Positions 1-64,000 of a stretch of 64,000 nt of DNA are shown one piece after another. Position numbers and translations under genes: made by a program. Each line of letters opens with the position of its first letter. Within the stretch, counting starts at the first letter, position 1. This stretch comes from Candidatus Poribacteria bacterium (GTDB lineage: Bacteria; Poribacteria; WGA-4E; PCPOR2b), in contig PYIZ01000041.1 of the NCBI GenBank assembly GCA_003635265.1, positions 2,465 to 66,464 of the forward strand, given 5' to 3'. Below the pieces are notes generated by a model, which worked only from the letters and a program-made list of their open reading frames with translations, did not search any database and was not told the origin of the DNA.

Positions 1-2
1 AT

Positions 3-467
3 GATATGAAAGTGCAGATCGGCAGGGAGTGTGGCGGTGGTTTTAACAGTTCGTTCTGTTTAGGCGACGCCGGTGCAAAGGGACGCCTCGAAAAGATAGG
101 CAAAGGTCGCATTAAGCTTTGGTGGGACCTTGGTCGCCAGGACGAGAAATCGGTTCTGGTGAGAGACATTAACGGAATTGCCAGAGATTTCGAAGCCTCA
201 GAATCAAAGCACAAACTCGCGAAAAACAAAGAGGTTCGGGTCAGAATTGAAAATGACACTAAGTTTGTTAAGTTGTTTCTTGATGATAACCTGGTCTGGG
301 AAGGCAAGGTCATCCAAGGTGCCAATACGGGTGGAAGGATTGCTCTTGGTACCCATGCGACATCTGCTGAATTTTCTGACTTTGTTATCACCGACCTCAA
401 GGGAGAGGCCGTTGAACCCGGTGGCAAGATAACGACCACTTGGGGTTCCCTCAAAACCCGTCGATAA
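3..467 (+). CDS. 5'-partial beta-rich (DUF1080/LamG-like) protein with C-terminal TTWG motif
   Basis: Frame is open to the window edge; GRIALGTH..AEFSDFVI resembles a jelly-roll C-terminus; ends AVEPGGKITTTWGSLKTRR. Confidence 0.6.
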   Translation, partial: DMKVQIGRECGGGFNSSFCLGDAGAKGRLEKIGKGRIKLWWDLGRQDEKSVLVRDINGIARDFEASESKHKLAKNKEVRVRIENDTKFVKLFLDDNLVWEGKVIQGANTGGRIALGTHATSAEFSDFVITDLKGEAVEPGGKITTTWGSLKTRR

Positions 468-513
468 ATCTGTTCTTTCGCATTCAATTGTTTATATTCA
501 AGAGATATTTTGT

Positions 514-551
514 AAAGCCCCCGCCTTTTGGTGTGGGGCTTTCTTCTTTTT
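514..551 (+). terminator. Hairpin plus T-rich tract; probable intrinsic terminator (also resembles an IS200/IS605 end hairpin)
   Basis: aaagcccc-cgcc-tttt-ggtg-t-ggggcttt followed by cttcttttt, 46 nt after the stop at 467. Confidence 0.6.
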
Positions 552-584
552 AATTTTCTACAAAATCCCCACCTATTTCTTGCC

Positions 585-2507
585 ATGAAGGACACAAACG
601 CGATAATCCCAATCAAAAAGCGTGCGGTGCTGATCGGTGCGTTGCTAATCATCGCCAACAGTTACTGGATCGCCTATGTCGAAATGATATGGCATACGGC
701 GCATCTGACAACCGTTTCGCTGTCCGTCAACGTCATGTTTGCTGTCCTGATGATAACGTGGCTAAACATAATTGTCCGTCAGATTTCGCCCCAATCTGCT
801 CTCAATCAACAAGATCTCCTCGTTATCTATGCGATGCTTGCGGTGGGAAGTTGCTTCTCCGGGCACGACGCGATGCCCCGTTTGATGGGACTAATGCCCT
901 ACGCGTTCCGCTTTGCGACGCCTGAAAACGACTGGGCGGCGTTGCTATTTCACCACCTGCCGGATTGGTTGGTCATCTCCGACCCGAAGACCGTCAACGA
1001 TTTTTACGAAGGGAATGTCAATTTCTTTACCGACGGCTATGTGCGGTATTGGGTGACACCCATCCTGTCGTGGTCGGTTGTCATCTTCTCGTTGATGCTC
1101 ATTTTCCTTTGCCTGACATCGCTTATCAGAAGGCAGTGGGTCGATCGTGAAAAATTAGCGTATCCGATTATCCAAATCCCGCTCGAAATCACTGCTCAGT
1201 CTGGGGGGATCTTCAGGAATCGTGTCCTGTGGATCGGCTTTGGGATTGCCTTTGGCGCTGACCTGTGGAACGGCATTGCGTATTTCTTCCCTATTCTCCC
1301 CTCTCTGCCCATTAATGACCGCACAAGAAACGTCTTCAGCTTTTCACAGAAACCGTGGAATGCGATGGGCAGTACTTCGTTTTATTTTCATCCCTATCTG
1401 ATTGGTCTCTCCTTTGTCCTACCGTTAGATCTTTCCTTCTCGTGTACGTTCTTCTATCTCCTGCGGAAGGCGCAACTTGTCTTTGGCAGCATGGCAGGCG
1501 TCAGGAGTATTCCCGGCTACCCATTCTTGGGTGAACAGGGCACGGGTGCTCTATTCGCTTTACTCGTCGTGACCTGTTGGACCGGCAGAAGGCATTTCGT
1601 GCAGGTTCTCTCTCGCGTCATTCATCCAAATCAGTCTGACGAGGAGAACGAGCCAATTTCCTACCGAACTGCTGTCGTTATACTGTTTATCTGTCTCTTG
1701 GTGTTGATGGTCTTCTGCATCAAGGGTGGGATGTCACTCTGGGGCTACGCTGTTTTTATCGGCATTTACTTCGCGATTGTTGTTGGATTGGCGCGTATGC
1801 GGGCAGAGTTGGGTCCCCCAATCCACTCCATCGGCTACATAAATCCACAATACATGATGGTTGCTATGTTCGGCACGCGACGCCTAAAACCGGGGAATTT
1901 AACGATACTCTCGTTGATGAACTGGATGAGTGGTGCCGGGTTTCGCACCCACCCGATACCCGATCAACTTGAGTCCTTCAAACTGGCAGAGCGAACTAAC
2001 ATCAGAAATCGGACGATGTTCATTGTGTTGATTATTGCTAGCATTGTCGGGATCGAGTCCAGCCTCATCCTTTACCCATATACGATTTACAAGACAGGGG
2101 TCGCGGCGGGATCTGAACAGATTCATGCCGGCGGTTCGGGAACTTACAACCTTCTCTCCGGGTGGTTGGTCAATCCCAAGCCAACGAATTGGTTATCAAT
2201 GAGCGTTCTCGGATTTGCTTTTTTCGTGAACCTCGGTATAATGTTTTTCCGTGCGCGCTTTGTTTGGTGCCCACTGCACCCGGCAGGCTACGTTATTGGT
2301 CTTGCACCCGGCACAACGGATATGATCTGGTTCCCTGTAGCAATCGCAATGACTACCAAGTGGCTGCTAATCAGGCATGGTGGTATCAAAGCCTATCGTG
2401 CCGCAATACCCTTTTTCGTGGGATTAGTTCTCGGCGAAGCGGTGATGGGATGCTTCTGGCCCATCTTGAGCCTCATTCTCACTTCCTCCGTGTATAGTTG
2501 GTGGTAG
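585..2507 (+). CDS. Polytopic membrane protein, DUF6785/DUF6784 (OPT-like putative transporter) type
   Basis: About 640 aa with many TM segments; RRQWVDREKLAYP, RMRAELG, WCPLHPAGY and PFFVGLVLGE motifs; ATG 585 preferred. Confidence 0.7.
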   Translation: MKDTNAIIPIKKRAVLIGALLIIANSYWIAYVEMIWHTAHLTTVSLSVNVMFAVLMITWLNIIVRQISPQSALNQQDLLVIYAMLAVGSCFSGHDAMPRLMGLMPYAFRFATPENDWAALLFHHLPDWLVISDPKTVNDFYEGNVNFFTDGYVRYWVTPILSWSVVIFSLMLIFLCLTSLIRRQWVDREKLAYPIIQIPLEITAQSGGIFRNRVLWIGFGIAFGADLWNGIAYFFPILPSLPINDRTRNVFSFSQKPWNAMGSTSFYFHPYLIGLSFVLPLDLSFSCTFFYLLRKAQLVFGSMAGVRSIPGYPFLGEQGTGALFALLVVTCWTGRRHFVQVLSRVIHPNQSDEENEPISYRTAVVILFICLLVLMVFCIKGGMSLWGYAVFIGIYFAIVVGLARMRAELGPPIHSIGYINPQYMMVAMFGTRRLKPGNLTILSLMNWMSGAGFRTHPIPDQLESFKLAERTNIRNRTMFIVLIIASIVGIESSLILYPYTIYKTGVAAGSEQIHAGGSGTYNLLSGWLVNPKPTNWLSMSVLGFAFFVNLGIMFFRARFVWCPLHPAGYVIGLAPGTTDMIWFPVAIAMTTKWLLIRHGGIKAYRAAIPFFVGLVLGEAVMGCFWPILSLILTSSVYSWW

Positions 2508-2514
2508 TGATAGA

Positions 2515-2646
2515 TAGGGCTATTTATGGTAGATTTTAGAATTACTTAGATACACCCAATGCACGCTAACCCCCTAAATCCCCCTTATCAGGGGGACTTA
2601 CCGATGAACGTCTACTTATTTTTATAGTTGACCATAAATGCCCCTA
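2515..2646. mobile_element. MITE-like element with imperfect terminal inverted repeats and internal palindrome
   Basis: Ends tagggctatttatggtag / accataaatgccccta; internal cccccttatcaggggg hairpin; ends resemble those of 44601-44710. Confidence 0.55.
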
Positions 2647-2722
2647 AGTGGTGGAAGATCTCGTTGTGACCTAAGTTTTCACTTAAACAAAGCTTGAGTG
2701 GGGAGCCTGGAAGATCGGCTTT

Positions 2723-3442
2723 ATGAAGCTAAGTGTTTTGATGCCAGTTTACAATGAGAGAAAAACGCTTGCGGAAATCGTTTCTCGTGTGCTTAATCAG
2801 ACAATCAACGGCATCGATTCCCTTGAACTAGTGATCGTGGATGATGCGTCAACCGACGGTTCGACTGAAATTCTCGAACAGTTGGCAAAAACTCATCAGC
2901 AGATTAAACCGATTTTTCAAAAAAAGAACCGAGGGAAAGGTGCTGTAATCCGGGCGGCGATTGAAGTCGCTTCTGGCGATATAGCCATTATCCAAGATGC
3001 GGATCTCGAATACGATCCGAATGATTTCCGGGTAGTATTGACCCCCATCCTGCAGGGTAATGCGGACGTGGTTTATGGATCTCGCTTTATGATAAAAAAG
3101 GACGGGCGGGACTTATTCTCCAAACACGCTTGGGGGAACAGATTTCTGACATTTCTGAGTAACAGGTTTACAAACCTCAATCTGACAGACATGGAAACCT
3201 GCTATAAGGCGTTTCGCTTACATTCCCTGAAAACAATCCCGTTACGGTCAAACCGTTTTGGGATTGAACCAGAAATTACGGCGAAAATTGCCAAGCGAAA
3301 GTTACGCTTCCACGAAGTTCCCATTAGTTATCACGCCCGCACCTACGCCGAAGGGAAAAAGATTAAATGGAAAGATGGGATTGTTGCGATTTACATTATC
3401 CTCAAATATTGGATTATTGATGATAGTCTCAAAAAGGACTAG
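2723..3442 (+). CDS. Glycosyltransferase family 2 (DPM1-like)
   Basis: LSVLMPVYNE, VDDASTDGS, QDADLEYDP, VVYGSRF, DMETCYK. Confidence 0.92.
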   Translation: MKLSVLMPVYNERKTLAEIVSRVLNQTINGIDSLELVIVDDASTDGSTEILEQLAKTHQQIKPIFQKKNRGKGAVIRAAIEVASGDIAIIQDADLEYDPNDFRVVLTPILQGNADVVYGSRFMIKKDGRDLFSKHAWGNRFLTFLSNRFTNLNLTDMETCYKAFRLHSLKTIPLRSNRFGIEPEITAKIAKRKLRFHEVPISYHARTYAEGKKIKWKDGIVAIYIILKYWIIDDSLKKD

Positions 3443-3473
3443 CCAAGATTGAAAATCTAGGTTGGGAGGCAGT

Positions 3474-4556
3474 ATGTATACTGTTATTATGGCAGGTGGA
3501 AAGGGAACTCGCTTTTGGCCCCTAAGCACCGAGGATACACCCAAACAACTGTTATCTCTGGTAGGCGATACCAGCTTGCTTCAACAAACGGTGGCTCGCA
3601 TCGCCCCACTCATACTGCTAGAAGATATCTATGTTGTGACCGGTGAGTCCTTAATATCAGTGACAAAACGCCACCTCCCCGACCTCCCGTCAGAAAACAT
3701 CATAGCGGAACCGGTGGGGCGGAACACCCTGCCCTGTATTGGATTGGCAGCCCTCCATCTGAAAAAACGGAGGGACGGCGATGCCGTCATGGTTGTGTTA
3801 CCCGCGGACAGCGTTATCCAACGTCAGGATCAATTCCGTAAGTTGCTGCAATATGCCGAAAATATTGCGGCAAACGATAACGCCTTAATCACTTTCGGAA
3901 TTCCGCCCACCCGCATTGAGACCGGGTACGGTTACATCCATCTCGGATCAGCAGCCCATACAACCGATGATTTTCAAGCGTTCCAAGCCTGTCAATTTGT
4001 CGAGAAACCGGATAGGGAAACCGCAGAAAAGTACCTTGAGAGTCAAGAATACCTTTGGAATAGTGGTATGTTTGTGTGGCGGGTTGACCTTATTCTCAAT
4101 GCTATCAAGACCTATCAGCCTTCCATTTATCAGAGATTGATGGAGATCGACGCTGCCATCGGAACCCCAAGCGAGGCTGAGGCAATATCTCACGCTTATT
4201 CCCAGATGAAGAGCATCTCCGTTGATTACGGTGTGATGGAAAAGGCGAAGGAGGTGCTGGTAATTCCCGCGGATATTGGTTGGAATGATGTGGGAAGTTG
4301 GGGGGCGATGCACGAACTGTATGAACGGGATACGTCTGGAAACACTGTACGCGGGAAGCACATAGGAATAGATACCCAAGATTGTATCATTTTCAATCAG
4401 ACTGCACAGAATCCCGATGTTATTGAGGGCAAACTGATTGCGACCATCGGGGTGAGCGATCTTGTCATCGTGGAGTCCGAGCATGCGGTGTTGGTCTGTC
4501 CTATAGATCGTGTACAAGAAGTCAAGGATTTGGTTGAGAAGTTGGAGGATTTATAA
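3474..4556 (+). CDS. manC: Mannose-1-phosphate guanylyltransferase
   Basis: IMAGGKGTRFWPLS, EPVGRNT, ETGYGYI, FVEKPD, WNSGMF, GWNDVGSW; GGAGG RBS before ATG 3474. Confidence 0.93.
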   Translation: MYTVIMAGGKGTRFWPLSTEDTPKQLLSLVGDTSLLQQTVARIAPLILLEDIYVVTGESLISVTKRHLPDLPSENIIAEPVGRNTLPCIGLAALHLKKRRDGDAVMVVLPADSVIQRQDQFRKLLQYAENIAANDNALITFGIPPTRIETGYGYIHLGSAAHTTDDFQAFQACQFVEKPDRETAEKYLESQEYLWNSGMFVWRVDLILNAIKTYQPSIYQRLMEIDAAIGTPSEAEAISHAYSQMKSISVDYGVMEKAKEVLVIPADIGWNDVGSWGAMHELYERDTSGNTVRGKHIGIDTQDCIIFNQTAQNPDVIEGKLIATIGVSDLVIVESEHAVLVCPIDRVQEVKDLVEKLEDL

Positions 4557-4584
4557 GCACAAACTAATATTATGGAAGAGAAAG

Positions 4585-5712
4585 ATGATTGAATATATCT
4601 GTGATCAGTGCAATACGACATACCGTATCGACACCCTTCGATACAAATGCGATTGCGGTCAACCGCTTCAATTAAAGAGAACGGAGAGCGAATCTTCAAT
4701 TGCCCCAATTTCCAAGGACGACAGCACACTCTGGCGCTATCGGCAAGCCCTTCCAATTACCGATGACGCATCGATAATCTCACTCGGTGAAGGGATGACT
4801 CCGCTTGTATCTTTTGATAACGACACGCATGACCATCGGCTGAAGTTGGATTTTGTTTGCCCGACAGGTTCGTACAAAGATCGTGGGGCTGCTGTTCTCT
4901 TGTCTAAAGTCAAAGAACTCGGTGTCCAAGAGGTGGTTGAGGATTCGTCGGGGAACGCGGGGGCAGCGATTGCGGCATATAGCGCGAAGGCGGGGATCAA
5001 CTGCACAATCTACTGTCCGGCGTCTACCTCAAAAGGGAAACTTGCACAAATCTCGATGTATGGCGCTAAACTAAAACTGATTGAAGGGAATCGCGCTGCA
5101 ACGACACAGGCAGTTCTTGAAGCGGCGGAAACCACCTATTACGCCTCACACAACTGGAATCCCTTCTTTCTGGAAGGCACAAAAACTATCGCCTTCGAGA
5201 TAGCGGAGCAGCTCGGTTGGCAGGCGCCAGACCATGTCATCTGTCCAATCGGGTTTGGAAGCGTTTATATGGGTTTGTGGGTCGGATTTGGAGAACTTCA
5301 GGCGCAGGGGATTATCACCAAAATTCCCCACTTACTTGGCGTTCAATCCGCAGCGTGCTGCCCCGTTTACAAGGCGTATTCCGAAAATAGGACGCAGATT
5401 GAAAGATCTCCCCAAACTTATGAGACGCTCGCAGAGGGTATCACATCGGAGGTGCCGATCCGTGGAGATACAATTATGCAGGCTCTCCGCGAGACTGACG
5501 GTGCAATCACAATCGTTGATGAGGCGGAGATTGAGATCGGGATTAAAGCCCTTGCTTCAAAGGGCATCTACGTCGAGCCTACTTCCGCCGTTATCGTCAA
5601 AGCGTTTGATAAGTTTGTAGAATCGGGGGTTATCCGCGCGGGAGATATTACTGTCTCTATCCTGACAGGTTCAGGTTTGAAGGCGACCGACAAACTGATG
5701 AAGATAGCATAA
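4585..5712 (+). CDS. thrC: Threonine synthase-like PLP enzyme (fold type II) with N-terminal Zn ribbon
   Basis: CxxC..CxC, SLGEGMTPL, PTGSYKDRG, SSGNAG, EGTKT, YVEPTSA, LTGSGLK. Confidence 0.8.
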   Translation: MIEYICDQCNTTYRIDTLRYKCDCGQPLQLKRTESESSIAPISKDDSTLWRYRQALPITDDASIISLGEGMTPLVSFDNDTHDHRLKLDFVCPTGSYKDRGAAVLLSKVKELGVQEVVEDSSGNAGAAIAAYSAKAGINCTIYCPASTSKGKLAQISMYGAKLKLIEGNRAATTQAVLEAAETTYYASHNWNPFFLEGTKTIAFEIAEQLGWQAPDHVICPIGFGSVYMGLWVGFGELQAQGIITKIPHLLGVQSAACCPVYKAYSENRTQIERSPQTYETLAEGITSEVPIRGDTIMQALRETDGAITIVDEAEIEIGIKALASKGIYVEPTSAVIVKAFDKFVESGVIRAGDITVSILTGSGLKATDKLMKIA

Positions 5713-5733
5713 GAGGATACAAGGAGATATACG

Positions 5734-6498
5734 ATGGGACAATCCGACGGGAAACTTCACAATCAGGTGGCGATTGTTACGGGTGCCGCGCAAGGAATGG
5801 GCGCCGCGATTGCTGGTCGTTTGGCAGTGGAAGGTGCGAAGGTTGTCGTGAGTGATATCAATGCCGAAAAAGTCGCGCAGGTTGCTGAGAGAATAAGTGC
5901 TGCCGCTGGCAGCAGCGCGTTGTCGATGAGGACGGATGTCACGAAAGAGGACGAGGTCGCTGAAATGGTAGAAGCGGCTGCCACTCACTATGGGACGGTT
6001 GATATTCTGGTCAACAATGCGGGGATTCTCTATCCAACCCGAATTGACTATGTGACCAAAGCCGAGTGGGATGAGGTCCTTGATGTCAACCTGAACGGTA
6101 GTTTTCTCTGTTCAAAGGCGGTGCTGCCGATAATGAAGGAAAACAGATTTGGTCGCATCGTCAATATGTCTTCATCTGCAGGGCGAAGTGTCAGCACACT
6201 CGGCGGCGTTCATTACACCGCTGCCAAAGCGGGTGTCCTCGGCTTGACACGCGGGATGGCAAAAGAGGTTGCCCCCTTTGGTATTACCGTCAATGCGATT
6301 TGTCCCGGATTAATCGATACAGAGATGGCACGGGAAAACTGCACCCCTGAACAGTTACGCGCTTATGAAGAGAGTTTTCCAATTCCCAGATTGGGGACAC
6401 CTGATGAAGTGGCACAACTCATAATCTTTCTAGCGACGGATGCAGCGTATATTACAGGGGCATCGATCGATATCAACGGCGGTGATTTGATGATGTGA
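5734..6498 (+). CDS. Short-chain dehydrogenase/reductase (FabG-like)
   Basis: [17 protein letters not shown]. Confidence 0.9.
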
Positions 6499-6526
6499 GG
6501 GACGGAGTTGTCTATCGCTTATCCAA

Positions 6527-7726
6527 ATGGAGGGATACGGAATGATTGGTATAATGAAATCTCATTTGAGAACGTTGCTTGAAGAAATCGAAGAGAGTGG
6601 GTTATACAAAAGGGAGCGGATCATCACTAGTCCACAGCAGGCACGCATCAATGTCCAAACCGGCGAAACGGTCCTCAATATGTGCGCCAATAACTACCTT
6701 GGGCTAGCGAATCACCCGGCGATCGTCGAAGCCGCAAAGGAGGGCATAGACCAGTGGGGGCACGGGCTGTCGTCTGTTCGTTTTATCTGCGGGACACAAG
6801 CCATCCACACTGCGCTTGAGAAGGAAATCTCTGAATTCCTCGAGACGGAGGACACCATCCTTTATACCTCCTGCTTCGACGCAAACGCGGGATTGTTTGA
6901 GACACTCCTGACTGAGGAGGATGCAATCCTCAGCGACGAGTTGAACCACGCTAGTATCATCGACGGGATCCGGCTCTGCAAAGCGAAGCGTCTGCGCTTC
7001 AAGAATAGCGACATGGGGGATCTAGAAGCCAAACTCAAGGACGCTCAGGACTCGCGCTTTCGCCTGATTGCAACGGACGGCGTGTTCTCTATGGATGGCA
7101 CCATCGCCAATCTACAGGATCTCTGCGACCTTGCAGACAGATACGACGCACTGGTCATGATCGACGATTCCCACTCAACGGGGTTCATGGGGAAAACGGG
7201 GAAAGGTACGCATGAATATCGCGATGTGATGGGCAGAATCGACATTATCACCAGCACGCTCGGAAAGGCGCTCGGCGGTGCCAGCGGCGGATTCACAACC
7301 GGCAGAAGTGAAATTATTGATCTGCTGCGCCAACGTTCACGTCCCTACCTGTTTTCCAATACTGTTGCTCCTAGTATTGTCAACGCATCCCTGAAGGCGC
7401 TTGAGATGATAACAGCGTCCACCGCCCTACGGGACAAGCTAGAGGAGAATACCCGCTACTTCCGAGCAAAAATGGCGGAAGTGGGGTTTGATATTCCGTC
7501 CGGTTCCCATCCCATCGTGCCGATTATGCTTGGGGATGCGAGGTTGGCACAGCAGATGGCGGCACGAATGCTTGAAAAAGGGGTATATGTGATTGGATTT
7601 TTCTACCCTGTCGTTCCCGAAGGTACGGCGCGAATCCGAACGCAGATCTCCGCGGCACATTCGATCGAGGATCTTGATTTTGCTGTCAGGATGTTTGCCG
7701 AAGTTAAGGGAGAGTTTGGCGTGTGA
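6527..7726 (+). CDS. kbl: Glycine C-acetyltransferase (2-amino-3-ketobutyrate CoA ligase)
   Basis: [52 protein letters not shown]; start could be 6542 or 6554. Confidence 0.95.
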
Positions 7727-7757
7727 GCCCTTCTCCATTTTCGGACCGAGTTTCCCC

Positions 7758-7787
7758 TTGACAAGTTGCCTTGAATTTCGATAAAAT
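7758..7787 (+). promoter_or_regulatory. Sigma70-type promoter
   Basis: TTGACA-N18-TAAAAT upstream of 7875. Confidence 0.55.
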
Positions 7788-7874
7788 CGGACGAAGTGCA
7801 GAATTAAGAAGGATTTCTTTGAACCATTAAATCAAAGGTGTGCAAAGAATTTTGATACAGAAAGGAAAACAAAA

Positions 7875-8696
7875 TTGAGAATTATTGACCCACACGTTCA
7901 TGTCTGGAAGAATAACCCACAATTTCCGTGGGCGCCTGAAACAACCAGTCCACCGACCGACGACGCCACACCGGAGATGTTATTGGACTTGATGAACGCC
8001 AACGGCGTTGAGAAAACGGTGTTAGTACAGGTTATCCATTATCGCTGGGACAACAGTTACGCCGCTAAGGCGATAAAGGACTATCCCGATAAATTCATGG
8101 CGGTCTGCCGGATTAACCCGGAGGATCCCGACGCGCCAGATCACTTGAGTTATTGGACGGAGGAGCACGGCATCCACGGTGTTCGCCTTAGTCCGTCTGG
8201 CAGTGCCACCGACGATTGGTTCACAGGTCCGCTGATGGATCCAATCTTCAGCCGTGCAGAAGCGCTTGGCGTTCCGATGCTAATTTTGACCGGCGTTGAT
8301 CGAATGCCTGACCTTGCCGCGATTTTAGAACGGCACAGTGACCTTGATGTTTCTATCGATCACATGGCAAGCGCACCACTGGATGACCCTGACAAGCAGC
8401 AGCTGTTGCTAGACATGGCGCGATTCCCACGGGTTTATGTCAAAATTAGCCACACTTGGTCGTCTTCCGATAGCACATATCCTTGGGCGGATTCGCACGA
8501 CTTGGTCAAGAAAGTCTATCAGGCATTTGGCGGGAAGCGCATCATGTGGGGGACGGATTGGCCCGTCTGCTTGAGCAACGCAACCTACGCCCAAACTCTA
8601 TCCGTTGTGCGGGATGAGATGGACTTTTTCGCACCGGAAGATCGGGAATGGGTATTGGGTAAAACCGCACTTCAGCTTTGGAACTTTGGTGAGTAG
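7875..8696 (+). CDS. Amidohydrolase_2 family metal-dependent hydrolase (TTG start)
   Basis: IDPHVH, IDH, YVKIS, MWGTDWP; AAAGGA RBS. Confidence 0.88.
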   Translation: MRIIDPHVHVWKNNPQFPWAPETTSPPTDDATPEMLLDLMNANGVEKTVLVQVIHYRWDNSYAAKAIKDYPDKFMAVCRINPEDPDAPDHLSYWTEEHGIHGVRLSPSGSATDDWFTGPLMDPIFSRAEALGVPMLILTGVDRMPDLAAILERHSDLDVSIDHMASAPLDDPDKQQLLLDMARFPRVYVKISHTWSSSDSTYPWADSHDLVKKVYQAFGGKRIMWGTDWPVCLSNATYAQTLSVVRDEMDFFAPEDREWVLGKTALQLWNFGE

Positions 8697-8757
8697 GATC
8701 GGTTTGTAAGAGTTCATTGCGCCATGACGAGGGTACGAGATAATTCCGTTTTCCAAT

Positions 8758-8784
8758 TTTCACGTTTTACGCATCACGTTTCAC
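8758..8784. repeat. Degenerate heptamer tandem repeat (TTTCACG-like x4)
   Basis: tttcacg ttttacg catcacg tttcac; same family at 27342, 27906, 37315 and 44996. Confidence 0.75.
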
Positions 8785-8861
8785 TTTTGATCTTTGACCG
8801 GAGTGCATATTAGCAGCTGCAAACTATCACCATTGGTATTAAGCAAAAGGAGGCGTCTACC

Positions 8862-9236
8862 ATGCTATTTTGCCCAGAATGTAGTGCTGAATATACTTTA
8901 GATGTTTCAATTTGTGGTGATTGTCAAGCCGAATTGGTGCCCGAACGCCCACCGGAGGACGCTGCAGAATACATTGATTGGGAGGTTGTTCAAGAGATTC
9001 CCAGCGAATTTGTCGGAAATCTAATCAAAGGGGTGCTGGAGGGCGAAGGAATTGACGCGGTGGTGCGACCACACGAGATTTCCGCACTCGGCGGAATCCG
9101 GCTTGAATCTGAATGGGGTGAAATCCTGGTCCTCTCCGATCAGGTGCAAAACGCGAAGATGGTCATTGAAGACTACCTTGCTAACCTACCTGAAGATGCC
9201 CTCGAAAACAGTGACATGGATTCGGACGAGGTCTAA
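8862..9236 (+). CDS. DUF2007-like protein with N-terminal zinc ribbon
   Basis: FCPEC...CGDC, LIKGVLEGEGI; AGGAGG RBS. Confidence 0.7.
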   Translation: MLFCPECSAEYTLDVSICGDCQAELVPERPPEDAAEYIDWEVVQEIPSEFVGNLIKGVLEGEGIDAVVRPHEISALGGIRLESEWGEILVLSDQVQNAKMVIEDYLANLPEDALENSDMDSDEV

Positions 9237-9248
9237 TCGTTAGGCAGA

Positions 9249-9328
9249 GTCGGGATTTGGAAATCCCTCTCCGTTCCGTCCCGACTTGTCGAGGATCCCG
9301 ATTTATCGGGAGGAGTCTTCGACCTACA
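9249..9328. repeat. REP-like palindrome interrupted by a 54-bp nested palindromic insert
   Basis: gtcgggatttggaaatccct[9269-9322]cctaca versus the uninterrupted copy at 44724-44749. Confidence 0.65.
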
Positions 9329-9364
9329 GGATAACTAAATGCCCCTAATGGTTCAAGATTTGCA

Positions 9365-9393
9365 TTGACAAACTCACTCCGATTCGCTATAAT
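9365..9393 (+). promoter_or_regulatory. Perfect consensus sigma70 promoter
   Basis: TTGACA (9365-9370) - 17 nt - TATAAT (9388-9393). Confidence 0.85.
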
Positions 9394-9451
9394 GCCTCAG
9401 TCTTTTCTCGGTGTAATCGCTTATCTCGTATGCCTCAATCTGGAGGATCGT

Positions 9452-10402
9452 TTGCCAAGATTTAATAGACATTTAACCCTTTTTATACTTTGTGGGCTTG
9501 TACTATACCCATGGACAGTAGCCGATGGGGCGGATATACATGAAAACGTCGGGACGCGGGCGATGACATTCCTGAAGATCGGCGTCGGTGCGAAAGCGAT
9601 CAGTATGGGAGAGTCTCAAGTTGCGGATGCAGATGACCTGTATGCCACATACTGGAATCCAGCGGGACTTGCCCAACTGCAACGTCCACAACTGGGTCTC
9701 ATGCACAATGAATGGTTTGAGGGGATTAACCACCAATTCATCGGCTTTGCACAGCCCCTTGGAAACGCGGGTACACTCGGCGGGAGTCTCATCTATCTCT
9801 CTTATGGTGAGCTTGAGGGATACGACATTAATGAGAGCGGTGAACCCGTTAAAACAGAGAACTTCCATCCTTATGATCTTGCCCTGATTGGTTCTTATGC
9901 TCGCCGATTCGGAGGCGCGTTGTCTTTGGGTGCCAATGCTAAATGGGTTCGAGAAAAGATTGACACGGAAAGTGCCCAAGTCATTGCGTTCGATATAGGC
10001 GGACTGTACGCTATCCTCAACAATTCATTCTCTTTTGGATTCAACGTCCAACATCTTGGCGCCAAAGTTAAATTCGTCGAAGAATCCTTTAGTTTGCCGC
10101 TTAACATCAAAGTCGGTATGGCGTATAGATTGCTAGATGAAGCGTTGACTCTCACTGCCGACGTGAACCGCCCCAGCGACAACGACCCCACCGTTGGAGT
10201 GGGAGCGGCGTTCACAGCCTACGAGCTCATCCACCTGCGTGCGGGTTACAAATATAAAGTCGGCGGCAACGATTTGGGAACGGCATCCGGTATCACCAGC
10301 GGAATCGGATTTAGCATTGAGGGCTTTCAACTTGATTATGCCTTTGTCTCTTTCGGTAAACTCGGTGGCGCCCACCGATTTTCGCTCATTTCGAATTTTT
10401 AG
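9452..10402 (+). CDS. PorV/PorQ (UPF0164/FadL-like) outer-membrane beta-barrel
   Basis: FLKIGVGAKAISMGE, YWNPAGLA, LRAGY, C-terminal HRFSLISNF; GGAGG RBS before TTG 9452. Confidence 0.8.
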   Translation: MPRFNRHLTLFILCGLVLYPWTVADGADIHENVGTRAMTFLKIGVGAKAISMGESQVADADDLYATYWNPAGLAQLQRPQLGLMHNEWFEGINHQFIGFAQPLGNAGTLGGSLIYLSYGELEGYDINESGEPVKTENFHPYDLALIGSYARRFGGALSLGANAKWVREKIDTESAQVIAFDIGGLYAILNNSFSFGFNVQHLGAKVKFVEESFSLPLNIKVGMAYRLLDEALTLTADVNRPSDNDPTVGVGAAFTAYELIHLRAGYKYKVGGNDLGTASGITSGIGFSIEGFQLDYAFVSFGKLGGAHRFSLISNF

Positions 10403-10468
10403 TATGAAACGTAGGAAAAAACTTCAAACCTACCCGTACAGAGTTGTGAGCCGAGAGGTATAAACGAT

Positions 10469-10924
10469 ATGCTGAATCTTGAAAATGATAAACAGGATGA
10501 AGAAATGCCGTCACTGAATCATAGCTATATCTGTCTTCAGATTCTCCGTCAGTTGCTTCAGAATGAGAGGGTTGAGCCCCTCCCGGAACTCACTCTCGAT
10601 ATTGCAAATGGACTCACGCCGGATATTTCAATTTTCCCCAAAGAGCAAATACACCCGAATTTTTTTCGTGATGTCTCTAAATTTCAACAGATGCCGGTCT
10701 TAGCAATTGAAGTTATTTCTTCAAGTCAGACTATTGAGGAATTGCTGGAAAAAGCAGCACAATTAATTCAAGCCGGGGTCAAGGCAGTCTGGACAATAGA
10801 GCCGCATAGCAGAAGTGTATTCGTGACGACTTCGTCAGAAGAAAAATTGTTCCATGACGGAATTGTTGAGAATGAGGAGATTCAAGTCGATTTTGCAAAG
10901 GTATTTGGTCAACGGGCATCGTAA
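10469..10924 (+). CDS. Uma2 (DUF820) family putative restriction endonuclease-fold protein
   Basis: PSLNH, PDISI, PVLAIEVISSS, GVKAVWTIEP. Confidence 0.85.
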   Translation: MLNLENDKQDEEMPSLNHSYICLQILRQLLQNERVEPLPELTLDIANGLTPDISIFPKEQIHPNFFRDVSKFQQMPVLAIEVISSSQTIEELLEKAAQLIQAGVKAVWTIEPHSRSVFVTTSSEEKLFHDGIVENEEIQVDFAKVFGQRAS

Positions 10925-10956
10925 CCTAAGAATTTTAGTGAGAGGACACAACTGTT

Positions 10957-11808
10957 ATGGATTTCGTTCAGCTCACCGAAACGCAACGTCGAGATTTTAA
11001 CGAAAATGGCTATCTGATTGTGCCTCAAGCCCTTGATGGGGCGACGGTCGATCGTCTAATCGAAGCCGGTGATCGATTGATGGAATCATTTGAATACGAA
11101 GATTACTACGCACATCGACGCCCCGGTCTCATCCAAGACGAAGATGCCTACGCATCACTCATTACGAATTCAAGCACGGTACCGCTCATCGTTCAACTGC
11201 TCGGTCCTAATATCCATATCACCAATACCGCGCTGATTTATAAGCACCCGCAAGCGCCCGAGACACCTGACGTCCGCAACTGGCACCGTGATGTCGGGGT
11301 CCACCTCGACCTTGGACATCAAAAACTGCCTCGTGTCGGACTGAAAATCGGTTACTGCTTGACAGACTTCACGGGACCCAATTCTGGTGCGACCATGTTC
11401 GTTCGCAAAAGTAACAACTTCAGCGAGCCGCTGCCCATTCCCAAGGGCAAAGTTGACCCGCTGGAGTATGACGAACCCATCCTGCGTGCCGGAGACGCAT
11501 ACCTATTTGAAAGTCGCATTTACCATGCCGCTGCCCTCAACTTTACCGATCAGGTTGCCAAGGTTGCGATCTACGGCTACCACTATTCTTGGGTCAAGCC
11601 AGACTACTACCTTCGACACTATAACGGCAGATTGCAGCCGGATGCAGCACTATTAGAAAAATTAGATGACGTTGGCAGGCAGCTTCTCGATGCGGGAGAG
11701 GGGACCGATGGCCGTTCCGCACCCAACGGCATCCAGTGGCCCCTCGTTGAATGGGCGGAACGACACGGTGTTATGCCAGAGCCACACACTCATGTCATTG
11801 AGGTTTGA
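10957..11808 (+). CDS. Phytanoyl-CoA dioxygenase (PhyH) family Fe(II)/2OG enzyme
   Basis: FNENGYLIV, WHRD, AGDAYLF..RIYH. Confidence 0.85.
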   Translation: MDFVQLTETQRRDFNENGYLIVPQALDGATVDRLIEAGDRLMESFEYEDYYAHRRPGLIQDEDAYASLITNSSTVPLIVQLLGPNIHITNTALIYKHPQAPETPDVRNWHRDVGVHLDLGHQKLPRVGLKIGYCLTDFTGPNSGATMFVRKSNNFSEPLPIPKGKVDPLEYDEPILRAGDAYLFESRIYHAAALNFTDQVAKVAIYGYHYSWVKPDYYLRHYNGRLQPDAALLEKLDDVGRQLLDAGEGTDGRSAPNGIQWPLVEWAERHGVMPEPHTHVIEV

Positions 11809-11858
11809 AAAAGTATTAAACTTCCCTATGGTCCTCCCAAAAGAAGTTGTCCGTCCTT

Positions 11859-12560
11859 ATGAACAAGGAAATTTACGTTCGTAAAATCTTCTCATCAATT
11901 GCGAAACGGTACGACTTCCTCAATTCCTTGTTAAGTTTGCGCCGTGACCGCGCATGGCGAAAATTCACGGTACAGATGAGTGAAGTGACGCAGGGGAGCA
12001 GAGTCCTCGATGTCTGTACTGGTACGGGTGAGCTTGCGCTTGCCTATGCCGACAAAATTGACAGCACCGCAGTGATTGGCACAGACTTCGTTTATGACAT
12101 GCTCGCCGTTGGCAAGGATAAGGTTGCAAAGCAGGGACGGACTAACGCTTTTATTCCAGTCGAAGCAGATACGCTTGAACTTCCATTTGCGAACAACACC
12201 TTTGATATCGTATCGGTTGGCTTTGGTATCCGCAACGTTGCCGATCTCCGGCTCGGCATCCGTGAAATGTGCCGAGTCGCTGCGACGAACGGTCGAGTCG
12301 CCATCCTTGAGTTCACGCAACCGACAACGCCTCTGTTTCGGCACATATACTACTTCTATTTCAAGGGACTTCTGCCGTGTATCGGAAATCTTATCTCAAA
12401 AAATAGGGATGACGCCTACGGTTATTTGCCGGATTCCGTCATGCAGTTTCCAGATTGCGAACAACTCAAGGCGATTATGGAGGAATGTGGCCTCACAGAT
12501 GTCCGATTTTACCGGAAGACGCTTGGCATTGTCGCTATCCATATTGGACGAAAGAAATGA
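11859..12560 (+). CDS. menG: Demethylmenaquinone methyltransferase (MenG/UbiE)
   Basis: FSSIAKRYDFLN, LDVCTGTG, FGIRNV, ILEF, AYGYLPDS. Confidence 0.9.
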   Translation: MNKEIYVRKIFSSIAKRYDFLNSLLSLRRDRAWRKFTVQMSEVTQGSRVLDVCTGTGELALAYADKIDSTAVIGTDFVYDMLAVGKDKVAKQGRTNAFIPVEADTLELPFANNTFDIVSVGFGIRNVADLRLGIREMCRVAATNGRVAILEFTQPTTPLFRHIYYFYFKGLLPCIGNLISKNRDDAYGYLPDSVMQFPDCEQLKAIMEECGLTDVRFYRKTLGIVAIHIGRKK

Positions 12561-13561
12561 CTCGGCTTTACTGGATTTGCCTAACTATCTTGATCGCGAT
12601 GGTGTTCGCTGGGTGTAGTGGTGACACCTCGACGATTAAAATTGGGGTCAGCATTCCAGAAACCACAGCCCCTGTTTATACCCTCATGAAGCAGGCGATG
12701 ATTGACGGCGAAAAAGATAACGGAGTCAAAATTCTGTGGAATGGGGTCCGAGATGCAGGGATCAAACAGAATCTAGCGACGTTAGAGACACAACAGATCC
12801 GCAGGATGCTTGACGAGGGGATTCGGGTCCTGATTCTCAAGCCTGTTGGTGGGCAAAACGTCTACTCCATCCTGAAGGAAGCGGAACGCAGGAACGTACC
12901 TGTTATCACGCTTGATCGGTTGTTAGTGAGTATAAACGTGCGAGGACATATCGCCGTCGATGAAACGGGGTTAGGGGAAGCGGCTGCCCAGTATGTGATC
13001 AAGAAGATCGGTTACAAAGGCAATGTGCTCGTATTGGACGAGTCCACGGGAGCAGAATCCTTTCGAAATATATCGTTGGGGATTTACCGTGCCTTAGATC
13101 GGCATTCCGATCAAATTCGAGTGCATTCCCGTACCTCTCCCCTTGATGCAGATGTTGCGTTGGATCTGACCGATCGTGTTCTGAAAAATTACGCGGGAAA
13201 TATTCAAGCGATCATTGCTGTAGATAGTACGCTAGCGGTCGGTGCAGTACGCGGTGTGCAGTTGCACGAACTTGCCGATCAGATTGTGACGGTTGGCGTG
13301 GGTGCGGGGGAGGAGGCATGTCGCCAGATTATGTTCAAGCAGCACGATGTCGAGGTGGACGCGATACCTTATCAGCGGGGGCAAGAGGTGTTGAAAGCGG
13401 CGCTCGATGCGCTGAACGATCGTCCTTTCTCCTTTGATGTTGAGTTATCCGATGGTCGAATTTTGACGAAAACGAAATTTAGTCCAATCCGTCTCATTAC
13501 ACCCGCCAACTATTCGGTGGTCGGACGGATGTGGCCCAATCTGTTTGAAGATAAAAAGTAG
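12557..13561 (+). CDS. Sugar ABC-type periplasmic binding lipoprotein (RbsB/XylF-like), no adjacent permease
   Basis: Lipobox FAG-C, IKIGVS, VPVITLDR; ATGA overlap with menG stop. Confidence 0.75.
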   Translation: MTRLYWICLTILIAMVFAGCSGDTSTIKIGVSIPETTAPVYTLMKQAMIDGEKDNGVKILWNGVRDAGIKQNLATLETQQIRRMLDEGIRVLILKPVGGQNVYSILKEAERRNVPVITLDRLLVSINVRGHIAVDETGLGEAAAQYVIKKIGYKGNVLVLDESTGAESFRNISLGIYRALDRHSDQIRVHSRTSPLDADVALDLTDRVLKNYAGNIQAIIAVDSTLAVGAVRGVQLHELADQIVTVGVGAGEEACRQIMFKQHDVEVDAIPYQRGQEVLKAALDALNDRPFSFDVELSDGRILTKTKFSPIRLITPANYSVVGRMWPNLFEDKK

Positions 13562-14101
13562 GTGATAGGGATGCGATATATTTCGTGTTTCTTAATTATA
13601 GGGTTACTTGTTTGCCCGTTGTTCGCTTCAAATCAAGAGCAGGCAGAAAAACCACCGCAGGTTGGCGAAGATGCACCTGATTTTACGTTACAAGATGCCG
13701 AAGATCAGGAGCACGCACTAAAGAAAATGCGAGGCAAGGTTGTCTTTTTAATAATGGGAAATCGAAAAATCCGGGAGGAAGATGACAAATGGGGGCACGC
13801 CTTTCAGCAAGATTATCAGGAGAACGATCAGGTCGTCGCATACATTATCGCTGATATGCGAAGTGTGCCTGCATTCGTGCCTAAAGGCTTCGTTAAAAGG
13901 CAACTCAAAAAAGATAAACCGCCGGTAACGTTGTTACTTGATTGGAAAGGCAAAGTGCATCAGGCGTATCGTACGGAGAAAGAAAAGCCAAATCTCTACA
14001 TTATTGACCCTGAAGGGAAGCTTGCCTTTCATATAAAATCTAATTTCGATAAGGAGACCTATCAGAAACTGAAAACAGTGATTGATGGGTTTAAGAATTA
14101 A
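13562..14101 (+). CDS. Exported redoxin/thioredoxin-fold protein without catalytic Cys
   Basis: Signal peptide, VGEDAPDFTL, RGKVV, LLLDWKG, PNLYIIDPEGK; no Cys in mature part. Confidence 0.7.
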   Translation: MIGMRYISCFLIIGLLVCPLFASNQEQAEKPPQVGEDAPDFTLQDAEDQEHALKKMRGKVVFLIMGNRKIREEDDKWGHAFQQDYQENDQVVAYIIADMRSVPAFVPKGFVKRQLKKDKPPVTLLLDWKGKVHQAYRTEKEKPNLYIIDPEGKLAFHIKSNFDKETYQKLKTVIDGFKN

Positions 14102-14143
14102 CCAATCAGTTTAACTTTTATTAAGGATGAGGAACAAATCAAT

Positions 14144-14671
14144 ATGAACAATATCTCTCCAGATAAACCTTTAGTCAGTATTGTTATGGGCAGTGATTCT
14201 GATTTGGGAAAGATGAGCGAAGCTGCCGAAGTCTTAGAAGAATTTGATATCCCTTTTGAAATAACGATTTCCTCTGCCCACCGTTCACCGGAGCGAACAA
14301 TGGACTATGCGCATGGTGCTGGTGACCGCGGTGTGCATGTCATCATCGCCGGTGCAGGACGCGCAGCCCATCTCGCTGGTGTCATCGCTGCCCACACTAC
14401 CCTGCCCGTTATCGGCGTTCCGATTGACGGTGGACCACTCAACGGTGTGGACGCACTTTATGCCACCGTACAGATGCCGCCCGGTATCCCTGTCGGGACG
14501 ATGGCGATTGGATCCGGTGGCGCGCGTAACGCGGGACTTTTCGCTATCCAGATACTGGCACTCAAATTTCCCGAACTCAGTGAGAAACTTGACGCCTACA
14601 AGGTCAAACTCAGCGACGGTGTGGCAGAGAAAGCGGCACGGTTAGACGAGGTTGGCTATAAAGACTATTGA
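14144..14671 (+). CDS. purE: N5-CAIR mutase
   Basis: IVMGSDSD, SAHRSP, IAGAGRAAHLAG, QMPPGIPV. Confidence 0.97.
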   Translation: MNNISPDKPLVSIVMGSDSDLGKMSEAAEVLEEFDIPFEITISSAHRSPERTMDYAHGAGDRGVHVIIAGAGRAAHLAGVIAAHTTLPVIGVPIDGGPLNGVDALYATVQMPPGIPVGTMAIGSGGARNAGLFAIQILALKFPELSEKLDAYKVKLSDGVAEKAARLDEVGYKDY

Positions 14672-15159
14672 TCATGACGCAAACCGTAGAGGCAAATTGC
14701 TCCGCAGATTTTTTGATAAGGGGCAGGAAGTCCGCCTTTAAGACGCATAGCCCTGAAGAAACGCAAGAAATTGGGGTAAGGATTGGGCGTCAACTTAACC
14801 CTGGCGATGTTGTCGCACTCATCGGTGACTTGGGAGTGGGGAAAACCTGTCTAACACAGGGCATCGCCCACGGTGCTGGCGTCTATCAAGACCAGACTGT
14901 CAATAGCCCTTCCTACATCCTCATCAACGAGTATGAGGGCAAGATCCCGATCTACCACATTGATCTCTATCGGCTTGAGCGGCTGGAAGATATTGTCGAT
15001 CTTGGGTTGGAGGAGTATTTGGAGGGGGATGGCATCTGCGTTATTGAATGGGCGGATCGGATGAGTGAATTGCTGCCTGAAAACCACATTCAGGTCAAGA
15101 TCACCGGAGAGGACGAGTTCACACGCGCAATCGAAGTGTTACCCGTCAGTGCCGATTAA
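14668..15159 (+). CDS. tsaE: tRNA t6A biosynthesis ATPase
   Basis: GDLGVGKT, SPSY, HIDLYRL, IEWA. Confidence 0.95.
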   Translation: MIMTQTVEANCSADFLIRGRKSAFKTHSPEETQEIGVRIGRQLNPGDVVALIGDLGVGKTCLTQGIAHGAGVYQDQTVNSPSYILINEYEGKIPIYHIDLYRLERLEDIVDLGLEEYLEGDGICVIEWADRMSELLPENHIQVKITGEDEFTRAIEVLPVSAD

Positions 15160-15184
15160 GGATAGCAACCCCTCCATAGAATGG

Positions 15185-16402
15185 GTGAAAGTTAGAACCG
15201 TGCAATCCAAGCGATACAATATCTTGTACCTTGATAGTGGATCCGGCATTGGTGGCGGTCAGCGCAGCTTGCTGTTGTTGCTAAAACATCTGGACGCGAC
15301 GCGATTTCGCTCGTTCGTCGGTTGCTTGGGTGATAGTATGCTCGCGGCGGCGGCACGGAAGGAGGGGCATCCAGTCATCCCACTTGATCTCCCGAAACAG
15401 CACGATAAGGGGGATAAGACTCGCCGTTTTACATTCGACGATATCACACGTGATTTACGACAGGTCAAGGTAATCCTTCAACTCTTGGGGGTACTACAAG
15501 AAAAGCAGATTGATCTCATCCATGCGAACTCGTTGGCTGCAGGTTTGATCGGTGGGGTTGCTGCTAAACTCTACGGTGTTCCAATCGTGATGCACAAGCG
15601 GTATGCCACCGCGTATGGCGTGTTGGATAGACTCTGTGAGGCGCTGCTGGATCGCGTGATTCTAGTTTCGGAAGCAACACGATGGACGTTTGCCCCTCAT
15701 TCGAAACAGGCGTTGATTTATAACGGTGTCGAGCTTTCCAAGCTTGAACCATCCTCGCAAGTTGAGCGTCAGCGAAATCCTGCCTGTCCCGATGAAATCG
15801 GGGATCCAATCGGGGTGGAAACCCTCCGAGCGGATCTCAACCTTGACCCTAATGCAGTGCTGGTTGGCATTGTAACGCGTATCACGCCGGAGAAGGGGAT
15901 TCATACTTTAATTGAAGCAACCGCCAAACTCAAGGCGTCGCCTGCTGTCCAATTGCTTGTTGTGGGAGGACCTTACTTTCCCAAAGATGCGGAATATATC
16001 AATTCTCTGAAGGTACAGGCGAAGAAATTGGGGATCGCAGATCGCGTTATCTTCACCGGCTTTCTGGAAGACACAGAAGCGATTTTATCTTTTCTCGACG
16101 TTGTGCTGCTCGCCTCGACCATCCCGGAAGCCTGTCCGCGTACCATCATCGAAGCGATGGCAGCCGGCGTGCCAGTGATTGCCACACCCCTTGGTGGGAG
16201 TAAAGAACTGGTAACGCCGGAGACGGGGATTCTCGTCCCTGCTGAGGATCCAGACGCCTTTGCTGAGGCAATTACGCAACTTGCCGAGGATGCCGAGCGG
16301 CGAAAGCAGATGGGAAAGGCTTGTCGTTTGAGAGCGGAACAACTGTTTTGCGCGACGCAGAACGCCCGCTTGACTGAAGATCTCTATTTGGATTTATTAT
16401 AA
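15185..16402 (+). CDS. Glycosyltransferase family 4
   Basis: GGGQRS, IHANS, IYNGV, RITPEKG, EACPRTIIEAMAAG; start uncertain (GTG 15185 or 15200). Confidence 0.9.
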   Translation: MKVRTVQSKRYNILYLDSGSGIGGGQRSLLLLLKHLDATRFRSFVGCLGDSMLAAAARKEGHPVIPLDLPKQHDKGDKTRRFTFDDITRDLRQVKVILQLLGVLQEKQIDLIHANSLAAGLIGGVAAKLYGVPIVMHKRYATAYGVLDRLCEALLDRVILVSEATRWTFAPHSKQALIYNGVELSKLEPSSQVERQRNPACPDEIGDPIGVETLRADLNLDPNAVLVGIVTRITPEKGIHTLIEATAKLKASPAVQLLVVGGPYFPKDAEYINSLKVQAKKLGIADRVIFTGFLEDTEAILSFLDVVLLASTIPEACPRTIIEAMAAGVPVIATPLGGSKELVTPETGILVPAEDPDAFAEAITQLAEDAERRKQMGKACRLRAEQLFCATQNARLTEDLYLDLL

Positions 16403-16459
16403 TTGGGAAACGCTTGGCTCTTCTTCCGATTTGGTTGGAGATGATGGTTCGATAGCGAA

Positions 16460-17881
16460 TCAGATACCAATCACCGTCAGATGGATTTCATCGCTCTGTG
16501 GATCTTCGTTCTGCGCTAGCCCAAAAATCACTTGGTCGGCGTCCGATGCTTCGTTTATCACACCCATCGCACTTCTTAACTCATCCGACTTCACATCAGA
16601 TCCCACCACAAAACGCACTAGAATATTCTTTGACCCTTTGATGGAACGCTTTTCCAACAGTGGGGAGGTGAGTGCTTGCTGGACGGCAATAGAAGCCCGA
16701 TTCTCTCCGGATGTACGAGCAACACTCATGAACATATCCCCTGAGTCAGAAAACGCAGTTTTAATATCGGCAAATTCAAGACTGATTTCCCCGACGTCCG
16801 CTTTGAGGGCAAGGATGCCATCAAGCACGTATCGACCCACATCGTCTAAAAAGCCGAAGGTCGGTTGCCGATGTAGAGTTTGATTCCGGTTTTCAATCAA
16901 CCGTTGATTCGGAATAATTGCCAGCGCGTCGGTATAATGCCGCATACGCTTGATACCCGTTTCGGCGTGAACTGCTCGTTGTTGTCCTTCAAACTCAAAT
17001 GGTCGTGTGACTGCACCGATTGTCAGGGCACCCGCCTGTTTGGCAAGGTTAGCGATGACAGGTGCCGCACCTGTACCCGTCCCACCGCCCATTGCCGTAA
17101 GGACAAAGACCAGATCTGCGCCTTCAACGATACGCTTAAGCGTTTCCTGATCTTCTTGTGCCGCGTTCTGACCTTTTTCAATATCGCCCTCTGTGCTGAT
17201 CTGACGTGTTGTGTTGACACCAATCTGTACCCTGTTGACTCCTTCGCACTTACTGAGTTCTTGAACGTCTGTGTCAACCGCATAAAACTCCACGCTGGGC
17301 TGTTCGACACCGATATGGCAAACAGCGGCACAGCCGCCGCTACCGACGCCGATAACTTTAACAACGGGAACCTTCTTAATTTCTGCCGGAGGTTGAGCGG
17401 TGCTGGTGTTAATTGAACGCGCTGGTGGAGCGGCTTCATTGACCGCTTGAGGTGGACTCGGTTGTTGGTCCCTCGCCGTTGTCAGGATGAGTTTCTGAAT
17501 CTCATCGGGATGACTCAGATAGACATGACCGATCAATGCCTCAAGTTCATTGGTCCGGTAAATCTGGACATCCTGCTCCTCACCTAAGCCAACATTTATC
17601 ATGCAGTATGGACATGCACCACGATGTTCGATGTAAAGCTGACCGAGCGTTTCGTGGATTCGCGCCACGAGATGTGGATGATAACCTTGCGTCGCTTCTA
17701 AACGCTGCATTGTTTTCAATTGCTCCTTTCGCTTAAGCTTTTGTAGCTCCTCTTTGATGATAGTTGCCATCGGCTTTCCTTCGCTTAAGGAGAAATCCTT
17801 TAACCAATTGTACAACTCCGCATCCATCCTTAAATCAAACTTGGGATATTTGTTTGTTCTTGTCATCGACTCAATCCTCAT
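16460..17881 (-). CDS. Divergent FtsZ paralogue fused to N-terminal RHH-like and putative Zn-binding domains; no C-terminal tail
   Basis: aa ~171-473 follow the FtsZ core (VKVIGVG, GGGTGTG, PFEFEG..R, FAD, SPLL); aa 10-55 [26 protein letters not shown] is RHH-like; C90xxC93..H119xxxxH124. Confidence 0.85.
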
Positions 17882-17892
17882 GTCTTTCTCAT

Positions 17893-17944
17893 ATTGTCAG
17901 GACATAATTGATAATATAATAATATAATGTCCGGACAAATGCAA
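17893..17944 (-). promoter_or_regulatory. Promoter of the FtsZ-like gene overlapped by two TGTCnGGACA operator-like palindromes
   Basis: Minus strand TTGCAT-N17-TATTAT; TGTCCGGACA at 17928-17937 lies in the spacer, TGTCAGGACA at 17895-17904 lies downstream of the -10. Confidence 0.7.
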
Positions 17945-18097
17945 CAGAATTTTGATTCTTAAGACAGATTGACGATTGCTCGGAAAAAATAACAACGCAA
18001 CAATAGGGCTAATGCGAAGAAGCGATTGGTGATTTCCATGACGTACATTTCCAATTCCGTGTCCACAGATCCTAGTCCCAGATTTTTCATTTATTGC

Positions 18098-18126
18098 TTG
18101 TGAATTTTTATTCATTCTGCTATAAT
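18098..18126 (+). promoter_or_regulatory. Sigma70-type promoter of ABC operon
   Basis: TTGTGA-N17-TATAAT. Confidence 0.65.
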
Positions 18127-18194
18127 CGGTCGCCAAATCTTTCAAAGCATCAGTCGAATCAGGCTTTAAAAAACAGTTGAGAAAGGAAAAGACT

Positions 18195-19505
18195 ATGAAA
18201 AAACTTACGTGCTATTTTGTGATGTTGACACTTGCCCTACTAATCATTGCAATACCCTCAACGGACGCTCAAGAAAAATTAACGATTGCTTGGGCGCAAT
18301 GGGATCCTGCGAATTATCTTGATGAGTTGTCGAAGGACTTTACAGCAGAAACGGGAATTGAGGTTGATCTGGTTCAGATCTCTTGGTCCCATTTCCAAGA
18401 CCAAGTTTTCACCGCATTTGTCGGCAAAAGTGACCGATATGATATTGTTATCGGCGATAGCCAGTGGCTCGGCAGAAACTCTGTTGGCGGGCACTACATT
18501 GATTTGACGGACTGGATTAATGAAAACATTGATGTCGATTCGATTTACGCAACCGCTATGGAGGCGTTCGCTGAGTATCCGAAAGGAAGTGGGAAGTATT
18601 GGGCGCTCCCCGCAGAGGTAGATGCCAACGGTTTTCTCTATCGCACAGATCTCTTTGAGGCTGAAAACGAAAAAGCGGCTTTCAAAGAAAAATATGGCTA
18701 TGAACTTGCACCGCCCAAGACCTATGCAGAACTCCGTGATATTGCCGAGTTTTTCACGCGCCCTCCAGATCTCTACGGCGTTGCGCCTTGGTACAGCAAG
18801 GAGTATGATGGGATTACCATGGGCTTTCAACAGGTGATGTGGTCGTATGGTGGATCTTATGGTGACCCCGAAACCTATAAGGTTGATGGCCATATCAACA
18901 GCGATGATGTTGTCAAGGCTTTGGAGTATTACAAGTCGCTCAAGGCGTTTTCGCCGCCCGATTCGCCGAACTATTACTGGGCAGAAACGTTAGATGCGTA
19001 TAAGGCAGGAAAAGTTGCAATGGCGATGGACTATTTCGCCTTCTTCCCGGGGGTCGTCAGTTCGGATCAGAACCCCAATTACTACGATAAAACCGGCTTC
19101 TTCGTCTCACCTGCGGGTCCGAAGGGGCACGCCATCAGCATTGGTGGTCAAGGTATGTCAATCTCTGCCTACTCCAAAAACCAAGAGATTGCCAAGCAAT
19201 ATCTGAAATGGTTTATGCAGAAACCGGTACAGGAAAAATGGGCGCAGTTGGGTGGGTTCACACCGCATGAAGAGGTCCTCCAATCCGAAGTTTTCCTCAA
19301 TGCAACGCCGTTCAACAGAGCCTTTGCCGCCAGTTTTCCATACCTGCGCGACTTCTGGGCGGTTCCCGAATACGCAGAACTCTTGGCAGCGTGCCAGACG
19401 GGTTGGAACCAAGTGATTATCGGATCCAAATCTGCCAAAGAGGCGTTGGATGAGATTGCACGGAAGCATGAAGCCATTTTCGAAGATGCGGGTTACTACG
19501 ACTGA
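18195..19505 (+). CDS. Carbohydrate ABC transporter substrate-binding protein (CUT1)
   Basis: Signal peptide, DFTAETGIEV, LYRTDLF, PPKTY, GKVAM. Confidence 0.92.
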   Translation: MKKLTCYFVMLTLALLIIAIPSTDAQEKLTIAWAQWDPANYLDELSKDFTAETGIEVDLVQISWSHFQDQVFTAFVGKSDRYDIVIGDSQWLGRNSVGGHYIDLTDWINENIDVDSIYATAMEAFAEYPKGSGKYWALPAEVDANGFLYRTDLFEAENEKAAFKEKYGYELAPPKTYAELRDIAEFFTRPPDLYGVAPWYSKEYDGITMGFQQVMWSYGGSYGDPETYKVDGHINSDDVVKALEYYKSLKAFSPPDSPNYYWAETLDAYKAGKVAMAMDYFAFFPGVVSSDQNPNYYDKTGFFVSPAGPKGHAISIGGQGMSISAYSKNQEIAKQYLKWFMQKPVQEKWAQLGGFTPHEEVLQSEVFLNATPFNRAFAASFPYLRDFWAVPEYAELLAACQTGWNQVIIGSKSAKEALDEIARKHEAIFEDAGYYD

Positions 19506-19643
19506 TTGGTTCATTAGTTCGCTGGTTCATTGAGGCGCCTGTAGGTCGATTGCGGCAACTCGACATCCAAGGATCAAAGATGAAAATGTGGGAGAGGCAT
19601 CCCTGCCTCGATTCGTTGGTTTTCCCTCCTTTGTAGGGGGGAC
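19504..19643. repeat. Composite spacer: octamer repeats plus GTAG-headed REP-like palindromes
   Basis: ttggttca-like x3, gtaggtcgattgcggcaactcgac (19541-19564), gaggcatccctgcctc (cf. 44760), ccctcctttgtagggggg. Confidence 0.6.
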
Positions 19644-19666
19644 GCATCATTTTTACAGAGGAGGAA

Positions 19667-20572
19667 ATGCGATCCGCACGTTTTTCTCGCGGGTTCAGTG
19701 ACTACCAGATCAAGATGGCGTTTATCATGCCGACCATGATCTTGCTCATCTTGATGAATATTTTCCCGCTGCTATGGTCATTGTACTTGAGTTTTCATCG
19801 TTATAAGGCTTCCATGCCGAACCGTCCGGCAAAGTTTATCGGTGTCCAGAACTACGCACGGCTACTGACCGATCCGGAGATCTGGGGCTATTTTCAAACG
19901 ACCGCTTACTTTGTCGTACTCGCTGTTATCACCCAATTCATCATCGGTTTCGGGTTGGCGTTACTCCTCAATCGTGAGTTTCGGTATAAGGGAGTCGTGA
20001 CAACGCTGATCCTATTACCGATGATGCTCTCCCCGGTTGTCGTCGGTCTCTTCTGGCGGTTCATTTTTGCGTCCGACGCCTCAGGCTTGGTCAACTATCT
20101 ACTGAGTTCCCTGCTCAGTGAATCGATTGGTTGGACGACAGACCCCAAGATCGCCATGCTCGCCGTTGTGATTGTCGATACGTGGATGTGGTCGCCGTTC
20201 ATGATGCTGATTTCCTTGGCTGGCTTGTCCGCTATCCCCAAGTATCTCTACGAAGCCGCAGATGTAGACCGCGCCTCCCGGTGGTTCAAGTTTCGTTGGA
20301 TTACCCTGCCGTTGGTTTCTCCCCTGTTATTAATCGCCCTGCTGTTCCGCACGATGGATGCCTTCAAGATGTTTGATATTGTTTACGTGCTGACCCGCGA
20401 AGGGGGACCGGGGACGGTGACAGAAACTGTTTCAATGAACCTGTACAGACTGGCGTTTCGGAATTATAACACCGGCAAGGCGTGTGCGATGGCTTACCTG
20501 CTCCTAATTATCATTGTCGCGTTGAGTAACATTTACGTGAAACAACTGAATAAGGTACGCGGGGAGGCGTAA
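19667..20572 (+). CDS. Carbohydrate ABC transporter permease (MalF-like)
   Basis: FIGVQNY, LPMMLSPVV, EAA motif LYEAADVD.ASRW.KF..ITLP. Confidence 0.93.
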   Translation: MRSARFSRGFSDYQIKMAFIMPTMILLILMNIFPLLWSLYLSFHRYKASMPNRPAKFIGVQNYARLLTDPEIWGYFQTTAYFVVLAVITQFIIGFGLALLLNREFRYKGVVTTLILLPMMLSPVVVGLFWRFIFASDASGLVNYLLSSLLSESIGWTTDPKIAMLAVVIVDTWMWSPFMMLISLAGLSAIPKYLYEAADVDRASRWFKFRWITLPLVSPLLLIALLFRTMDAFKMFDIVYVLTREGGPGTVTETVSMNLYRLAFRNYNTGKACAMAYLLLIIIVALSNIYVKQLNKVRGEA

Positions 20573-20573
20573 G

Positions 20574-21728
20574 ATGGCACAGATAGAACGAAATAGATTT
20601 GGACATTACGTCGCACTAGCTATAATTGTGGTGGCGGTACTAGTCTACCTTACCCCAATCTACTGGATTGTCGCGACCTCCCTGAAATCGCCGAGTGATA
20701 TTATTGCGCAGGTTCCCCTATTCCTATTTCGAGTTACCTTTGAGCATTATCAGAAACTGATGCCCGATGAAGTCCCCGGACTTACATACCTCTTCATTGC
20801 ACAGGTGTTGATTGGGATGCTCGCCTGCTTTTTACCTCTCCGAAACATGGTCTTGGCGCGTCGTTTTGCACTTCTGTGGAACGGTCTGCTGATTTTAACC
20901 TGTCTCTACGCGCTTGCGACTACTATCAACTACAATTTCTTGATGTTGGCGATTTACACAGTTGTTGTTTTCCTGCTGATTTCCCCTCAAAAGGCAACCG
21001 AAGTGAGACGGATTCGCCTGTCCCTTGTGGGTGTCGGTGTATTGGCAATTGTTGCTATCTGCACACTATTTGCACACGGAGGTTCAAAGTATTTCCATCA
21101 GCTGCTGAACAGCATCATCATCGGGTTTGGCAGCACCCTCCTCGCCGTTGGATTCGGCACACTGTCTGCCTACGCGTTTTCGCGATTCAAGGTCGCAGGC
21201 AAGGAAGACCTGCTCTTCTTCATCCTCAGTACACGTATGCTTCCGCCCGTTGTTGTTGTTATCCCAATTTACTTGATGTACAGCGCCCTCGGACTGCGCG
21301 ATACCCACTTTGGACTTATCCTACTTTACACCACCTTCAACGTTTCCTTCGCTGTCTGGCTGATGAAAGGCTTCATCGACGAAATCCCAAAAGAATACGA
21401 AGACGCCGCCCTTGTTGATGGGTATACCCGCTTCCAAACCTTTGTCAAAGTTGTGTTGCCCCAATCTGTGACGGGGATTGCTGCAACGGCCGTTTTCTGT
21501 CTAATCACGGCGTGGAACGAGTTTGCCTTTGCGCTGGTATTGACCGAAGTCGGTGGCAGAGCAGTAACCGCACCACCTTCAATCACCAGCGCGATCGGAT
21601 CTAGCGGCATTGATTGGGGGAAGATCGCGGCTGCGACCTTTGTTTTCCTCTTACCTGTTGCGATTTTCACCTTCCTGATGCGAGGTCATCTGTTGCGCGG
21701 TGTCACATTTGGTGCGGTTAAAAAGTAG
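20574..21728 (+). CDS. Carbohydrate ABC transporter permease (MalG-like) with extra hydrophobic insertion
   Basis: TSLK, LLNS, AYAFSRF, EYEDAALVDG, AWNEF, GAVK. Confidence 0.92.
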   Translation: MAQIERNRFGHYVALAIIVVAVLVYLTPIYWIVATSLKSPSDIIAQVPLFLFRVTFEHYQKLMPDEVPGLTYLFIAQVLIGMLACFLPLRNMVLARRFALLWNGLLILTCLYALATTINYNFLMLAIYTVVVFLLISPQKATEVRRIRLSLVGVGVLAIVAICTLFAHGGSKYFHQLLNSIIIGFGSTLLAVGFGTLSAYAFSRFKVAGKEDLLFFILSTRMLPPVVVVIPIYLMYSALGLRDTHFGLILLYTTFNVSFAVWLMKGFIDEIPKEYEDAALVDGYTRFQTFVKVVLPQSVTGIAATAVFCLITAWNEFAFALVLTEVGGRAVTAPPSITSAIGSSGIDWGKIAAATFVFLLPVAIFTFLMRGHLLRGVTFGAVKK

Positions 21729-21781
21729 AAATACGTTCGCACTTCGGAGGTAGTTCTCGGATTCAATGTGGTTGCCTTGCT

Positions 21782-21841
21782 GTAGGTCGATTTTCCAAAA
21801 TCGACGTGGGGGGACGAGTCAAGATATGAATCTCGACCTAC
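21782..21841. repeat. Inverted pair of GTAG-headed REP-like palindromes (REPIN-like)
   Basis: gtaggtcgattttccaaaatcgac ... gtcaagatatgaatctcgacctac; second copy shares 18 identical nt with 44974. Confidence 0.75.
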
Positions 21842-21981
21842 TTTTGGTGAATCGCCCCATGCTTACAGCATTTCCCGCATTGCTACAGCGAACTATCGAC
21901 CTAATTGAAAAAGATAGTTGAAGATTAACACGCAATATGGTATATTTTCAATCAACTTATCCTAGATTGCTAGTTGTGCCA

Positions 21982-22125
21982 CACGACACACATTAACCCC
22001 CTACAGCGGTAGGTTAGGCAATCCCGATAAATCGGGATTTCGCTGATGCTTAACTTGCCTGACCTACAAACCCCTAGTTGCTTCGAATCCAGAGTTTATC
22101 GGGACGGAGCGACATGTGTGTCGTG
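21982..22125. mobile_element. MITE-like nested inverted-repeat element in the leader of the cytochrome gene
   Basis: Perfect 12-bp IR cacgacacacat/atgtgtgtcgtg enclosing gtaggttaggcaa/ttgcctgacctac and atcccgataaatcgggat. Confidence 0.6.
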
Positions 22126-22212
22126 AATTGGGTTGTTTCTAATAGGTGCCGAGTGGAGAAACTCGACCTACGGGCTATCTAGCAATTAGGGTTAAGATAA
22201 GGAGGCTTAACA

Positions 22213-23271
22213 ATGCTAAAACATCAGATAGCTCTGATCGCCCTTTTAATCGGTTGTGTCGCTTTCATTTCCTGCGATCAGCTAGTAGAAATATTAACAC
22301 CGGCACCACCAGAAGCGGATATGCCGGACGACATGATGCCGGACGATAGCATGATGGTTGGCTTGCCAATGTACATCTCAATGTACACCTCGTGGCTGCC
22401 GAAGGTTACCTATCCCGAAGCTACGGAGACCGGTTTAGCACACGGTGAAGGTGCTCGTACGATTTACATCAACAACGTTGGGGCGAAGGCGTTGGAAGAT
22501 GCAGACGTGACCGCTTATCCCGCCGGGACTATAATTGTCAAGGAAATCATGGACGACGCAAACACGTTCATTCAAAAAGTCGCAACAATGAAGAAAACGG
22601 ACGATTCGCGCCATAACGGGTGGACGTACAAGAAATATGCCCGTCCTGATGAAAACACTGACTACACCCAGGTCAGAGGGGATGGACTTCCAGATGCAGC
22701 CGAAGGGTGTCATGCCTGCCACACTGCAGCCCCCGTGGACAGTGTCTTCGTCGATTTCTCGATGGATGACACGACGACCGATGATGACACGATGTCTGAT
22801 GGTGACATGATGCCGGCAGGTGACACGTTGCCTGTGACGGTGGACCTAGCAGGGTACACTTCGTGGCTGAATAATCCCCTTCCCGGCCCTATAGGTGCCG
22901 GTGGAGCACACGGTCAGAACGCGCGTACGATTTACATCAACGATGTTGGCGCTATGGCATTGCAAGATGCGAGTGTGACCGCTTATCCCACCGGGACAAT
23001 AGTTGTCAAGGATATCATGGATACCACTAACACCTCTGTTCAAAGCCGCGCTATAATGGTGAAAACGGACAATTCGACCTATACCGACCATAACGGGTGG
23101 ATATATAAGTATGTCGATATCAACGCCGAGTCAGTTGAAGTCGGAAGCGATGGACTTGACGGTCAACAAGGGTGTCATGGTTGCCACGCCGCAGCTGGTA
23201 CAGATGGTATACCCGGTATGGACGGTGTCTTCGCGTTCCAGAGGGCTGACATGGATGGTGAGGGGCAGTAA
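22213..23271 (+). CDS. Lipoprotein with two tandem cytochrome P460/c'-beta-like heme c domains
   Basis: FIS-C lipobox-like; two repeats of YTSW..AHG..ARTIYIN..YP.GTI.VK..HNGW.Y..CxxCH..D.VF (CHACH, CHGCH). Confidence 0.8.
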   Translation: MLKHQIALIALLIGCVAFISCDQLVEILTPAPPEADMPDDMMPDDSMMVGLPMYISMYTSWLPKVTYPEATETGLAHGEGARTIYINNVGAKALEDADVTAYPAGTIIVKEIMDDANTFIQKVATMKKTDDSRHNGWTYKKYARPDENTDYTQVRGDGLPDAAEGCHACHTAAPVDSVFVDFSMDDTTTDDDTMSDGDMMPAGDTLPVTVDLAGYTSWLNNPLPGPIGAGGAHGQNARTIYINDVGAMALQDASVTAYPTGTIVVKDIMDTTNTSVQSRAIMVKTDNSTYTDHNGWIYKYVDINAESVEVGSDGLDGQQGCHGCHAAAGTDGIPGMDGVFAFQRADMDGEGQ

Positions 23272-23578
23272 GATGAGTCTTGAACTTGAAGGACTGAAAA
23301 GCCTTTGGAACCACGATTTCAACGTTCCTCAAATTTGCAGCAGGAAAATATCAATCTGCTTGCAAAAAAATCGTTGAAAATTAATTTGAAGTATGATATA
23401 TTCATAGAGAAGTTATGTAGAATATGAATTTGACGGGTGCCTATGTTGCTGGAAAGCACACAGTTCATTGTGTCTATACAGTAATAGATTGGCATCTTGT
23501 CATTACCTATTTATTGGCGTAGCTTACAGATTTCCCACGTTTGCTACGAAACACATTTTAAAATAAGGAGTTTTAACA

Positions 23579-23854
23579 ATGTTAAAATTTCAGATGGGCC
23601 TGGTCGTCCTTTGCATCGGTTTAATCGGTTGTGTTGTCTTCGTCTCCTGCGACTCCATACAGGATATGATGACGCCGGGCATGGGCATGGCTAATGACGA
23701 TGACGACGACGACATGGGCATGGGCATGGCTAATGACGATGACGACGACGACATGGGCATGGGCATGGCTAATGACGATGACGACGACGACATGGGCATG
23801 GGCATGGCTAATGACGACGATGACGACGACGACGATGGCATGATGACGCCATAA
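23579..23854 (+). CDS. Small Met/Asp-repeat lipoprotein; heme-less paralogue or truncated duplicate of 22213-23271
   Basis: AAGGAG RBS; signal peptide similar to the upstream gene; (MGMGMANDDDDDD)x4. Confidence 0.6.
   Translation: MLKFQMGLVVLCIGLIGCVVFVSCDSIQDMMTPGMGMANDDDDDDMGMGMANDDDDDDMGMGMANDDDDDDMGMGMANDDDDDDDDGMMTP
23678..23833 (+). repeat. 39-bp coding tandem repeat x4
   Basis: Unit ggcatgggcatggctaatgacgatgacgacgacgacatg; flanked by atgatgacgcc direct repeats. Confidence 0.92.
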
Positions 23855-24022
23855 TGGCTACCGCCATGATAGACATGTCGATGAGCCCTGAATCTGAAGG
23901 GTTGAGAAGTCAAATACCAATCAATGCCTAACAATATGCTTGGCGCAATGAGCTAAGAGTTAATAGACAATGACTGGGTATTTTGGCTGTCTTCGTTGAT
24001 AGAAGAGTTTCATATGCTAGAA

Positions 24023-24075
24023 CGAGGGGTTTGAACTGTGAAACCCCTCGCTTTAGTGTGTGAAAGTATGCCAAA
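24023..24075 (+). mobile_element. Possible decayed IS200/IS605 (tnpB 3'/right end) remnant with 10-bp hairpin
   Basis: cgaggggttt-N8-aaacccctcg then ctttagtgtgtgaaagtatgccaa; reads LNCETPRFSV*, like TnpB C-termini. Confidence 0.35.
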
Positions 24076-24078
24076 TCT

Positions 24079-25194
24079 ATGCCGACCGTTAAACTTGAAA
24101 ATCTCACCAAGCGTTTCGATGATATCGTTGCGCTTGATGGGGTCAACCTTGATATCCGAGATCAAGAATTCTTCGTCCTGCTCGGTCAGACTGGAGCAGG
24201 CAAAACAACTACCTTGCGCTGTATCGCCGGATTGGACCTACCTGAAAACGGCGCAATCTACCTAGATAATCAACAGATTAACCACCTCACACCCGCCGAA
24301 CGGGATGTCGCCTTTGTGTTCCAGGCACATATCCTGTACCCTCACCTAACCGTCTACGAAAATATGGCATTTCCGCTACATCCGCGTGGTCTATCGGAGG
24401 ACGAGATCTCTGACCGCGTCACAGATATTGCGTCAATGCTGCACATCGAGCACCTCCTGCAACGCAAACCGAATCAACTCAGTGGTGGCGAAACACAACG
24501 GGTTGGTCTTGGCAGGGCGATGGTGCGGCGACCCCAACTCTTCCTGATGGACGAACCGATCTCCAATCTGGATGCCAAACTCCGCACGGAGATGCGCGCA
24601 GAGATTAAGTGGCGGCAGCGTCAACTGGAGATCACAACATTATACGTCACCCACGATCAGATCGAAGCGATGTCGATGGCAGACCGTGTTGCTGTGCTGG
24701 AGAAGGGGCGGGTTCAACAGGTCGGCACACCGACGGAGATTTACGACCATCCAGCGAATCTGTTCGTCGCTGGCTTCATCGGCAATCCGAGTATGAACCT
24801 GATCCCCTGCCAATTAGTTACTTCGGGAGAGAGGATCTATCTGGAATTGGTTGGAAGGCATCGGATAGCGGTCAAGGACGAAAGGATTACCCACACCTTA
24901 AGTGCGTCCGGGAGAGATCGGGATCTGGTCCTCGGTGTGCATCCGGAGGATCTGCTCATCAGTGGAGATAGCTCTCCAGAAAATATCCCTGTAGAAGTTT
25001 ATAGCTTCGAACCTCTCGGTGCGGAAACGATTGTGGATGTGACTCTCGGCAAAGATGGGACGGGTGACGATATTATCTTGAAATCCAGAGTGGGGATGAC
25101 ATTTGATGTTCGTGTTGGGGGTGCGTTGTGGATGACCTGTGTGCCTGAGCGGATTCACATCTTTGATGGGGATACAGGTGAGGCGATTTGCTAA
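24079..25194 (+). CDS. Carbohydrate ABC transporter ATP-binding protein (MalK-like)
   Basis: GQTGAGKT, LSGGE, LMDEP, YVTHDQ, TOBE-like C-terminus. Confidence 0.95.
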   Translation: MPTVKLENLTKRFDDIVALDGVNLDIRDQEFFVLLGQTGAGKTTTLRCIAGLDLPENGAIYLDNQQINHLTPAERDVAFVFQAHILYPHLTVYENMAFPLHPRGLSEDEISDRVTDIASMLHIEHLLQRKPNQLSGGETQRVGLGRAMVRRPQLFLMDEPISNLDAKLRTEMRAEIKWRQRQLEITTLYVTHDQIEAMSMADRVAVLEKGRVQQVGTPTEIYDHPANLFVAGFIGNPSMNLIPCQLVTSGERIYLELVGRHRIAVKDERITHTLSASGRDRDLVLGVHPEDLLISGDSSPENIPVEVYSFEPLGAETIVDVTLGKDGTGDDIILKSRVGMTFDVRVGGALWMTCVPERIHIFDGDTGEAIC

Positions 25195-25201
25195 TCTTGG
25201 C

Positions 25202-26251
25202 TCAAGTGATTGGCACAATTTCGCCTGTCCTGACCGACTCCGCTTCCTTATAGCAGAGCAGCAGTGCGTCCCTTGCACCAACTCCCGATAGTGTGGTCGG
25301 GTCGCTCCCGCTATTGATCGCATCGACAGCGTGCTGAATCTCGCCTGTAAAGGCATCAACAGGATCTACCTCGCCCAAATCGACTTCATGAGTCTCCCCA
25401 TCGTCGGTCAGCAGCATCAACGGGGTTGAGGTGACAGGTTCACCGCCAAGCGTCGCAAAATCATACAATAACGTGGCTTTTTCCAGATATAGCTCGAAGC
25501 CGTGCGAAAATGCCCGCCCCTGCTGAGACACCGCCCCCGATGAGCAACTGATCGAGAGATCTTTGTCCTTGTAGATATACTGGGTCGTGAGGTATTCGAC
25601 AAAGTTGCCGGCAGCGAGTTTGCCTTGCGAGAATACCGCATCGGGGACACCACAGAGCAGCTGAATAAAGTGCGTATCGTGGATATGCAGATCGATACCC
25701 GGTCCCCCGCTCTTTTCTATATCTGCGAAGTCGCGCGTCCATGTCGGCTGGGAGATCACCCGCTTGAAATGCCCACCGAGTAGCTGTCCGTATTCTCCAC
25801 TTTCAACCACCTGCTTCGCGTAAGCGAATTCTGCAAAGAACGGTAGGACATGCGCCACCATGAAATACTTGCCGCTGTCCACACCGACCTGCACCACCTC
25901 GTTTGCACCGTCGAGCCGGATCTCAATCGGTTTTTCGACGAGGACATGCTTCCCCGCTTGGAGGGCAGTGATGCTGACCGATTTGTGCATAAATGTTGGG
26001 AGGCAGATGTTCACCATGTCGATGTCCGGATCTGCGAGGAGTTCCTCGATCTGATTGTATTTCCGAAGGTGCGAGAGGTCTTCGATTCCACCGCGGGGAC
26101 CAAAATTTCCCTGAATGCTTGTCCAATCGCCGTCCAACTTTTTCTGATCGCGTGTACAGATAGCGACCACCTCCCCGCCGGAGACCTTCTTCGCGCCGTA
26201 GTAGTGGATCATTCCCATGAAACCGATACCGATAATTCCAATTCTGACCAT
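25202..26251 (-). CDS. Gfo/Idh/MocA family oxidoreductase
   Basis: GIIGIGFMG, GKHVLVEKP, DLHIHD; GGAGG RBS before ATG 26251. Confidence 0.92.
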   Translation of the reverse strand: MVRIGIIGIGFMGMIHYYGAKKVSGGEVVAICTRDQKKLDGDWTSIQGNFGPRGGIEDLSHLRKYNQIEELLADPDIDMVNICLPTFMHKSVSITALQAGKHVLVEKPIEIRLDGANEVVQVGVDSGKYFMVAHVLPFFAEFAYAKQVVESGEYGQLLGGHFKRVISQPTWTRDFADIEKSGGPGIDLHIHDTHFIQLLCGVPDAVFSQGKLAAGNFVEYLTTQYIYKDKDLSISCSSGAVSQQGRAFSHGFELYLEKATLLYDFATLGGEPVTSTPLMLLTDDGETHEVDLGEVDPVDAFTGEIQHAVDAINSGSDPTTLSGVGARDALLLCYKEAESVRTGEIVPIT

Positions 26252-26395
26252 TACTTTCCTCCGTGTTCTATTATAAAAAATCGAATCGTTTATTTTCCTA
26301 TCTACAGTAGAGAACGCAGATCGGTGCTTCCTACGTTTGTCAGACGCCTTCTTTATTAAAGTGATAATCTGTACTACCACGCCCGTCTAAGGCTA

Positions 26396-26419
26396 AATGA
26401 ACCAATGAACTAATGAACC
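26396..26419. repeat. Octamer tandem repeat (AATGAACY x3)
   Basis: aatgaacc aatgaact aatgaacc; inverse copies at 19504 and 37356. Confidence 0.7.
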
Positions 26420-26428
26420 TGTAAACAT

Positions 26429-27274
26429 TCACGCCCAGACAAACACCTCATCGTCATCTGGAGAGTACCCGATGAAGATAGCAAGTACAGTGCGCGGGGA
26501 TTTACCCTTGATACCGGGGACTTCATGGATACATCGGGTGTTAAAAAAGTAGAGATCGCCGACCTCCAGATCGACCTGAACGTTTTCGATGTTGTTCTCT
26601 GCTGCATACTGATGGAAGGTATTGTCTGTGATGTGGTGAGCGATTTCTGGCTGCCACAGGCAACGATGGAGGATGGATTGTGCTGTTTCGCCCTCAATCT
26701 CAGAGTTCTGGAAACAGAGTATTCCAGCCAACTGATGCTCGAAGCGATAAACCTCGTAATTGACGCGATTCTCCCGCCATCTGACCGAATCGAAGTGTGG
26801 ACTATAGGAGGCGCCGCCATAGTGAATGCGAAAAATCGCAGGTCCGTATCGCCGACCGTCAGGCTCATAAGCGGTCACGATACGTTTGCCGGGGGCTAAA
26901 CGGGCGAGATTTTCATAAAGGGTCGAAACCGGATTATCGTATCCGTCGAACAACGTCTCAAAGAGAGCGTGAGTTTCTTCGGCGTGTGAAAAGAAGTCCT
27001 CTGGTGAGTTGCCGCGATTGCCTAGACTGGTACCGATGTCTATCCGTTCAGTTGGAACAACCGATGGATTATTATAATGCCTGTCTTGGTCATACATCAG
27101 ATCTTTTTCGATAAACCGTTGGGTGAGTCCTTCACAGTGAGCGGGGTTATACGCCTGACGGATGACCGGTGCCGGTGTTCTCATCTCTGCGAGTGCTTGA
27201 ATTGGATTGGGGTATTTTTCCAAAATCGCCTCCCAATCCGGTTCAATAGGAATCCACGGATCCTGTTGCGACAT
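26429..27274 (-). CDS. Fe(II)/2-oxoglutarate-dependent dioxygenase-like protein
   Basis: PHFD ... GDLYFFN..IHEV......R facial-triad pattern. Confidence 0.75.
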   Translation of the reverse strand: MSQQDPWIPIEPDWEAILEKYPNPIQALAEMRTPAPVIRQAYNPAHCEGLTQRFIEKDLMYDQDRHYNNPSVVPTERIDIGTSLGNRGNSPEDFFSHAEETHALFETLFDGYDNPVSTLYENLARLAPGKRIVTAYEPDGRRYGPAIFRIHYGGASYSPHFDSVRWRENRVNYEVYRFEHQLAGILCFQNSEIEGETAQSILHRCLWQPEIAHHITDNTFHQYAAENNIENVQVDLEVGDLYFFNTRCIHEVPGIKGKSPRTVLAIFIGYSPDDDEVFVWA

Positions 27275-27409
27275 GATTTATTCTCCATTAACTGATAGTG
27301 CGAGTGTCAAACTATTTAATACGCTCCTCTGGCAGAGACGGTGCGTGAAACGTGAAAACCGTTTGTTCATTGGTCTATTAAATCTACCTCTGTTGGAGAA
27401 ATCCGCCGC

Positions 27410-27892
27410 TCATAAATCTCGAATCTCAGCCTCCAACGAATCCAAATCTACAATAGCGACCGTGGATCTGCCGGTCGTCCAACCGCCGGTCTCGCCGGGG
27501 TTCACGATGAGCGTCCCGTCGTTACGCACATCGATCTCATGGGTATGCCCATAGATCACAATGTCGTACTTACCGCTTTTCGCAATCGGTTCGGCAAGTT
27601 CCGGGTAGTGCATTGCAGCGATCTTACGTCCACCGACCTCCACGCTTGCGAGGTTGGGGTGAACCTCTCCAACCTCCTCAAACCGTGCAGCGAGGCCGAT
27701 CTGCTCTCCATCGTTGTTACCGAAGACGCCGACGACTCGACACTTCAGGTCGCCCATCGCTGCCACCACAAATGGTGCGATGAAATCGCCGGCGTGTATC
27801 ACCAGTTCAACGCCTTCATTGTTGAACAGTTCGACCGCTTTCTTGACCATCGGAACATTATCATGACTGTCTGACAAAACACCAATTTTCAT
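27410..27892 (-). CDS. YfcE/MJ0936-type metallophosphoesterase
   Basis: SDSHDN, HAGD, GNND, GHTH, NPGE. Confidence 0.92.
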   Translation of the reverse strand: MKIGVLSDSHDNVPMVKKAVELFNNEGVELVIHAGDFIAPFVVAAMGDLKCRVVGVFGNNDGEQIGLAARFEEVGEVHPNLASVEVGGRKIAAMHYPELAEPIAKSGKYDIVIYGHTHEIDVRNDGTLIVNPGETGGWTTGRSTVAIVDLDSLEAEIRDL

Positions 27893-27968
27893 GCGAACCT
27901 CCTAGAACGTGATGCGTGAAACGTAATACGCGAAAACCAGTTGCACGCTTTCTCAACATGGGTGAACC

Positions 27969-28829
27969 TCAAAATTCCTGTGCCTGTTGTTCAATCAGAT
28001 CTGGGTTGACATAACCCTTGTGGAGGACGACACGATACTGAAATTCAAGTCGATCATCTTCTGCAAGCTGAAACGGCTCATAATAAGCCGGTGACGGGTG
28101 GAGTATGCCATAGTTTTCTCGATTCCGCACCCACCATGTCGTCGGATGGCGTGGGTTGGAAGGGTGATCGATAATTGTCCCCCCGTAAACGCCGCCATCT
28201 TCCGCGTGTGTTCCGGCGAAACCGCACCACCGGCTCTGCTTTCCAAAGATGTCCATCGGTTCTGTACGTCCATCCGCATCCAACAACTGCCCCGGCGTGA
28301 GTGCGTTGTCAAACCGAATAGTCAAGCCGCTGTAGAACAACCCGCCCCCTCCCGGTTCTCCACGGTTGAGATCTAACGTCACCTCGCGTCCATGTGGCTG
28401 AAATTCGAGATGCACATCAACCACCAGATGATCTGCTTGTGGAGGAAGCACGGTTATCCGACGAATCTCCGTGAGATGCGTCACATCCTGCCAGTCAATC
28501 CACGCATTCTCGACTGTGAATTGGGCTTTCTCTGCATCGCTGGACTGCTCCACGATCCGCTGATGGACGATCCTTCCGAACCCTGTGGGATCTTCGCCCG
28601 GCTTCGGCTGTTCCCAGAAATTGACACCATTGACCTTTTTCCACGCAACCCACATCCCTTGGTGGTGGACATGATCTTCGGGTTGGTTCATTGTCAGTGG
28701 CGGCGAATCCGGCAGTCGAAGCGGCTGCCAGTAGGTTCGCTGTCCACCCGTTTGGAAATGGTAGTTGAGCAGCGTCTGTCCGTTCCAAGTTAAGCTCAAT
28801 CCATCATCAATTAATTCAAGTGTCAACAT
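27969..28829 (-). CDS. DUF6807/PmoA-family (galactose mutarotase-like fold) protein
   Basis: DHVHHQGMW, VNFWE, DHPSNPRHPT.W.VR. Confidence 0.75.
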   Translation of the reverse strand: MLTLELIDDGLSLTWNGQTLLNYHFQTGGQRTYWQPLRLPDSPPLTMNQPEDHVHHQGMWVAWKKVNGVNFWEQPKPGEDPTGFGRIVHQRIVEQSSDAEKAQFTVENAWIDWQDVTHLTEIRRITVLPPQADHLVVDVHLEFQPHGREVTLDLNRGEPGGGGLFYSGLTIRFDNALTPGQLLDADGRTEPMDIFGKQSRWCGFAGTHAEDGGVYGGTIIDHPSNPRHPTTWWVRNRENYGILHPSPAYYEPFQLAEDDRLEFQYRVVLHKGYVNPDLIEQQAQEF

Positions 28830-28873
28830 CGGTTTTTCCTTTCTGGGAAAAGATGCAAGATGCACTACCCCAA

Positions 28874-30796
28874 TCACGCATTTCGATAATCGATCATTGC
28901 CTGCCGATACGCTTCTGGTACGCCGATATCAAAACATCTGCCTTTGACAACATAGCCTGAAAAATTACCCTCTTTCCGCAATTTGTCTAGACAGGAGGTC
29001 AGTTGAAACTCGCCTCGCTCGCGCAGGCTATGGGTGATGTTTTCTTCAAGGTAGTCGAAAATTTCTGGCACCAATACATACATACCGAACACCGTCAGGA
29101 ATTCATCTGGGTCCAGTCCTTCTACCTGAAGATGTTGTCGAGCATACTCAACATCGGGTTTTTCGTAGAATTCTGTTATTGAAAGAATTGTATTCGATTC
29201 TTGCCAGTTGCCGGTCACACACCCAAAGTTGTGGATCTGGTCTGAAGGTGTCGCTTTCAACCCAACCACACTATGCTCCACCCGATCATATACATCCAGA
29301 ATCTGCCGTGCACACGAAACCTCATTATCAGATGTATAGAGATGGTCCCCCAGCATCAGTAAGAACGGTTCGCCATTGATCCATTCTCGTGCACAAAAGA
29401 CAGCGTGTCCAAATCCATCCTGAACATCTTGGGTCACAAACGTGACTCGCTGCCCCAACTCCATCATGTACTGGGAATACTCCTGATCTTCCTGCGATAG
29501 CTTGTTGAAATTTTCAATCAGCGGCGGAGTCTTGAAGAACCGTTCAAAAAGTTCTCGGTCTCTACCTTGTACAACAAGGCAGACCTCTTCGATACCGGCG
29601 TTGATCGCTTCTTCGACAATTGCCATGATGACCGGCTTCGGTTTGCCGGATTGATCGATGATAGGGAAAAGCTCCTTTTTTATCGCCTTTGATGCTGGAA
29701 ATAGACGGGTGCCAAAACCCGCCGCAGGAATCACCGCTTTTCGCACACGCCGCCCTGCCTGAATAACCAGTTTCAGACAGGACATCTTCAAGTCTCGTTC
29801 GATGACTTCGATAGCCTTCTGTTGGCTCTCCTGATCCTTAACGATAAATTGTGCGGTGCCATCTCCTTGCGAACCGACACCTTTCCCACCTAGTATGTGT
29901 GGCTGAATAGGACCGTAATTGAGAACTTTATGCAGCACAGGCGCTGTGAGTTCCGATGGGCAGGCGGGTTGAACATACCTATCAAATTCCGCCTGTGCCT
30001 TTTTCATCAGTCTTCCGATCTCCACTGCATTGCCTTGATATAGTGCGTTGTACGCTTCGTGTGTTATCCCTGTGCTGATTGGACCGAGGTATTTTTGGAC
30101 GTTCCGTTGCATCTCGTCTTCGGCAAAGGGATAACAGTGATTGAGACGGTTGAGTATCAGCCGCGTATCCTTGCCCGCTCCCAGATCGACGATGATGAAG
30201 TATAAATCTTTCGACACGTTAATTTCTTCAACATCAATTCTATCGCCATCAAACGTCATCATAATGGGGCGATTGCCGTAAGCGCAGCCCTGATCCATCC
30301 GACCACAGCGAGAAGGCGTGGTAATCTCACCGATATAAGCGTATTCCATTTCGTCGCGGACGGTCATTTCCAAGTCATAAATCCGATTGAAGGCACGGGC
30401 GACAAGGACACAGGTTGCGGCACTGGATGAAAGCCCCTTCTTTGCAGGAAGATCGGTGAGATAATTGTCGATCTCAAGTCCATGTACCTGATAGTGCGTT
30501 AGAATCTGGTAGGCGACGCCAGCAGCATAACTGAAAAAGCTGCCCTTTTGTGCTTCGGCGAGAAGTGCCTCGCTCTCCATGGGCACTTCAAACGGGTCCA
30601 TACGTGTGCCATCGCTGAGGGTTGCCCGTAGAATCAGTTTGGTTGGGTGGGAATTGACTTCGGCATACAGCCCCTGATTGGTGCTAGCGATGATTGCGTA
30701 ACCCTTCTCTAAGTCGGCATTGGTGCGGCGGTGGCCGCCCGCCCAATCGGTGTGTTCACCAAAGAGGCAGATGCGGCCTGGCACAAAAATCTTCAT
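28874..30796 (-). CDS. Bifunctional GHMP sugar kinase / UTP-sugar-1-phosphate uridylyltransferase (GalU-like) fusion
   Basis: N: PGRICLFGEH.D, LPAKKGLSSSAA, GRMDQ; C: KAVIPAAGFGTRLFPA..KE, GFGHAV, LGD, EKP, GEFQLT. Confidence 0.88.
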   Translation of the reverse strand: MKIFVPGRICLFGEHTDWAGGHRRTNADLEKGYAIIASTNQGLYAEVNSHPTKLILRATLSDGTRMDPFEVPMESEALLAEAQKGSFFSYAAGVAYQILTHYQVHGLEIDNYLTDLPAKKGLSSSAATCVLVARAFNRIYDLEMTVRDEMEYAYIGEITTPSRCGRMDQGCAYGNRPIMMTFDGDRIDVEEINVSKDLYFIIVDLGAGKDTRLILNRLNHCYPFAEDEMQRNVQKYLGPISTGITHEAYNALYQGNAVEIGRLMKKAQAEFDRYVQPACPSELTAPVLHKVLNYGPIQPHILGGKGVGSQGDGTAQFIVKDQESQQKAIEVIERDLKMSCLKLVIQAGRRVRKAVIPAAGFGTRLFPASKAIKKELFPIIDQSGKPKPVIMAIVEEAINAGIEEVCLVVQGRDRELFERFFKTPPLIENFNKLSQEDQEYSQYMMELGQRVTFVTQDVQDGFGHAVFCAREWINGEPFLLMLGDHLYTSDNEVSCARQILDVYDRVEHSVVGLKATPSDQIHNFGCVTGNWQESNTILSITEFYEKPDVEYARQHLQVEGLDPDEFLTVFGMYVLVPEIFDYLEENITHSLRERGEFQLTSCLDKLRKEGNFSGYVVKGRCFDIGVPEAYRQAMIDYRNA

Positions 30797-30863
30797 GGTT
30801 CGGGCTCCGGTTTTTTAGTCTACCTATCTCTAAACACCTTTGGTGTCTGATACGTTGCGCACC

Positions 30864-32501
30864 TTACCAACCCACCGCATAACCATCGCGTCGTGGATCT
30901 GACCCGCCGATGAGTGCATTTGAATCCGAGTCGATCTGAATTGCCTGTGCGCTGCCGGGTCCATCCCAATCTCCCAAAATCCGGAGGTCATGCCCCCGTT
31001 GGGCGAGTCCGCTGCGGACATCTTCAGGGAACCGTCCTTCTAGCTGAAGTGCGTCCTCACAGGTGTGCGGTATGGTCGATTCCATCGGATTTTGGAGATT
31101 GCGCCAGCGCGGTGCTTCGACGGCTTCTTGGGGCGTCATTCCGAAATCGACGACGTGTGTGATCAACTGAAGGTTGGTTTGCACCTGTGTATCCGCTCCC
31201 GGTGTTCCACAGATGAGGAAGGGTTTGCCATCCTTTGTTACAATCACAGGGTTCATGGTGTGGCGCACACGCTTGCCGGGCATGAGACAGTTGGGATGGT
31301 CTGCCTCAAGATGCCAATACGTCATCCGGTTATTGAGCAAAATGCCGGTGTCGCCAGCGACAAGACTTGAGCCGAATCCCGATTGTATGCTCTGCAGCAC
31401 ACAGACAGCATTGCCTGCACCGTCCGCTGTGCAGAAGCAGGTGGTGTCCTCAAACTGTTCGGGACCTCCAGATGGCACATCCGTTGCCGCTCGATTTGGA
31501 TCGATGCGTTTAGCCTGCATTTTAGCATAATCTTTGGACAACATACCTTTGATAGGGACATCGACCCAATCGGGGTCTGCCATATATTTCTCCCGATCTG
31601 CGAACGAGAGTTTTTTCGCTTCGACCATCAGGTGCACGCTTTCAGCCGTGTTGCAGCCCATTGATTGCAGATCGAATTGCTCGACGATGTTCAACTCCTG
31701 CAATAAGATATGGCCACTCGAATTGGGCGGCATCTCATAGACCTCATATCCCCGATAGTTTGTGTGGATAGGTTCACTCCAGCGGGCGTGGTAATCTGCG
31801 AGATCTTTCTCAGTCAACAACCCATCATACTTTTCACTGAATTCGACGATTGCTCTAGCAATTTCACCCTCATAAAGGGTGCCGCGTCCTTCTGCGGCGA
31901 TTTTCCGCAAAGTTTTCCCAAGATTCTTATTGTAGATAATTTCCCCCGATTTCGGCGGGTCACCGTTATTGGTAAATATTGGGCGCGTGTATGGGTCTTG
32001 GGCAAAACGCGGATTCTCGCCTCTGAGACCACCAGCAAGGTTGTGACTGATGGGGAAACCGTTCTCACAGAGCGAAATCGCTGGTTCAAACGCTTGTTCC
32101 AGTTTAAGTGCGCCGTAACGCTCGTGTGCTTTAAGCCAGCCATCGGCAATCCCCGGCACCGAGACGCTGCGAATACCTTTCATCGGAATCCCACCATCCT
32201 TCAGGTACAGTTCGCGGGTCGCTGCGTAAGGTGCTGGACCCGTAGCATTCACACCCGTTACCGTGCCGGTTTCCGCCCAGTAAATCAGAATAAACCCATC
32301 TCCGCCGACGCCGGATCCCGCCGGCTCAACCACGCCCAACGCCGCTGCTGTTGCAACTGCGGCATCAACAGCATTTCCGCCCGCTAAGATCGCTTGAACC
32401 CCCGCCTGTGATGCGAGCATGTGTCCCGATGTCACCATGCCGTTTCTACCCATCGCAGAGGGTCGAAATCCTGAAAAATTTATCCCATGTGGTGATTGCA
32501 T
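30864..32501 (-). CDS. ggt: Gamma-glutamyltransferase family Ntn hydrolase
   Basis: GGNAVDAA, SVPG, PPNSSG, DTT (nucleophile Thr), GILLNNR, GTPGAD.Q, SDPRRDG; GGAGG RBS before ATG 32501. Confidence 0.92.
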   Translation of the reverse strand: MQSPHGINFSGFRPSAMGRNGMVTSGHMLASQAGVQAILAGGNAVDAAVATAAALGVVEPAGSGVGGDGFILIYWAETGTVTGVNATGPAPYAATRELYLKDGGIPMKGIRSVSVPGIADGWLKAHERYGALKLEQAFEPAISLCENGFPISHNLAGGLRGENPRFAQDPYTRPIFTNNGDPPKSGEIIYNKNLGKTLRKIAAEGRGTLYEGEIARAIVEFSEKYDGLLTEKDLADYHARWSEPIHTNYRGYEVYEMPPNSSGHILLQELNIVEQFDLQSMGCNTAESVHLMVEAKKLSFADREKYMADPDWVDVPIKGMLSKDYAKMQAKRIDPNRAATDVPSGGPEQFEDTTCFCTADGAGNAVCVLQSIQSGFGSSLVAGDTGILLNNRMTYWHLEADHPNCLMPGKRVRHTMNPVIVTKDGKPFLICGTPGADTQVQTNLQLITHVVDFGMTPQEAVEAPRWRNLQNPMESTIPHTCEDALQLEGRFPEDVRSGLAQRGHDLRILGDWDGPGSAQAIQIDSDSNALIGGSDPRRDGYAVGW

Positions 32502-32519
32502 ATTTTGTCCTCCGAAGTT

Positions 32520-32553
32520 TTGATATCCTCCCAATCCTGAAGGCTTGGGATTC
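32520..32553 (-). mobile_element. Isolated IS200/IS605-like right end
   Basis: Minus strand GAAT-cccaagcc-ttca-ggattggg-aggata-TCAA (guide, hairpin and cleavage-site layout). Confidence 0.45.
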
Positions 32554-32857
32554 TCGATGGATTTCCCCATTACCATCAGGCACAACTTTAGCATCATTGA
32601 CTCTAAAAAATCAAGTGCAAACTTGTCCAGACCGCTTGTATAAAGCATGACAAGGGCTGCCATAGGATTGGAACATATCTCTTTTTTGTGTGTGTAAATC
32701 TTTAAGCATCCTATCACAATCGTAGGCGGCACATCAATTTAATTTTTCGATCCGTGACGATGTAGGCAAATCGATTAATGACTTAGGGCAGTTGTTACGT
32801 CCAATTGAGCAAGAGCGCACAATCCCACGGATTTGAGTGCTCAATATCAATCGGTGC

Positions 32858-32886
32858 TTGACACCTTCAAGCAAAGATGATAAAAT
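32858..32886 (+). promoter_or_regulatory. Sigma70-type promoter
   Basis: TTGACA-N17-TAAAAT upstream of the TPR gene. Confidence 0.7.
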
Positions 32887-32951
32887 GCGCTCGTGCTTTT
32901 GTAGAAAAAAATATATCAACAAGACTAAAATATACCAACAGGAGTCCAAAA

Positions 32952-34187
32952 ATGAAAAGGTTCATTATTGTAGAAATCATTGTTGTCGCCGCCCTAGTAA
33001 TCGGCTTTTTTATTGGTCGCGCATCAAATTCAGTGGGTATAGAGGCCTACTATACAAACGCGGATGCTGCGTGGGAAAAAGCCCAAAAGGCGGATACTCC
33101 TCCTGTAACTCTTGAAGATGAGGATCAGAAACGTGTGAGCGAGGTCAGAGCCTTATACCGGCATGTATTCGAGAAATACCCGGATAATCGTTGGGCAGAT
33201 GATGCTCTCTATCAGTTGGCATCACGGCTTGGACGGACAGATGAGGAAGCCTTTGCCCTGTTTCGACGGCTTATTAACACCTATCCTGACAGCGAATGGA
33301 CGGATGATTCGCTATACACCATCGCCATTGCTTACTATCGGTTGGCGGAAAATATAAAACAGACGGAGAGCGTCGAAAGCGCAGATGCCTACTACGATCG
33401 AGCATCGGCGATGTTTGACCAGCTCATCCAAGACTATCCGGGCAGTGCGCTCGCAGACGAGTCCAGATTCAACAGGGCGATGTGCCTCTATGGGAAAGGG
33501 AGTTGGACAGCTGCGCTTGAGGCGTTCGATGCGTTGCGCGAAGACTTTATAGGCAGTGAACTCTCCCATAGTATTGTATATTACACAGGGATGATTTTTA
33601 CCGAGAGGCAAGCCTACGACGAGGCACGGATCGAATTTCAGAACGTCGTCGATTCGGGACATGAGGAACTTGCCCCACTCGCGCAGTTTGGTATCGGTCA
33701 AACTTATTTTGCTCAAGCAAAATATGATGAAGCGATTGAGAGTTATCAAAGGGTGATTGACACATACCCGGAAGCCAAAATGGCGCAAGACGCACACTTT
33801 AATATCGGTTGGGCGTATGAGAAGCTGAAAAAGTATGACGAAGCGATTATCCAACTGGAAGGGGCAATAGAGAAATATCCTCACAATGAGAATACTTCCA
33901 ATATGCAGTTCTATGTTGGACAGATTTACTACGCGAAAGAGGATACTGACGGCGCAATTAATGCTTATCGCAAAGTCTCTGATAATCCAACCTATGATTA
34001 CGATACACGAAGGCAGGCTCAATATTGGATCGGCTTCATCTATGAGAAAGCAGAGAGGATAGACGAGGCAATAGGGGAGTATCAGAAACTGCTCAAGGAC
34101 TTCCCAGAACCTCACCGCACACTCCGTCATCCATCGAACAATATCAACGAAAACTATATTCAGAAACTCCGGACCGGGGAATTATAA
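32952..34187 (+). CDS. Membrane-anchored tetratricopeptide repeat protein (BamD/CpoB-like repeats)
   Basis: N-terminal TM; repeated ..YP.S..A.DA.F.IG..Y TPR units; AGGAG RBS. Confidence 0.88.
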   Translation: MKRFIIVEIIVVAALVIGFFIGRASNSVGIEAYYTNADAAWEKAQKADTPPVTLEDEDQKRVSEVRALYRHVFEKYPDNRWADDALYQLASRLGRTDEEAFALFRRLINTYPDSEWTDDSLYTIAIAYYRLAENIKQTESVESADAYYDRASAMFDQLIQDYPGSALADESRFNRAMCLYGKGSWTAALEAFDALREDFIGSELSHSIVYYTGMIFTERQAYDEARIEFQNVVDSGHEELAPLAQFGIGQTYFAQAKYDEAIESYQRVIDTYPEAKMAQDAHFNIGWAYEKLKKYDEAIIQLEGAIEKYPHNENTSNMQFYVGQIYYAKEDTDGAINAYRKVSDNPTYDYDTRRQAQYWIGFIYEKAERIDEAIGEYQKLLKDFPEPHRTLRHPSNNINENYIQKLRTGEL

Positions 34188-34387
34188 GACGATTTCTGAA
34201 TTGACAAGATTTGACATCATAGGTAAGCAAACCTTGTTAAGGTTTTCAATCATCGCAAGGTTTGCTCCGCCACATTGGTCAGTCTCGGAGAATCTTTGAC
34301 CGACCCAATTCCAGTCGCTACTATCTTCCCACCCAAAATCCCTTCCATGTAACCCTCGTATTTTTGAAAATAACCGCAACTTACCCC

Positions 34388-35131
34388 TTACCGCCGATGC
34401 ACATCAAGGTAAACAAACACCCGCTCGATTTGCTCAATGCGCTTCTGTAAAGCTGCCGCGCGTTCAAAGCGCAGGGCAATCGCCTCCCGATTTCGCTCCA
34501 TGGTCAGTTTCTTAATGACAGCCTTATATTTCCCGTCTAATATGCGAATCACATCGTTAATCATCGCACGATAGGCTTTGCGGTTGACTTTTGCCGCACA
34601 AGGGGCTTGACAGCGTTTTAAGTGGTAGCTGAAGCAGGGCTTAAAATCCGGCAGTGGGGTGATTGTTCCGTCGCAGGTCCTAATCGGAAAAATCCGATGC
34701 AAGACCTCAATAACCTCCCTTGTCCATCTCAGACTTGAATACGGTCCAAAATATCGTGCCTTGTCAGCTTCTTCCTTGAAGACGATTGTTACCTTCGGGA
34801 AATCCTCGTTGGTAGAGATCTTAATGAACGGAGATCTGCGGACGGATTTAAGGCTGGTATTGTACGGCGGTTGATGGTGTTTAATAAGGCGGGATTCTAG
34901 CAACAGCGCCTCTAACTCCGAAGCACAGACTTGGTACTCAACTCGTGTGGCGTGTTGCACCAACCGTTTGATTTTGCCCCAACGATTTTGCTTGGAATTA
35001 TACAGGTATGACCGAACCCGTTTTTTGAGGGATTTTGCCTTGCCGATGTAGAGAATCTCTCCAGACCTGCTGAGAAAAAAGTAGACGCCCGGCAGGGAAG
35101 GGAGATTGACAACCATTTCCTTGGTGAGCAT
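34388..35131 (-). CDS. UvrC N-terminal-like (Cho-type) GIY-YIG nuclease with UVR domain
   Basis: LP..PGVY, LYIGKAKSLKKRVRSY, ALLLE..LIK...P.YN, YFGPY, Cys cluster, L.FERAA; lacks the UvrC C-terminal half. Confidence 0.88.
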   Translation of the reverse strand: MLTKEMVVNLPSLPGVYFFLSRSGEILYIGKAKSLKKRVRSYLYNSKQNRWGKIKRLVQHATRVEYQVCASELEALLLESRLIKHHQPPYNTSLKSVRRSPFIKISTNEDFPKVTIVFKEEADKARYFGPYSSLRWTREVIEVLHRIFPIRTCDGTITPLPDFKPCFSYHLKRCQAPCAAKVNRKAYRAMINDVIRILDGKYKAVIKKLTMERNREAIALRFERAAALQKRIEQIERVFVYLDVHRR

Positions 35132-35267
35132 ATTAATATCAGAATCGGATCAGAAAGATGGTGGGAAAGGACGGCTGACGGAGGTTATTCAGACTCCTTA
35201 TCTTTTTGCCTTCCACTGTTTAAGTTCTTACGCGCGAAGTGTGGTAACTGAAAAGAGAATCGTGGAC

Positions 35268-35993
35268 TTAATTTGCGAATGGGAATGTTCCCGCATATCC
35301 GCGTGGTCGTGAGACATGCCATATCCCGTCATACATTGGCGTTACCTGATAGTGGCAGACCACATTGCTCCGCTCCATATCGTCCCGTTCTTTCGCGCCT
35401 TGGTGGGGAATGTGGTTGATGAACACCACGCAGTCGCCAGCTTTTGGATAGAGGATAACGTGTTCTTGTGCCTCGCACCACGCCTCAAACTTGGGACGAT
35501 CCAAGGGATATAGATGAGGTGGTTCGACAAGATGCCCGCCCTTGACATATTTCAGGTGTCCTGAACCGGGTGCGTTGTCCTGAAAATAGTAGGTTGCGTT
35601 GAGGCTAATGGGAGATACCGCAAAGCGATATTTGTCCGCCTCTCGTTTCTCCTGCCAGTAGCCGTAGAAATCGAGGTGCCACTCTTGAAGGTACGGTCCC
35701 GGGTTGATGTGTGCCCGCAGACTCCGTAGTTGACACTGCTTCCCCATCATGCCTTCGAGATAAGGGCGGACACTCGGATGTCCTACCAATGGGGCATACG
35801 TCTCTGGTTCCCGGTCTAGCAAGGTGTCAAACCACATGTTGCCTACTGCGTTCAGCCCTTCCTCCCAGCCCATTTCGCGGGCATGGTTGATACGCTGCCG
35901 AATATGTTCTGTCTCCTCTGGGGATAGTGCGCCCTCTATCAGTGTGAAACCGTCCCGTTCCAATCTATCTAGTTTGCTTTCGATATTCTCCAT
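35268..35993 (-). CDS. Phytanoyl-CoA dioxygenase (PhyH) family enzyme
   Basis: LERDGF, WHLD, AGDCVVF...IPH.G......R. Confidence 0.85.
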   Translation of the reverse strand: MENIESKLDRLERDGFTLIEGALSPEETEHIRQRINHAREMGWEEGLNAVGNMWFDTLLDREPETYAPLVGHPSVRPYLEGMMGKQCQLRSLRAHINPGPYLQEWHLDFYGYWQEKREADKYRFAVSPISLNATYYFQDNAPGSGHLKYVKGGHLVEPPHLYPLDRPKFEAWCEAQEHVILYPKAGDCVVFINHIPHQGAKERDDMERSNVVCHYQVTPMYDGIWHVSRPRGYAGTFPFAN

Positions 35994-36279
35994 AGCCCGC
36001 AAAGGTCTCCTTCCCAGTTACGCCAATTTTCGAGACAACCGATACATCTATCTGTAGTTTACTACATCCCACCAGAATCGTCGATCCACAATTTGAAAAT
36101 AAATACTCCCTAAATGGGGGTAAAGATTTTCTGCTCTGTTACAAAGCCAATTCCATTACGACGATGTTGATTCCATTTGCGAATCGCTTGCGTATCTATC
36201 TACATGTGTGGTAAAATACTCCCTGCAAATTCAGCTACAATAGGACTTGCACAATCTAATTTTTCAAGAGGATTATAAG

Positions 36280-37290
36280 ATGGATAGGAGTTACCGTGTC
36301 GCCATCGTTGGGGCAACAGGAGCGGTTGGCACGACTATGCGGCAGATTCTGGAAGAACGCGCATTCTCCGTCGCTTCGCTGAAGTTGCTTGCTTCCCATC
36401 GTTCTGCCGGTGAGATTTTAACATTCAAAGATCAGCCCATCGTCGTCGAAGAACTGACGCACGATTCATTCGATGATGTCGATCTGGTGTTTTCATCAGC
36501 GGGTGGGTCCGTGAGTCGTGAGTTTATACCGACTGCGGTGGAAAAGGGGTGTCTCGTCATTGACAACACCAGTGCGTTTCGGATGGACGCAGATACGCCG
36601 TTAGTGATTCCCGAAGTCAACATGCACGCAGCCATGCGGCATCAGGGCGTGATCTCCAACCCCAATTGTTCGACCATTCAGATGCTTGTGGCACTCAAGC
36701 CACTCTACGACGAAGCCGGGCTTAAACGCATCGTCGTTTCGACCTATCAGAGCGTTTCGGGAAAAAGCGGATCGGCTGTCCTTGAACTGATTGATCAGAC
36801 AACGGCTGCGTTGGAAGGCCGTCCGATCACGTGCGATCAGTTTCCGCATCAGATGGCGTTTAACGTCGCCTTCGATTGGCCCTTCGCCGATAACGGCTAC
36901 AGCGAAGAAGAGATGAAGATGGTCAAGGAAACACAAAAAATCCTTGAAGACGACACCATTGGCGTTTCAGCGACAACCGTTCGAGTGCCGGTGTTCTTCG
37001 CTCATTCTGAATCAATTAACATTCAAACAGATAGCAAACTCACCGCTGATGAAGCGCGTCGGATTCTTTCTCAAGCCCGCGGTGTTACTGTGATTGATGA
37101 TCCAAAAAGTCGGGATTATCCGCTGGCTATCAACGCTGCAGGACAGGATGATGTATACGTTGGGCGTATCCGTGAGGACGACTCGATTGAAAACGGGTTG
37201 AACCTGTGGGTCGTTGCAGACAACCTCCGCAAGGGTGCCGCATTAAACGCTATTCAGATCGCAGAGATCCTGGATCAGATTAATGTGTGA
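36280..37290 (+). CDS. asd: Aspartate-semialdehyde dehydrogenase
   Basis: GATGAVG, DNTSAFRM, NPNCST, TYQSVSG, RVPVFFAHSE, DNLRKGAALN. Confidence 0.97.
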   Translation: MDRSYRVAIVGATGAVGTTMRQILEERAFSVASLKLLASHRSAGEILTFKDQPIVVEELTHDSFDDVDLVFSSAGGSVSREFIPTAVEKGCLVIDNTSAFRMDADTPLVIPEVNMHAAMRHQGVISNPNCSTIQMLVALKPLYDEAGLKRIVVSTYQSVSGKSGSAVLELIDQTTAALEGRPITCDQFPHQMAFNVAFDWPFADNGYSEEEMKMVKETQKILEDDTIGVSATTVRVPVFFAHSESINIQTDSKLTADEARRILSQARGVTVIDDPKSRDYPLAINAAGQDDVYVGRIREDDSIENGLNLWVVADNLRKGAALNAIQIAEILDQINV

Positions 37291-37314
37291 TAGTTACACG
37301 CCTATTCCAATCCT

Positions 37315-37388
37315 AACGTAAAACGTAATGCGTGAAACGTGATGAGCAAATGGTATACGTTCGTTGGTTCATTAGTCCATTGGTTCAT
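37315..37388. repeat. Adjacent heptamer and octamer tandem repeats
   Basis: aacgtaa aacgtaa tgcgtga aacgtga; tacgttcg ttggttca ttagtcca ttggttca. Confidence 0.7.
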
Positions 37389-37432
37389 GAAGGAAGTGCT
37401 AACGGGAAACCTCAAGGAGTTAAGCCGAACAG

Positions 37433-37642
37433 ATGCCCTCCACACTTGAGAACGAGTTGGGTGAAATCTATGAGCGAGAAGTCGAAAAACTGATCGAATC
37501 TGAGAGCAAATATCACTCAGCTCTCGGGGCAGCTGAAGTTTCCGCTGTTGTCCGGGCATTCCGCTTCGCGCTTGAACACGGCCCCGATAAAGTGACCGTT
37601 CAGATGCTTTACGATATGATCGATGACAGTTCGGGGGATTAG
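37433..37642 (+). CDS. Small acidic helical hypothetical protein coupled to Rad50-like gene
   Basis: 69 aa, AAGGAG upstream, stop 3 nt before the next ATG. Confidence 0.55.
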   Translation: MPSTLENELGEIYEREVEKLIESESKYHSALGAAEVSAVVRAFRFALEHGPDKVTVQMLYDMIDDSSGD

Positions 37643-37645
37643 CGT

Positions 37646-39544
37646 ATGCGACTTGAACGTATCATCCTCAAATCTTTCGGCTGTTTTGACCGCAGAGATT
37701 TCGATCTGAGCGACGGGGTGAATCTCATCTTCGGTCCCAATTTCAGTGGCAAGAGCACACTTGTTAACGCCATTTTTTTCGCCCTGACAGGCAAACCGAT
37801 TGTGCCTAGGGTGGGTTTGCCTGCAATGGCACAATCAGGCGCGTCCAGCGGCACTGCCGGGATCAATTTCCGCAATGGGGAGCAGAGTTATCAACTGTTC
37901 CGATCGACGCAGGGGGAAGTCCAACTCCGCCAGAAAGAAGAAAATGCGGAAAAATGGCGTATCCTCTTCACAGGCAAACGTTCAGCGGACGAGGATCTGA
38001 GAAAGCAATTCCACTTCAGCTACCACCACCTTGCGGCGGCGACATTCCTACGAGAAGGCGAAATTTTTGAGTTCCTTGCACGCCAGCCTGCGGATCGGCG
38101 CGATGTGCTTAACGCGTTGCTCGGAATCGATCGGTTGATGGAGGTGCGTCAACGTTTCATCGAAGGACGGCGGGTTGCCAAGCGAGAAGAGAAGCGGATA
38201 CAGGATCATCAGCGCAGCATGCGGGTGACGACGGTCAAGAACCATCGTGAAGAGATTGAACGGGTTGAGGCAGAGCTGAAGAACTTGGAAGGTGAATATG
38301 AGTTGCTGTCGGGAAAAGCAGGTGAAGGGGGCGATACAGTCCTTGCTGCTGAATTGACACAGGCGCACGAACGGTTTCAAAAGGAGATTGACGGGCTGAT
38401 TCAAGAACGGGCATCGGTTCTCAGCGGCTTCACCGATGTTGATCACCTACGAACCTCCATAAAAGAAATTGAGACAGCGACCGCCAGCGCAAGTGGGTTA
38501 GAAAAACAGCGAGACGAACTCATCCAAGGGATTGGCAGCCTGAACAGCCAGATCCAAACGCTTTCGGTGGAATGCGAAACCTTGCGCCAGTTAATCGACA
38601 GCGATCACGGGCACTGCCCAACCTGCCATCAACCGGTACAACAAAAGATCATTGCGGGGATCCTTGCGGAGAAAGAATCGGCGCGAGCTGCAAGCCAAGA
38701 GGAACTTGAAGCGCAGCAAAAAACTCTTGACGAACATACCGCGAACATCAATGCCCTACGCGGACTAAGGCAGCGGCATCAACTGATGCAAGGCAAGATT
38801 GAACAGCTTGAACGGATCGAAAAACAGCTTGCGAATCTTCAGCGTGAATTTGATAGGGTTGCCAGTCGATTGGGCGCATTGCAGCCGACAACACCTCTGC
38901 AAACGGGTGCTATATCCGACGCTGCCGATCCCGCACAGCTTGCCGAACAACGCCGCCAACTTAAATACCGCATTGACAGCTTACGTCGCCGACTTGACGG
39001 ACTCAATAGAGAAGAAGCGGTTATCGCCCATAAGCTCGAAGAGCTGCAGCGGACGCAGCACCAAGCGAATCAGATTCTACGGACACGACTCAGCTTTGAA
39101 CTTGCCTGCGATGGTGTTGAAAAAACGATTGCCTCCCTCCAACAAACAATCCTCCAACCCGCCGAAAAGGAAATCCGGCGTTGGCTAGAGCGGATGGATC
39201 TCACTCGGTTCTCTCAGATCGATCTCAAAAGCCAGCACCTACTCCCCTCCCTCAATGTCGAAGGCTCCGAGCGCAACTTATTGCTCCTCAGTGGTAGCGA
39301 GAAGATGATGCTCTACCTCTGCTTCAAAGCTGCGCTCTCGGAAGCGTTAGGGGCACTCGGTTTTTTTGTCTTCGATGATCCAACCCTCCACCTCGATCCG
39401 GATCGGAGAGGCGCGATGATTGACTTCATTCAACGGCTTGCCGAAGAACATCAGGTCATTGTGACGAGCAATGACCCGGAGGTTCGAGCTGGATTGCCGG
39501 ATGCACATCTGATTGAGACAGTGTCGGGGAATGCTAGTTCGTAG
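37646..39544 (+). CDS. SbcC/Rad50-like SMC ATPase with zinc hook
   Basis: GPNFSGKST, long coiled coil with central CPTC, LSGSE, FVFDDPT.HLD. Confidence 0.85.
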   Translation: MRLERIILKSFGCFDRRDFDLSDGVNLIFGPNFSGKSTLVNAIFFALTGKPIVPRVGLPAMAQSGASSGTAGINFRNGEQSYQLFRSTQGEVQLRQKEENAEKWRILFTGKRSADEDLRKQFHFSYHHLAAATFLREGEIFEFLARQPADRRDVLNALLGIDRLMEVRQRFIEGRRVAKREEKRIQDHQRSMRVTTVKNHREEIERVEAELKNLEGEYELLSGKAGEGGDTVLAAELTQAHERFQKEIDGLIQERASVLSGFTDVDHLRTSIKEIETATASASGLEKQRDELIQGIGSLNSQIQTLSVECETLRQLIDSDHGHCPTCHQPVQQKIIAGILAEKESARAASQEELEAQQKTLDEHTANINALRGLRQRHQLMQGKIEQLERIEKQLANLQREFDRVASRLGALQPTTPLQTGAISDAADPAQLAEQRRQLKYRIDSLRRRLDGLNREEAVIAHKLEELQRTQHQANQILRTRLSFELACDGVEKTIASLQQTILQPAEKEIRRWLERMDLTRFSQIDLKSQHLLPSLNVEGSERNLLLLSGSEKMMLYLCFKAALSEALGALGFFVFDDPTLHLDPDRRGAMIDFIQRLAEEHQVIVTSNDPEVRAGLPDAHLIETVSGNASS

Positions 39545-39581
39545 GATAGGAGTTGCAAAACAGAAGTTCAGAATCCCTACA

Positions 39582-40460
39582 TCACATTGGGTTTTCCAAC
39601 CCTGACTGCCCTGCAAGGTCATCAACAAATTGACGCGCGACCCGTCCTGATCGACCACTCGACGACGCTTCCCACTCCAACGCTTTCCGATGGAGCTCCT
39701 GCGTCGAGAGAGACAACCCACGCTTTTGGGCGTAGTGGGAGACAATCTGTAGGTAGGTGTGTTGAGAGAACCGATAGAAGGCGAGTCGCAGTCCAAACCG
39801 GTCGCTGAGTGAAACCTTCTCTTCGGTGGTTTCCCGCGGATACAACTCGTCCTCGTCGGTGTGGGGATATTGGTTTTCGCTGACTTGACGCGGCATTAGG
39901 TGACGACGGTTGGATGTCGCGTAGATCAGGACGTTTTCAGGACGCGCTGCAATCCCGCCTTCTAACATCGCTTTCAGTTCTCTGTATTCTGCTTCCCCTT
40001 CGCTGAAGGAGAGATCATCGCAAAAGAGGAGATACCGTTCCGGGCGTTCCCACAGGAGATCGGCGATCTCCTGCAGGTGGAGAAGCCCTTCCTTGGTCAC
40101 CTCGACCAACCGCAACCCTTCCGGAGCATACCGATGGAGTATGCCCTTGATGAGCGACGATTTGCCTGTTCCCCGGTCGCCCCACAGCAGCGCATGGTTC
40201 GCCGGTAAGTCTTGCAAGAACTGGCGTGTATTCCGATCCAACTCCTCAATCTGCCGATCCACCCCAATCAGATCCGCAAGGTCGATGAGATCGGGGTGTT
40301 TGACGGGGATTAAACGTTGACTCCGCCACCGAAAGGCGATGTGTCCGTCGAGTGGTTCGGAAGGATTTTCGATAGCAGCGGTACTGGCTGTCAGCAGCCT
40401 CTCTACTCTGTCGAGCAGTTGCTCTACGCGAGGGATAATTGCTTTCCAATCTTGTGCCAT
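39582..40460 (-). CDS. DUF815 family AAA+ ATPase
   Basis: LLWGDRGTGKSS, FCDDLSF, YATSNRRHL, EEKVSLSDRFGL, RSGRVARQF. Confidence 0.93.
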   Translation of the reverse strand: MAQDWKAIIPRVEQLLDRVERLLTASTAAIENPSEPLDGHIAFRWRSQRLIPVKHPDLIDLADLIGVDRQIEELDRNTRQFLQDLPANHALLWGDRGTGKSSLIKGILHRYAPEGLRLVEVTKEGLLHLQEIADLLWERPERYLLFCDDLSFSEGEAEYRELKAMLEGGIAARPENVLIYATSNRRHLMPRQVSENQYPHTDEDELYPRETTEEKVSLSDRFGLRLAFYRFSQHTYLQIVSHYAQKRGLSLSTQELHRKALEWEASSSGRSGRVARQFVDDLAGQSGLENPM

Positions 40461-40496
40461 AGGTTTTTTATATTTTTAGCCCCGGCTTGAATGGAG

Positions 40497-41393
40497 CTAG
40501 TCAGCATTTTTCGCGGTCTCCGCCAAGATCGAAATCATTTCCGCGAGGTCTGGGAACGCGTCCGAATCTTCAGGCGGGAGATCCGCAAGGTGTGTTTTCC
40601 CGACCAATCGGTACATATCCGCGACACCCGCTAGAATTTTTGGCGTCAAGCCGACATGACCGAACGTCGCCGAGATCTCCTCCATCTCACCGATCCAACG
40701 TCTAGCCTTCGGCGGCATCCCCGGCAATCCGCCTTCCATCCGCTGATACAACGCTGACTGACTCATCTGAAATTCCGCTTTAAGGGCATCGGACACTCCC
40801 AGTAGTTCTGCGGCGGTCAATAGCTCCGTGCATAGTGCGGTCAGTCCTTTGGTCAACGAGGCGTAGCACATCTTGATCGCCGAAGCCAACCCAATCTGAT
40901 CGCCAAGCGGACGGACATCAAGCCCGAATTGCGTCAACGCTTCAAAGTCACCGACATGGATACCTGAAGCGTAGAAGCGGGTTGCCCCCGGCTTTCTAGG
41001 CGGAGGACCGATAATCGACGCATCGACAAAACGACCGCCGGTTTTGGTGATGATTTCATCGAGTTGGCGTGTGGTTTGTGGGGCGATTGCGTTACAATCG
41101 ACGTAGGTGAGATCTGTATCTGTTTCGGCGAGCACATCCGCAACCGCTTGAGAGGCTCCCTTGGCTTCCGCCGGCACCATGATCGACAGGATTATCTCTG
41201 ATTCGTCCACAAGGGCTTCATACGTCGGCACATCTTCAATCTTCCCTTTTTCTGCGAGGGCTCGGGTCCGTTCACTTCTCCCCTGAAGGCAGGTAATCAC
41301 GCGCAAGCCGTGTGTAACAAGGACGTTACCGACAACATGTCCCATATCGCCGGGACTCAGAAGTCCAACAGTTTGTAATGACATAATATTCAT
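40497..41393 (-). CDS. NAD(P)-dependent 6PGD/HIBADH-like oxidoreductase with DUF1932 domain
   Basis: LSPGDMG, DCNAIAP, DASIIGPPP, ASAIKMCYA..TKG, KARRWIGEMEEI. Confidence 0.85.
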   Translation of the reverse strand: MNIMSLQTVGLLSPGDMGHVVGNVLVTHGLRVITCLQGRSERTRALAEKGKIEDVPTYEALVDESEIILSIMVPAEAKGASQAVADVLAETDTDLTYVDCNAIAPQTTRQLDEIITKTGGRFVDASIIGPPPRKPGATRFYASGIHVGDFEALTQFGLDVRPLGDQIGLASAIKMCYASLTKGLTALCTELLTAAELLGVSDALKAEFQMSQSALYQRMEGGLPGMPPKARRWIGEMEEISATFGHVGLTPKILAGVADMYRLVGKTHLADLPPEDSDAFPDLAEMISILAETAKNAD

Positions 41394-41451
41394 CTCTCTT
41401 TCAATCTGCGTTTATTTTGATTGGTGTTTTCTGTGTAGTTATTACGGCAAT

Positions 41452-42018
41452 TCATTCTAAAGGAGTGGAATTTCTGTCCTCCCATTCCGAGCGGAGGAGG
41501 CCGTACAAATACATATCATAACGTCTCCCATCCCGCTGCAAGTGTTCCCGATGTACACCTTCGCGCTGGAAGCCCAACTTTTCATACAGCGCGATGGCAC
41601 GTTCATTGTAGCTAAATACCGTGAGTTGTACGCGATGCAAATTGAGCTCATCAAAAGCAAATTGGAGGGCAAGTTGCATGACTTCGTACCCGTAGCCTTG
41701 CCCCCAATGTTTTGTCTCTCCGATAGCGATGCTTACGCTGCTCACCCGATGCGCCCACAGGATTCCGTCGAGTTCAACATAACCAATCAGTTCATCTTTG
41801 TCGAGGGAGCGGATCGCAAAAAGAAAAGTATCAGTCGAACTATGCGTATCGTCTAGCCATTGAGTCAACGTCGCCTCAGTTTTAGGATAAGCGGGGAGTG
41901 CGTCAAATAGTCGTAAAAAATCGGGGTTCTGATGCCATTGGCTGATGGTTGGGAGGTCGCTTTGCGTTAACGTTGTGAGCCGGACTCGACTACCGCGCAA
42001 AAGCGTCGAAGAGATCAT
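41452..42018 (-). CDS. GNAT N-acetyltransferase (RimJ/RimL-like)
   Basis: WGQGYG, AFDELNLHRV.L.V...NERAI.LYEKLGF..EG. Confidence 0.92.
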   Translation of the reverse strand: MISSTLLRGSRVRLTTLTQSDLPTISQWHQNPDFLRLFDALPAYPKTEATLTQWLDDTHSSTDTFLFAIRSLDKDELIGYVELDGILWAHRVSSVSIAIGETKHWGQGYGYEVMQLALQFAFDELNLHRVQLTVFSYNERAIALYEKLGFQREGVHREHLQRDGRRYDMYLYGLLRSEWEDRNSTPLE

Positions 42019-42093
42019 GCCTAGTATTCCTAACGGATTGATTGCGGCACGTTGTCAATTGCGTCTTTTAGACTGTTCGTTGGCAGGTGAACG

Positions 42094-42669
42094 TTAAGCT
42101 AATTCCGTCTCATCATCTGTGTTCTCATCCGCCCCTTTAGTCCTTTCATCGTCTGTTTCATCAGATGTGTCATCGGGATCGCTTGACTGTTCTGCTTCCT
42201 GCGGTTCTAGCAGTGTCATAGGTATAAACAGCGGCTGATCGGAAGTGCTTGGTTGTTCCGTTTCCTCGTCCTGTTGTTCTGTTTCATCATCAACTGTTTC
42301 AGGCGTATAGTCGAGGGGGTTAGGCTGCGCTTCTTCCTGCCCTTCTGACCTACTTTCAACATTGTTGAGCATTGTCATGAGCCCTTCAAGGCGTTCGCGG
42401 ACTTCCGCTTTCTCTTTATCTACCTCGAGACGTTCCTGTTCACGCTCATTCCGGAGCACTGTGATTTCCGCTTCAAGGTGGTTTAGTTCAGCGTTCCGTT
42501 GTTCAAGATTTTGAATCTGTACATCCCGCTGGTCCAACTCATTACGGAGTTGATTATTTTCAGCTTCAAAGGTTAATTTCTCTTCCCTGAGACGGTTGAT
42601 AGTCTCAATGGCACGTTCAACGCGTTCTTCCAACAATGTAAGCACATTTTCGCGCAAATCTTCAAGCAT
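42094..42669 (-). CDS. ZapB-like coiled-coil protein with acidic disordered tail
   Basis: LEERVERAIETINRLREE ... VRERLEGLM resemble the ZapB ends; AGGAGG RBS. Confidence 0.55.
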   Translation of the reverse strand: MLEDLRENVLTLLEERVERAIETINRLREEKLTFEAENNQLRNELDQRDVQIQNLEQRNAELNHLEAEITVLRNEREQERLEVDKEKAEVRERLEGLMTMLNNVESRSEGQEEAQPNPLDYTPETVDDETEQQDEETEQPSTSDQPLFIPMTLLEPQEAEQSSDPDDTSDETDDERTKGADENTDDETELA

Positions 42670-42751
42670 GTAAACCTCCTGTTTCTTGTTCGATTAACGG
42701 TTTTGGGAAGGACTGTCTATAGCATCCTACCAAGTGAATCAAAATTTCTTG

Positions 42752-43618
42752 CTATCCTTCGCTCTCTAGCAGATTTTCAAGTCCAACCGTCCGGGCATAG
42801 TGGAAAAGGTACTGCTGGGCGTAACCGAGATGCTCACCAAAATAGTCTTCAGCAAACCGACGGATCTCACGAATCGAGGCCTCGCGTTTAAGGTAGAGCT
42901 GCTCTATAATCCGTTTCACCCACACATCAATGGGGAGTGCTTGAACATGCCCTAAAGAAAATAGGCAGATGCAGTCGGCAACCTTCTCACCGATTCCTTT
43001 GAATCCCATCAATTCTTGTTTCGCTTCGGCGTAGGGTCTACTTTTCAGACCTTCAGGATCGAATTTGCCCGCTGCGATTGTCGATGAGACTGTCCACAGA
43101 TAAGGGGCGCGATATCCCAGTCCACAATCGTACAACGTCTCAACGCCGGCGTCGGCGAGGGATTGTGGAGTGGGGAAAGAGTAATCGACCAAGTCATCAA
43201 GCGCAATTTTTTCGCCGAATCGTGTGGAGATTGTGCGGATAATTCCCTTAATCCGGGGCACGTTGTTATTCTGAGACAAGATGAACGATGCGAGACATTC
43301 CCACACCTCTTGATTCAAAATTCGCATCCCCCGGAACGTTTCAATCGAGCGGTGGATGAATGGATCAATGTCTACAGCGTCTAAGATTGCTGCCAAATCG
43401 CGGTTCAGGTCCAAGTAGTGGCGGAGGAAGGCTTCTAGTTGATCTTCTGCTTCATCAGCCGAACTTTCCACAATCAGTGTCTGATTTTCCTGACGCATCT
43501 TCAGCTGCCTGCCTTCGACAACGCCGTAATACCAGTCGTTAATCGGCTGCCAGCGGAATGATTGTCCACACTCCAACGTATGTTTCAGATCAAAATCGGT
43601 GACAGGTTCAATACGGAT
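42752..43618 (-). CDS. 8-oxoguanine DNA glycosylase/AP lyase (Ogg1 type); probable non-canonical ATC start
   Basis: FDL..TLECGQSFRW, SQNNNVPRI, GLGYRA, HhH GIGEKVADC, PIDVWV, GYAQQYLF; GAGGAGG 7 nt before in-frame ATC. Confidence 0.88.
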   Translation of the reverse strand: MRIEPVTDFDLKHTLECGQSFRWQPINDWYYGVVEGRQLKMRQENQTLIVESSADEAEDQLEAFLRHYLDLNRDLAAILDAVDIDPFIHRSIETFRGMRILNQEVWECLASFILSQNNNVPRIKGIIRTISTRFGEKIALDDLVDYSFPTPQSLADAGVETLYDCGLGYRAPYLWTVSSTIAAGKFDPEGLKSRPYAEAKQELMGFKGIGEKVADCICLFSLGHVQALPIDVWVKRIIEQLYLKREASIREIRRFAEDYFGEHLGYAQQYLFHYARTVGLENLLESEG

Positions 43619-43730
43619 AGAGCAGCCTCCTCACGCAAAAATGATGGAATGCTTATTCGCAGAATCGTGCGTATTATACAACGAAATTTCAATCAATACA
43701 AGGACAGAAATCATGCACAGGGAGATGGTG

Positions 43731-44564
43731 TCAATAAGAGGATACATCGGTATCCGGATGGTCTTTAAAAAATCGTGCCTGATTCACGCCGAAATCTTCT
43801 TGAAGTTGGATGGTGAGCCCACCGTCCACTGGTAGTGCGTGTCCTGTAATGAAAGATGCTTCGTCCGAACAGAGGAAGTTGATAGCGTTGGCGATGTCAA
43901 TCGGGCGTCCGACACGACGAACCGGATATTGCGCCTCAAAGAAACGTAGAAGCGAGGGATTCTGTTTCCAATGTTCTTCAATACGTTCGGTTACGATATG
44001 ACCGGGGCAGATTGCGTTGACCCGAATGCCCATCGGTCCAAAGTCAATCGCCATCTGGCGGGTGACGCCGATGACAGAAGACTTGCCTGCTTCATATACC
44101 AGTTTCTTCGGAGCCATCAGGAGACCGTGGACGGACGAGATATTGATGATACTACCTTTGCCCGATTTTGCGATCTCTGGTACGGCGTACTTTGCACCTA
44201 GAAACATGGACTTGACCAAGACGTTCATTGCGTAGTCCCAAGCCTCTTCCGACAGGTCTACCGCGCTGCCGTCCGGCTCTTTGGTGCTGAAAGCGTTGTT
44301 GACGAGGATGTCGAGGCGACCCCATAGTTCAACTGCTTTACTGACCATCGCCTCAATGTCGTCACGACGAGAGACATCAGTCTCAAGGACTTCCGCTATG
44401 CCGCCTGCATTCCGTATCCGCTCGGCGTTAGATTGAGCTGTCTCAACGTCCATATCGGCGATGAGGATTCTCGCTCCTGATTCAGCGAGCCGTCTCGAAG
44501 TTGCACCGCCGATGCCTTGAGCACCGCCTGTGACAATTGCGACCTGATCTGTTAGATTTCCCAT
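43731..44564 (-). CDS. Short-chain dehydrogenase/reductase
   Basis: TGGAQGIG, LVNNA, YEAGK, VDGG. Confidence 0.92.
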   Translation of the reverse strand: MGNLTDQVAIVTGGAQGIGGATSRRLAESGARILIADMDVETAQSNAERIRNAGGIAEVLETDVSRRDDIEAMVSKAVELWGRLDILVNNAFSTKEPDGSAVDLSEEAWDYAMNVLVKSMFLGAKYAVPEIAKSGKGSIINISSVHGLLMAPKKLVYEAGKSSVIGVTRQMAIDFGPMGIRVNAICPGHIVTERIEEHWKQNPSLLRFFEAQYPVRRVGRPIDIANAINFLCSDEASFITGHALPVDGGLTIQLQEDFGVNQARFFKDHPDTDVSSY

Positions 44565-44600
44565 AAATTCATCTCCTCTGTCAAAAGTTTTACGCTCATG

Positions 44601-44710
44601 TTATAGTGGACCTTAGAATTAATGAGACACTCAAAATCGGCGTAGTTGGAAACAGCGCCTACCAAACATGGGGGGCGAAAGTGTCTATTTATTTTTTGAA
44701 TTCACTATAA
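44601..44710. mobile_element. MITE-like element with ~30-bp imperfect TIRs carrying a REP-like palindrome
   Basis: ttatagtggaccttagaattaatgagacac ... gtgtctatttattttttgaattcactataa; cargo cggcgtagttggaaacagcgcctac. Confidence 0.65.
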
Positions 44711-44711
44711 T

Positions 44712-44824
44712 AGGACTTACGCAGTCGGGATTTGGAAATCCCTCCTACAATGAGTGTGAGAGGGGCATCCCTGCCCCGATACACTTGATGAATCGGACAC
44801 TATAATTTGAAGTGCGTAAGTCTT
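44712..44824. mobile_element. Second abutting MITE-like element with 12-bp TIRs
   Basis: aggacttacgca ... tgcgtaagtctt (11/12); cargo gtcgggatttggaaatccctcctac and ggggcatccctgcccc. Confidence 0.65.
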
Positions 44825-44861
44825 GTTTAAGAAATTGTGCAACAGAAACCGTAAGAAGTTC

Positions 44862-45026
44862 GGAAGATTGGAAGATGGGAAGATTGGAGAGTCCCCATCC
44901 TTCCCTTTGCGGGTACAGCTTGGATATGTCTATCCAAGCCGAGCGGGTCCGACAACTAGCAACTTAGGTTACTGTAGGTCGAGATTCATATTTGATTTCA
45001 CGCATCACGCATTACGTTTCACGCAC
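44862..45026. repeat. Repeat cluster: GGAAGATK octamers, 30-bp dispersed palindrome, GTAG REP and heptamers
   Basis: 44862-44885 octamer x3; 44918-44947 is the inverse of 62703-62732; gtaggtcgagattcatat at 44974; heptamer x4 at 44996. Confidence 0.7.
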
Positions 45027-45027
45027 A

Positions 45028-47001
45028 TCACGGTAAAGTCAATGCGATGAGTTCGGCAGGTTGGTTCGCTCCACCTATCGGGATCACAATAAACTGCTTA
45101 CCATCAGCCTTGTAACTTATCGGTGCGCCCTGTGCATTACTTGGGAGTTCTGTTCTCGATACCAGCTGTCCAGTATCGGGGTCAAACGCCCATAAAAACG
45201 GGTTTTGGGTCTCAAAGCTTACTTCAATTGCGTTGCCGCGGGGTGAGTTACCGGTCCCGTCCCACGATGCCTGACTCGCTGCGAAAAGCAATGACTGAGT
45301 CAGTAGTGGGAAATTGCGTTGTGCCCAGCCCAAAGGTGGAAGGTCAAGATGTCGTAGGGTAGGATGATCTCTCGGTCCATCTCCGACCGGTTGCATCCAC
45401 TTGTGTTCACCCGTATTCAGATCGATGGCAGTAATGCGTCCATAAGGCGGTTTCATTAAAGGGAGGCCTCGTGGACCCTTCGGTCCAAATGCGAGCGCAC
45501 CGGTGTAAGTGTAGTCTGCCTTCGGATCTTTCGCTTTTTTTATCGTGGTGTTGGTGGGGAAGGTGATAGATGGGATATAGATAATCCCTTTGTTTGGGTC
45601 AACGGCTGCGCCCGCCCAACTAGCACCGCCAATGATACCGGGCATGGCGATTGTTCCCTTTTCAGTCGGGGGTGTATAGAGTGTGCCGTAGTCGTAATCT
45701 TCGACAATGCTGAGTGCTTGTTTACGCAACGTCGGCGTGAAATCAATTAAATCATCATGGGTCAAACCTTGGCGATCGAAAGGCGCGGGTTTAGTTGGAA
45801 AGGGTTGTGTAGGCGATGAGGATTCTCCCGGCACGGTTGACTGGGGTACGGAGCGTTCTTCAATGGGCCAAACCGGTTCTCCAGTCACACGATCGAATAC
45901 AAAACAGAACGCCTGTTTGGTCACTTGGGCAACCGCCTTGATTTCCTTTCCATTGACGATAATATCAATTAAGTTTGGCGCGGCTGGGGGATCATAATCC
46001 CAGAGTCCGTGGTGCAGAATTTGAAAGTGCCAAACCCGTTCCCCCGTTTCCGCGTTAACGCAGACGAGACTGTCTGCGAAAAGGTTGTCTCCGAGGCGAT
46101 GGCCACCGTAATAATCGTTGGTGGGGGTGCTAACTGGTAGGTAGACGTAACCGAGCTCCTCATCTGCGCTCATCATCGTCCACACATTCGTATTGCCTGT
46201 TGTCTTCCAAGAATCGTTCTTCCACGTCTCATTTCCGAACTCTCCTTCTTGCGGAATGGTATGGAAAATCCAACGTTGCTCGCCGGTGCGAACATCAAAT
46301 CCTCTGACATCTCCCGGCGGCATCAGCTTTTGCGGCGGCTTATTAATCGCAAAGGAATCGAGAACTGTGGAGCCAACAACAATGACATCTCGACAAACAA
46401 TCGGTGGTGAGAAAACGGCATACAGTCGCCGGTTCACCGGGCGCCGCAGACCTTTTGTTAAGTCGACACGACCACCTTCGCCAAACCCCTTGATTGGTTT
46501 CCCCGTTTCGGCGTTAAGCACGATGAGATACCCATCGCCTGTACCAAGGAGGACGCGCTTATCATCGCCTGACTCCCAATAGGAGACGCCACGATGCACG
46601 AAACCTGTGTTGGCGGGGGTGCCGTCCTCATAGGTTTTTGGGTCATAAACCCAGATAGTTTCTCCTGTGACGGCGTTGATGGCGGCAGCTAGATTAAGCG
46701 ACGTGCTGGTATATACCACGCCACCAATCATGAGTGGTGTGGATTCATTCACCATTGTCCACAGATCGGGATTGGATGCGACGAGCGCATTATCGGGGGA
46801 GTTCCAACGCCATGCAATCCGAAGGTCTTTAACATTGTCTTTGTTAATCTGATCGAGTGGAATGTATTTGGTACTGGCTTTGTCCGAGCCGTAAGCCCAC
46901 CATTCTCCAACCTCACCGGCATCGGCTTGGGGAACAGTCAGGCCGATTGCACAAAAGATCGAGACGGTATAAAGGAATAGCAGATAGTATGTTCGGGTCA
47001 C
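45028..47001 (-). CDS. Exported PQQ-dependent quinoprotein dehydrogenase (glucose/quinate DH-like, no N-terminal membrane domain)
   Basis: Signal peptide, LDQINKDNV..L..AW, RGVSYW, HHGLWDYD, PTQPFP, KPPYGRITAIDL, GKQFIV. Confidence 0.9.
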   Translation of the reverse strand: MTRTYYLLFLYTVSIFCAIGLTVPQADAGEVGEWWAYGSDKASTKYIPLDQINKDNVKDLRIAWRWNSPDNALVASNPDLWTMVNESTPLMIGGVVYTSTSLNLAAAINAVTGETIWVYDPKTYEDGTPANTGFVHRGVSYWESGDDKRVLLGTGDGYLIVLNAETGKPIKGFGEGGRVDLTKGLRRPVNRRLYAVFSPPIVCRDVIVVGSTVLDSFAINKPPQKLMPPGDVRGFDVRTGEQRWIFHTIPQEGEFGNETWKNDSWKTTGNTNVWTMMSADEELGYVYLPVSTPTNDYYGGHRLGDNLFADSLVCVNAETGERVWHFQILHHGLWDYDPPAAPNLIDIIVNGKEIKAVAQVTKQAFCFVFDRVTGEPVWPIEERSVPQSTVPGESSSPTQPFPTKPAPFDRQGLTHDDLIDFTPTLRKQALSIVEDYDYGTLYTPPTEKGTIAMPGIIGGASWAGAAVDPNKGIIYIPSITFPTNTTIKKAKDPKADYTYTGALAFGPKGPRGLPLMKPPYGRITAIDLNTGEHKWMQPVGDGPRDHPTLRHLDLPPLGWAQRNFPLLTQSLLFAASQASWDGTGNSPRGNAIEVSFETQNPFLWAFDPDTGQLVSRTELPSNAQGAPISYKADGKQFIVIPIGGANQPAELIALTLP

Positions 47002-47283
47002 AGTTTGATCTCCTTTATGTCAATAGCTGATATAAAAATGCCCTTATCCATGTAAACCAAGCCTCCGCCATTATAGCAGATTCAAGCGATCGCGTCAACA
47101 GAATTGGATAGGCTTGCATGACGAAAGCGCGTGGATGATTTTTGGGTTTCTATTTTCGGCGTAACTATGTTATAATCTTGAGCAATTTCCAAAAAATACA
47201 ATCTGCCTAGAATGGGAAATCTCTTGATTCCTTGAGGGGTCCCCTAAAAATCTTATAGCACATCTAAATGAGGGAGGAAACAG

Positions 47284-48156
47284 ATGATTGATTGTCAGTA
47301 TCTTGAGCCGACCACCGTTTCAGAGGCGTGCACACTGTTAGCTGAGCACGGAGATGATGCGAAGGTCGTTGCCGGCGGACAGAGTATGGCGATACTGTTG
47401 CGGAACGGATTAATTCAACCATCCCACCTGATCAGTATCCAGCATGTCTCCGGATTGGAGGACATAGTTGCATCGGACGAAGGTGTAAAAATTGGTGCCA
47501 AGGTTACACTGGATCGTTTAATCGGCATAGGCGAAACACATCCGACGCTGCGTGCCCTAGATGATGTCATCAACGAGTTGGCAGATCAACAGATTCGTAA
47601 CTTTGCAACACTCGGCGGGGCAATCTGTGAGGCACATCCGGCGAGCGATATCACCGTTGTTCTAAGCACGTTGAACGCTTCGGTAAAATTAGCAAGTGCA
47701 GGCGGTGAACGGGTTGTGTCTATGTGCGACTTTGTTACTGGTGCTTTTGCTACTGCTGCCCAATCGGATGAGTTGTTAACGGAAGTGGTTGTTCCATCGT
47801 TTGATCTCGGCTCCGCCGCAGCCGCGCATCGCCGGTTTGTTCTACGGGCGGGAGATTATCCCGTTGTTGGAGTCGGTGCGTTTGTCAGCCTTGATGGATC
47901 GGGGGGTTGTCAGGATGCGCGCATCGTGGTTGGCAACTGTTCTAGTGCTCCGGCTCACGCACAGGAGGCAGAGACACGCCTGAAGGGACACAGCATCGTT
48001 GGAAACAATGGAGCGATCGCCGAGGCAGGCGAACTCGCCGCCTCCCATGTTGCACCATCGAGCGATCCAATGGCACCGAGCGAATACAAAATAGACCTCG
48101 TGAATGTGCTGACCAGAGAAGCACTGGCGGAAGCTGTTGCACGCGCTACCGGTTAA
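47284..48156 (+). CDS. Molybdenum hydroxylase FAD subunit (CoxM/XdhB-like)
   Basis: AGGQS, QIRNFATLGG, PASD. Confidence 0.9.
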   Translation: MIDCQYLEPTTVSEACTLLAEHGDDAKVVAGGQSMAILLRNGLIQPSHLISIQHVSGLEDIVASDEGVKIGAKVTLDRLIGIGETHPTLRALDDVINELADQQIRNFATLGGAICEAHPASDITVVLSTLNASVKLASAGGERVVSMCDFVTGAFATAAQSDELLTEVVVPSFDLGSAAAAHRRFVLRAGDYPVVGVGAFVSLDGSGGCQDARIVVGNCSSAPAHAQEAETRLKGHSIVGNNGAIAEAGELAASHVAPSSDPMAPSEYKIDLVNVLTREALAEAVARATG

Positions 48157-48229
48157 GACAAAGGGACAGTATAAAATCCTAGTCTCCGATCGGGATTGGA
48201 TTGATAACTAATTGTTTGGAGGCATTTTA

Positions 48230-48697
48230 ATGAAATATCCATTATCATTGACAGTCAATGACGAAAATTATGACATCCTTGTTGAACCCTATCACACCTT
48301 GATGGAGGCTATTCGTGATGGGATTGGGCTAACGGGGACGAAGTGCGCTTGTGAAGATGGGCGGTGTGGGACTTGTACAGTGCTGATTGACGGGCAGCTA
48401 GTGAAATCGTGCCTGATGCTTGGATTACAGGCGAAAGGGAAATCGCTCTTAACTATAGAGGGCATGGGTTCACCCGATGAGCTACATCCGCTGCAGGCTG
48501 CGTTTCTTGAACATGGTGCAGTGCAGTGTGGCTATTGTACGCCGGGGATGCTGCTGACAGCGAAGCAGCTGCTAGACGAAAACCCGAATCCAACCGAGGA
48601 GGACATCCGCTCTGCATTTGTGGGAAATCTTTGTCGTTGCGGAGTCTATACGCATGCAACGGAAGCAATTTTGAACGTCGCAGGGGAGGAGGAATAA
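48230..48697 (+). CDS. Molybdenum hydroxylase 2x[2Fe-2S] subunit (CoxS-like)
   Basis: C..G.CGTC..C, QCGYCTPG, NLCRC. Confidence 0.95.
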   Translation: MKYPLSLTVNDENYDILVEPYHTLMEAIRDGIGLTGTKCACEDGRCGTCTVLIDGQLVKSCLMLGLQAKGKSLLTIEGMGSPDELHPLQAAFLEHGAVQCGYCTPGMLLTAKQLLDENPNPTEEDIRSAFVGNLCRCGVYTHATEAILNVAGEEE

Positions 48698-48698
48698 G

Positions 48699-51050
48699 AT
48701 GAACGTTGTTGGAACTTCTGCTAAACGTATTGATGGCATAGAGAAGGTAACTGGAAGTGCGGAATTTACAACTGACATTGTGCTGCCACGGATGATTCAC
48801 GCCAAGCTGAAGCGCAGTCCGTATGCACACGCAAAGATTCTGAACATTGATACCACCAAAGCTGAACAGATGCCGGGGGTACGGGCTGTCATTACCGCTG
48901 CGGATTTGCCTGATATACGGCTAGGTATCCTCACGCTGGATGAGCATCTGCTCGCCCACGACAAAACACGCCTCGTTGGCGAGCCTGTTGCTGCGGTCGC
49001 TGCGGATACCCCAGAAATTGCACGCGCAGCCTGTGAGCAGATCGAAGTCGAATACGAGGAACTTCCTCCCCTGTTTGATCCGGAGGAAGCGATTCGGTTA
49101 GATCCGCCCGTGGTGCTGCACGAAGAGTATGAGGAATACGAAAAACTCCTTGAACTCGCCGAAATGGACGAGCGTCCGCCCAACCTGTGGCAAGCCTACC
49201 GTATCCGTCACGGCGATATTGATGCCGCGTTCAAAAAAGCGGAGGATGAAGGTGGACACATCATCGAAAACCGCTATGCAACGGGCTATGTCCATACCGC
49301 TTGTATGGAACCGCACGGCGCAGTCGCGCAATGGAGTTCCGACGGCACATTGACCCTCTGGGCAGGGGGACAATCGCCCTACATCGCACGCGACGGTTTA
49401 GCGAAAGCACTTGATCTGTCGCCCTCCAAGGTTCGCGTTATTGTTCCATTTGTTGGTGGTGCCTTTGGTGGCAAATTGACGGTCAAAGAGGGAGCTATCG
49501 CCGCCGCACTTGCGCGTAAAGCACGACGTCCCGTCAAAATCATCTTGACCCGCGCCGAAGACCTCTCCGCTACTGCGGCACGCACACCGTTCATCTTTGA
49601 TATAAAAGATGCTGTGACGAAGGACGGTATCCTGATTGGTCGCAAGGTCACTTCAATTCTCTGGGGCGGCGGCTATAGCGGCGAAGGGATTCTCAAACCG
49701 ATTTTCTCCACGCATCTCTATCCCGGTTCCTACCGTTTAGCAGCGCTCTGGGTTGACTCCTACGGCGTGTATACCAACCGTGTCTCCGGTGGTGCGTTGC
49801 GAGGCTACGGCTGTGCAGAGTCTGCTTGGGCGGTCGAAACTCAGATGGACATCATCGCGAGGAAGTGCGACATTGACGCTGTCGAACTGCGTATAAATAA
49901 CCTGCTGAACGAAGGTGAGCGCACCGCTATCACCATGCCCGCCCATGCGTTCAGTGCCCATGAATGTCTTACCAAATGTGCTGATGCGATCGAGTGGGAA
50001 ACCCCCTCTGAATCGTTGGAGCACCCGTGGTATCGTGGGAAGGGCATTGCTTTGGGGAATAAGTATTCCTTTGCGCCGACTGCTTCTAGTACGGAGTTAA
50101 AGGTCCACGAGGATGCTTCCTGTGAACTACGAACTAGCGCAGTCGATCTGGGACAGGGTGCTTATACTATTCTCACGCAGATCGTCGCCGATGAGTTCGG
50201 GATCGAGATTGATAAGGTCAAACTGGTCACCCCGGACACCGCAATCACGCCTTTTGACCATGTCGCTGGCTCCAGTCGGCAGACCTTCCACACCGGCAAT
50301 GCCACCCGCATGGCATGTGACGATGCGAAACGCCAGATACGGGAACTCGCCGCACCCAAGTTGGAGGCACACCCGGACGACTTAGAGGTTTCTGGTGGGC
50401 GCATCTCCGTTAAAGGTTCTTCTAAATCCATTGAAGTTGAAGACCTGTTCGTGGTTGAGATGCTGGCGGGCAAACGGCCTGCGGATGTCGAAGTTATCGG
50501 TAAAGCGACATGGGAAGTCAGTGCCAGTCCGCACGACCCAAACACGGGACAGGGCGAGGAACCGATGGCTTACATGGGACACGGTGCCCAAGCTGCCGAG
50601 GTCGAGGTCAATGTTGAAACAGGACAGGTTCGTATTCGGAAATTTGTCTCTGCAATTGATGTCGGCAAGGCGATGAACCCGCAAGGGGTCGAGATGCAAA
50701 ACTACGGTGGCGGGTGCATGGGTATCGGAATTGCGCTGCACGAGGATATGTGTTTTGATGCGAGTGGGGAGATGACCAACGCTAGCCTGATGGACTACAA
50801 AATCCCCTCCATCATTGAGATGCCGTTGAAGGAGTACATGGAGTCGATTATCGTCGAAGTCCCGCACCAACATGGCCCCTACGGCGCCAAAGGTGCCGGT
50901 GAAATCGTCGTGGTGCCCACATCACCCGCAATTGGCAACGCAATTTATGACGCGATCGGTGTGCGTATCTGGGATCAGCCGCTGACGCCGGAGAAGGTTG
51001 TCAAGGCATGGAAGGAGAAGACGGCGTCCGGCAACGGTTCTGAGTCATAA
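48699..51050 (+). CDS. Xanthine dehydrogenase-family molybdopterin-binding subunit (not CO dehydrogenase)
   Basis: KVTG.A, RSPYAHA, MEPH, GGAFGGK, LRGYG, GQG, DYKIP, GAKGAGE. Confidence 0.9.
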   Translation: MNVVGTSAKRIDGIEKVTGSAEFTTDIVLPRMIHAKLKRSPYAHAKILNIDTTKAEQMPGVRAVITAADLPDIRLGILTLDEHLLAHDKTRLVGEPVAAVAADTPEIARAACEQIEVEYEELPPLFDPEEAIRLDPPVVLHEEYEEYEKLLELAEMDERPPNLWQAYRIRHGDIDAAFKKAEDEGGHIIENRYATGYVHTACMEPHGAVAQWSSDGTLTLWAGGQSPYIARDGLAKALDLSPSKVRVIVPFVGGAFGGKLTVKEGAIAAALARKARRPVKIILTRAEDLSATAARTPFIFDIKDAVTKDGILIGRKVTSILWGGGYSGEGILKPIFSTHLYPGSYRLAALWVDSYGVYTNRVSGGALRGYGCAESAWAVETQMDIIARKCDIDAVELRINNLLNEGERTAITMPAHAFSAHECLTKCADAIEWETPSESLEHPWYRGKGIALGNKYSFAPTASSTELKVHEDASCELRTSAVDLGQGAYTILTQIVADEFGIEIDKVKLVTPDTAITPFDHVAGSSRQTFHTGNATRMACDDAKRQIRELAAPKLEAHPDDLEVSGGRISVKGSSKSIEVEDLFVVEMLAGKRPADVEVIGKATWEVSASPHDPNTGQGEEPMAYMGHGAQAAEVEVNVETGQVRIRKFVSAIDVGKAMNPQGVEMQNYGGGCMGIGIALHEDMCFDASGEMTNASLMDYKIPSIIEMPLKEYMESIIVEVPHQHGPYGAKGAGEIVVVPTSPAIGNAIYDAIGVRIWDQPLTPEKVVKAWKEKTASGNGSES

Positions 51051-51079
51051 GCCACGGCAGGATAGTCTAGCGGTAACGC

Positions 51080-52393
51080 CTAGGGTTTATACCCTGAACG
51101 ATCTGTATTTCCGCCATACTTCATGGCATAAACAAGCAGATTTGTCATAAAGCGATGGACATCTGTCGAGCGACGCAGCCGTAACATGGTTCGGCTTTCG
51201 ATCTCCACTGTCTCCATTGCACACATATAATCCTTGCGATTGTAGACGACAGCCAATCGATTGTTTATAGTAATTCCTTTTTGGTATTTGAACTGCGTGG
51301 GTTTTGGATGGTTTTCAGACCCCCAGAAGACATCACCGCCCGATGGGGGACGGGGCAGCTGATAGTAGATGTTATAGATCTCATGGTGGTGTGGCAGGTA
51401 TTCTAAAGGATATTCGGGAAAAATCGTCTGTAGCTCATCAGCGACGATTGCGGCGAACAAGCCGTGAAATCCGCAATCGTCGAAAAAGAGCATCCCACCT
51501 TGTTCCACAATGTACTTCCGCAATGCCGCCCGTTCTGACGCAGAAAAGGAGTTGGTCAACGGTCCTCCTTTGGCAAGATTTCGTCCAACAGTAATGTCCT
51601 TGTCGTGCCCTGTCATGATAACCAGCGGGGCATCAAGGAGGCGCGAATCGGTCAGTCGCAGCGAGCCTCCTGCGTACTTCATGTCAGCACGGAGATCGGT
51701 ATTTTCTGCAAGCCACTTCGCAAAGCTGGATATGGCAGTTGGATCCTGCCACCAATCGGACAGGGAGTGTTTGAGTCGAATCAGGCGAATATGCCCACGC
51801 ATCTCTGTGCCTTCGCCCTCAAGAATAGCTCCAAGGTAGTCTTCAGGAAGCAAGTTCGGACTCTTCACATCAAGAGGCAGGTCTTGTACTCCCCCGTTTT
51901 GAGCATGTACAAGGCCCCCTCCGATAGTCGTCCCTTCGTTTCTCCCAACTCCTCGTGATAGTCCTTTTTGGGTAGGCACAGGACCTGCTCCCACAGCCGT
52001 GGTGTCTTGGTGTATCATTGCGGAGTGGGGCGGCACAAGATTCGCTTCTACGGATAAACCCTTGTCAAGGCTGATGGCTGGGGTATCGCTTAACGAGAGC
52101 GGATTTCCCTCTTGTGGTAGGTCAACTGCAAGAGGTGTTCCTACCCGTGTTACAGTTTGTAGAGGCAGCTCTTGTGGTTGTCTGTCCTGCACCTGACGGG
52201 GCGATTGTACGGGTTGGAGACGAATCTTCCTTGGCAGCGTACGAGCTGATGGAGGCAATTCAACCCACTCAACATTGATGGCATCGTCTTCCACAATTCC
52301 CTGACGAATCGTTAGCACCACGAGGAAAGCAAAAATGAGATGCAGGAAAAGAGAGATGACCAACGGTGCCGTTAATCGTTTTCGTATTCTCAA
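51080..52393 (-). CDS. Membrane-anchored DUF4159-domain protein with Pro-rich linker
   Basis: N-terminal SLFLH TM helix; DWWQDP, MTGH, LRKY...GGMLFFDDC, H.IY, NLLVYA. Confidence 0.75.
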   Translation of the reverse strand: MRIRKRLTAPLVISLFLHLIFAFLVVLTIRQGIVEDDAINVEWVELPPSARTLPRKIRLQPVQSPRQVQDRQPQELPLQTVTRVGTPLAVDLPQEGNPLSLSDTPAISLDKGLSVEANLVPPHSAMIHQDTTAVGAGPVPTQKGLSRGVGRNEGTTIGGGLVHAQNGGVQDLPLDVKSPNLLPEDYLGAILEGEGTEMRGHIRLIRLKHSLSDWWQDPTAISSFAKWLAENTDLRADMKYAGGSLRLTDSRLLDAPLVIMTGHDKDITVGRNLAKGGPLTNSFSASERAALRKYIVEQGGMLFFDDCGFHGLFAAIVADELQTIFPEYPLEYLPHHHEIYNIYYQLPRPPSGGDVFWGSENHPKPTQFKYQKGITINNRLAVVYNRKDYMCAMETVEIESRTMLRLRRSTDVHRFMTNLLVYAMKYGGNTDRSGYKP

Positions 52394-52569
52394 CGTTTTG
52401 CCTTTCTGAACGGGATGAAGCAGGAAAGCACCCTAGGTCAAATTATGAGGGTCTCACTCTATACACTCTCAGTTAGTTCTGAATGTCAAAATGCAATCTA
52501 TTTCAAGCACAACCCTACGCCAAAATCTGTCGCAGCCACAGCCAATCGATTCAAATTTATGTAAAATTC

Positions 52570-54630
52570 CTAAAACATCGTAGACCACCGCATATTAAAT
52601 TGAGGTGTCCGTCCCGACTCAAGAGCTTGTGCCCAGTTTAGTTTCCAATTGCTTCCTATCAGTAAGCCAACACCCAGATTAATCTTAGGATCGGAGATGC
52701 TGACTTCGTCTAACTTGTTCCATACCTGTCCCGCATCGATGAAAAATGTGGCGAATGCCCCGTTGCTAATGTAGTCGGTTATGTGATGGCGATACTCCAC
52801 ATTGAGCAGCATACCTTGGTTACCAGCAAATTCATAAAGGTCATACCCACGAAGCGATCCAGGTCCCCCAAGAATAAATTGGCGTTGAACCGGCAGTTCC
52901 TTTGCTGAAAGCCCAACTTTCAAACGGAGGTCAAGCATATGCCGGTCGCCAATAGGTTGGTAACGTCTGGAGTGCAGCTCAAATCGTGTAAAATCAAAGT
53001 TAGAACCCACCACCGAATTACTGTGCTCTACTGCAAAGGTATTGTACCATCCCTCGTTGTCAAAACGACTATCGAAATCATATCTCAAAGCGATGCTCCG
53101 CATTTGACCTAGCGTTATTGGTGTATTTTTCTCCTTGTCCGATGTCCATTGAAAGAGCGACCAATCTGTCGTTTTGGTCAGGCTTTCATGGTTTTCATCG
53201 ATCGCAGTCAGTTTCAGGGAGTGGCGGAGCACCTCTGGTTGCCATCGCAGCAAAATCTCAGAACCTTCCTTCAGATAGTAGTCTCGAAAATCTCCTCCAT
53301 ATAAAAAGGCAGTCAGCAGTTGCTCGTTATCATCTAATAAGATATCTAGATCTCTTACCGATGTCAGGCGATGGAATTGAAACCGAAGGGTCAGATTCCG
53401 GTTAATCCCTCCTAACAACGTTGCCTCCCCACCCGCTTCATAGTTCAATTTTTTGTTTGAAAAACCGTAACTCAAAGCACCAAATAGCTTCGGTTGAAGC
53501 GGTATCTCAACCTCCGGCGGTTTCGACAGTTCGAGACGAGGACCCAGGCGCAGACCCTGAACACGATTAAAACCACCACTCATTGTGAGGTTCATTATGC
53601 CATCCGGCACGGGCTCTTCTGCCGCTATTTTTTCCTCTACTATAATTGTTACAATCCGTTTATCTCCTTCCTCATGGATATGCCAGTCCGTGCGCCTAAT
53701 ATGCGGAAGAATAGCCTTCATTGTTTTGATGGCATTGTTGATGTCATCTGGTCCCTTTTCAAGAGCCTCTCTGATTTCAAAACCTCTCACCCTTTGGTTG
53801 CCCCGAATCCGAACCTCGTTGATTGGTTGCTTTTTTCTATCTATGAAGTAGGTTGAAGCAAATGAGAACACTGTGTCCTCGGAAGATTGATCGGTTGTTG
53901 AGGGAGTTGTGCCATCAGGTTGTTTTTCCAGCGGTTTTGACCGTCCCTTGCTACCAAACTCGTCTTGATGTGCTTGGAGCGAATTGTCTTCTAAGGAGTT
54001 AAGTTGTGGGATTCCCACACCAAGGCCTTCGAGGTTTCTTAATAATTCACCAATTCGTTGTGGATGCAAAGGTCCGACGATGTTCACTAGGTGCGTTGCG
54101 GTTTCTCCTGTAACCATTACAAAAAGACCATCGATTGTCTCTGTGTTGAGTAGGACCCATATCTGAATCTTTTCACTGTCTTCCTTGATCTTGGCAAAGG
54201 CTTCCCAACCCCGCTTTTTCAACACCCGTTCATAGTAACGAATCATTGGGTCGAAGCTCGTGGCATCACCGGAGTAACTACGGACGTATACTCCCTCTAG
54301 CATTGCAATCAATTCGGTAATTTCAGGCTCGTGTTCCGTCGTTTGAGCGACGAATGCGATTAGCTCACTATCTATGTTTACTTCGATCTTTGGCTTTAGG
54401 GGAATGGGACCATTAAAGGTAACAACACCTCCTGCTGTTTCTTCTGTTTTTCCGGCTCCTACCCAGCCAAGAATAGATTCAACCTGTGGCTTTAGCGGAA
54501 TGGGGAAATCGAAGGTAATAACACCTCTTGCTGTTTCTTCTGTTTTTGCAGTCTCTATCCAGCCAAGACTAAAAAGAAAGAGAATGAGCGATAGGCTGGC
54601 AATAGGACGACAGTTTGCATAGTACTTCAC
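52570..54630 (-). CDS. Omp85 (BamA/TamA-type) barrel with POTRA-like domain and N-terminal DUF4252-like domain
   Basis: Signal peptide; aa ~60-205 paralogous to upstream genes; INEVRIRGN.RV POTRA-like; GGPGSLRGY; F.DAGQVW; ends FNMRWSTMF. Confidence 0.78.
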   Translation of the reverse strand: MKYYANCRPIASLSLILFLFSLGWIETAKTEETARGVITFDFPIPLKPQVESILGWVGAGKTEETAGGVVTFNGPIPLKPKIEVNIDSELIAFVAQTTEHEPEITELIAMLEGVYVRSYSGDATSFDPMIRYYERVLKKRGWEAFAKIKEDSEKIQIWVLLNTETIDGLFVMVTGETATHLVNIVGPLHPQRIGELLRNLEGLGVGIPQLNSLEDNSLQAHQDEFGSKGRSKPLEKQPDGTTPSTTDQSSEDTVFSFASTYFIDRKKQPINEVRIRGNQRVRGFEIREALEKGPDDINNAIKTMKAILPHIRRTDWHIHEEGDKRIVTIIVEEKIAAEEPVPDGIMNLTMSGGFNRVQGLRLGPRLELSKPPEVEIPLQPKLFGALSYGFSNKKLNYEAGGEATLLGGINRNLTLRFQFHRLTSVRDLDILLDDNEQLLTAFLYGGDFRDYYLKEGSEILLRWQPEVLRHSLKLTAIDENHESLTKTTDWSLFQWTSDKEKNTPITLGQMRSIALRYDFDSRFDNEGWYNTFAVEHSNSVVGSNFDFTRFELHSRRYQPIGDRHMLDLRLKVGLSAKELPVQRQFILGGPGSLRGYDLYEFAGNQGMLLNVEYRHHITDYISNGAFATFFIDAGQVWNKLDEVSISDPKINLGVGLLIGSNWKLNWAQALESGRTPQFNMRWSTMF
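54376..54567 (-). repeat. 96-bp intragenic tandem duplication (32 aa)
   Basis: LGWIETAKTEETARGVITFDFPIPLKPQVES / LGWVGAGKTEETAGGVVTFNGPIPLKPKIEV. Confidence 0.88.
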
Positions 54631-54694
54631 GGCTTGTTTTCCCTTTTCTCGTTGAGGTTTGTTGCTTACCTTGGTTTATGACATTGTATCATAC

Positions 54695-55279
54695 CTATTC
54701 TGAGGCTGGCAAACGGACACCATATTGTTCGAGATTTGCGTTCAGTTCGGCAAAGAATTCAGGACGGATATCGCACACAATCCGAACTACATGCATCTCA
54801 TTGTCTTCAATTGCGACTATGAAGATTCCACGAAACCTGTTTGCATTGTATTTTGCATAAATGCAGGAGCTCTGTTGCCCTTCATAAACGCGGGTGATTA
54901 AGTTCCACTTTTTCTGACGCATCAGGTCGGCGTAGAGGTCAAAAATTTCAGCCTTATGCACTTCGGACGATTGATCTAAAATGAAGCGGCTTACTTGGAC
55001 GCTCTTTACTCCGTGGATTGCGAGCGTTGCTGCCCGATTTTCATCTTCACCCACAGATGCGCCTAGGCGTTTGAGTAACCACCAGCCGGGTCCCCCAATA
55101 CCAAACCCTACCTCTTTATGAACGTGGTTTAATCGATCAGCGCGGGTAGTATCCCCACCACCTCCCAACAGACAGCCACAACCTATATTTACCATGAGGA
55201 GGAGCAGGCAGATAAAAAACGAAAGACGTAAAGTGTGATTGGCTAATCTATTTTTCATGATTTTTCCGAGTATCATCAA
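54695..55279 (-). CDS. DUF4252-like putative lipoprotein
   Basis: Signal with IGCGC; GVKSVQV..F, KKWNLITRVYE, GIFIVA, VVRIVCDIRPE. Confidence 0.6.
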   Translation of the reverse strand: MMILGKIMKNRLANHTLRLSFFICLLLLMVNIGCGCLLGGGGDTTRADRLNHVHKEVGFGIGGPGWWLLKRLGASVGEDENRAATLAIHGVKSVQVSRFILDQSSEVHKAEIFDLYADLMRQKKWNLITRVYEGQQSSCIYAKYNANRFRGIFIVAIEDNEMHVVRIVCDIRPEFFAELNANLEQYGVRLPASE

Positions 55280-55309
55280 AACACATTTGGCAGCGTTCGG
55301 GGCTTGTCA

Positions 55310-55915
55310 CTATTCTTTTTGGGGCTCATCCTTTTTCGAGGACTTTGACATGTCATCAGTCTTGATATCCATGCCTTCAATATGAGGTAGACCAAGGTTG
55401 TCTAGGTTTGTAAGTAATTCGCCAATTCGTTCTGGGTTGATTTCACCAACGATATTCACGAGGGTTACTTCTATCTCTCCTGCAACCATAACGAAAAGCC
55501 CAAATATGGTATCTTCGCCGAGCAATATACGTACCTGAACGGTCTCGCCCTCCTCTTTGATTTTGGCGATGATCTCCCATTTCTCTTTTTCTAGCTTATC
55601 CTCGTAATGACGGGTTAATTCATTAAAAGTTGTGGTGTCATTTTCGTAGACGCGGACATATACGCCTTTTAGCATGTTAAGTAATTCCGTAACCTCTAGG
55701 TTCGGTTTCGCTGCTTTAGCAACGAGTGAGATTAACTTCCCACTTAAGTTGACTTCAACTTTTGCTTCCAGAACTTTCGGAAAGTCAAATGCAATGAGTC
55801 CTTTTACTTTTTCCTTCTCTTTTTGGGCCTCAGCAAATGCTTCACCGCTAGGCACTATGCCGACAAAAATACACAGGCCAGCTGCAAGCATTACAATTTG
55901 TACAACGTGTTTCAT
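55310..55915 (-). CDS. DUF4252-like exported protein
   Basis: Signal peptide; KVEVNL, LKGVYVRVYE, WEIIAKIKE, GLFVMV, LVNIVGEINPE. Confidence 0.72.
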   Translation of the reverse strand: MKHVVQIVMLAAGLCIFVGIVPSGEAFAEAQKEKEKVKGLIAFDFPKVLEAKVEVNLSGKLISLVAKAAKPNLEVTELLNMLKGVYVRVYENDTTTFNELTRHYEDKLEKEKWEIIAKIKEEGETVQVRILLGEDTIFGLFVMVAGEIEVTLVNIVGEINPERIGELLTNLDNLGLPHIEGMDIKTDDMSKSSKKDEPQKE

Positions 55916-56062
55916 GGTTTGGTCCCCTTCAAACAGAACACAGAGACGTATTAATGTTCATTCGGCTAGTTTTTCCATCGAACTAAAATTATCGAGAGAC
56001 AAGGATTTGAGAATCCAAGGAAGCAAAATCGGCAACGTTCTTGGTCCCCTTGGATTGTCGTC

Positions 56063-56644
56063 TTAGCTATCTTTGTTTGATTGGCTTGGTTCAGTATCAA
56101 TCTTGAGATCCTTAAGCTGGGGCAGATCTAGGTTCAGATTCATATTTTCCAAATTGCTGATGATATCAACAACCTTTTCAAAGTCGATATGCCCGAAAAT
56201 ATTTACAAAGAGCGTTTCCTTAGCCCCGGTGACCATGATAAAAACACCGCTAACTATCTCTTCATCAAAGAGCAAAGCAACCCGGACGATCCCATCTCCC
56301 TCTTTAGCTTTGACGATGGTTTCCCATTCGCCTACTTTCAGTTTGTTCTCATAGTGACGAAGCATCTGATCAATATTTTCGCCATTCTCGTATCCCCGAA
56401 CATATACCCCTTTGATCATTGCCACTAATTTGCCAATTTCCGGCTCGTGCTCCACAGATTTAGTAAGGAGTGTGAACAGTTTGCTGCTCACGTTCACTTC
56501 AATTATCGCTTCGGATACATCGGAAAAGTCGAAATTGATACGCCCTTTAATATTTTCGTCTTGCGTCTCAGCAATCCCATTTCCGACGGTAAAGAGGAGG
56601 GATAGTAGCACAGCAAGTTGTGTAAAGTTTATACATCGTTTCAT
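56063..56644 (-). CDS. DUF4252-like exported protein
   Basis: AGGAG RBS before ATG 56644; IEVNV, IKGVYVRGYE, WETIVKAKE, FVNIFGHID. Confidence 0.72.
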   Translation of the reverse strand: MKRCINFTQLAVLLSLLFTVGNGIAETQDENIKGRINFDFSDVSEAIIEVNVSSKLFTLLTKSVEHEPEIGKLVAMIKGVYVRGYENGENIDQMLRHYENKLKVGEWETIVKAKEGDGIVRVALLFDEEIVSGVFIMVTGAKETLFVNIFGHIDFEKVVDIISNLENMNLNLDLPQLKDLKIDTEPSQSNKDS

Positions 56645-56694
56645 GAGTCGTTTTCTCCTAAATACGTTGAAGGTTATGGAAATGAGGAACAGCA

Positions 56695-57345
56695 TCACTC
56701 AGGTGACTGGTTATTGCCAGAATCCTCATCGTTACCAGTGGAACTATCTGTCAATTTGTTGAGTATGACGAGGCTACGTTGGATCGTTTCTGAAGAGTTA
56801 ATTTCATCTATTGTAAGCCTTAACGCTCTGCGTGGTGCCTCCCTCACCTGATCTGCGGAAAGGCGTTTGTCGATAGCTAGTCCTGTTTTGTGCATCGCGT
56901 AGCGCACAGTGCTCAAGGCATAGCTGAGTTCGTAGGTAGCCTGTTCAACTTGTAAAGATTGTTGGTGTTGCTGATATGCGCTGAACGTCACGAGAATAAT
57001 GAGACTAGCAGTGACGGCTCCAACTGCAACCGGGCGAATGGACAACCCACGTAGGACTTGCTTCAATGAATCAAACCATCCCTGAGTGGTGGGTTGTGGA
57101 TGAGATTGAACGTAGGCAGCAACTTGGTCAAAAACCTCGGCAGGTGGTTGGGGTTTCGGCAATCCTTGCACCGCCTCACCGACTTCAATCGCGAAGTCCA
57201 ACTCATTTTGGCAACCTTGACATGCAGCTATATGTGTCTCAATTGCCGCTTGAGCGTCCGCGTTCAGTTCACCGGCAATATACTCTTCCAAGACTGAATG
57301 CACGTATTCACAACGTATCGCTTGTGTCGTTGAATGTCGTTGCAT
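56695..57345 (-). CDS. Zinc-finger (zf-HC2) transmembrane anti-sigma factor
   Basis: C...L.EYI.GEL......IETHIAACQGC (HxxxCxxC) followed by one TM helix. Confidence 0.88.
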   Translation of the reverse strand: MQRHSTTQAIRCEYVHSVLEEYIAGELNADAQAAIETHIAACQGCQNELDFAIEVGEAVQGLPKPQPPAEVFDQVAAYVQSHPQPTTQGWFDSLKQVLRGLSIRPVAVGAVTASLIILVTFSAYQQHQQSLQVEQATYELSYALSTVRYAMHKTGLAIDKRLSADQVREAPRRALRLTIDEINSSETIQRSLVILNKLTDSSTGNDEDSGNNQSPE

Positions 57346-57349
57346 TGAA

Positions 57350-57892
57350 TTATCTCCCCATAAGGTTTCCCAGTATTTCGCGCAATCTCTTTTTCGCCCG
57401 AAACATGTTCGATTTCACAGTGCCGACAGGTTGATTTAGCGTTTCTGCAATAGCTTCAAAACTTAGCCCTTCTATTTCACGCATAACGACAACCGTGCGA
57501 AAATGGAGAGGGAGTTGGGCGATTGCCTGTTGAACCAACTGTTGGCGTTCCTGCCTGATGTAGAGTTCTTCCGGCGACAGATTTGATGATTCAGTGACCG
57601 TGCCTTCGCGCTGATGGTGGGCCAGTGTTTCAATTTCTTCAGTATCTCCCATCGTTAACGGTACTTGAAATCTACGTCGGCGTAACAGATCAATACATAA
57701 ATTATTGGCGCATTTGAGCAACCACGATTGGACTGTTTCAAGTCGTAATTCAGCATTGGAATTCCACGCTTTGATGAAAGTCTCTTGAGTCACGTCCTTT
57801 GCGTCATCTGGGTTATTGAGCAGGTACAGCGCGTGTTGATAGATCTGTGCTTGATACTGCTTGACGAGATCAAGAAATACCTCCTCTGGCAT
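57350..57892 (-). CDS. ECF RNA polymerase sigma factor
   Basis: DAKDVTQETFIKAW, SWL....N..ID..RR, EGLS...IA......GTVKS...RA. Confidence 0.95.
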   Translation of the reverse strand: MPEEVFLDLVKQYQAQIYQHALYLLNNPDDAKDVTQETFIKAWNSNAELRLETVQSWLLKCANNLCIDLLRRRRFQVPLTMGDTEEIETLAHHQREGTVTESSNLSPEELYIRQERQQLVQQAIAQLPLHFRTVVVMREIEGLSFEAIAETLNQPVGTVKSNMFRAKKRLREILGNLMGR

Positions 57893-57930
57893 ATCGTGAC
57901 TCCATGAGCTTTCTCTGAGGTTGCCCTTAC

Positions 57931-57956
57931 TACGAATGCCTCGACAAAAAGTTGCA
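57931..57956 (-). promoter_or_regulatory. ECF-type (SigW-like) autoregulatory promoter
   Basis: Minus strand TGCAAC-N16-CGTA ending 39 nt before the sigma ATG. Confidence 0.7.
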
Positions 57957-58040
57957 TCAAAGTTTGAAAAATTAGCAAATTCTGCAATGTGGGGGCGTGA
58001 GCAAAAAGATGAACCAACGTTCCAAAGATAGAAAACCTTC

Positions 58041-58069
58041 TTGACAATTGATTGCCATCATACTATACT
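58041..58069 (+). promoter_or_regulatory. Sigma70-type promoter
   Basis: TTGACA-N17-TATACT. Confidence 0.75.
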
Positions 58070-58168
58070 TAGCCCAAAACATCAACCGGTCAGAAAATTA
58101 CAACTTCCGTTATCCAAGCGGGACGCTATTAAGGGAACACACTAAAGTAAAAGTTTTGTAGCTACCTT

Positions 58169-59176
58169 ATGAATATCCGGTATCAAACGACTGATCTCAA
58201 ACTTGTTCACCCCTTCAAGATCGCCCGGCGAGCCGTCGATGAATTCCGTCAAGTGATTTCTGTGGAAATTGATGGCGGACTTGGTGAGACAGCTCCCGCG
58301 CGCTTCTATGGCGAAACCGTTGAAACGGTTCAAGTCGCATTTGACCTCCTTGATGCAGGTCTTGGTGCAAATCTTGATGCGATTGAAAGTGTCATGTCAG
58401 AACTTGAATCGGTTCTCGGACGCAACTACGCTGCAAAGTCCGCGATTGACATGGCGCTGCATGACCGGCTTGGGAAAAAGTTAGGCATACCGCTTTATCA
58501 ACTTTGGGGACTCGATCCAACGATGACACCGCTTACCACTTTTACAATCGGGATTGATGAGCCGGAGATAATGCAGCAGAAGGTGCGTGAAGCAGACGTA
58601 TATCCCCTCCTCAAGGTCAAACTCGGCACCGATCGTGACCTAGAACTCATTCGCGCGCTCCGTGAGGTCACGGATAAGCCGATCTATGTGGATGCAAACA
58701 CGGCGTGGACACCCAAAGAAGCAGTGCGTAAGATTCGTGAGCTTGCTCCTTACGGTGTCGAATTGATTGAACAACCCACAAAGCCGGACGATCTGGAGGG
58801 GTTAAAGTTTGTGCGTGAGCATTCAGAACTTCCGATTTTTGCCGATGAAAGTGTGAAACGCGCCGCCGATATACCTTCGCTGGTCGGCTGTGTTGATGGT
58901 ATTAATATTAAGTTGGTCAAATGCGGTGGTCTGCTCGAAGCAATGCGAATCATCCACATTGCACGAGCGCATGGGCTGCAAGTGATGATTGGTTGTATGA
59001 TAGAAAGTTCCCTAGGCATTACGGCAGCAGCACATCTCACACCGCTTGTGGATTACGCAGATCTGGACGGACATCTACTGGTTGCGAATGATCCATATCG
59101 TGGCGTAACACTTGAGAAAGGTAAACTTATCTTACCCGATCTGCCCGGAGTTGGAGTTGTGCCAGTTGAGGGGTAG
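58169..59176 (+). CDS. Dipeptide (L-Ala-D/L-Glu) epimerase, enolase superfamily
   Basis: KVKLG, DAN, EQP, ADES, NIKLVKCGG, GCMIES, DLDG. Confidence 0.92.
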   Translation: MNIRYQTTDLKLVHPFKIARRAVDEFRQVISVEIDGGLGETAPARFYGETVETVQVAFDLLDAGLGANLDAIESVMSELESVLGRNYAAKSAIDMALHDRLGKKLGIPLYQLWGLDPTMTPLTTFTIGIDEPEIMQQKVREADVYPLLKVKLGTDRDLELIRALREVTDKPIYVDANTAWTPKEAVRKIRELAPYGVELIEQPTKPDDLEGLKFVREHSELPIFADESVKRAADIPSLVGCVDGINIKLVKCGGLLEAMRIIHIARAHGLQVMIGCMIESSLGITAAAHLTPLVDYADLDGHLLVANDPYRGVTLEKGKLILPDLPGVGVVPVEG

Positions 59177-59241
59177 ATCCGTTGAGAAATGATGTCCACA
59201 TAGGCGTATCCGTATCTGAGATCAGCTTTCAGGAGAACTGC

Positions 59242-60825
59242 ATGAGTAAAGCTCAGTTATTGAGAGACCATAAAATCGGAAATATTAATAATTTATATTG
59301 GAACTTATCGACACCTACCCTATATGAAGAAGCCCTCAGGCGGGGCGAAGGGCAAATTGCTCAATTTGGTCCTTTTATCGTCGAAACACTACCCCACACA
59401 GGTCGTTCCCCCAACGACAAATTTATCGTTGAACAATCGTCAAATCGAGATAAAATCTCGTGGGGCAAAGTCAACCGTCCCATCTCTGAAGAGCACTTCG
59501 ATCGCGTGTATAATCACATGCTCACTTACATCCAGGGGCGTGATGTCTTTGTTCAAGATTGCTATGCCGGTGCTGACCTACAGCATCGTATCACCGTCCG
59601 TGCTATCACGGAGTATGCGTGGCACAGTCTGTTTACCCAAAGTCTCCTCATCCCAGCTGACAAGTTGTCCCCAGATCGCTCGCCTGATTTTACAATTATT
59701 GATTTTCCGGGGCTTCACGCGAATCCTGAATTGCACGGCACTAACTCGGCGACCTTTATCCTTGTGAATTTTGAACGGAATTTGGTGCTTATTGGCGGCA
59801 CAAGATACGCCGGAGAGATAAAGAAATCGGCATTCACATACCTCAATTACCTATTGCCGAGTCAGGAGGTGCTGCCGATGCACTGCTCGGCGAACCTTGG
59901 ACCCGATGGGGATGTCGCCCTTTTCTTCGGGTTATCTGGAACGGGCAAAACAACGCTCTCCTCTGCGGCGGGTAGAAATCTCATCGGCGATGATGAACAC
60001 GGCTGGAGTGATCACGGTGTTTTCAATTTTGAGGGCGGCTGCTATGCAAAGACAATTAACCTTTCCAAAGAAGCGGAGCCGGAGATTTATGCTTGTACCC
60101 ATAAGTTCGGGACGGTGTTAGAAAACGTGATTCTCAATCCGGGAACGCGCCGAATCGATCTCGATGATGATTCATTAACCGAAAATACGCGTGCGGGCTA
60201 CCCAATTACCCACCTCGATAATATTGTTCCAGAGGGTGTCGGTGGACATCCGAAGAACCTGATTATGCTCACATGCGATGCGTTTGGGGTAATGCCTCCC
60301 GTAGCCAAATTAACGACCGAACAAGCGATGTACCATTTCCTTTCAGGCTATACCGCGAAAGTTGCTGGCACCGAACAGGGATTGGGAGATCGCCCTGAGG
60401 CGACCTTCAGCCACTGCTTCGGCGATCCATTTATGCCCTTAGATCCGGCTGTATATGCTGACATGCTCGGCGAAAAGATAAATCAGCATCAGGTGGATTG
60501 CTGGTTGATAAACACCGGATGGAGTGGTGGTGCCTACGGCGAAGGTTCACGAATGAAGATTGCGTACACCCGCGCCATTGTTGATGCAGTTCTGAAGGGT
60601 AAGCTGACAGATGTCCCCATGGAGCCAGATCCGATTTTCGGATTCCATGTCCCAACTATCTGCGAAGGGGTGCCGTCTGAAGTTCTCAAACCACGTAATA
60701 CATGGAAAGATGGTACGGCTTACGATCTCCAAGCGCGAGAACTCGCTAAGATGTTTGCGGAAAACTTTGAGCAATTTACCGACAGTGCCACAGAAGCTGT
60801 CTGTGCGGCAGGTCCCAAAATCTAA
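59242..60825 (+). CDS. pckA: Phosphoenolpyruvate carboxykinase (ATP)
   Basis: TGRSP.DK, YAGEIKK, MHCSAN, GLSGTGKTTLS, LIGDDEHGW, FNFEGGCYAK, ENTR. Confidence 0.97.
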   Translation: MSKAQLLRDHKIGNINNLYWNLSTPTLYEEALRRGEGQIAQFGPFIVETLPHTGRSPNDKFIVEQSSNRDKISWGKVNRPISEEHFDRVYNHMLTYIQGRDVFVQDCYAGADLQHRITVRAITEYAWHSLFTQSLLIPADKLSPDRSPDFTIIDFPGLHANPELHGTNSATFILVNFERNLVLIGGTRYAGEIKKSAFTYLNYLLPSQEVLPMHCSANLGPDGDVALFFGLSGTGKTTLSSAAGRNLIGDDEHGWSDHGVFNFEGGCYAKTINLSKEAEPEIYACTHKFGTVLENVILNPGTRRIDLDDDSLTENTRAGYPITHLDNIVPEGVGGHPKNLIMLTCDAFGVMPPVAKLTTEQAMYHFLSGYTAKVAGTEQGLGDRPEATFSHCFGDPFMPLDPAVYADMLGEKINQHQVDCWLINTGWSGGAYGEGSRMKIAYTRAIVDAVLKGKLTDVPMEPDPIFGFHVPTICEGVPSEVLKPRNTWKDGTAYDLQARELAKMFAENFEQFTDSATEAVCAAGPKI

Positions 60826-60905
60826 TCGGCTATACGATTTGAGGCTTTCCCTATAGTTTGTGAATCTATATCTGTTTTACGAATCATACGAGAGAGAATC
60901 TTAAA

Positions 60906-61616
60906 ATGGCTGAAAAACGATTTGCGATTGTCACTGGCGGTACTGGTGCGTTGGGAACGGTTGTCACGGAAGTCCTGCTCAAAGAAGGTTACCAAGTTGC
61001 GGTGCCTTACACCTCTGAGCGCAACATCGAACCGTTTGAGCGTCAAATTGGGGACCTCAAAGCGCAAGTAACACTGGTTCGCACAGATCTGACAGTTGAA
61101 ACCGAAGTCCAAAATTTTGTCCAAACCACATTGGATAAATTCGGCCAAATCGACGTTTTAGTAAATACGGTCGGCGGTTTTGTCGGCGGCATCCCAGTTG
61201 CCGAGATGGCTGAGGAACGATGGAATTTTATGATGGATCTGAACCTGAAATCGATCTTTCTCTGCTGCAAAGCGGTGCTGCCACACATGATTGAGCGGAA
61301 GTGTGGAAAAATCGTGAATACCTCTGCGCGTGCAGGATTAAGTGGGATTGCTGGACTGGGTGCCTATTCCGTCTCCAAAAACGGGGTGCGGATTCTCACA
61401 GAATCGATTGCGGAGGAGGTCAAAGATTTAGGGATTAATGTCAACTCCTTGTTGGTGAGTATCATTGATACGCCTGCGAATCGAGAGGGGATGCCCGACG
61501 AAGACCACTCCCGCTGGGTTTCACCCGACGACATCGCCAAAGTCATCCTATTCCTTATTTCCGACGCCGCCGCTATTATCAACGGCGCAGCAATTCCTGT
61601 CTATGGCAGAGCGTAA
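60906..61616 (+). CDS. Short-chain dehydrogenase/reductase
   Basis: TGGTGALG, YSVSK, IDTPANR. Confidence 0.9.
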   Translation: MAEKRFAIVTGGTGALGTVVTEVLLKEGYQVAVPYTSERNIEPFERQIGDLKAQVTLVRTDLTVETEVQNFVQTTLDKFGQIDVLVNTVGGFVGGIPVAEMAEERWNFMMDLNLKSIFLCCKAVLPHMIERKCGKIVNTSARAGLSGIAGLGAYSVSKNGVRILTESIAEEVKDLGINVNSLLVSIIDTPANREGMPDEDHSRWVSPDDIAKVILFLISDAAAIINGAAIPVYGRA

Positions 61617-61635
61617 TTGACGATAAAGGATCAAT

Positions 61636-62691
61636 ATGCAACGACGAAAGTTTTATTTTTGGCTGTCCATTTTCTGTGTGTTGAGTTTGCTGATTTACGG
61701 CTGTGATAATCAGAAAGGTGGGGACAAACAATCGACTGTCCAGACGGAGAGCGGTCAGGAAAGCAAACCGCAAAAGAAGCAGATATGGCTCTCCATCCTC
61801 GGTGGGGCGGTCGGTGGGACGTTTTCACCATTTGCCGGTGGGATTGGGACTGTCGTTTCAAAGGCAGAACCCTCCATCAGAATCTCCGTCGAAGCGTCCG
61901 CTGGATCCATTGAAAACGTACGTCGTGTCCACAGGGGTGGGGACTATATGGGGGTTGCGTTTGCCTCCGATGTCTATCTCGGTTATCATGGGGAAGAGGT
62001 ATTCGCCAAAGAGGGAAAGAAAGAAAACATCCGAGTGTTGACTCTGCTTTACATCGCTTACAATCAATTTGTCACCTTGGCGGACAGCAATGTGCATCAA
62101 TTTGAGGATATTGTCGGGAAGAAAGTTGCGATGGGAGCAGCGGGATCAGGCTCTGCACAGACGCTGGAACGTCTCGCAAAACTTGCTGGAATTCACGGCA
62201 AGTTCTCACCGGTTTATAAGGGAGGAACCGCAGGGGCGGATGCCCTCCGTGATGGACAGGTGAGCGGTTTTCAATGGCTTGTCAATGCACCCAACTCCGC
62301 CATCATTTATGTCTCCGAAATTAAATCTGTTCGCCTGATCGACTTCGACGCTCCCGCCAAAAAGTACGGATTTTACGAGAAGTATCCCTTCTATCTGCCC
62401 GGTAGGCTGCCTGAGAATGCGTACAAAGACGTCCAACCGGTGAATACATTCCTGATGCCGACAGTCCTCATTGCGCACAAAGACATCAGCGAGGAGACAG
62501 TTTACACAATCCTGCAGCGTATGTACGACGAGGCGGGACATCAAACGCTAGTAACTACCACCCCCGCCGCGAAGGATATGACGCTCGGAAATGCGCCGAA
62601 GGCGTTTGTAATTCCGCTGCACCGTGGGGCGGAGCGGTTTTGGAAGGAACGAGGAGTTGAGATTCCGCAGGGGGCGCAAGCTATAGATTAA
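61636..62691 (+). CDS. TAXI-type TRAP transporter solute-binding lipoprotein
   Basis: Lipobox IYG-C, GG.VGGTF, SAGSIEN, GAAGSG, PLHRGAERFWKE. Confidence 0.88.
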   Translation: MQRRKFYFWLSIFCVLSLLIYGCDNQKGGDKQSTVQTESGQESKPQKKQIWLSILGGAVGGTFSPFAGGIGTVVSKAEPSIRISVEASAGSIENVRRVHRGGDYMGVAFASDVYLGYHGEEVFAKEGKKENIRVLTLLYIAYNQFVTLADSNVHQFEDIVGKKVAMGAAGSGSAQTLERLAKLAGIHGKFSPVYKGGTAGADALRDGQVSGFQWLVNAPNSAIIYVSEIKSVRLIDFDAPAKKYGFYEKYPFYLPGRLPENAYKDVQPVNTFLMPTVLIAHKDISEETVYTILQRMYDEAGHQTLVTTTPAAKDMTLGNAPKAFVIPLHRGAERFWKERGVEIPQGAQAID

Positions 62692-62702
62692 ACTGTCTCA
62701 AC

Positions 62703-62734
62703 CCCGCTCGGCTTGGATAGACATATCCAAGCCG
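62703..62734. repeat. Dispersed palindrome between convergent genes (possible bidirectional terminator)
   Basis: cggcttggata-gaca-tatccaagccg; inverse 30-bp copy at 44918-44947. Confidence 0.75.
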
Positions 62735-62759
62735 TCTTTGCGCGTATGCAGTGGATTTG

Positions 62760-63737
62760 TCAATCCACTGCGAGCGGTGATTGGCTTGAGATACACTCCA
62801 ATAGCTGCGGGTGTAGCTTGCCGTTCGTCGCTAAAATTCCGCGGTTGCCGGTCATCCGTCTTCCTTGAGAGAAATCAAGTGCCTGTCCATCGACATCCGT
62901 TACTACTCCACCTGCCTCCTCCACCACTATCATTCCAGCGGCGTGATCCCAGATGCACTCACGGTAATCCGGTGTCGCGGGGTTCGGTAGGCGAATATAG
63001 ACAGATGCTTCACCCCGCGCAAGTACGCCATACTTGCCCTGACCGTCCATCCGGATCGGTGGGTCTATGATGCCGACCTGCTGCGCGATTTGTGCGTGAG
63101 TATCAAGGTCGCTGTGAGTGGATTCAACGCTCTCCGCAAAACGGTGTGTTGCCTCAGAGATATGAATTCGTTCTGAGTCTTGTCCGTCCAACGGCAGCAT
63201 CTGCGTGCCTTTATCTCTCTCTGCAACGAAAAGACAGCCACGTTGCGCCTGCGGATCGTCCAATTTCTGCGGTAGATTCGGGCACCCCAACACCCCAAGT
63301 TTTACCTCTCCATTAACAATCAACGCCAGTGCAATAGCATATTGATCTCCCCGCAAAAACCCTTTCGTGCCATCGATCGGATCCAGCGTCCAGAAACGTT
63401 CTCCCACTTCTCCGCCGCCCCGATCAATCCAATCGCAGACCGTTTGGGTTGAAGGTATCGCTGCGGCAAAGCTATCGACATATCCGGTCACACGCTGCAT
63501 AAGTTGAGGGTTTTCTTGCAACGCTTGAGAATCCTCTTCGGCGACAATGACATCTTCCGGGAATGCCTCGCCAATGGCTTGACAAATTAACGCCTGAGAA
63601 CCGAAATCTGCCACCGTCACAGGGCTTCGATCTGCTTTCTCCACCGCATCCGTTTGTACCATGTCAGTCTGCACCTGCTGGCACAGCTGGGCTGCTCTAA
63701 ATACCGCGCTCATTGCGGTCCGTTTCTCTAATATCAT
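62760..63737 (-). CDS. 3'(2'),5'-bisphosphate nucleotidase, HAL2/SAL1-like
   Basis: SPVTVADFGSQA, AEEDS, WTLDPIDGTKGFLRG.QYA, LGCPNL, ESVE..HS, IWDHAAG. Confidence 0.9.
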   Translation of the reverse strand: MILEKRTAMSAVFRAAQLCQQVQTDMVQTDAVEKADRSPVTVADFGSQALICQAIGEAFPEDVIVAEEDSQALQENPQLMQRVTGYVDSFAAAIPSTQTVCDWIDRGGGEVGERFWTLDPIDGTKGFLRGDQYAIALALIVNGEVKLGVLGCPNLPQKLDDPQAQRGCLFVAERDKGTQMLPLDGQDSERIHISEATHRFAESVESTHSDLDTHAQIAQQVGIIDPPIRMDGQGKYGVLARGEASVYIRLPNPATPDYRECIWDHAAGMIVVEEAGGVVTDVDGQALDFSQGRRMTGNRGILATNGKLHPQLLECISSQSPLAVD

Positions 63738-63752
63738 CTGATATTTAATTTC

Positions 63753-63998
63753 TTAACCTCCGTAGTCAAGGGTACGACGCAAAATGCTGCGATGTCCAAG
63801 ATTGTTTTTGATGTGGTAAATGATGGTGTATGTCCCCGCTGCGGATCGAAATTTGTTGACATCAATAGTCGGGGTAAACCGCACAACCTCTGAGCCGTCG
63901 TTAGGGACATTGAGACGCTGTGAGAAGGGACCGTAGCAGCGTTCACCTAACGGGTTAAGCACTTTCCATGTGATTTCGAGCCAGACTGGACGCGCATC
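63753..63998 (-). CDS. 3' end of a hypothetical protein running off the window
   Basis: Frame open to the edge (DARPVWLEITWKVLNPLGER...LDYGG*); its end contains GGAGG upstream of the next gene. Confidence 0.55.
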   Translation of the reverse strand, partial: DARPVWLEITWKVLNPLGERCYGPFSQRLNVPNDGSEVVRFTPTIDVNKFRSAAGTYTIIYHIKNNLGHRSILRRTLDYGG

Positions 63999-64000
63999 AC

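Follow-up and report, generated by a model that had tools for sequence, protein, structure and literature searches.

What use might a bacterium make of a second FtsZ-type core that is joined, within one polypeptide, to a domain of the DNA-binding type? FtsZ is among the best-studied bacterial proteins, and the known links between it and DNA are made by separate proteins (nucleoid-occlusion factors, partition adaptors and the archaeal CdrS regulator). The window analyzed here, i.e., a whole 64-kb stretch of DNA from a sponge-associated member of the Poribacteria, contains on its minus strand an intact gene that raises this question and is carried in addition to the normal ftsZ. [quoted passage not shown]

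16460..17881, minus strand: open reading frame encoding the RHH-Cys/His-FtsZ-like fusion; 473 aa when counted from the first ATG, more probably 468 aa with the start at 17866
17717..17851, minus strand: Arc-like ribbon-helix-helix domain, about aa 11-55 (PHROG, AF2, Foldseek, standalone homologues, homodimer model)
17477..17701, minus strand: family-specific Cys/His module, aa 61-135, with C90, C93, H119 and H124 (residue conservation)
17372..17476, minus strand: Pro/Ala/Gln-rich variable linker, aa 136-170 (variation among homologues)
16463..17371, minus strand: FtsZ core comprising the GTPase and C-terminal subdomains; T1, NTD, T3 and T7 motifs changed (Pfam, TIGR00065, 7ohh, AF2, alignment)
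16397..16462, minus strand: TGA stop, followed by an in-frame remnant of an ancestral acidic tail, FAIEPSSPTKSEEEPSVSQL* (comparison with tailed homologues)

The ORF of 473 aa, as it was described in the initial annotation, is counted from the first ATG and does exist, but the probable start codon is the second ATG at 17866 (MTRT...), judging from the GAGGA sequence 8 nt upstream of it and from the database homologues, which begin at the residue matching this codon.

As its pattern of sequence evolution indicates, the fusion is a real gene under selection. The search for the same architecture elsewhere, proposed initially, returned 15 proteins with identities of 76-96% over the N-terminal part and 82-93% over the core, and the junction is bridged by contigs of four runs from four studies, which rules out an assembly chimera. 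When compared with the copy in one other genome (G056), the gene has a dN/dS of 0.129 overall, with values of 0.067 for the RHH domain, 0.092 for the Cys/His module, 0.32 for the linker and 0.11-0.135 for the core, where purifying selection includes the C-terminal subdomain and the T7 helix region. The remnants found in two other species of the genus (G052 and G054), which show decay in some lineages, and the loss of the tail via a stop codon might point to an artefact or to a duplicate that is decaying and has no function; against this stand the intact ORF in the 15 family proteins, the constraint on all domains (dN/dS 0.13) and the independent contigs across the junction, and this explanation is hardly credible and close to refuted. 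The family is narrow, with one cluster in a single genus-level group whose bacteria are uncultured. A scan of GTDB species for its DNA returned the G056 record only, and two scans of JGI metagenomes yielded no further copies.

A canonical ftsA-ftsZ pair, with ftsA upstream, is located on a separate contig of the same genome (C33), which rules out that the fusion gene is the only ftsZ there. The FtsZ encoded by this pair scores 403.5 bits against TIGR00065, above the cut-off, possesses the canonical motifs and the C-terminal anchor peptide, and ends in ...LDIPAFLRVRNQKERK (...LDIPAFLR...). The fusion gene, as was also noted initially, lies outside any dcw cluster, its neighbors being a convergent gene of a GT1 glycosyltransferase and a divergent gene of an ABC solute-binding protein. 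With an RHH fold recovered at the N-terminus (see below), the junction shared by other proteins and contigs, and another ftsZ present in the genome, two initial conclusions stand, namely that the protein is not the division FtsZ and that its architecture is undescribed; as to the latter, literature searches returned no paper on an RHH-FtsZ fusion, while the supplement of PMC7439475 (Table S1, Fig. S1) might list fused forms.

The gene, its promoter and the 3' remnant form a monocistronic cassette between the two flanking genes:

16396..18086, no strand assigned: presence/absence cassette of about 1.69 kb (empty-site joints, flank spacing, alignment of empty and filled sites)

Empty-site joints from 16392/16395 to 18087 were found in three contigs of run X3, and in eight genomes of the genus the flanks are 40-57 bp apart, which corresponds to the empty site. 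Among the 19 other species of the genus the gene is intact in only one and absent from 17, two of these 17 being those with the decayed remnants; the fusion gene is dispensable. Alignment of empty and filled sites at the cassette borders revealed no target-site duplication, and the genes beside the cassette include no plasmid, phage or integrase genes, the context being chromosomal.

Analysis of the core confirmed that it follows FtsZ residue by residue: large gaps are absent from the alignment of aa 172-472 with residues 22-322 of the solved FtsZ chain 7ohh (E 2.6e-63). Pfam recognizes the Tubulin/FtsZ GTPase domain (PF00091, aa 174-331, E 9.1e-36) and FtsZ_C (PF12327, aa 383-471, E 7.2e-13), and AF2 predicts a confident FtsZ fold (pLDDT mostly 85-98). 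The protein shares with housekeeping FtsZ (TIGR00065) the full two-subdomain fold, the GGGTGTG and PFxFEGxxR motifs and, with the FtsZ of its own genome, 49% identity over 282 aa. In contrast to housekeeping FtsZ, it scores 255.3 bits, under the curated equivalog cut-off of 295.2, has changed T1, NTD, T3 and T7 motifs and an N-terminal extension of ~170 aa, lacks the linker, the anchor peptide and an adjacent ftsA, and is accessory. As for TubZ, a distant branch of the tubulin family, Pfam Tubulin_2 matches the protein only at E 0.17, and the core groups with FtsZ in the trees.

In an alignment of the 15 family members with 43 canonical and outgroup FtsZs, every motif change pointed out initially could be verified: all four loops are changed in 15/15 members and canonical in nearly all of the 43 rows, three outgroup rows departing from the canonical T3 or T7. 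T1 reads GSGGCAA in 15/15 members (GNGGCAA in one), as against GG[GASC]G.N in 43/43 canonical and outgroup FtsZs; DTD replaces NTD in 15/15; T3, which is QISTEGD in the window, stands for GLGAGA(N/D) and is variable, with indels, inside the family; T7 has Ser for Asn in 15/15 (SLEFAD in 11, SLDFAD in one, SLQFAD in one, SLEFAE in two). The two motifs that had been described as kept are indeed retained, T4 GGGTGTG in 13/15 members and T6 PFxFEG in 14/15 (PFECEG in one). A family-specific stretch of 27 residues, identical in 13/15 members, suggests a protein-contact surface. With changes on both polymer faces, in T3 on the top one and in T7 on the bottom one, the fusion protein may be unable to polymerize.

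In the trees the 15 rows form a paralogue clade (SH-aLRT 100) whose stem measures 1.8-2.1 changes per site and which branches outside the clade of canonical FtsZs of the genus, and a recent in-genus duplication of the housekeeping ftsZ was rejected on these grounds. The deeper placement of the clade differs between the two trees, both of them quick: it falls inside a poribacterial group (support 91) in one and into a polytomy with outgroups in the other, which was built without five long-branch outgroup rows (P0091, P0116, P0086, P0115, and P0084).

The presence of an Arc/CopG-like RHH domain at the N-terminus was borne out by three lines of evidence: a PHROG match to an Arc-like repressor (E 0.0027, aa 15-49 of the fusion protein), an AF2 model with an extended segment and two helices (pLDDT 89-96, model residues 11-50), i.e., a predicted strand-helix-helix fold of about 45 residues, and a Foldseek search of the PDB with this model, where the Arc repressor tops the 48 matches (probability 0.97-0.99, TM by target 0.70-0.74, E 0.3-0.5), none of the 48 having E <=0.001. 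The profile of the RHH part matched Mnt and Arc in the PDB weakly (E 0.2-1), and the fusion protein has no match to an RHH family in Pfam. Ten standalone RHH homologues of 58-74 aa were identified; in Pfam one of them is over the cut-off (P0020, Arc, 21.0 vs 20.4 bits), seven have weak matches, mostly to RHH-type families, and two have none.

According to a model of the N-terminal homodimer, the RHH domain would dimerize via an antiparallel two-stranded ribbon. The predicted interface (ipSAE 0.61 vs 0.03 for the best control) is confined to the RHH domain and symmetric, involving chain residues 6-48, with residue 12 against residue 12; at least 81% of contacts agree among the runs, and the partner pLDDT is at least 71. 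In calibration the mark was passed by 20 of 30 proteins solved as one-chain pairs and by one of 23 solved as single chains; as many RHH dimers have already been solved, the pass may reflect likeness or memory. The complex prediction covered the N-terminal homodimer only, since pairs resembling filaments pass because similar structures have been solved.

As to the segment C90xxC93..H119xxxxH124, initially taken for a putative Zn module, the conservation of the four residues stood (C90 and C93 in 15/15 sequences covering them, H119 and H124 in 16/16), and two AF2 predictions of its fold gave pLDDT values below 50. As the fold is not predictable, zinc binding is suggested by the conserved Cys and His residues alone. 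The module has no relative outside the family in Pfam, the PDB or the representative library: no zinc-ribbon or other family exceeded the threshold in Pfam, the PDB gave one chance-level match by sequence, and the leads from the Atlas were all below the bar (HNH-like at TM 0.36-0.41; zf-Di19 on 13% of one cluster). The linker that follows differs between homologues both in length and in sequence and is replaced by 115-122 other letters in contigs of two runs.

The supposed absence of a tail needs to be qualified. The ORF stops at the end of the core, without linker or anchor peptide, but after the TGA the frame continues as FAIEPSSPTKSEEEPSVSQL*, homologous to a 21-aa acidic tail that is present in 5/15 homologues. 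Programmed read-through of the TGA, which would preserve the tail, is unsupported, because in the G056 copy the post-stop sequence is decayed beyond AIKPSS.

Upstream of the gene the following elements were predicted:

17911..17938, minus strand: sigma-70-like promoter TTGTCC-16-TATTAT (consensus match only)
17928..17937, no strand assigned: TGTCCGGACA, a perfect palindrome that shares positions with the -35-like hexamer of this promoter-like site
17895..17904, no strand assigned: second operator-like site TGTCAGGACA (TGTCCTGACA on the gene strand), downstream of the -10-like hexamer and upstream of the start codon

Thus two TGTCnnGACA palindromes overlap the promoter-like region of the gene. 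The 64-kb window has three sites of TGTCNNGACA, with 1.04 expected for the whole window, and two of them are located in the promoter at a distance of 33 bp; this paired arrangement has a single occurrence in the 5.3-Mb genome and none in the reversed control. Single sites are not enriched genome-wide (81 vs 68 in the reversed control), and a genome-wide binding motif, or many chromosomal anchoring sites, is therefore unsupported. The half-sites are conserved in G056 and the center is variable; this conservation concerns two genomes, since the metagenome and GTDB scans gave the G056 copy only. One related contig, from run X1, skips 17879-18084, which means that the upstream region differs among relatives.

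The reading that we favor, tentatively and a little short of an even chance, is that of an FtsZ-like protein which represses its own gene, binds DNA as a dimer, has no membrane anchor and modulates or caps FtsZ assembly. The Arc-like RHH domain would dimerize, as modeled, and the dimer may occupy the two palindromes on its own promoter. Autorepression is proposed because the palindrome pair overlaps this promoter, is unique in the genome and is conserved in its half-sites. Each dimer would present two FtsZ-like cores, each after a Cys/His module and a flexible linker of ~35 aa. From the general biochemistry of these loops in FtsZ, and given that T4 and T6 are kept, the T1 Asn and T3 are lost and T7 is changed, the cores probably bind guanine nucleotide but show poor hydrolysis and turnover. 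As the protein has no membrane-anchor peptide, it would most likely co-assemble with, cap or sequester the housekeeping FtsZ, and, anchored to DNA and kept at a limited dose by autorepression, it may thereby modulate or inhibit Z-ring assembly. With similar, not quite even, confidence we regard the protein as an accessory, self-regulated poribacterial FtsZ paralogue that combines predicted sequence-specific DNA binding and an FtsZ-type core in one chain. That this polypeptide couples DNA binding by the RHH dimer to FtsZ-type assembly, as a DNA-anchored filament or a nucleoid-tethered Z-ring cap, seems rather doubtful.

The same promoter sites bring to mind partition cassettes. In TubZ/TubR and ParM/ParR, which are borne by plasmids or phages, an adaptor that autoregulates from promoter sites works with a separate nucleotide-driven filament protein, and the plasmid partition adaptors ParR, ParG and omega are RHH proteins binding repeats in their own promoters. 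The locus parallels this layout: a DNA-binding part with candidate promoter sites is paired with the fold of a nucleotide-driven filament in a compact 1.7-kb cassette, the modeled RHH dimer would carry two copies of the filament domain, and the T4 and T6 nucleotide motifs are retained. It might therefore be a single-chain DNA-positioning module, a fused analogue of the adaptor-plus-filament cassettes, with the RHH part as adaptor, the operator pair as mini-centromere and the core as its own cytomotive filament. We consider this unlikely: unlike those systems, the fusion is one gene and a true FtsZ derivative grouping with FtsZ rather than TubZ, the cassette is chromosomal, without adjacent plasmid, phage or integrase genes, there are two sites only, while known partition centromeres have many repeats, and T3 varies freely, with indels, which is odd for a GTP-driven filament.

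The core might also serve only as a sensor of GTP/GDP or of the state of FtsZ that tunes the binding of the RHH domain to DNA, making the protein a one-component transcription factor. DNA-binding and nucleotide-binding domains in one chain, operator-like sites in the gene's own promoter and the degenerate T3 and T7, which fit lost polymer dynamics, would suit such a factor, but its sole strong predicted site is the own promoter, and a regulator of itself only has no output; moreover, purifying selection covers the whole FtsZ core, and the stretch identical in 13/15 members suggests contact with a protein. This explanation appears quite improbable.

Returning to the favored reading of an assembly modulator, we know of no DNA-binding fusion among tail-less paralogues of the FtsZm type. 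FtsZm of magnetotactic bacteria is, like the fusion, a second FtsZ copy without the C-terminal anchor peptide beside a canonical FtsZ. Among known systems, the archaeal cdrL-cdrS-ftsZ2 locus comes closest. According to Darnell et al. (2020; PMC7439475), FtsZ2 is a core division protein, the RHH regulator gene cdrS, located beside ftsZ2, controls division, cdrL of halophiles, also beside ftsZ2, encodes an RHH domain with a double zinc ribbon, and cdrL, cdrS and ftsZ2 are separate genes in an operon. Both systems would thus bring together an RHH protein, a Zn-type module and an FtsZ paralogue as a unit, which in archaea regulates division. Unlike the archaeal unit, the fusion is one bacterial polypeptide, is accessory, and has a Cys/His module without a Pfam zinc-ribbon match; the likeness is one of domain make-up. 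If the polypeptide does couple DNA binding by the RHH dimer to FtsZ-type assembly, the reading called rather doubtful above, it would be a bacterial, fused counterpart of the CdrL/CdrS-FtsZ2 division control on an optional 1.7-kb cassette. The rewiring of the gamma-phosphate and synergy loops is fixed and selected. Being a natural covalent RHH-FtsZ fusion in one 1.4-kb gene, expressible and assayable against the cognate FtsZ, the protein would offer a compact test case and could reveal how FtsZ-family polymers get capped, tuned or anchored to DNA.

In other species the insertion site of the cassette is a hotspot. It holds a type III restriction-modification pair in G045 (MTase_III 2.9e-182, REase_III 6.9e-151) and, judging by resemblance to the G045 ORFs, in G047, and, in G039, a protein with a match (2.8e-70) to the DitA model of PADLOC. 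Cargo unrelated to defence also occurs there, namely a periplasmic binding protein and an LRR surface protein accompanied by an ORF that, by eye, looks like an IS transposase; a 1136-aa ORF of G056 was classed as LRR-like because it resembles the G054 protein, which was scanned. Defence genes among the hotspot neighbors in other species fit a role in conflict as well as one in division.

A further possibility is that the gene is cargo serving conflict or defence, or else an element of the addiction type, with the core as a decoy, a sensor or a division-blocking effector that is silenced by its own RHH domain and released upon attack by a phage or mobile element. Besides the presence/absence cassette and the G045 and G039 inserts, this agrees with the standalone RHH relatives, which resemble antitoxin or repressor genes (one in G063 lies, by eye, among small HicB-like and MqsA-like genes), and with the report by Kaur et al. 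(2020; PMC7159879) of rare FtsZ/tubulin domains among the effectors of conflict systems. PADLOC 2.0, however, matched 0 families in the fusion protein, a toxin-antitoxin test found no adjacent toxin gene in an operon and no partner gene in the monocistronic cassette, and guilt by association is weak because the hotspot also carries non-defence cargo. We suppose that a conflict role is distinctly unlikely.

One more case of an FtsZ core placed after an N-terminal domain of the DNA-binding type is provided by a sister family in the same phylum (f4), where Sigma70_r2/r4, FtsZ and DNA polymerase III alpha are encoded in one 1433-aa ORF. The tree rejects a common origin of the RHH-FtsZ clade with the giant or half FtsZ paralogues of f4: the f4 fusions derive from the canonical FtsZ of f4 (SH-aLRT 100), the RHH-FtsZ clade is separate, and the partner domains are different. 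If the RHH-FtsZ protein does couple DNA binding to FtsZ-type assembly, then it would show, together with these independent Sigma70-FtsZ-DnaE fusions, that FtsZ cores were taken into DNA-associated machines more than once in Poribacteria; uncultured sponge symbionts harbor several unexplored FtsZ-domain architectures.

The open reading frame at 16460-17881 on the minus strand is real and intact, and translation of its product, the RHH-FtsZ protein, likely starts at the second ATG (17866, MTRT...), since a GAGGA motif lies 8 nt upstream of this codon and the database homologues begin there. The initial annotation held that this is not the division FtsZ, and a canonical ftsZ is indeed found elsewhere in the genome (53 contigs, 88% complete): the second ftsZ match (403.5 bits) is located on contig C33, downstream of ftsA, and possesses standard motifs, a long linker and the C-terminal end ...LDIPAFLRVRNQKERK. 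The cores of the two proteins are 49% identical over 282 aa, and the score of the RHH-FtsZ protein with the NCBIfam ftsZ equivalog model (255.3 bits) is below the cut-off of 295.2. The gene is a paralogue and no artefact. A word-indexed search with residues 1-170 retrieved 17 proteins out of 269 candidates, and 15 of these share both the N-terminus and the FtsZ domains (420-497 aa, 76-96% identity); they are referred to below as the family. An assembly chimera is ruled out by these 15 proteins together with contigs of four sequencing runs from four studies that span the fusion at ~17370-17480. The bridge is direct in records 19/20 of run X3 and record 28 of run X7, and in record 5 of X1 and record 12 of X2 the junction is bridged with the linker swapped for 115-122 other letters. 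The remaining two proteins are a 343-aa fragment and P0016, a 637-aa protein encoded on a JGI contig of 3.6 kb. In P0016 the first ~72 residues, 70% identical to the family RHH, continue into a complete hydantoinase B; either the family RHH has another fusion partner here, or the gene call is an artefact.

The assignment of the C-terminal part to an FtsZ core holds from end to end, as residues 172-472 pair with solved FtsZ chains over their whole length (best 7ohh, E 2.6e-63). Pfam recognizes the Tubulin/FtsZ GTPase domain at residues 174-331 (E 9.1e-36) and FtsZ_C at residues 383-471 (E 7.2e-13), and pLDDT of the core is mostly 85-98 in the AlphaFold model of the full-length protein. The four loop changes initially read from this single sequence proved to be common to the whole family when its 15 members were aligned with 43 canonical and outgroup FtsZs. 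In 15 of 15, T1 is changed to GSGGCAA (GNGGCAA in one member), so that the T1 Asn is lost, NTD is DTD, the T3 loop is replaced by segments that differ among the members, indels included, and the T7 Asn is Ser. T4 is retained in 13 of 15 members and PFxFEG (T6) in 14, as are mostly both acidic positions of T7 (E/D/Q and D/E). A 27-residue stretch of the core, identical in 13 of 15 members, resembles no canonical FtsZ, and C184, C188, H189 and C212 are invariant (16/16). In FtsZ, T1 and T3 touch the gamma-phosphate, while the T7 loop completes the active site of the neighbouring subunit. Together with these roles, the motif pattern suggests that nucleotide binding is retained in the RHH-FtsZ core and that hydrolysis and turnover are altered.

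As to the N-terminal 170 residues, the proposed ribbon-helix-helix (RHH) domain was recovered as an Arc-like one at residues ~11-55, both by sequence match (PHROG Arc-like repressor, E 0.0027) and by models (AF2 pLDDT 89-96 at model residues 11-50). Foldseek with the RHH model gave 48 matches, the top five being Arc repressor (probability 0.97-0.99) and the lower-ranked ones including MatP, CopG and RHH antitoxins; none of the 48 reached E 0.001, as expected at ~45 residues. In an exhaustive HMMER search with residues 6-135 against 1.84 billion representatives, 13 sequences matched. Ten of them are short standalone proteins (58-74 aa) in which the match covers the RHH part only; the other three are the representative of the family itself, a fragment of 79 aa and a 1287-aa protein matching weakly, at 30%. 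With Pfam, one of these ten passes the cut-off (Arc, 21.0 vs 20.4 bits), seven have weak hits, mostly to RHH-type families, and two have none. The model of a homodimer of residues 6-138 with Zn reached ipSAE 0.61 (best control 0.03), with at least 81% agreement of contacts between runs, partner pLDDT of at least 71 and an interface formed by the RHH alone. Among solved structures, 20 of 30 same-chain pairs attain this mark, as does 1 of 23 single chains, and since RHH dimers have already been solved, the score indicates likeness and is no proof. The RHH fold and its dimerization are supported as predictions of the models. A standalone relative of the RHH with a C-terminal extension (30% identity) is encoded in another genome of the phylum, G063 (L006:1124-1498, plus strand), where small neighbouring genes resemble, by eye, HicB, Phd and MqsA-type antitoxins.

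The putative Zn module, in residues 61-135, is borne out only in part: C90/C93 are kept in 15 of 15 sequences and H119/H124 in 16 of 16, but two AF2 models gave no confident fold, and HMMER on the 1.84 billion representatives, Pfam and a PDB sequence search revealed no relative beyond the family. A candidate metal site is plausible from the conserved residues. Compared with the copy in G056, a species of the same genus, dN/dS is 0.09 for this region, 0.32 for the variable linker (residues 136-170) and 0.129 overall; the gene is under purifying selection, and we consider a relic without function highly improbable.

We tentatively favour, at somewhat less than even confidence, an FtsZ-like dimer, limited in dose and anchored to DNA, which acts on the housekeeping FtsZ by co-assembly, capping or sequestration. 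It would bind nucleotide with impaired hydrolysis, would lack a membrane tether and would repress its own gene through a pair of operators. A fused partition-like module, also joining an RHH to an FtsZ-like core, is in our opinion unlikely. The putative operators, both just upstream of the start codon, are as follows:

17928-17937, TGTCnnGACA site 1, a perfect palindrome
17895-17904, TGTCnnGACA site 2, 33 bp from site 1

The window contains three such sites vs 1.04 expected, a number reached in 8 of 100 shuffles. The 5.3-Mb genome contains the paired pattern at a single place, and the reversed control does not contain it at all. Site 1 overlaps the -35-like hexamer of a TTGTCC-16-TATTAT match. 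In G056 the half-sites of both palindromes are conserved, while the central dinucleotides differ, and in one related contig the upstream region is different. On the basis of these two genomes, the pair and the promoter match may represent the arrangement typical of RHH autorepressors. Such a layout would also suit a one-component regulator in which the FtsZ-like core acts as the sensor, a reading to which we assign a low probability.

The RHH-FtsZ gene is an accessory cassette. Canonical FtsZ is present in all 176 genomes of the phylum, and strong matches to the N-terminal part were found only in the window's genome and in G056, which is one of the genus's 19 other species; another two matches, both weak, fall on small ORFs. 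The cassette occupies a site seen by genome comparison:

16396-18086, variable hotspot between the GT1 and ABC solute-binding genes (genus equivalents L037-L045)

At this site, resolved in 17 of the 19 other genus genomes, the flanks are 40-57 bp apart in eight and separated by 0.4-10 kb of other DNA in nine. The G056 copy adjoins the same solute-binding gene; G052 retains only a truncated and internally deleted remnant (residues 297-455), and G054 the last 20 codons and nothing else. Run X3 contains both the filled site and, in three contigs, the empty one, with joints at 16392/16395 to 18087. Other cargo comprises a type III R-M pair (G045; G047 by resemblance only), a protein matching the DitA model (G039), a periplasmic binding protein (G050) and an LRR/dockerin surface protein (G054; an LRR ORF in G056 by resemblance), with IS transposase-like ORFs, recognized by eye, next to the LRR ORFs of G054 and G056. 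Conflict systems include rare FtsZ/tubulin effector domains, according to Kaur et al. (2020, PMC7159879), and no PADLOC model matched the RHH-FtsZ protein; conflict or addiction cargo seems a rather improbable reading. Elsewhere in the window, a ~60-nt stretch with a small hairpin (CCCGATGAAATCGGGG) at ~15756-15821 (plus strand), in frame inside a glycosyltransferase ORF, has dozens of matches across the genus genomes (84-100% identity) and looks like a REP/MITE-like repeat. A 352-aa ORF at 22213-23271 (plus strand) consists of two similar halves, each with a terminal CxxCH (EGCHACH, QGCHGCH) preceded by Asp/Met-rich low-complexity stretches, and may encode a dihaem protein.

In the phylogeny, the family groups as a single compact clade that lies, on a very long stem (1.8-2.1 changes per site), apart from the canonical clade of the genus. 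Of two quick trees, one places it within a poribacterial group (support 91) and the other in a polytomy with outgroups. Core identity falls from 82-93% inside the family to 51% with the closest protein beyond it, which is a canonical FtsZ of Poribacteria. The absence of a tail is correct insofar as the ORF ends in TGA, yet an in-frame remnant of an acidic tail follows this codon; five of the 15 members carry such a tail in full, 21 aa long and with QL at its end, and the ancestral protein probably had it.

The RHH-FtsZ architecture is unexpected and open to direct test, though narrowly distributed and dispensable. A full-text literature search yielded no paper that describes an RHH-FtsZ fusion or deals with poribacterial FtsZ paralogues, and the fusion does not appear in the consulted portions of the FtsZ/tubulin family surveys PMC9871819 and PMC2875224. 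By analogy, its nearest functional counterpart is the archaeal locus of cdrL (RHH and double zinc ribbon), cdrS (RHH) and ftsZ2, in which, according to PMC7439475, RHH regulators control division via ftsZ2; in Poribacteria, in contrast, the three kinds of part are joined in one bacterial protein.

A different fusion occurs in the sister family f4, where a single 1433-aa ORF (G174, L049:3665-7963, plus strand) combines three kinds of module:

residues 41-192, Sigma70 regions 2 and 4
residues 219-522, full FtsZ core (Tubulin and FtsZ_C)
residues 557-1431, DNA polymerase III alpha module (PHP, pol3 alpha, finger, HHH)

Similar ORFs of 1352-1744 aa are present in G126, G137, G140, G171 and G093. 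According to the tree, the FtsZ part of the 1433-aa ORF derives from the canonical FtsZ of f4, independently of the RHH-FtsZ clade. Loci L059-L063 (G174, G093 and G137) contain ORFs of 213-445 aa, sometimes two near each other, whose match to FtsZ is limited to its N-terminal GTPase half (profile positions ~8-205), and most f4 genomes have 2-5 FtsZ-type matches.
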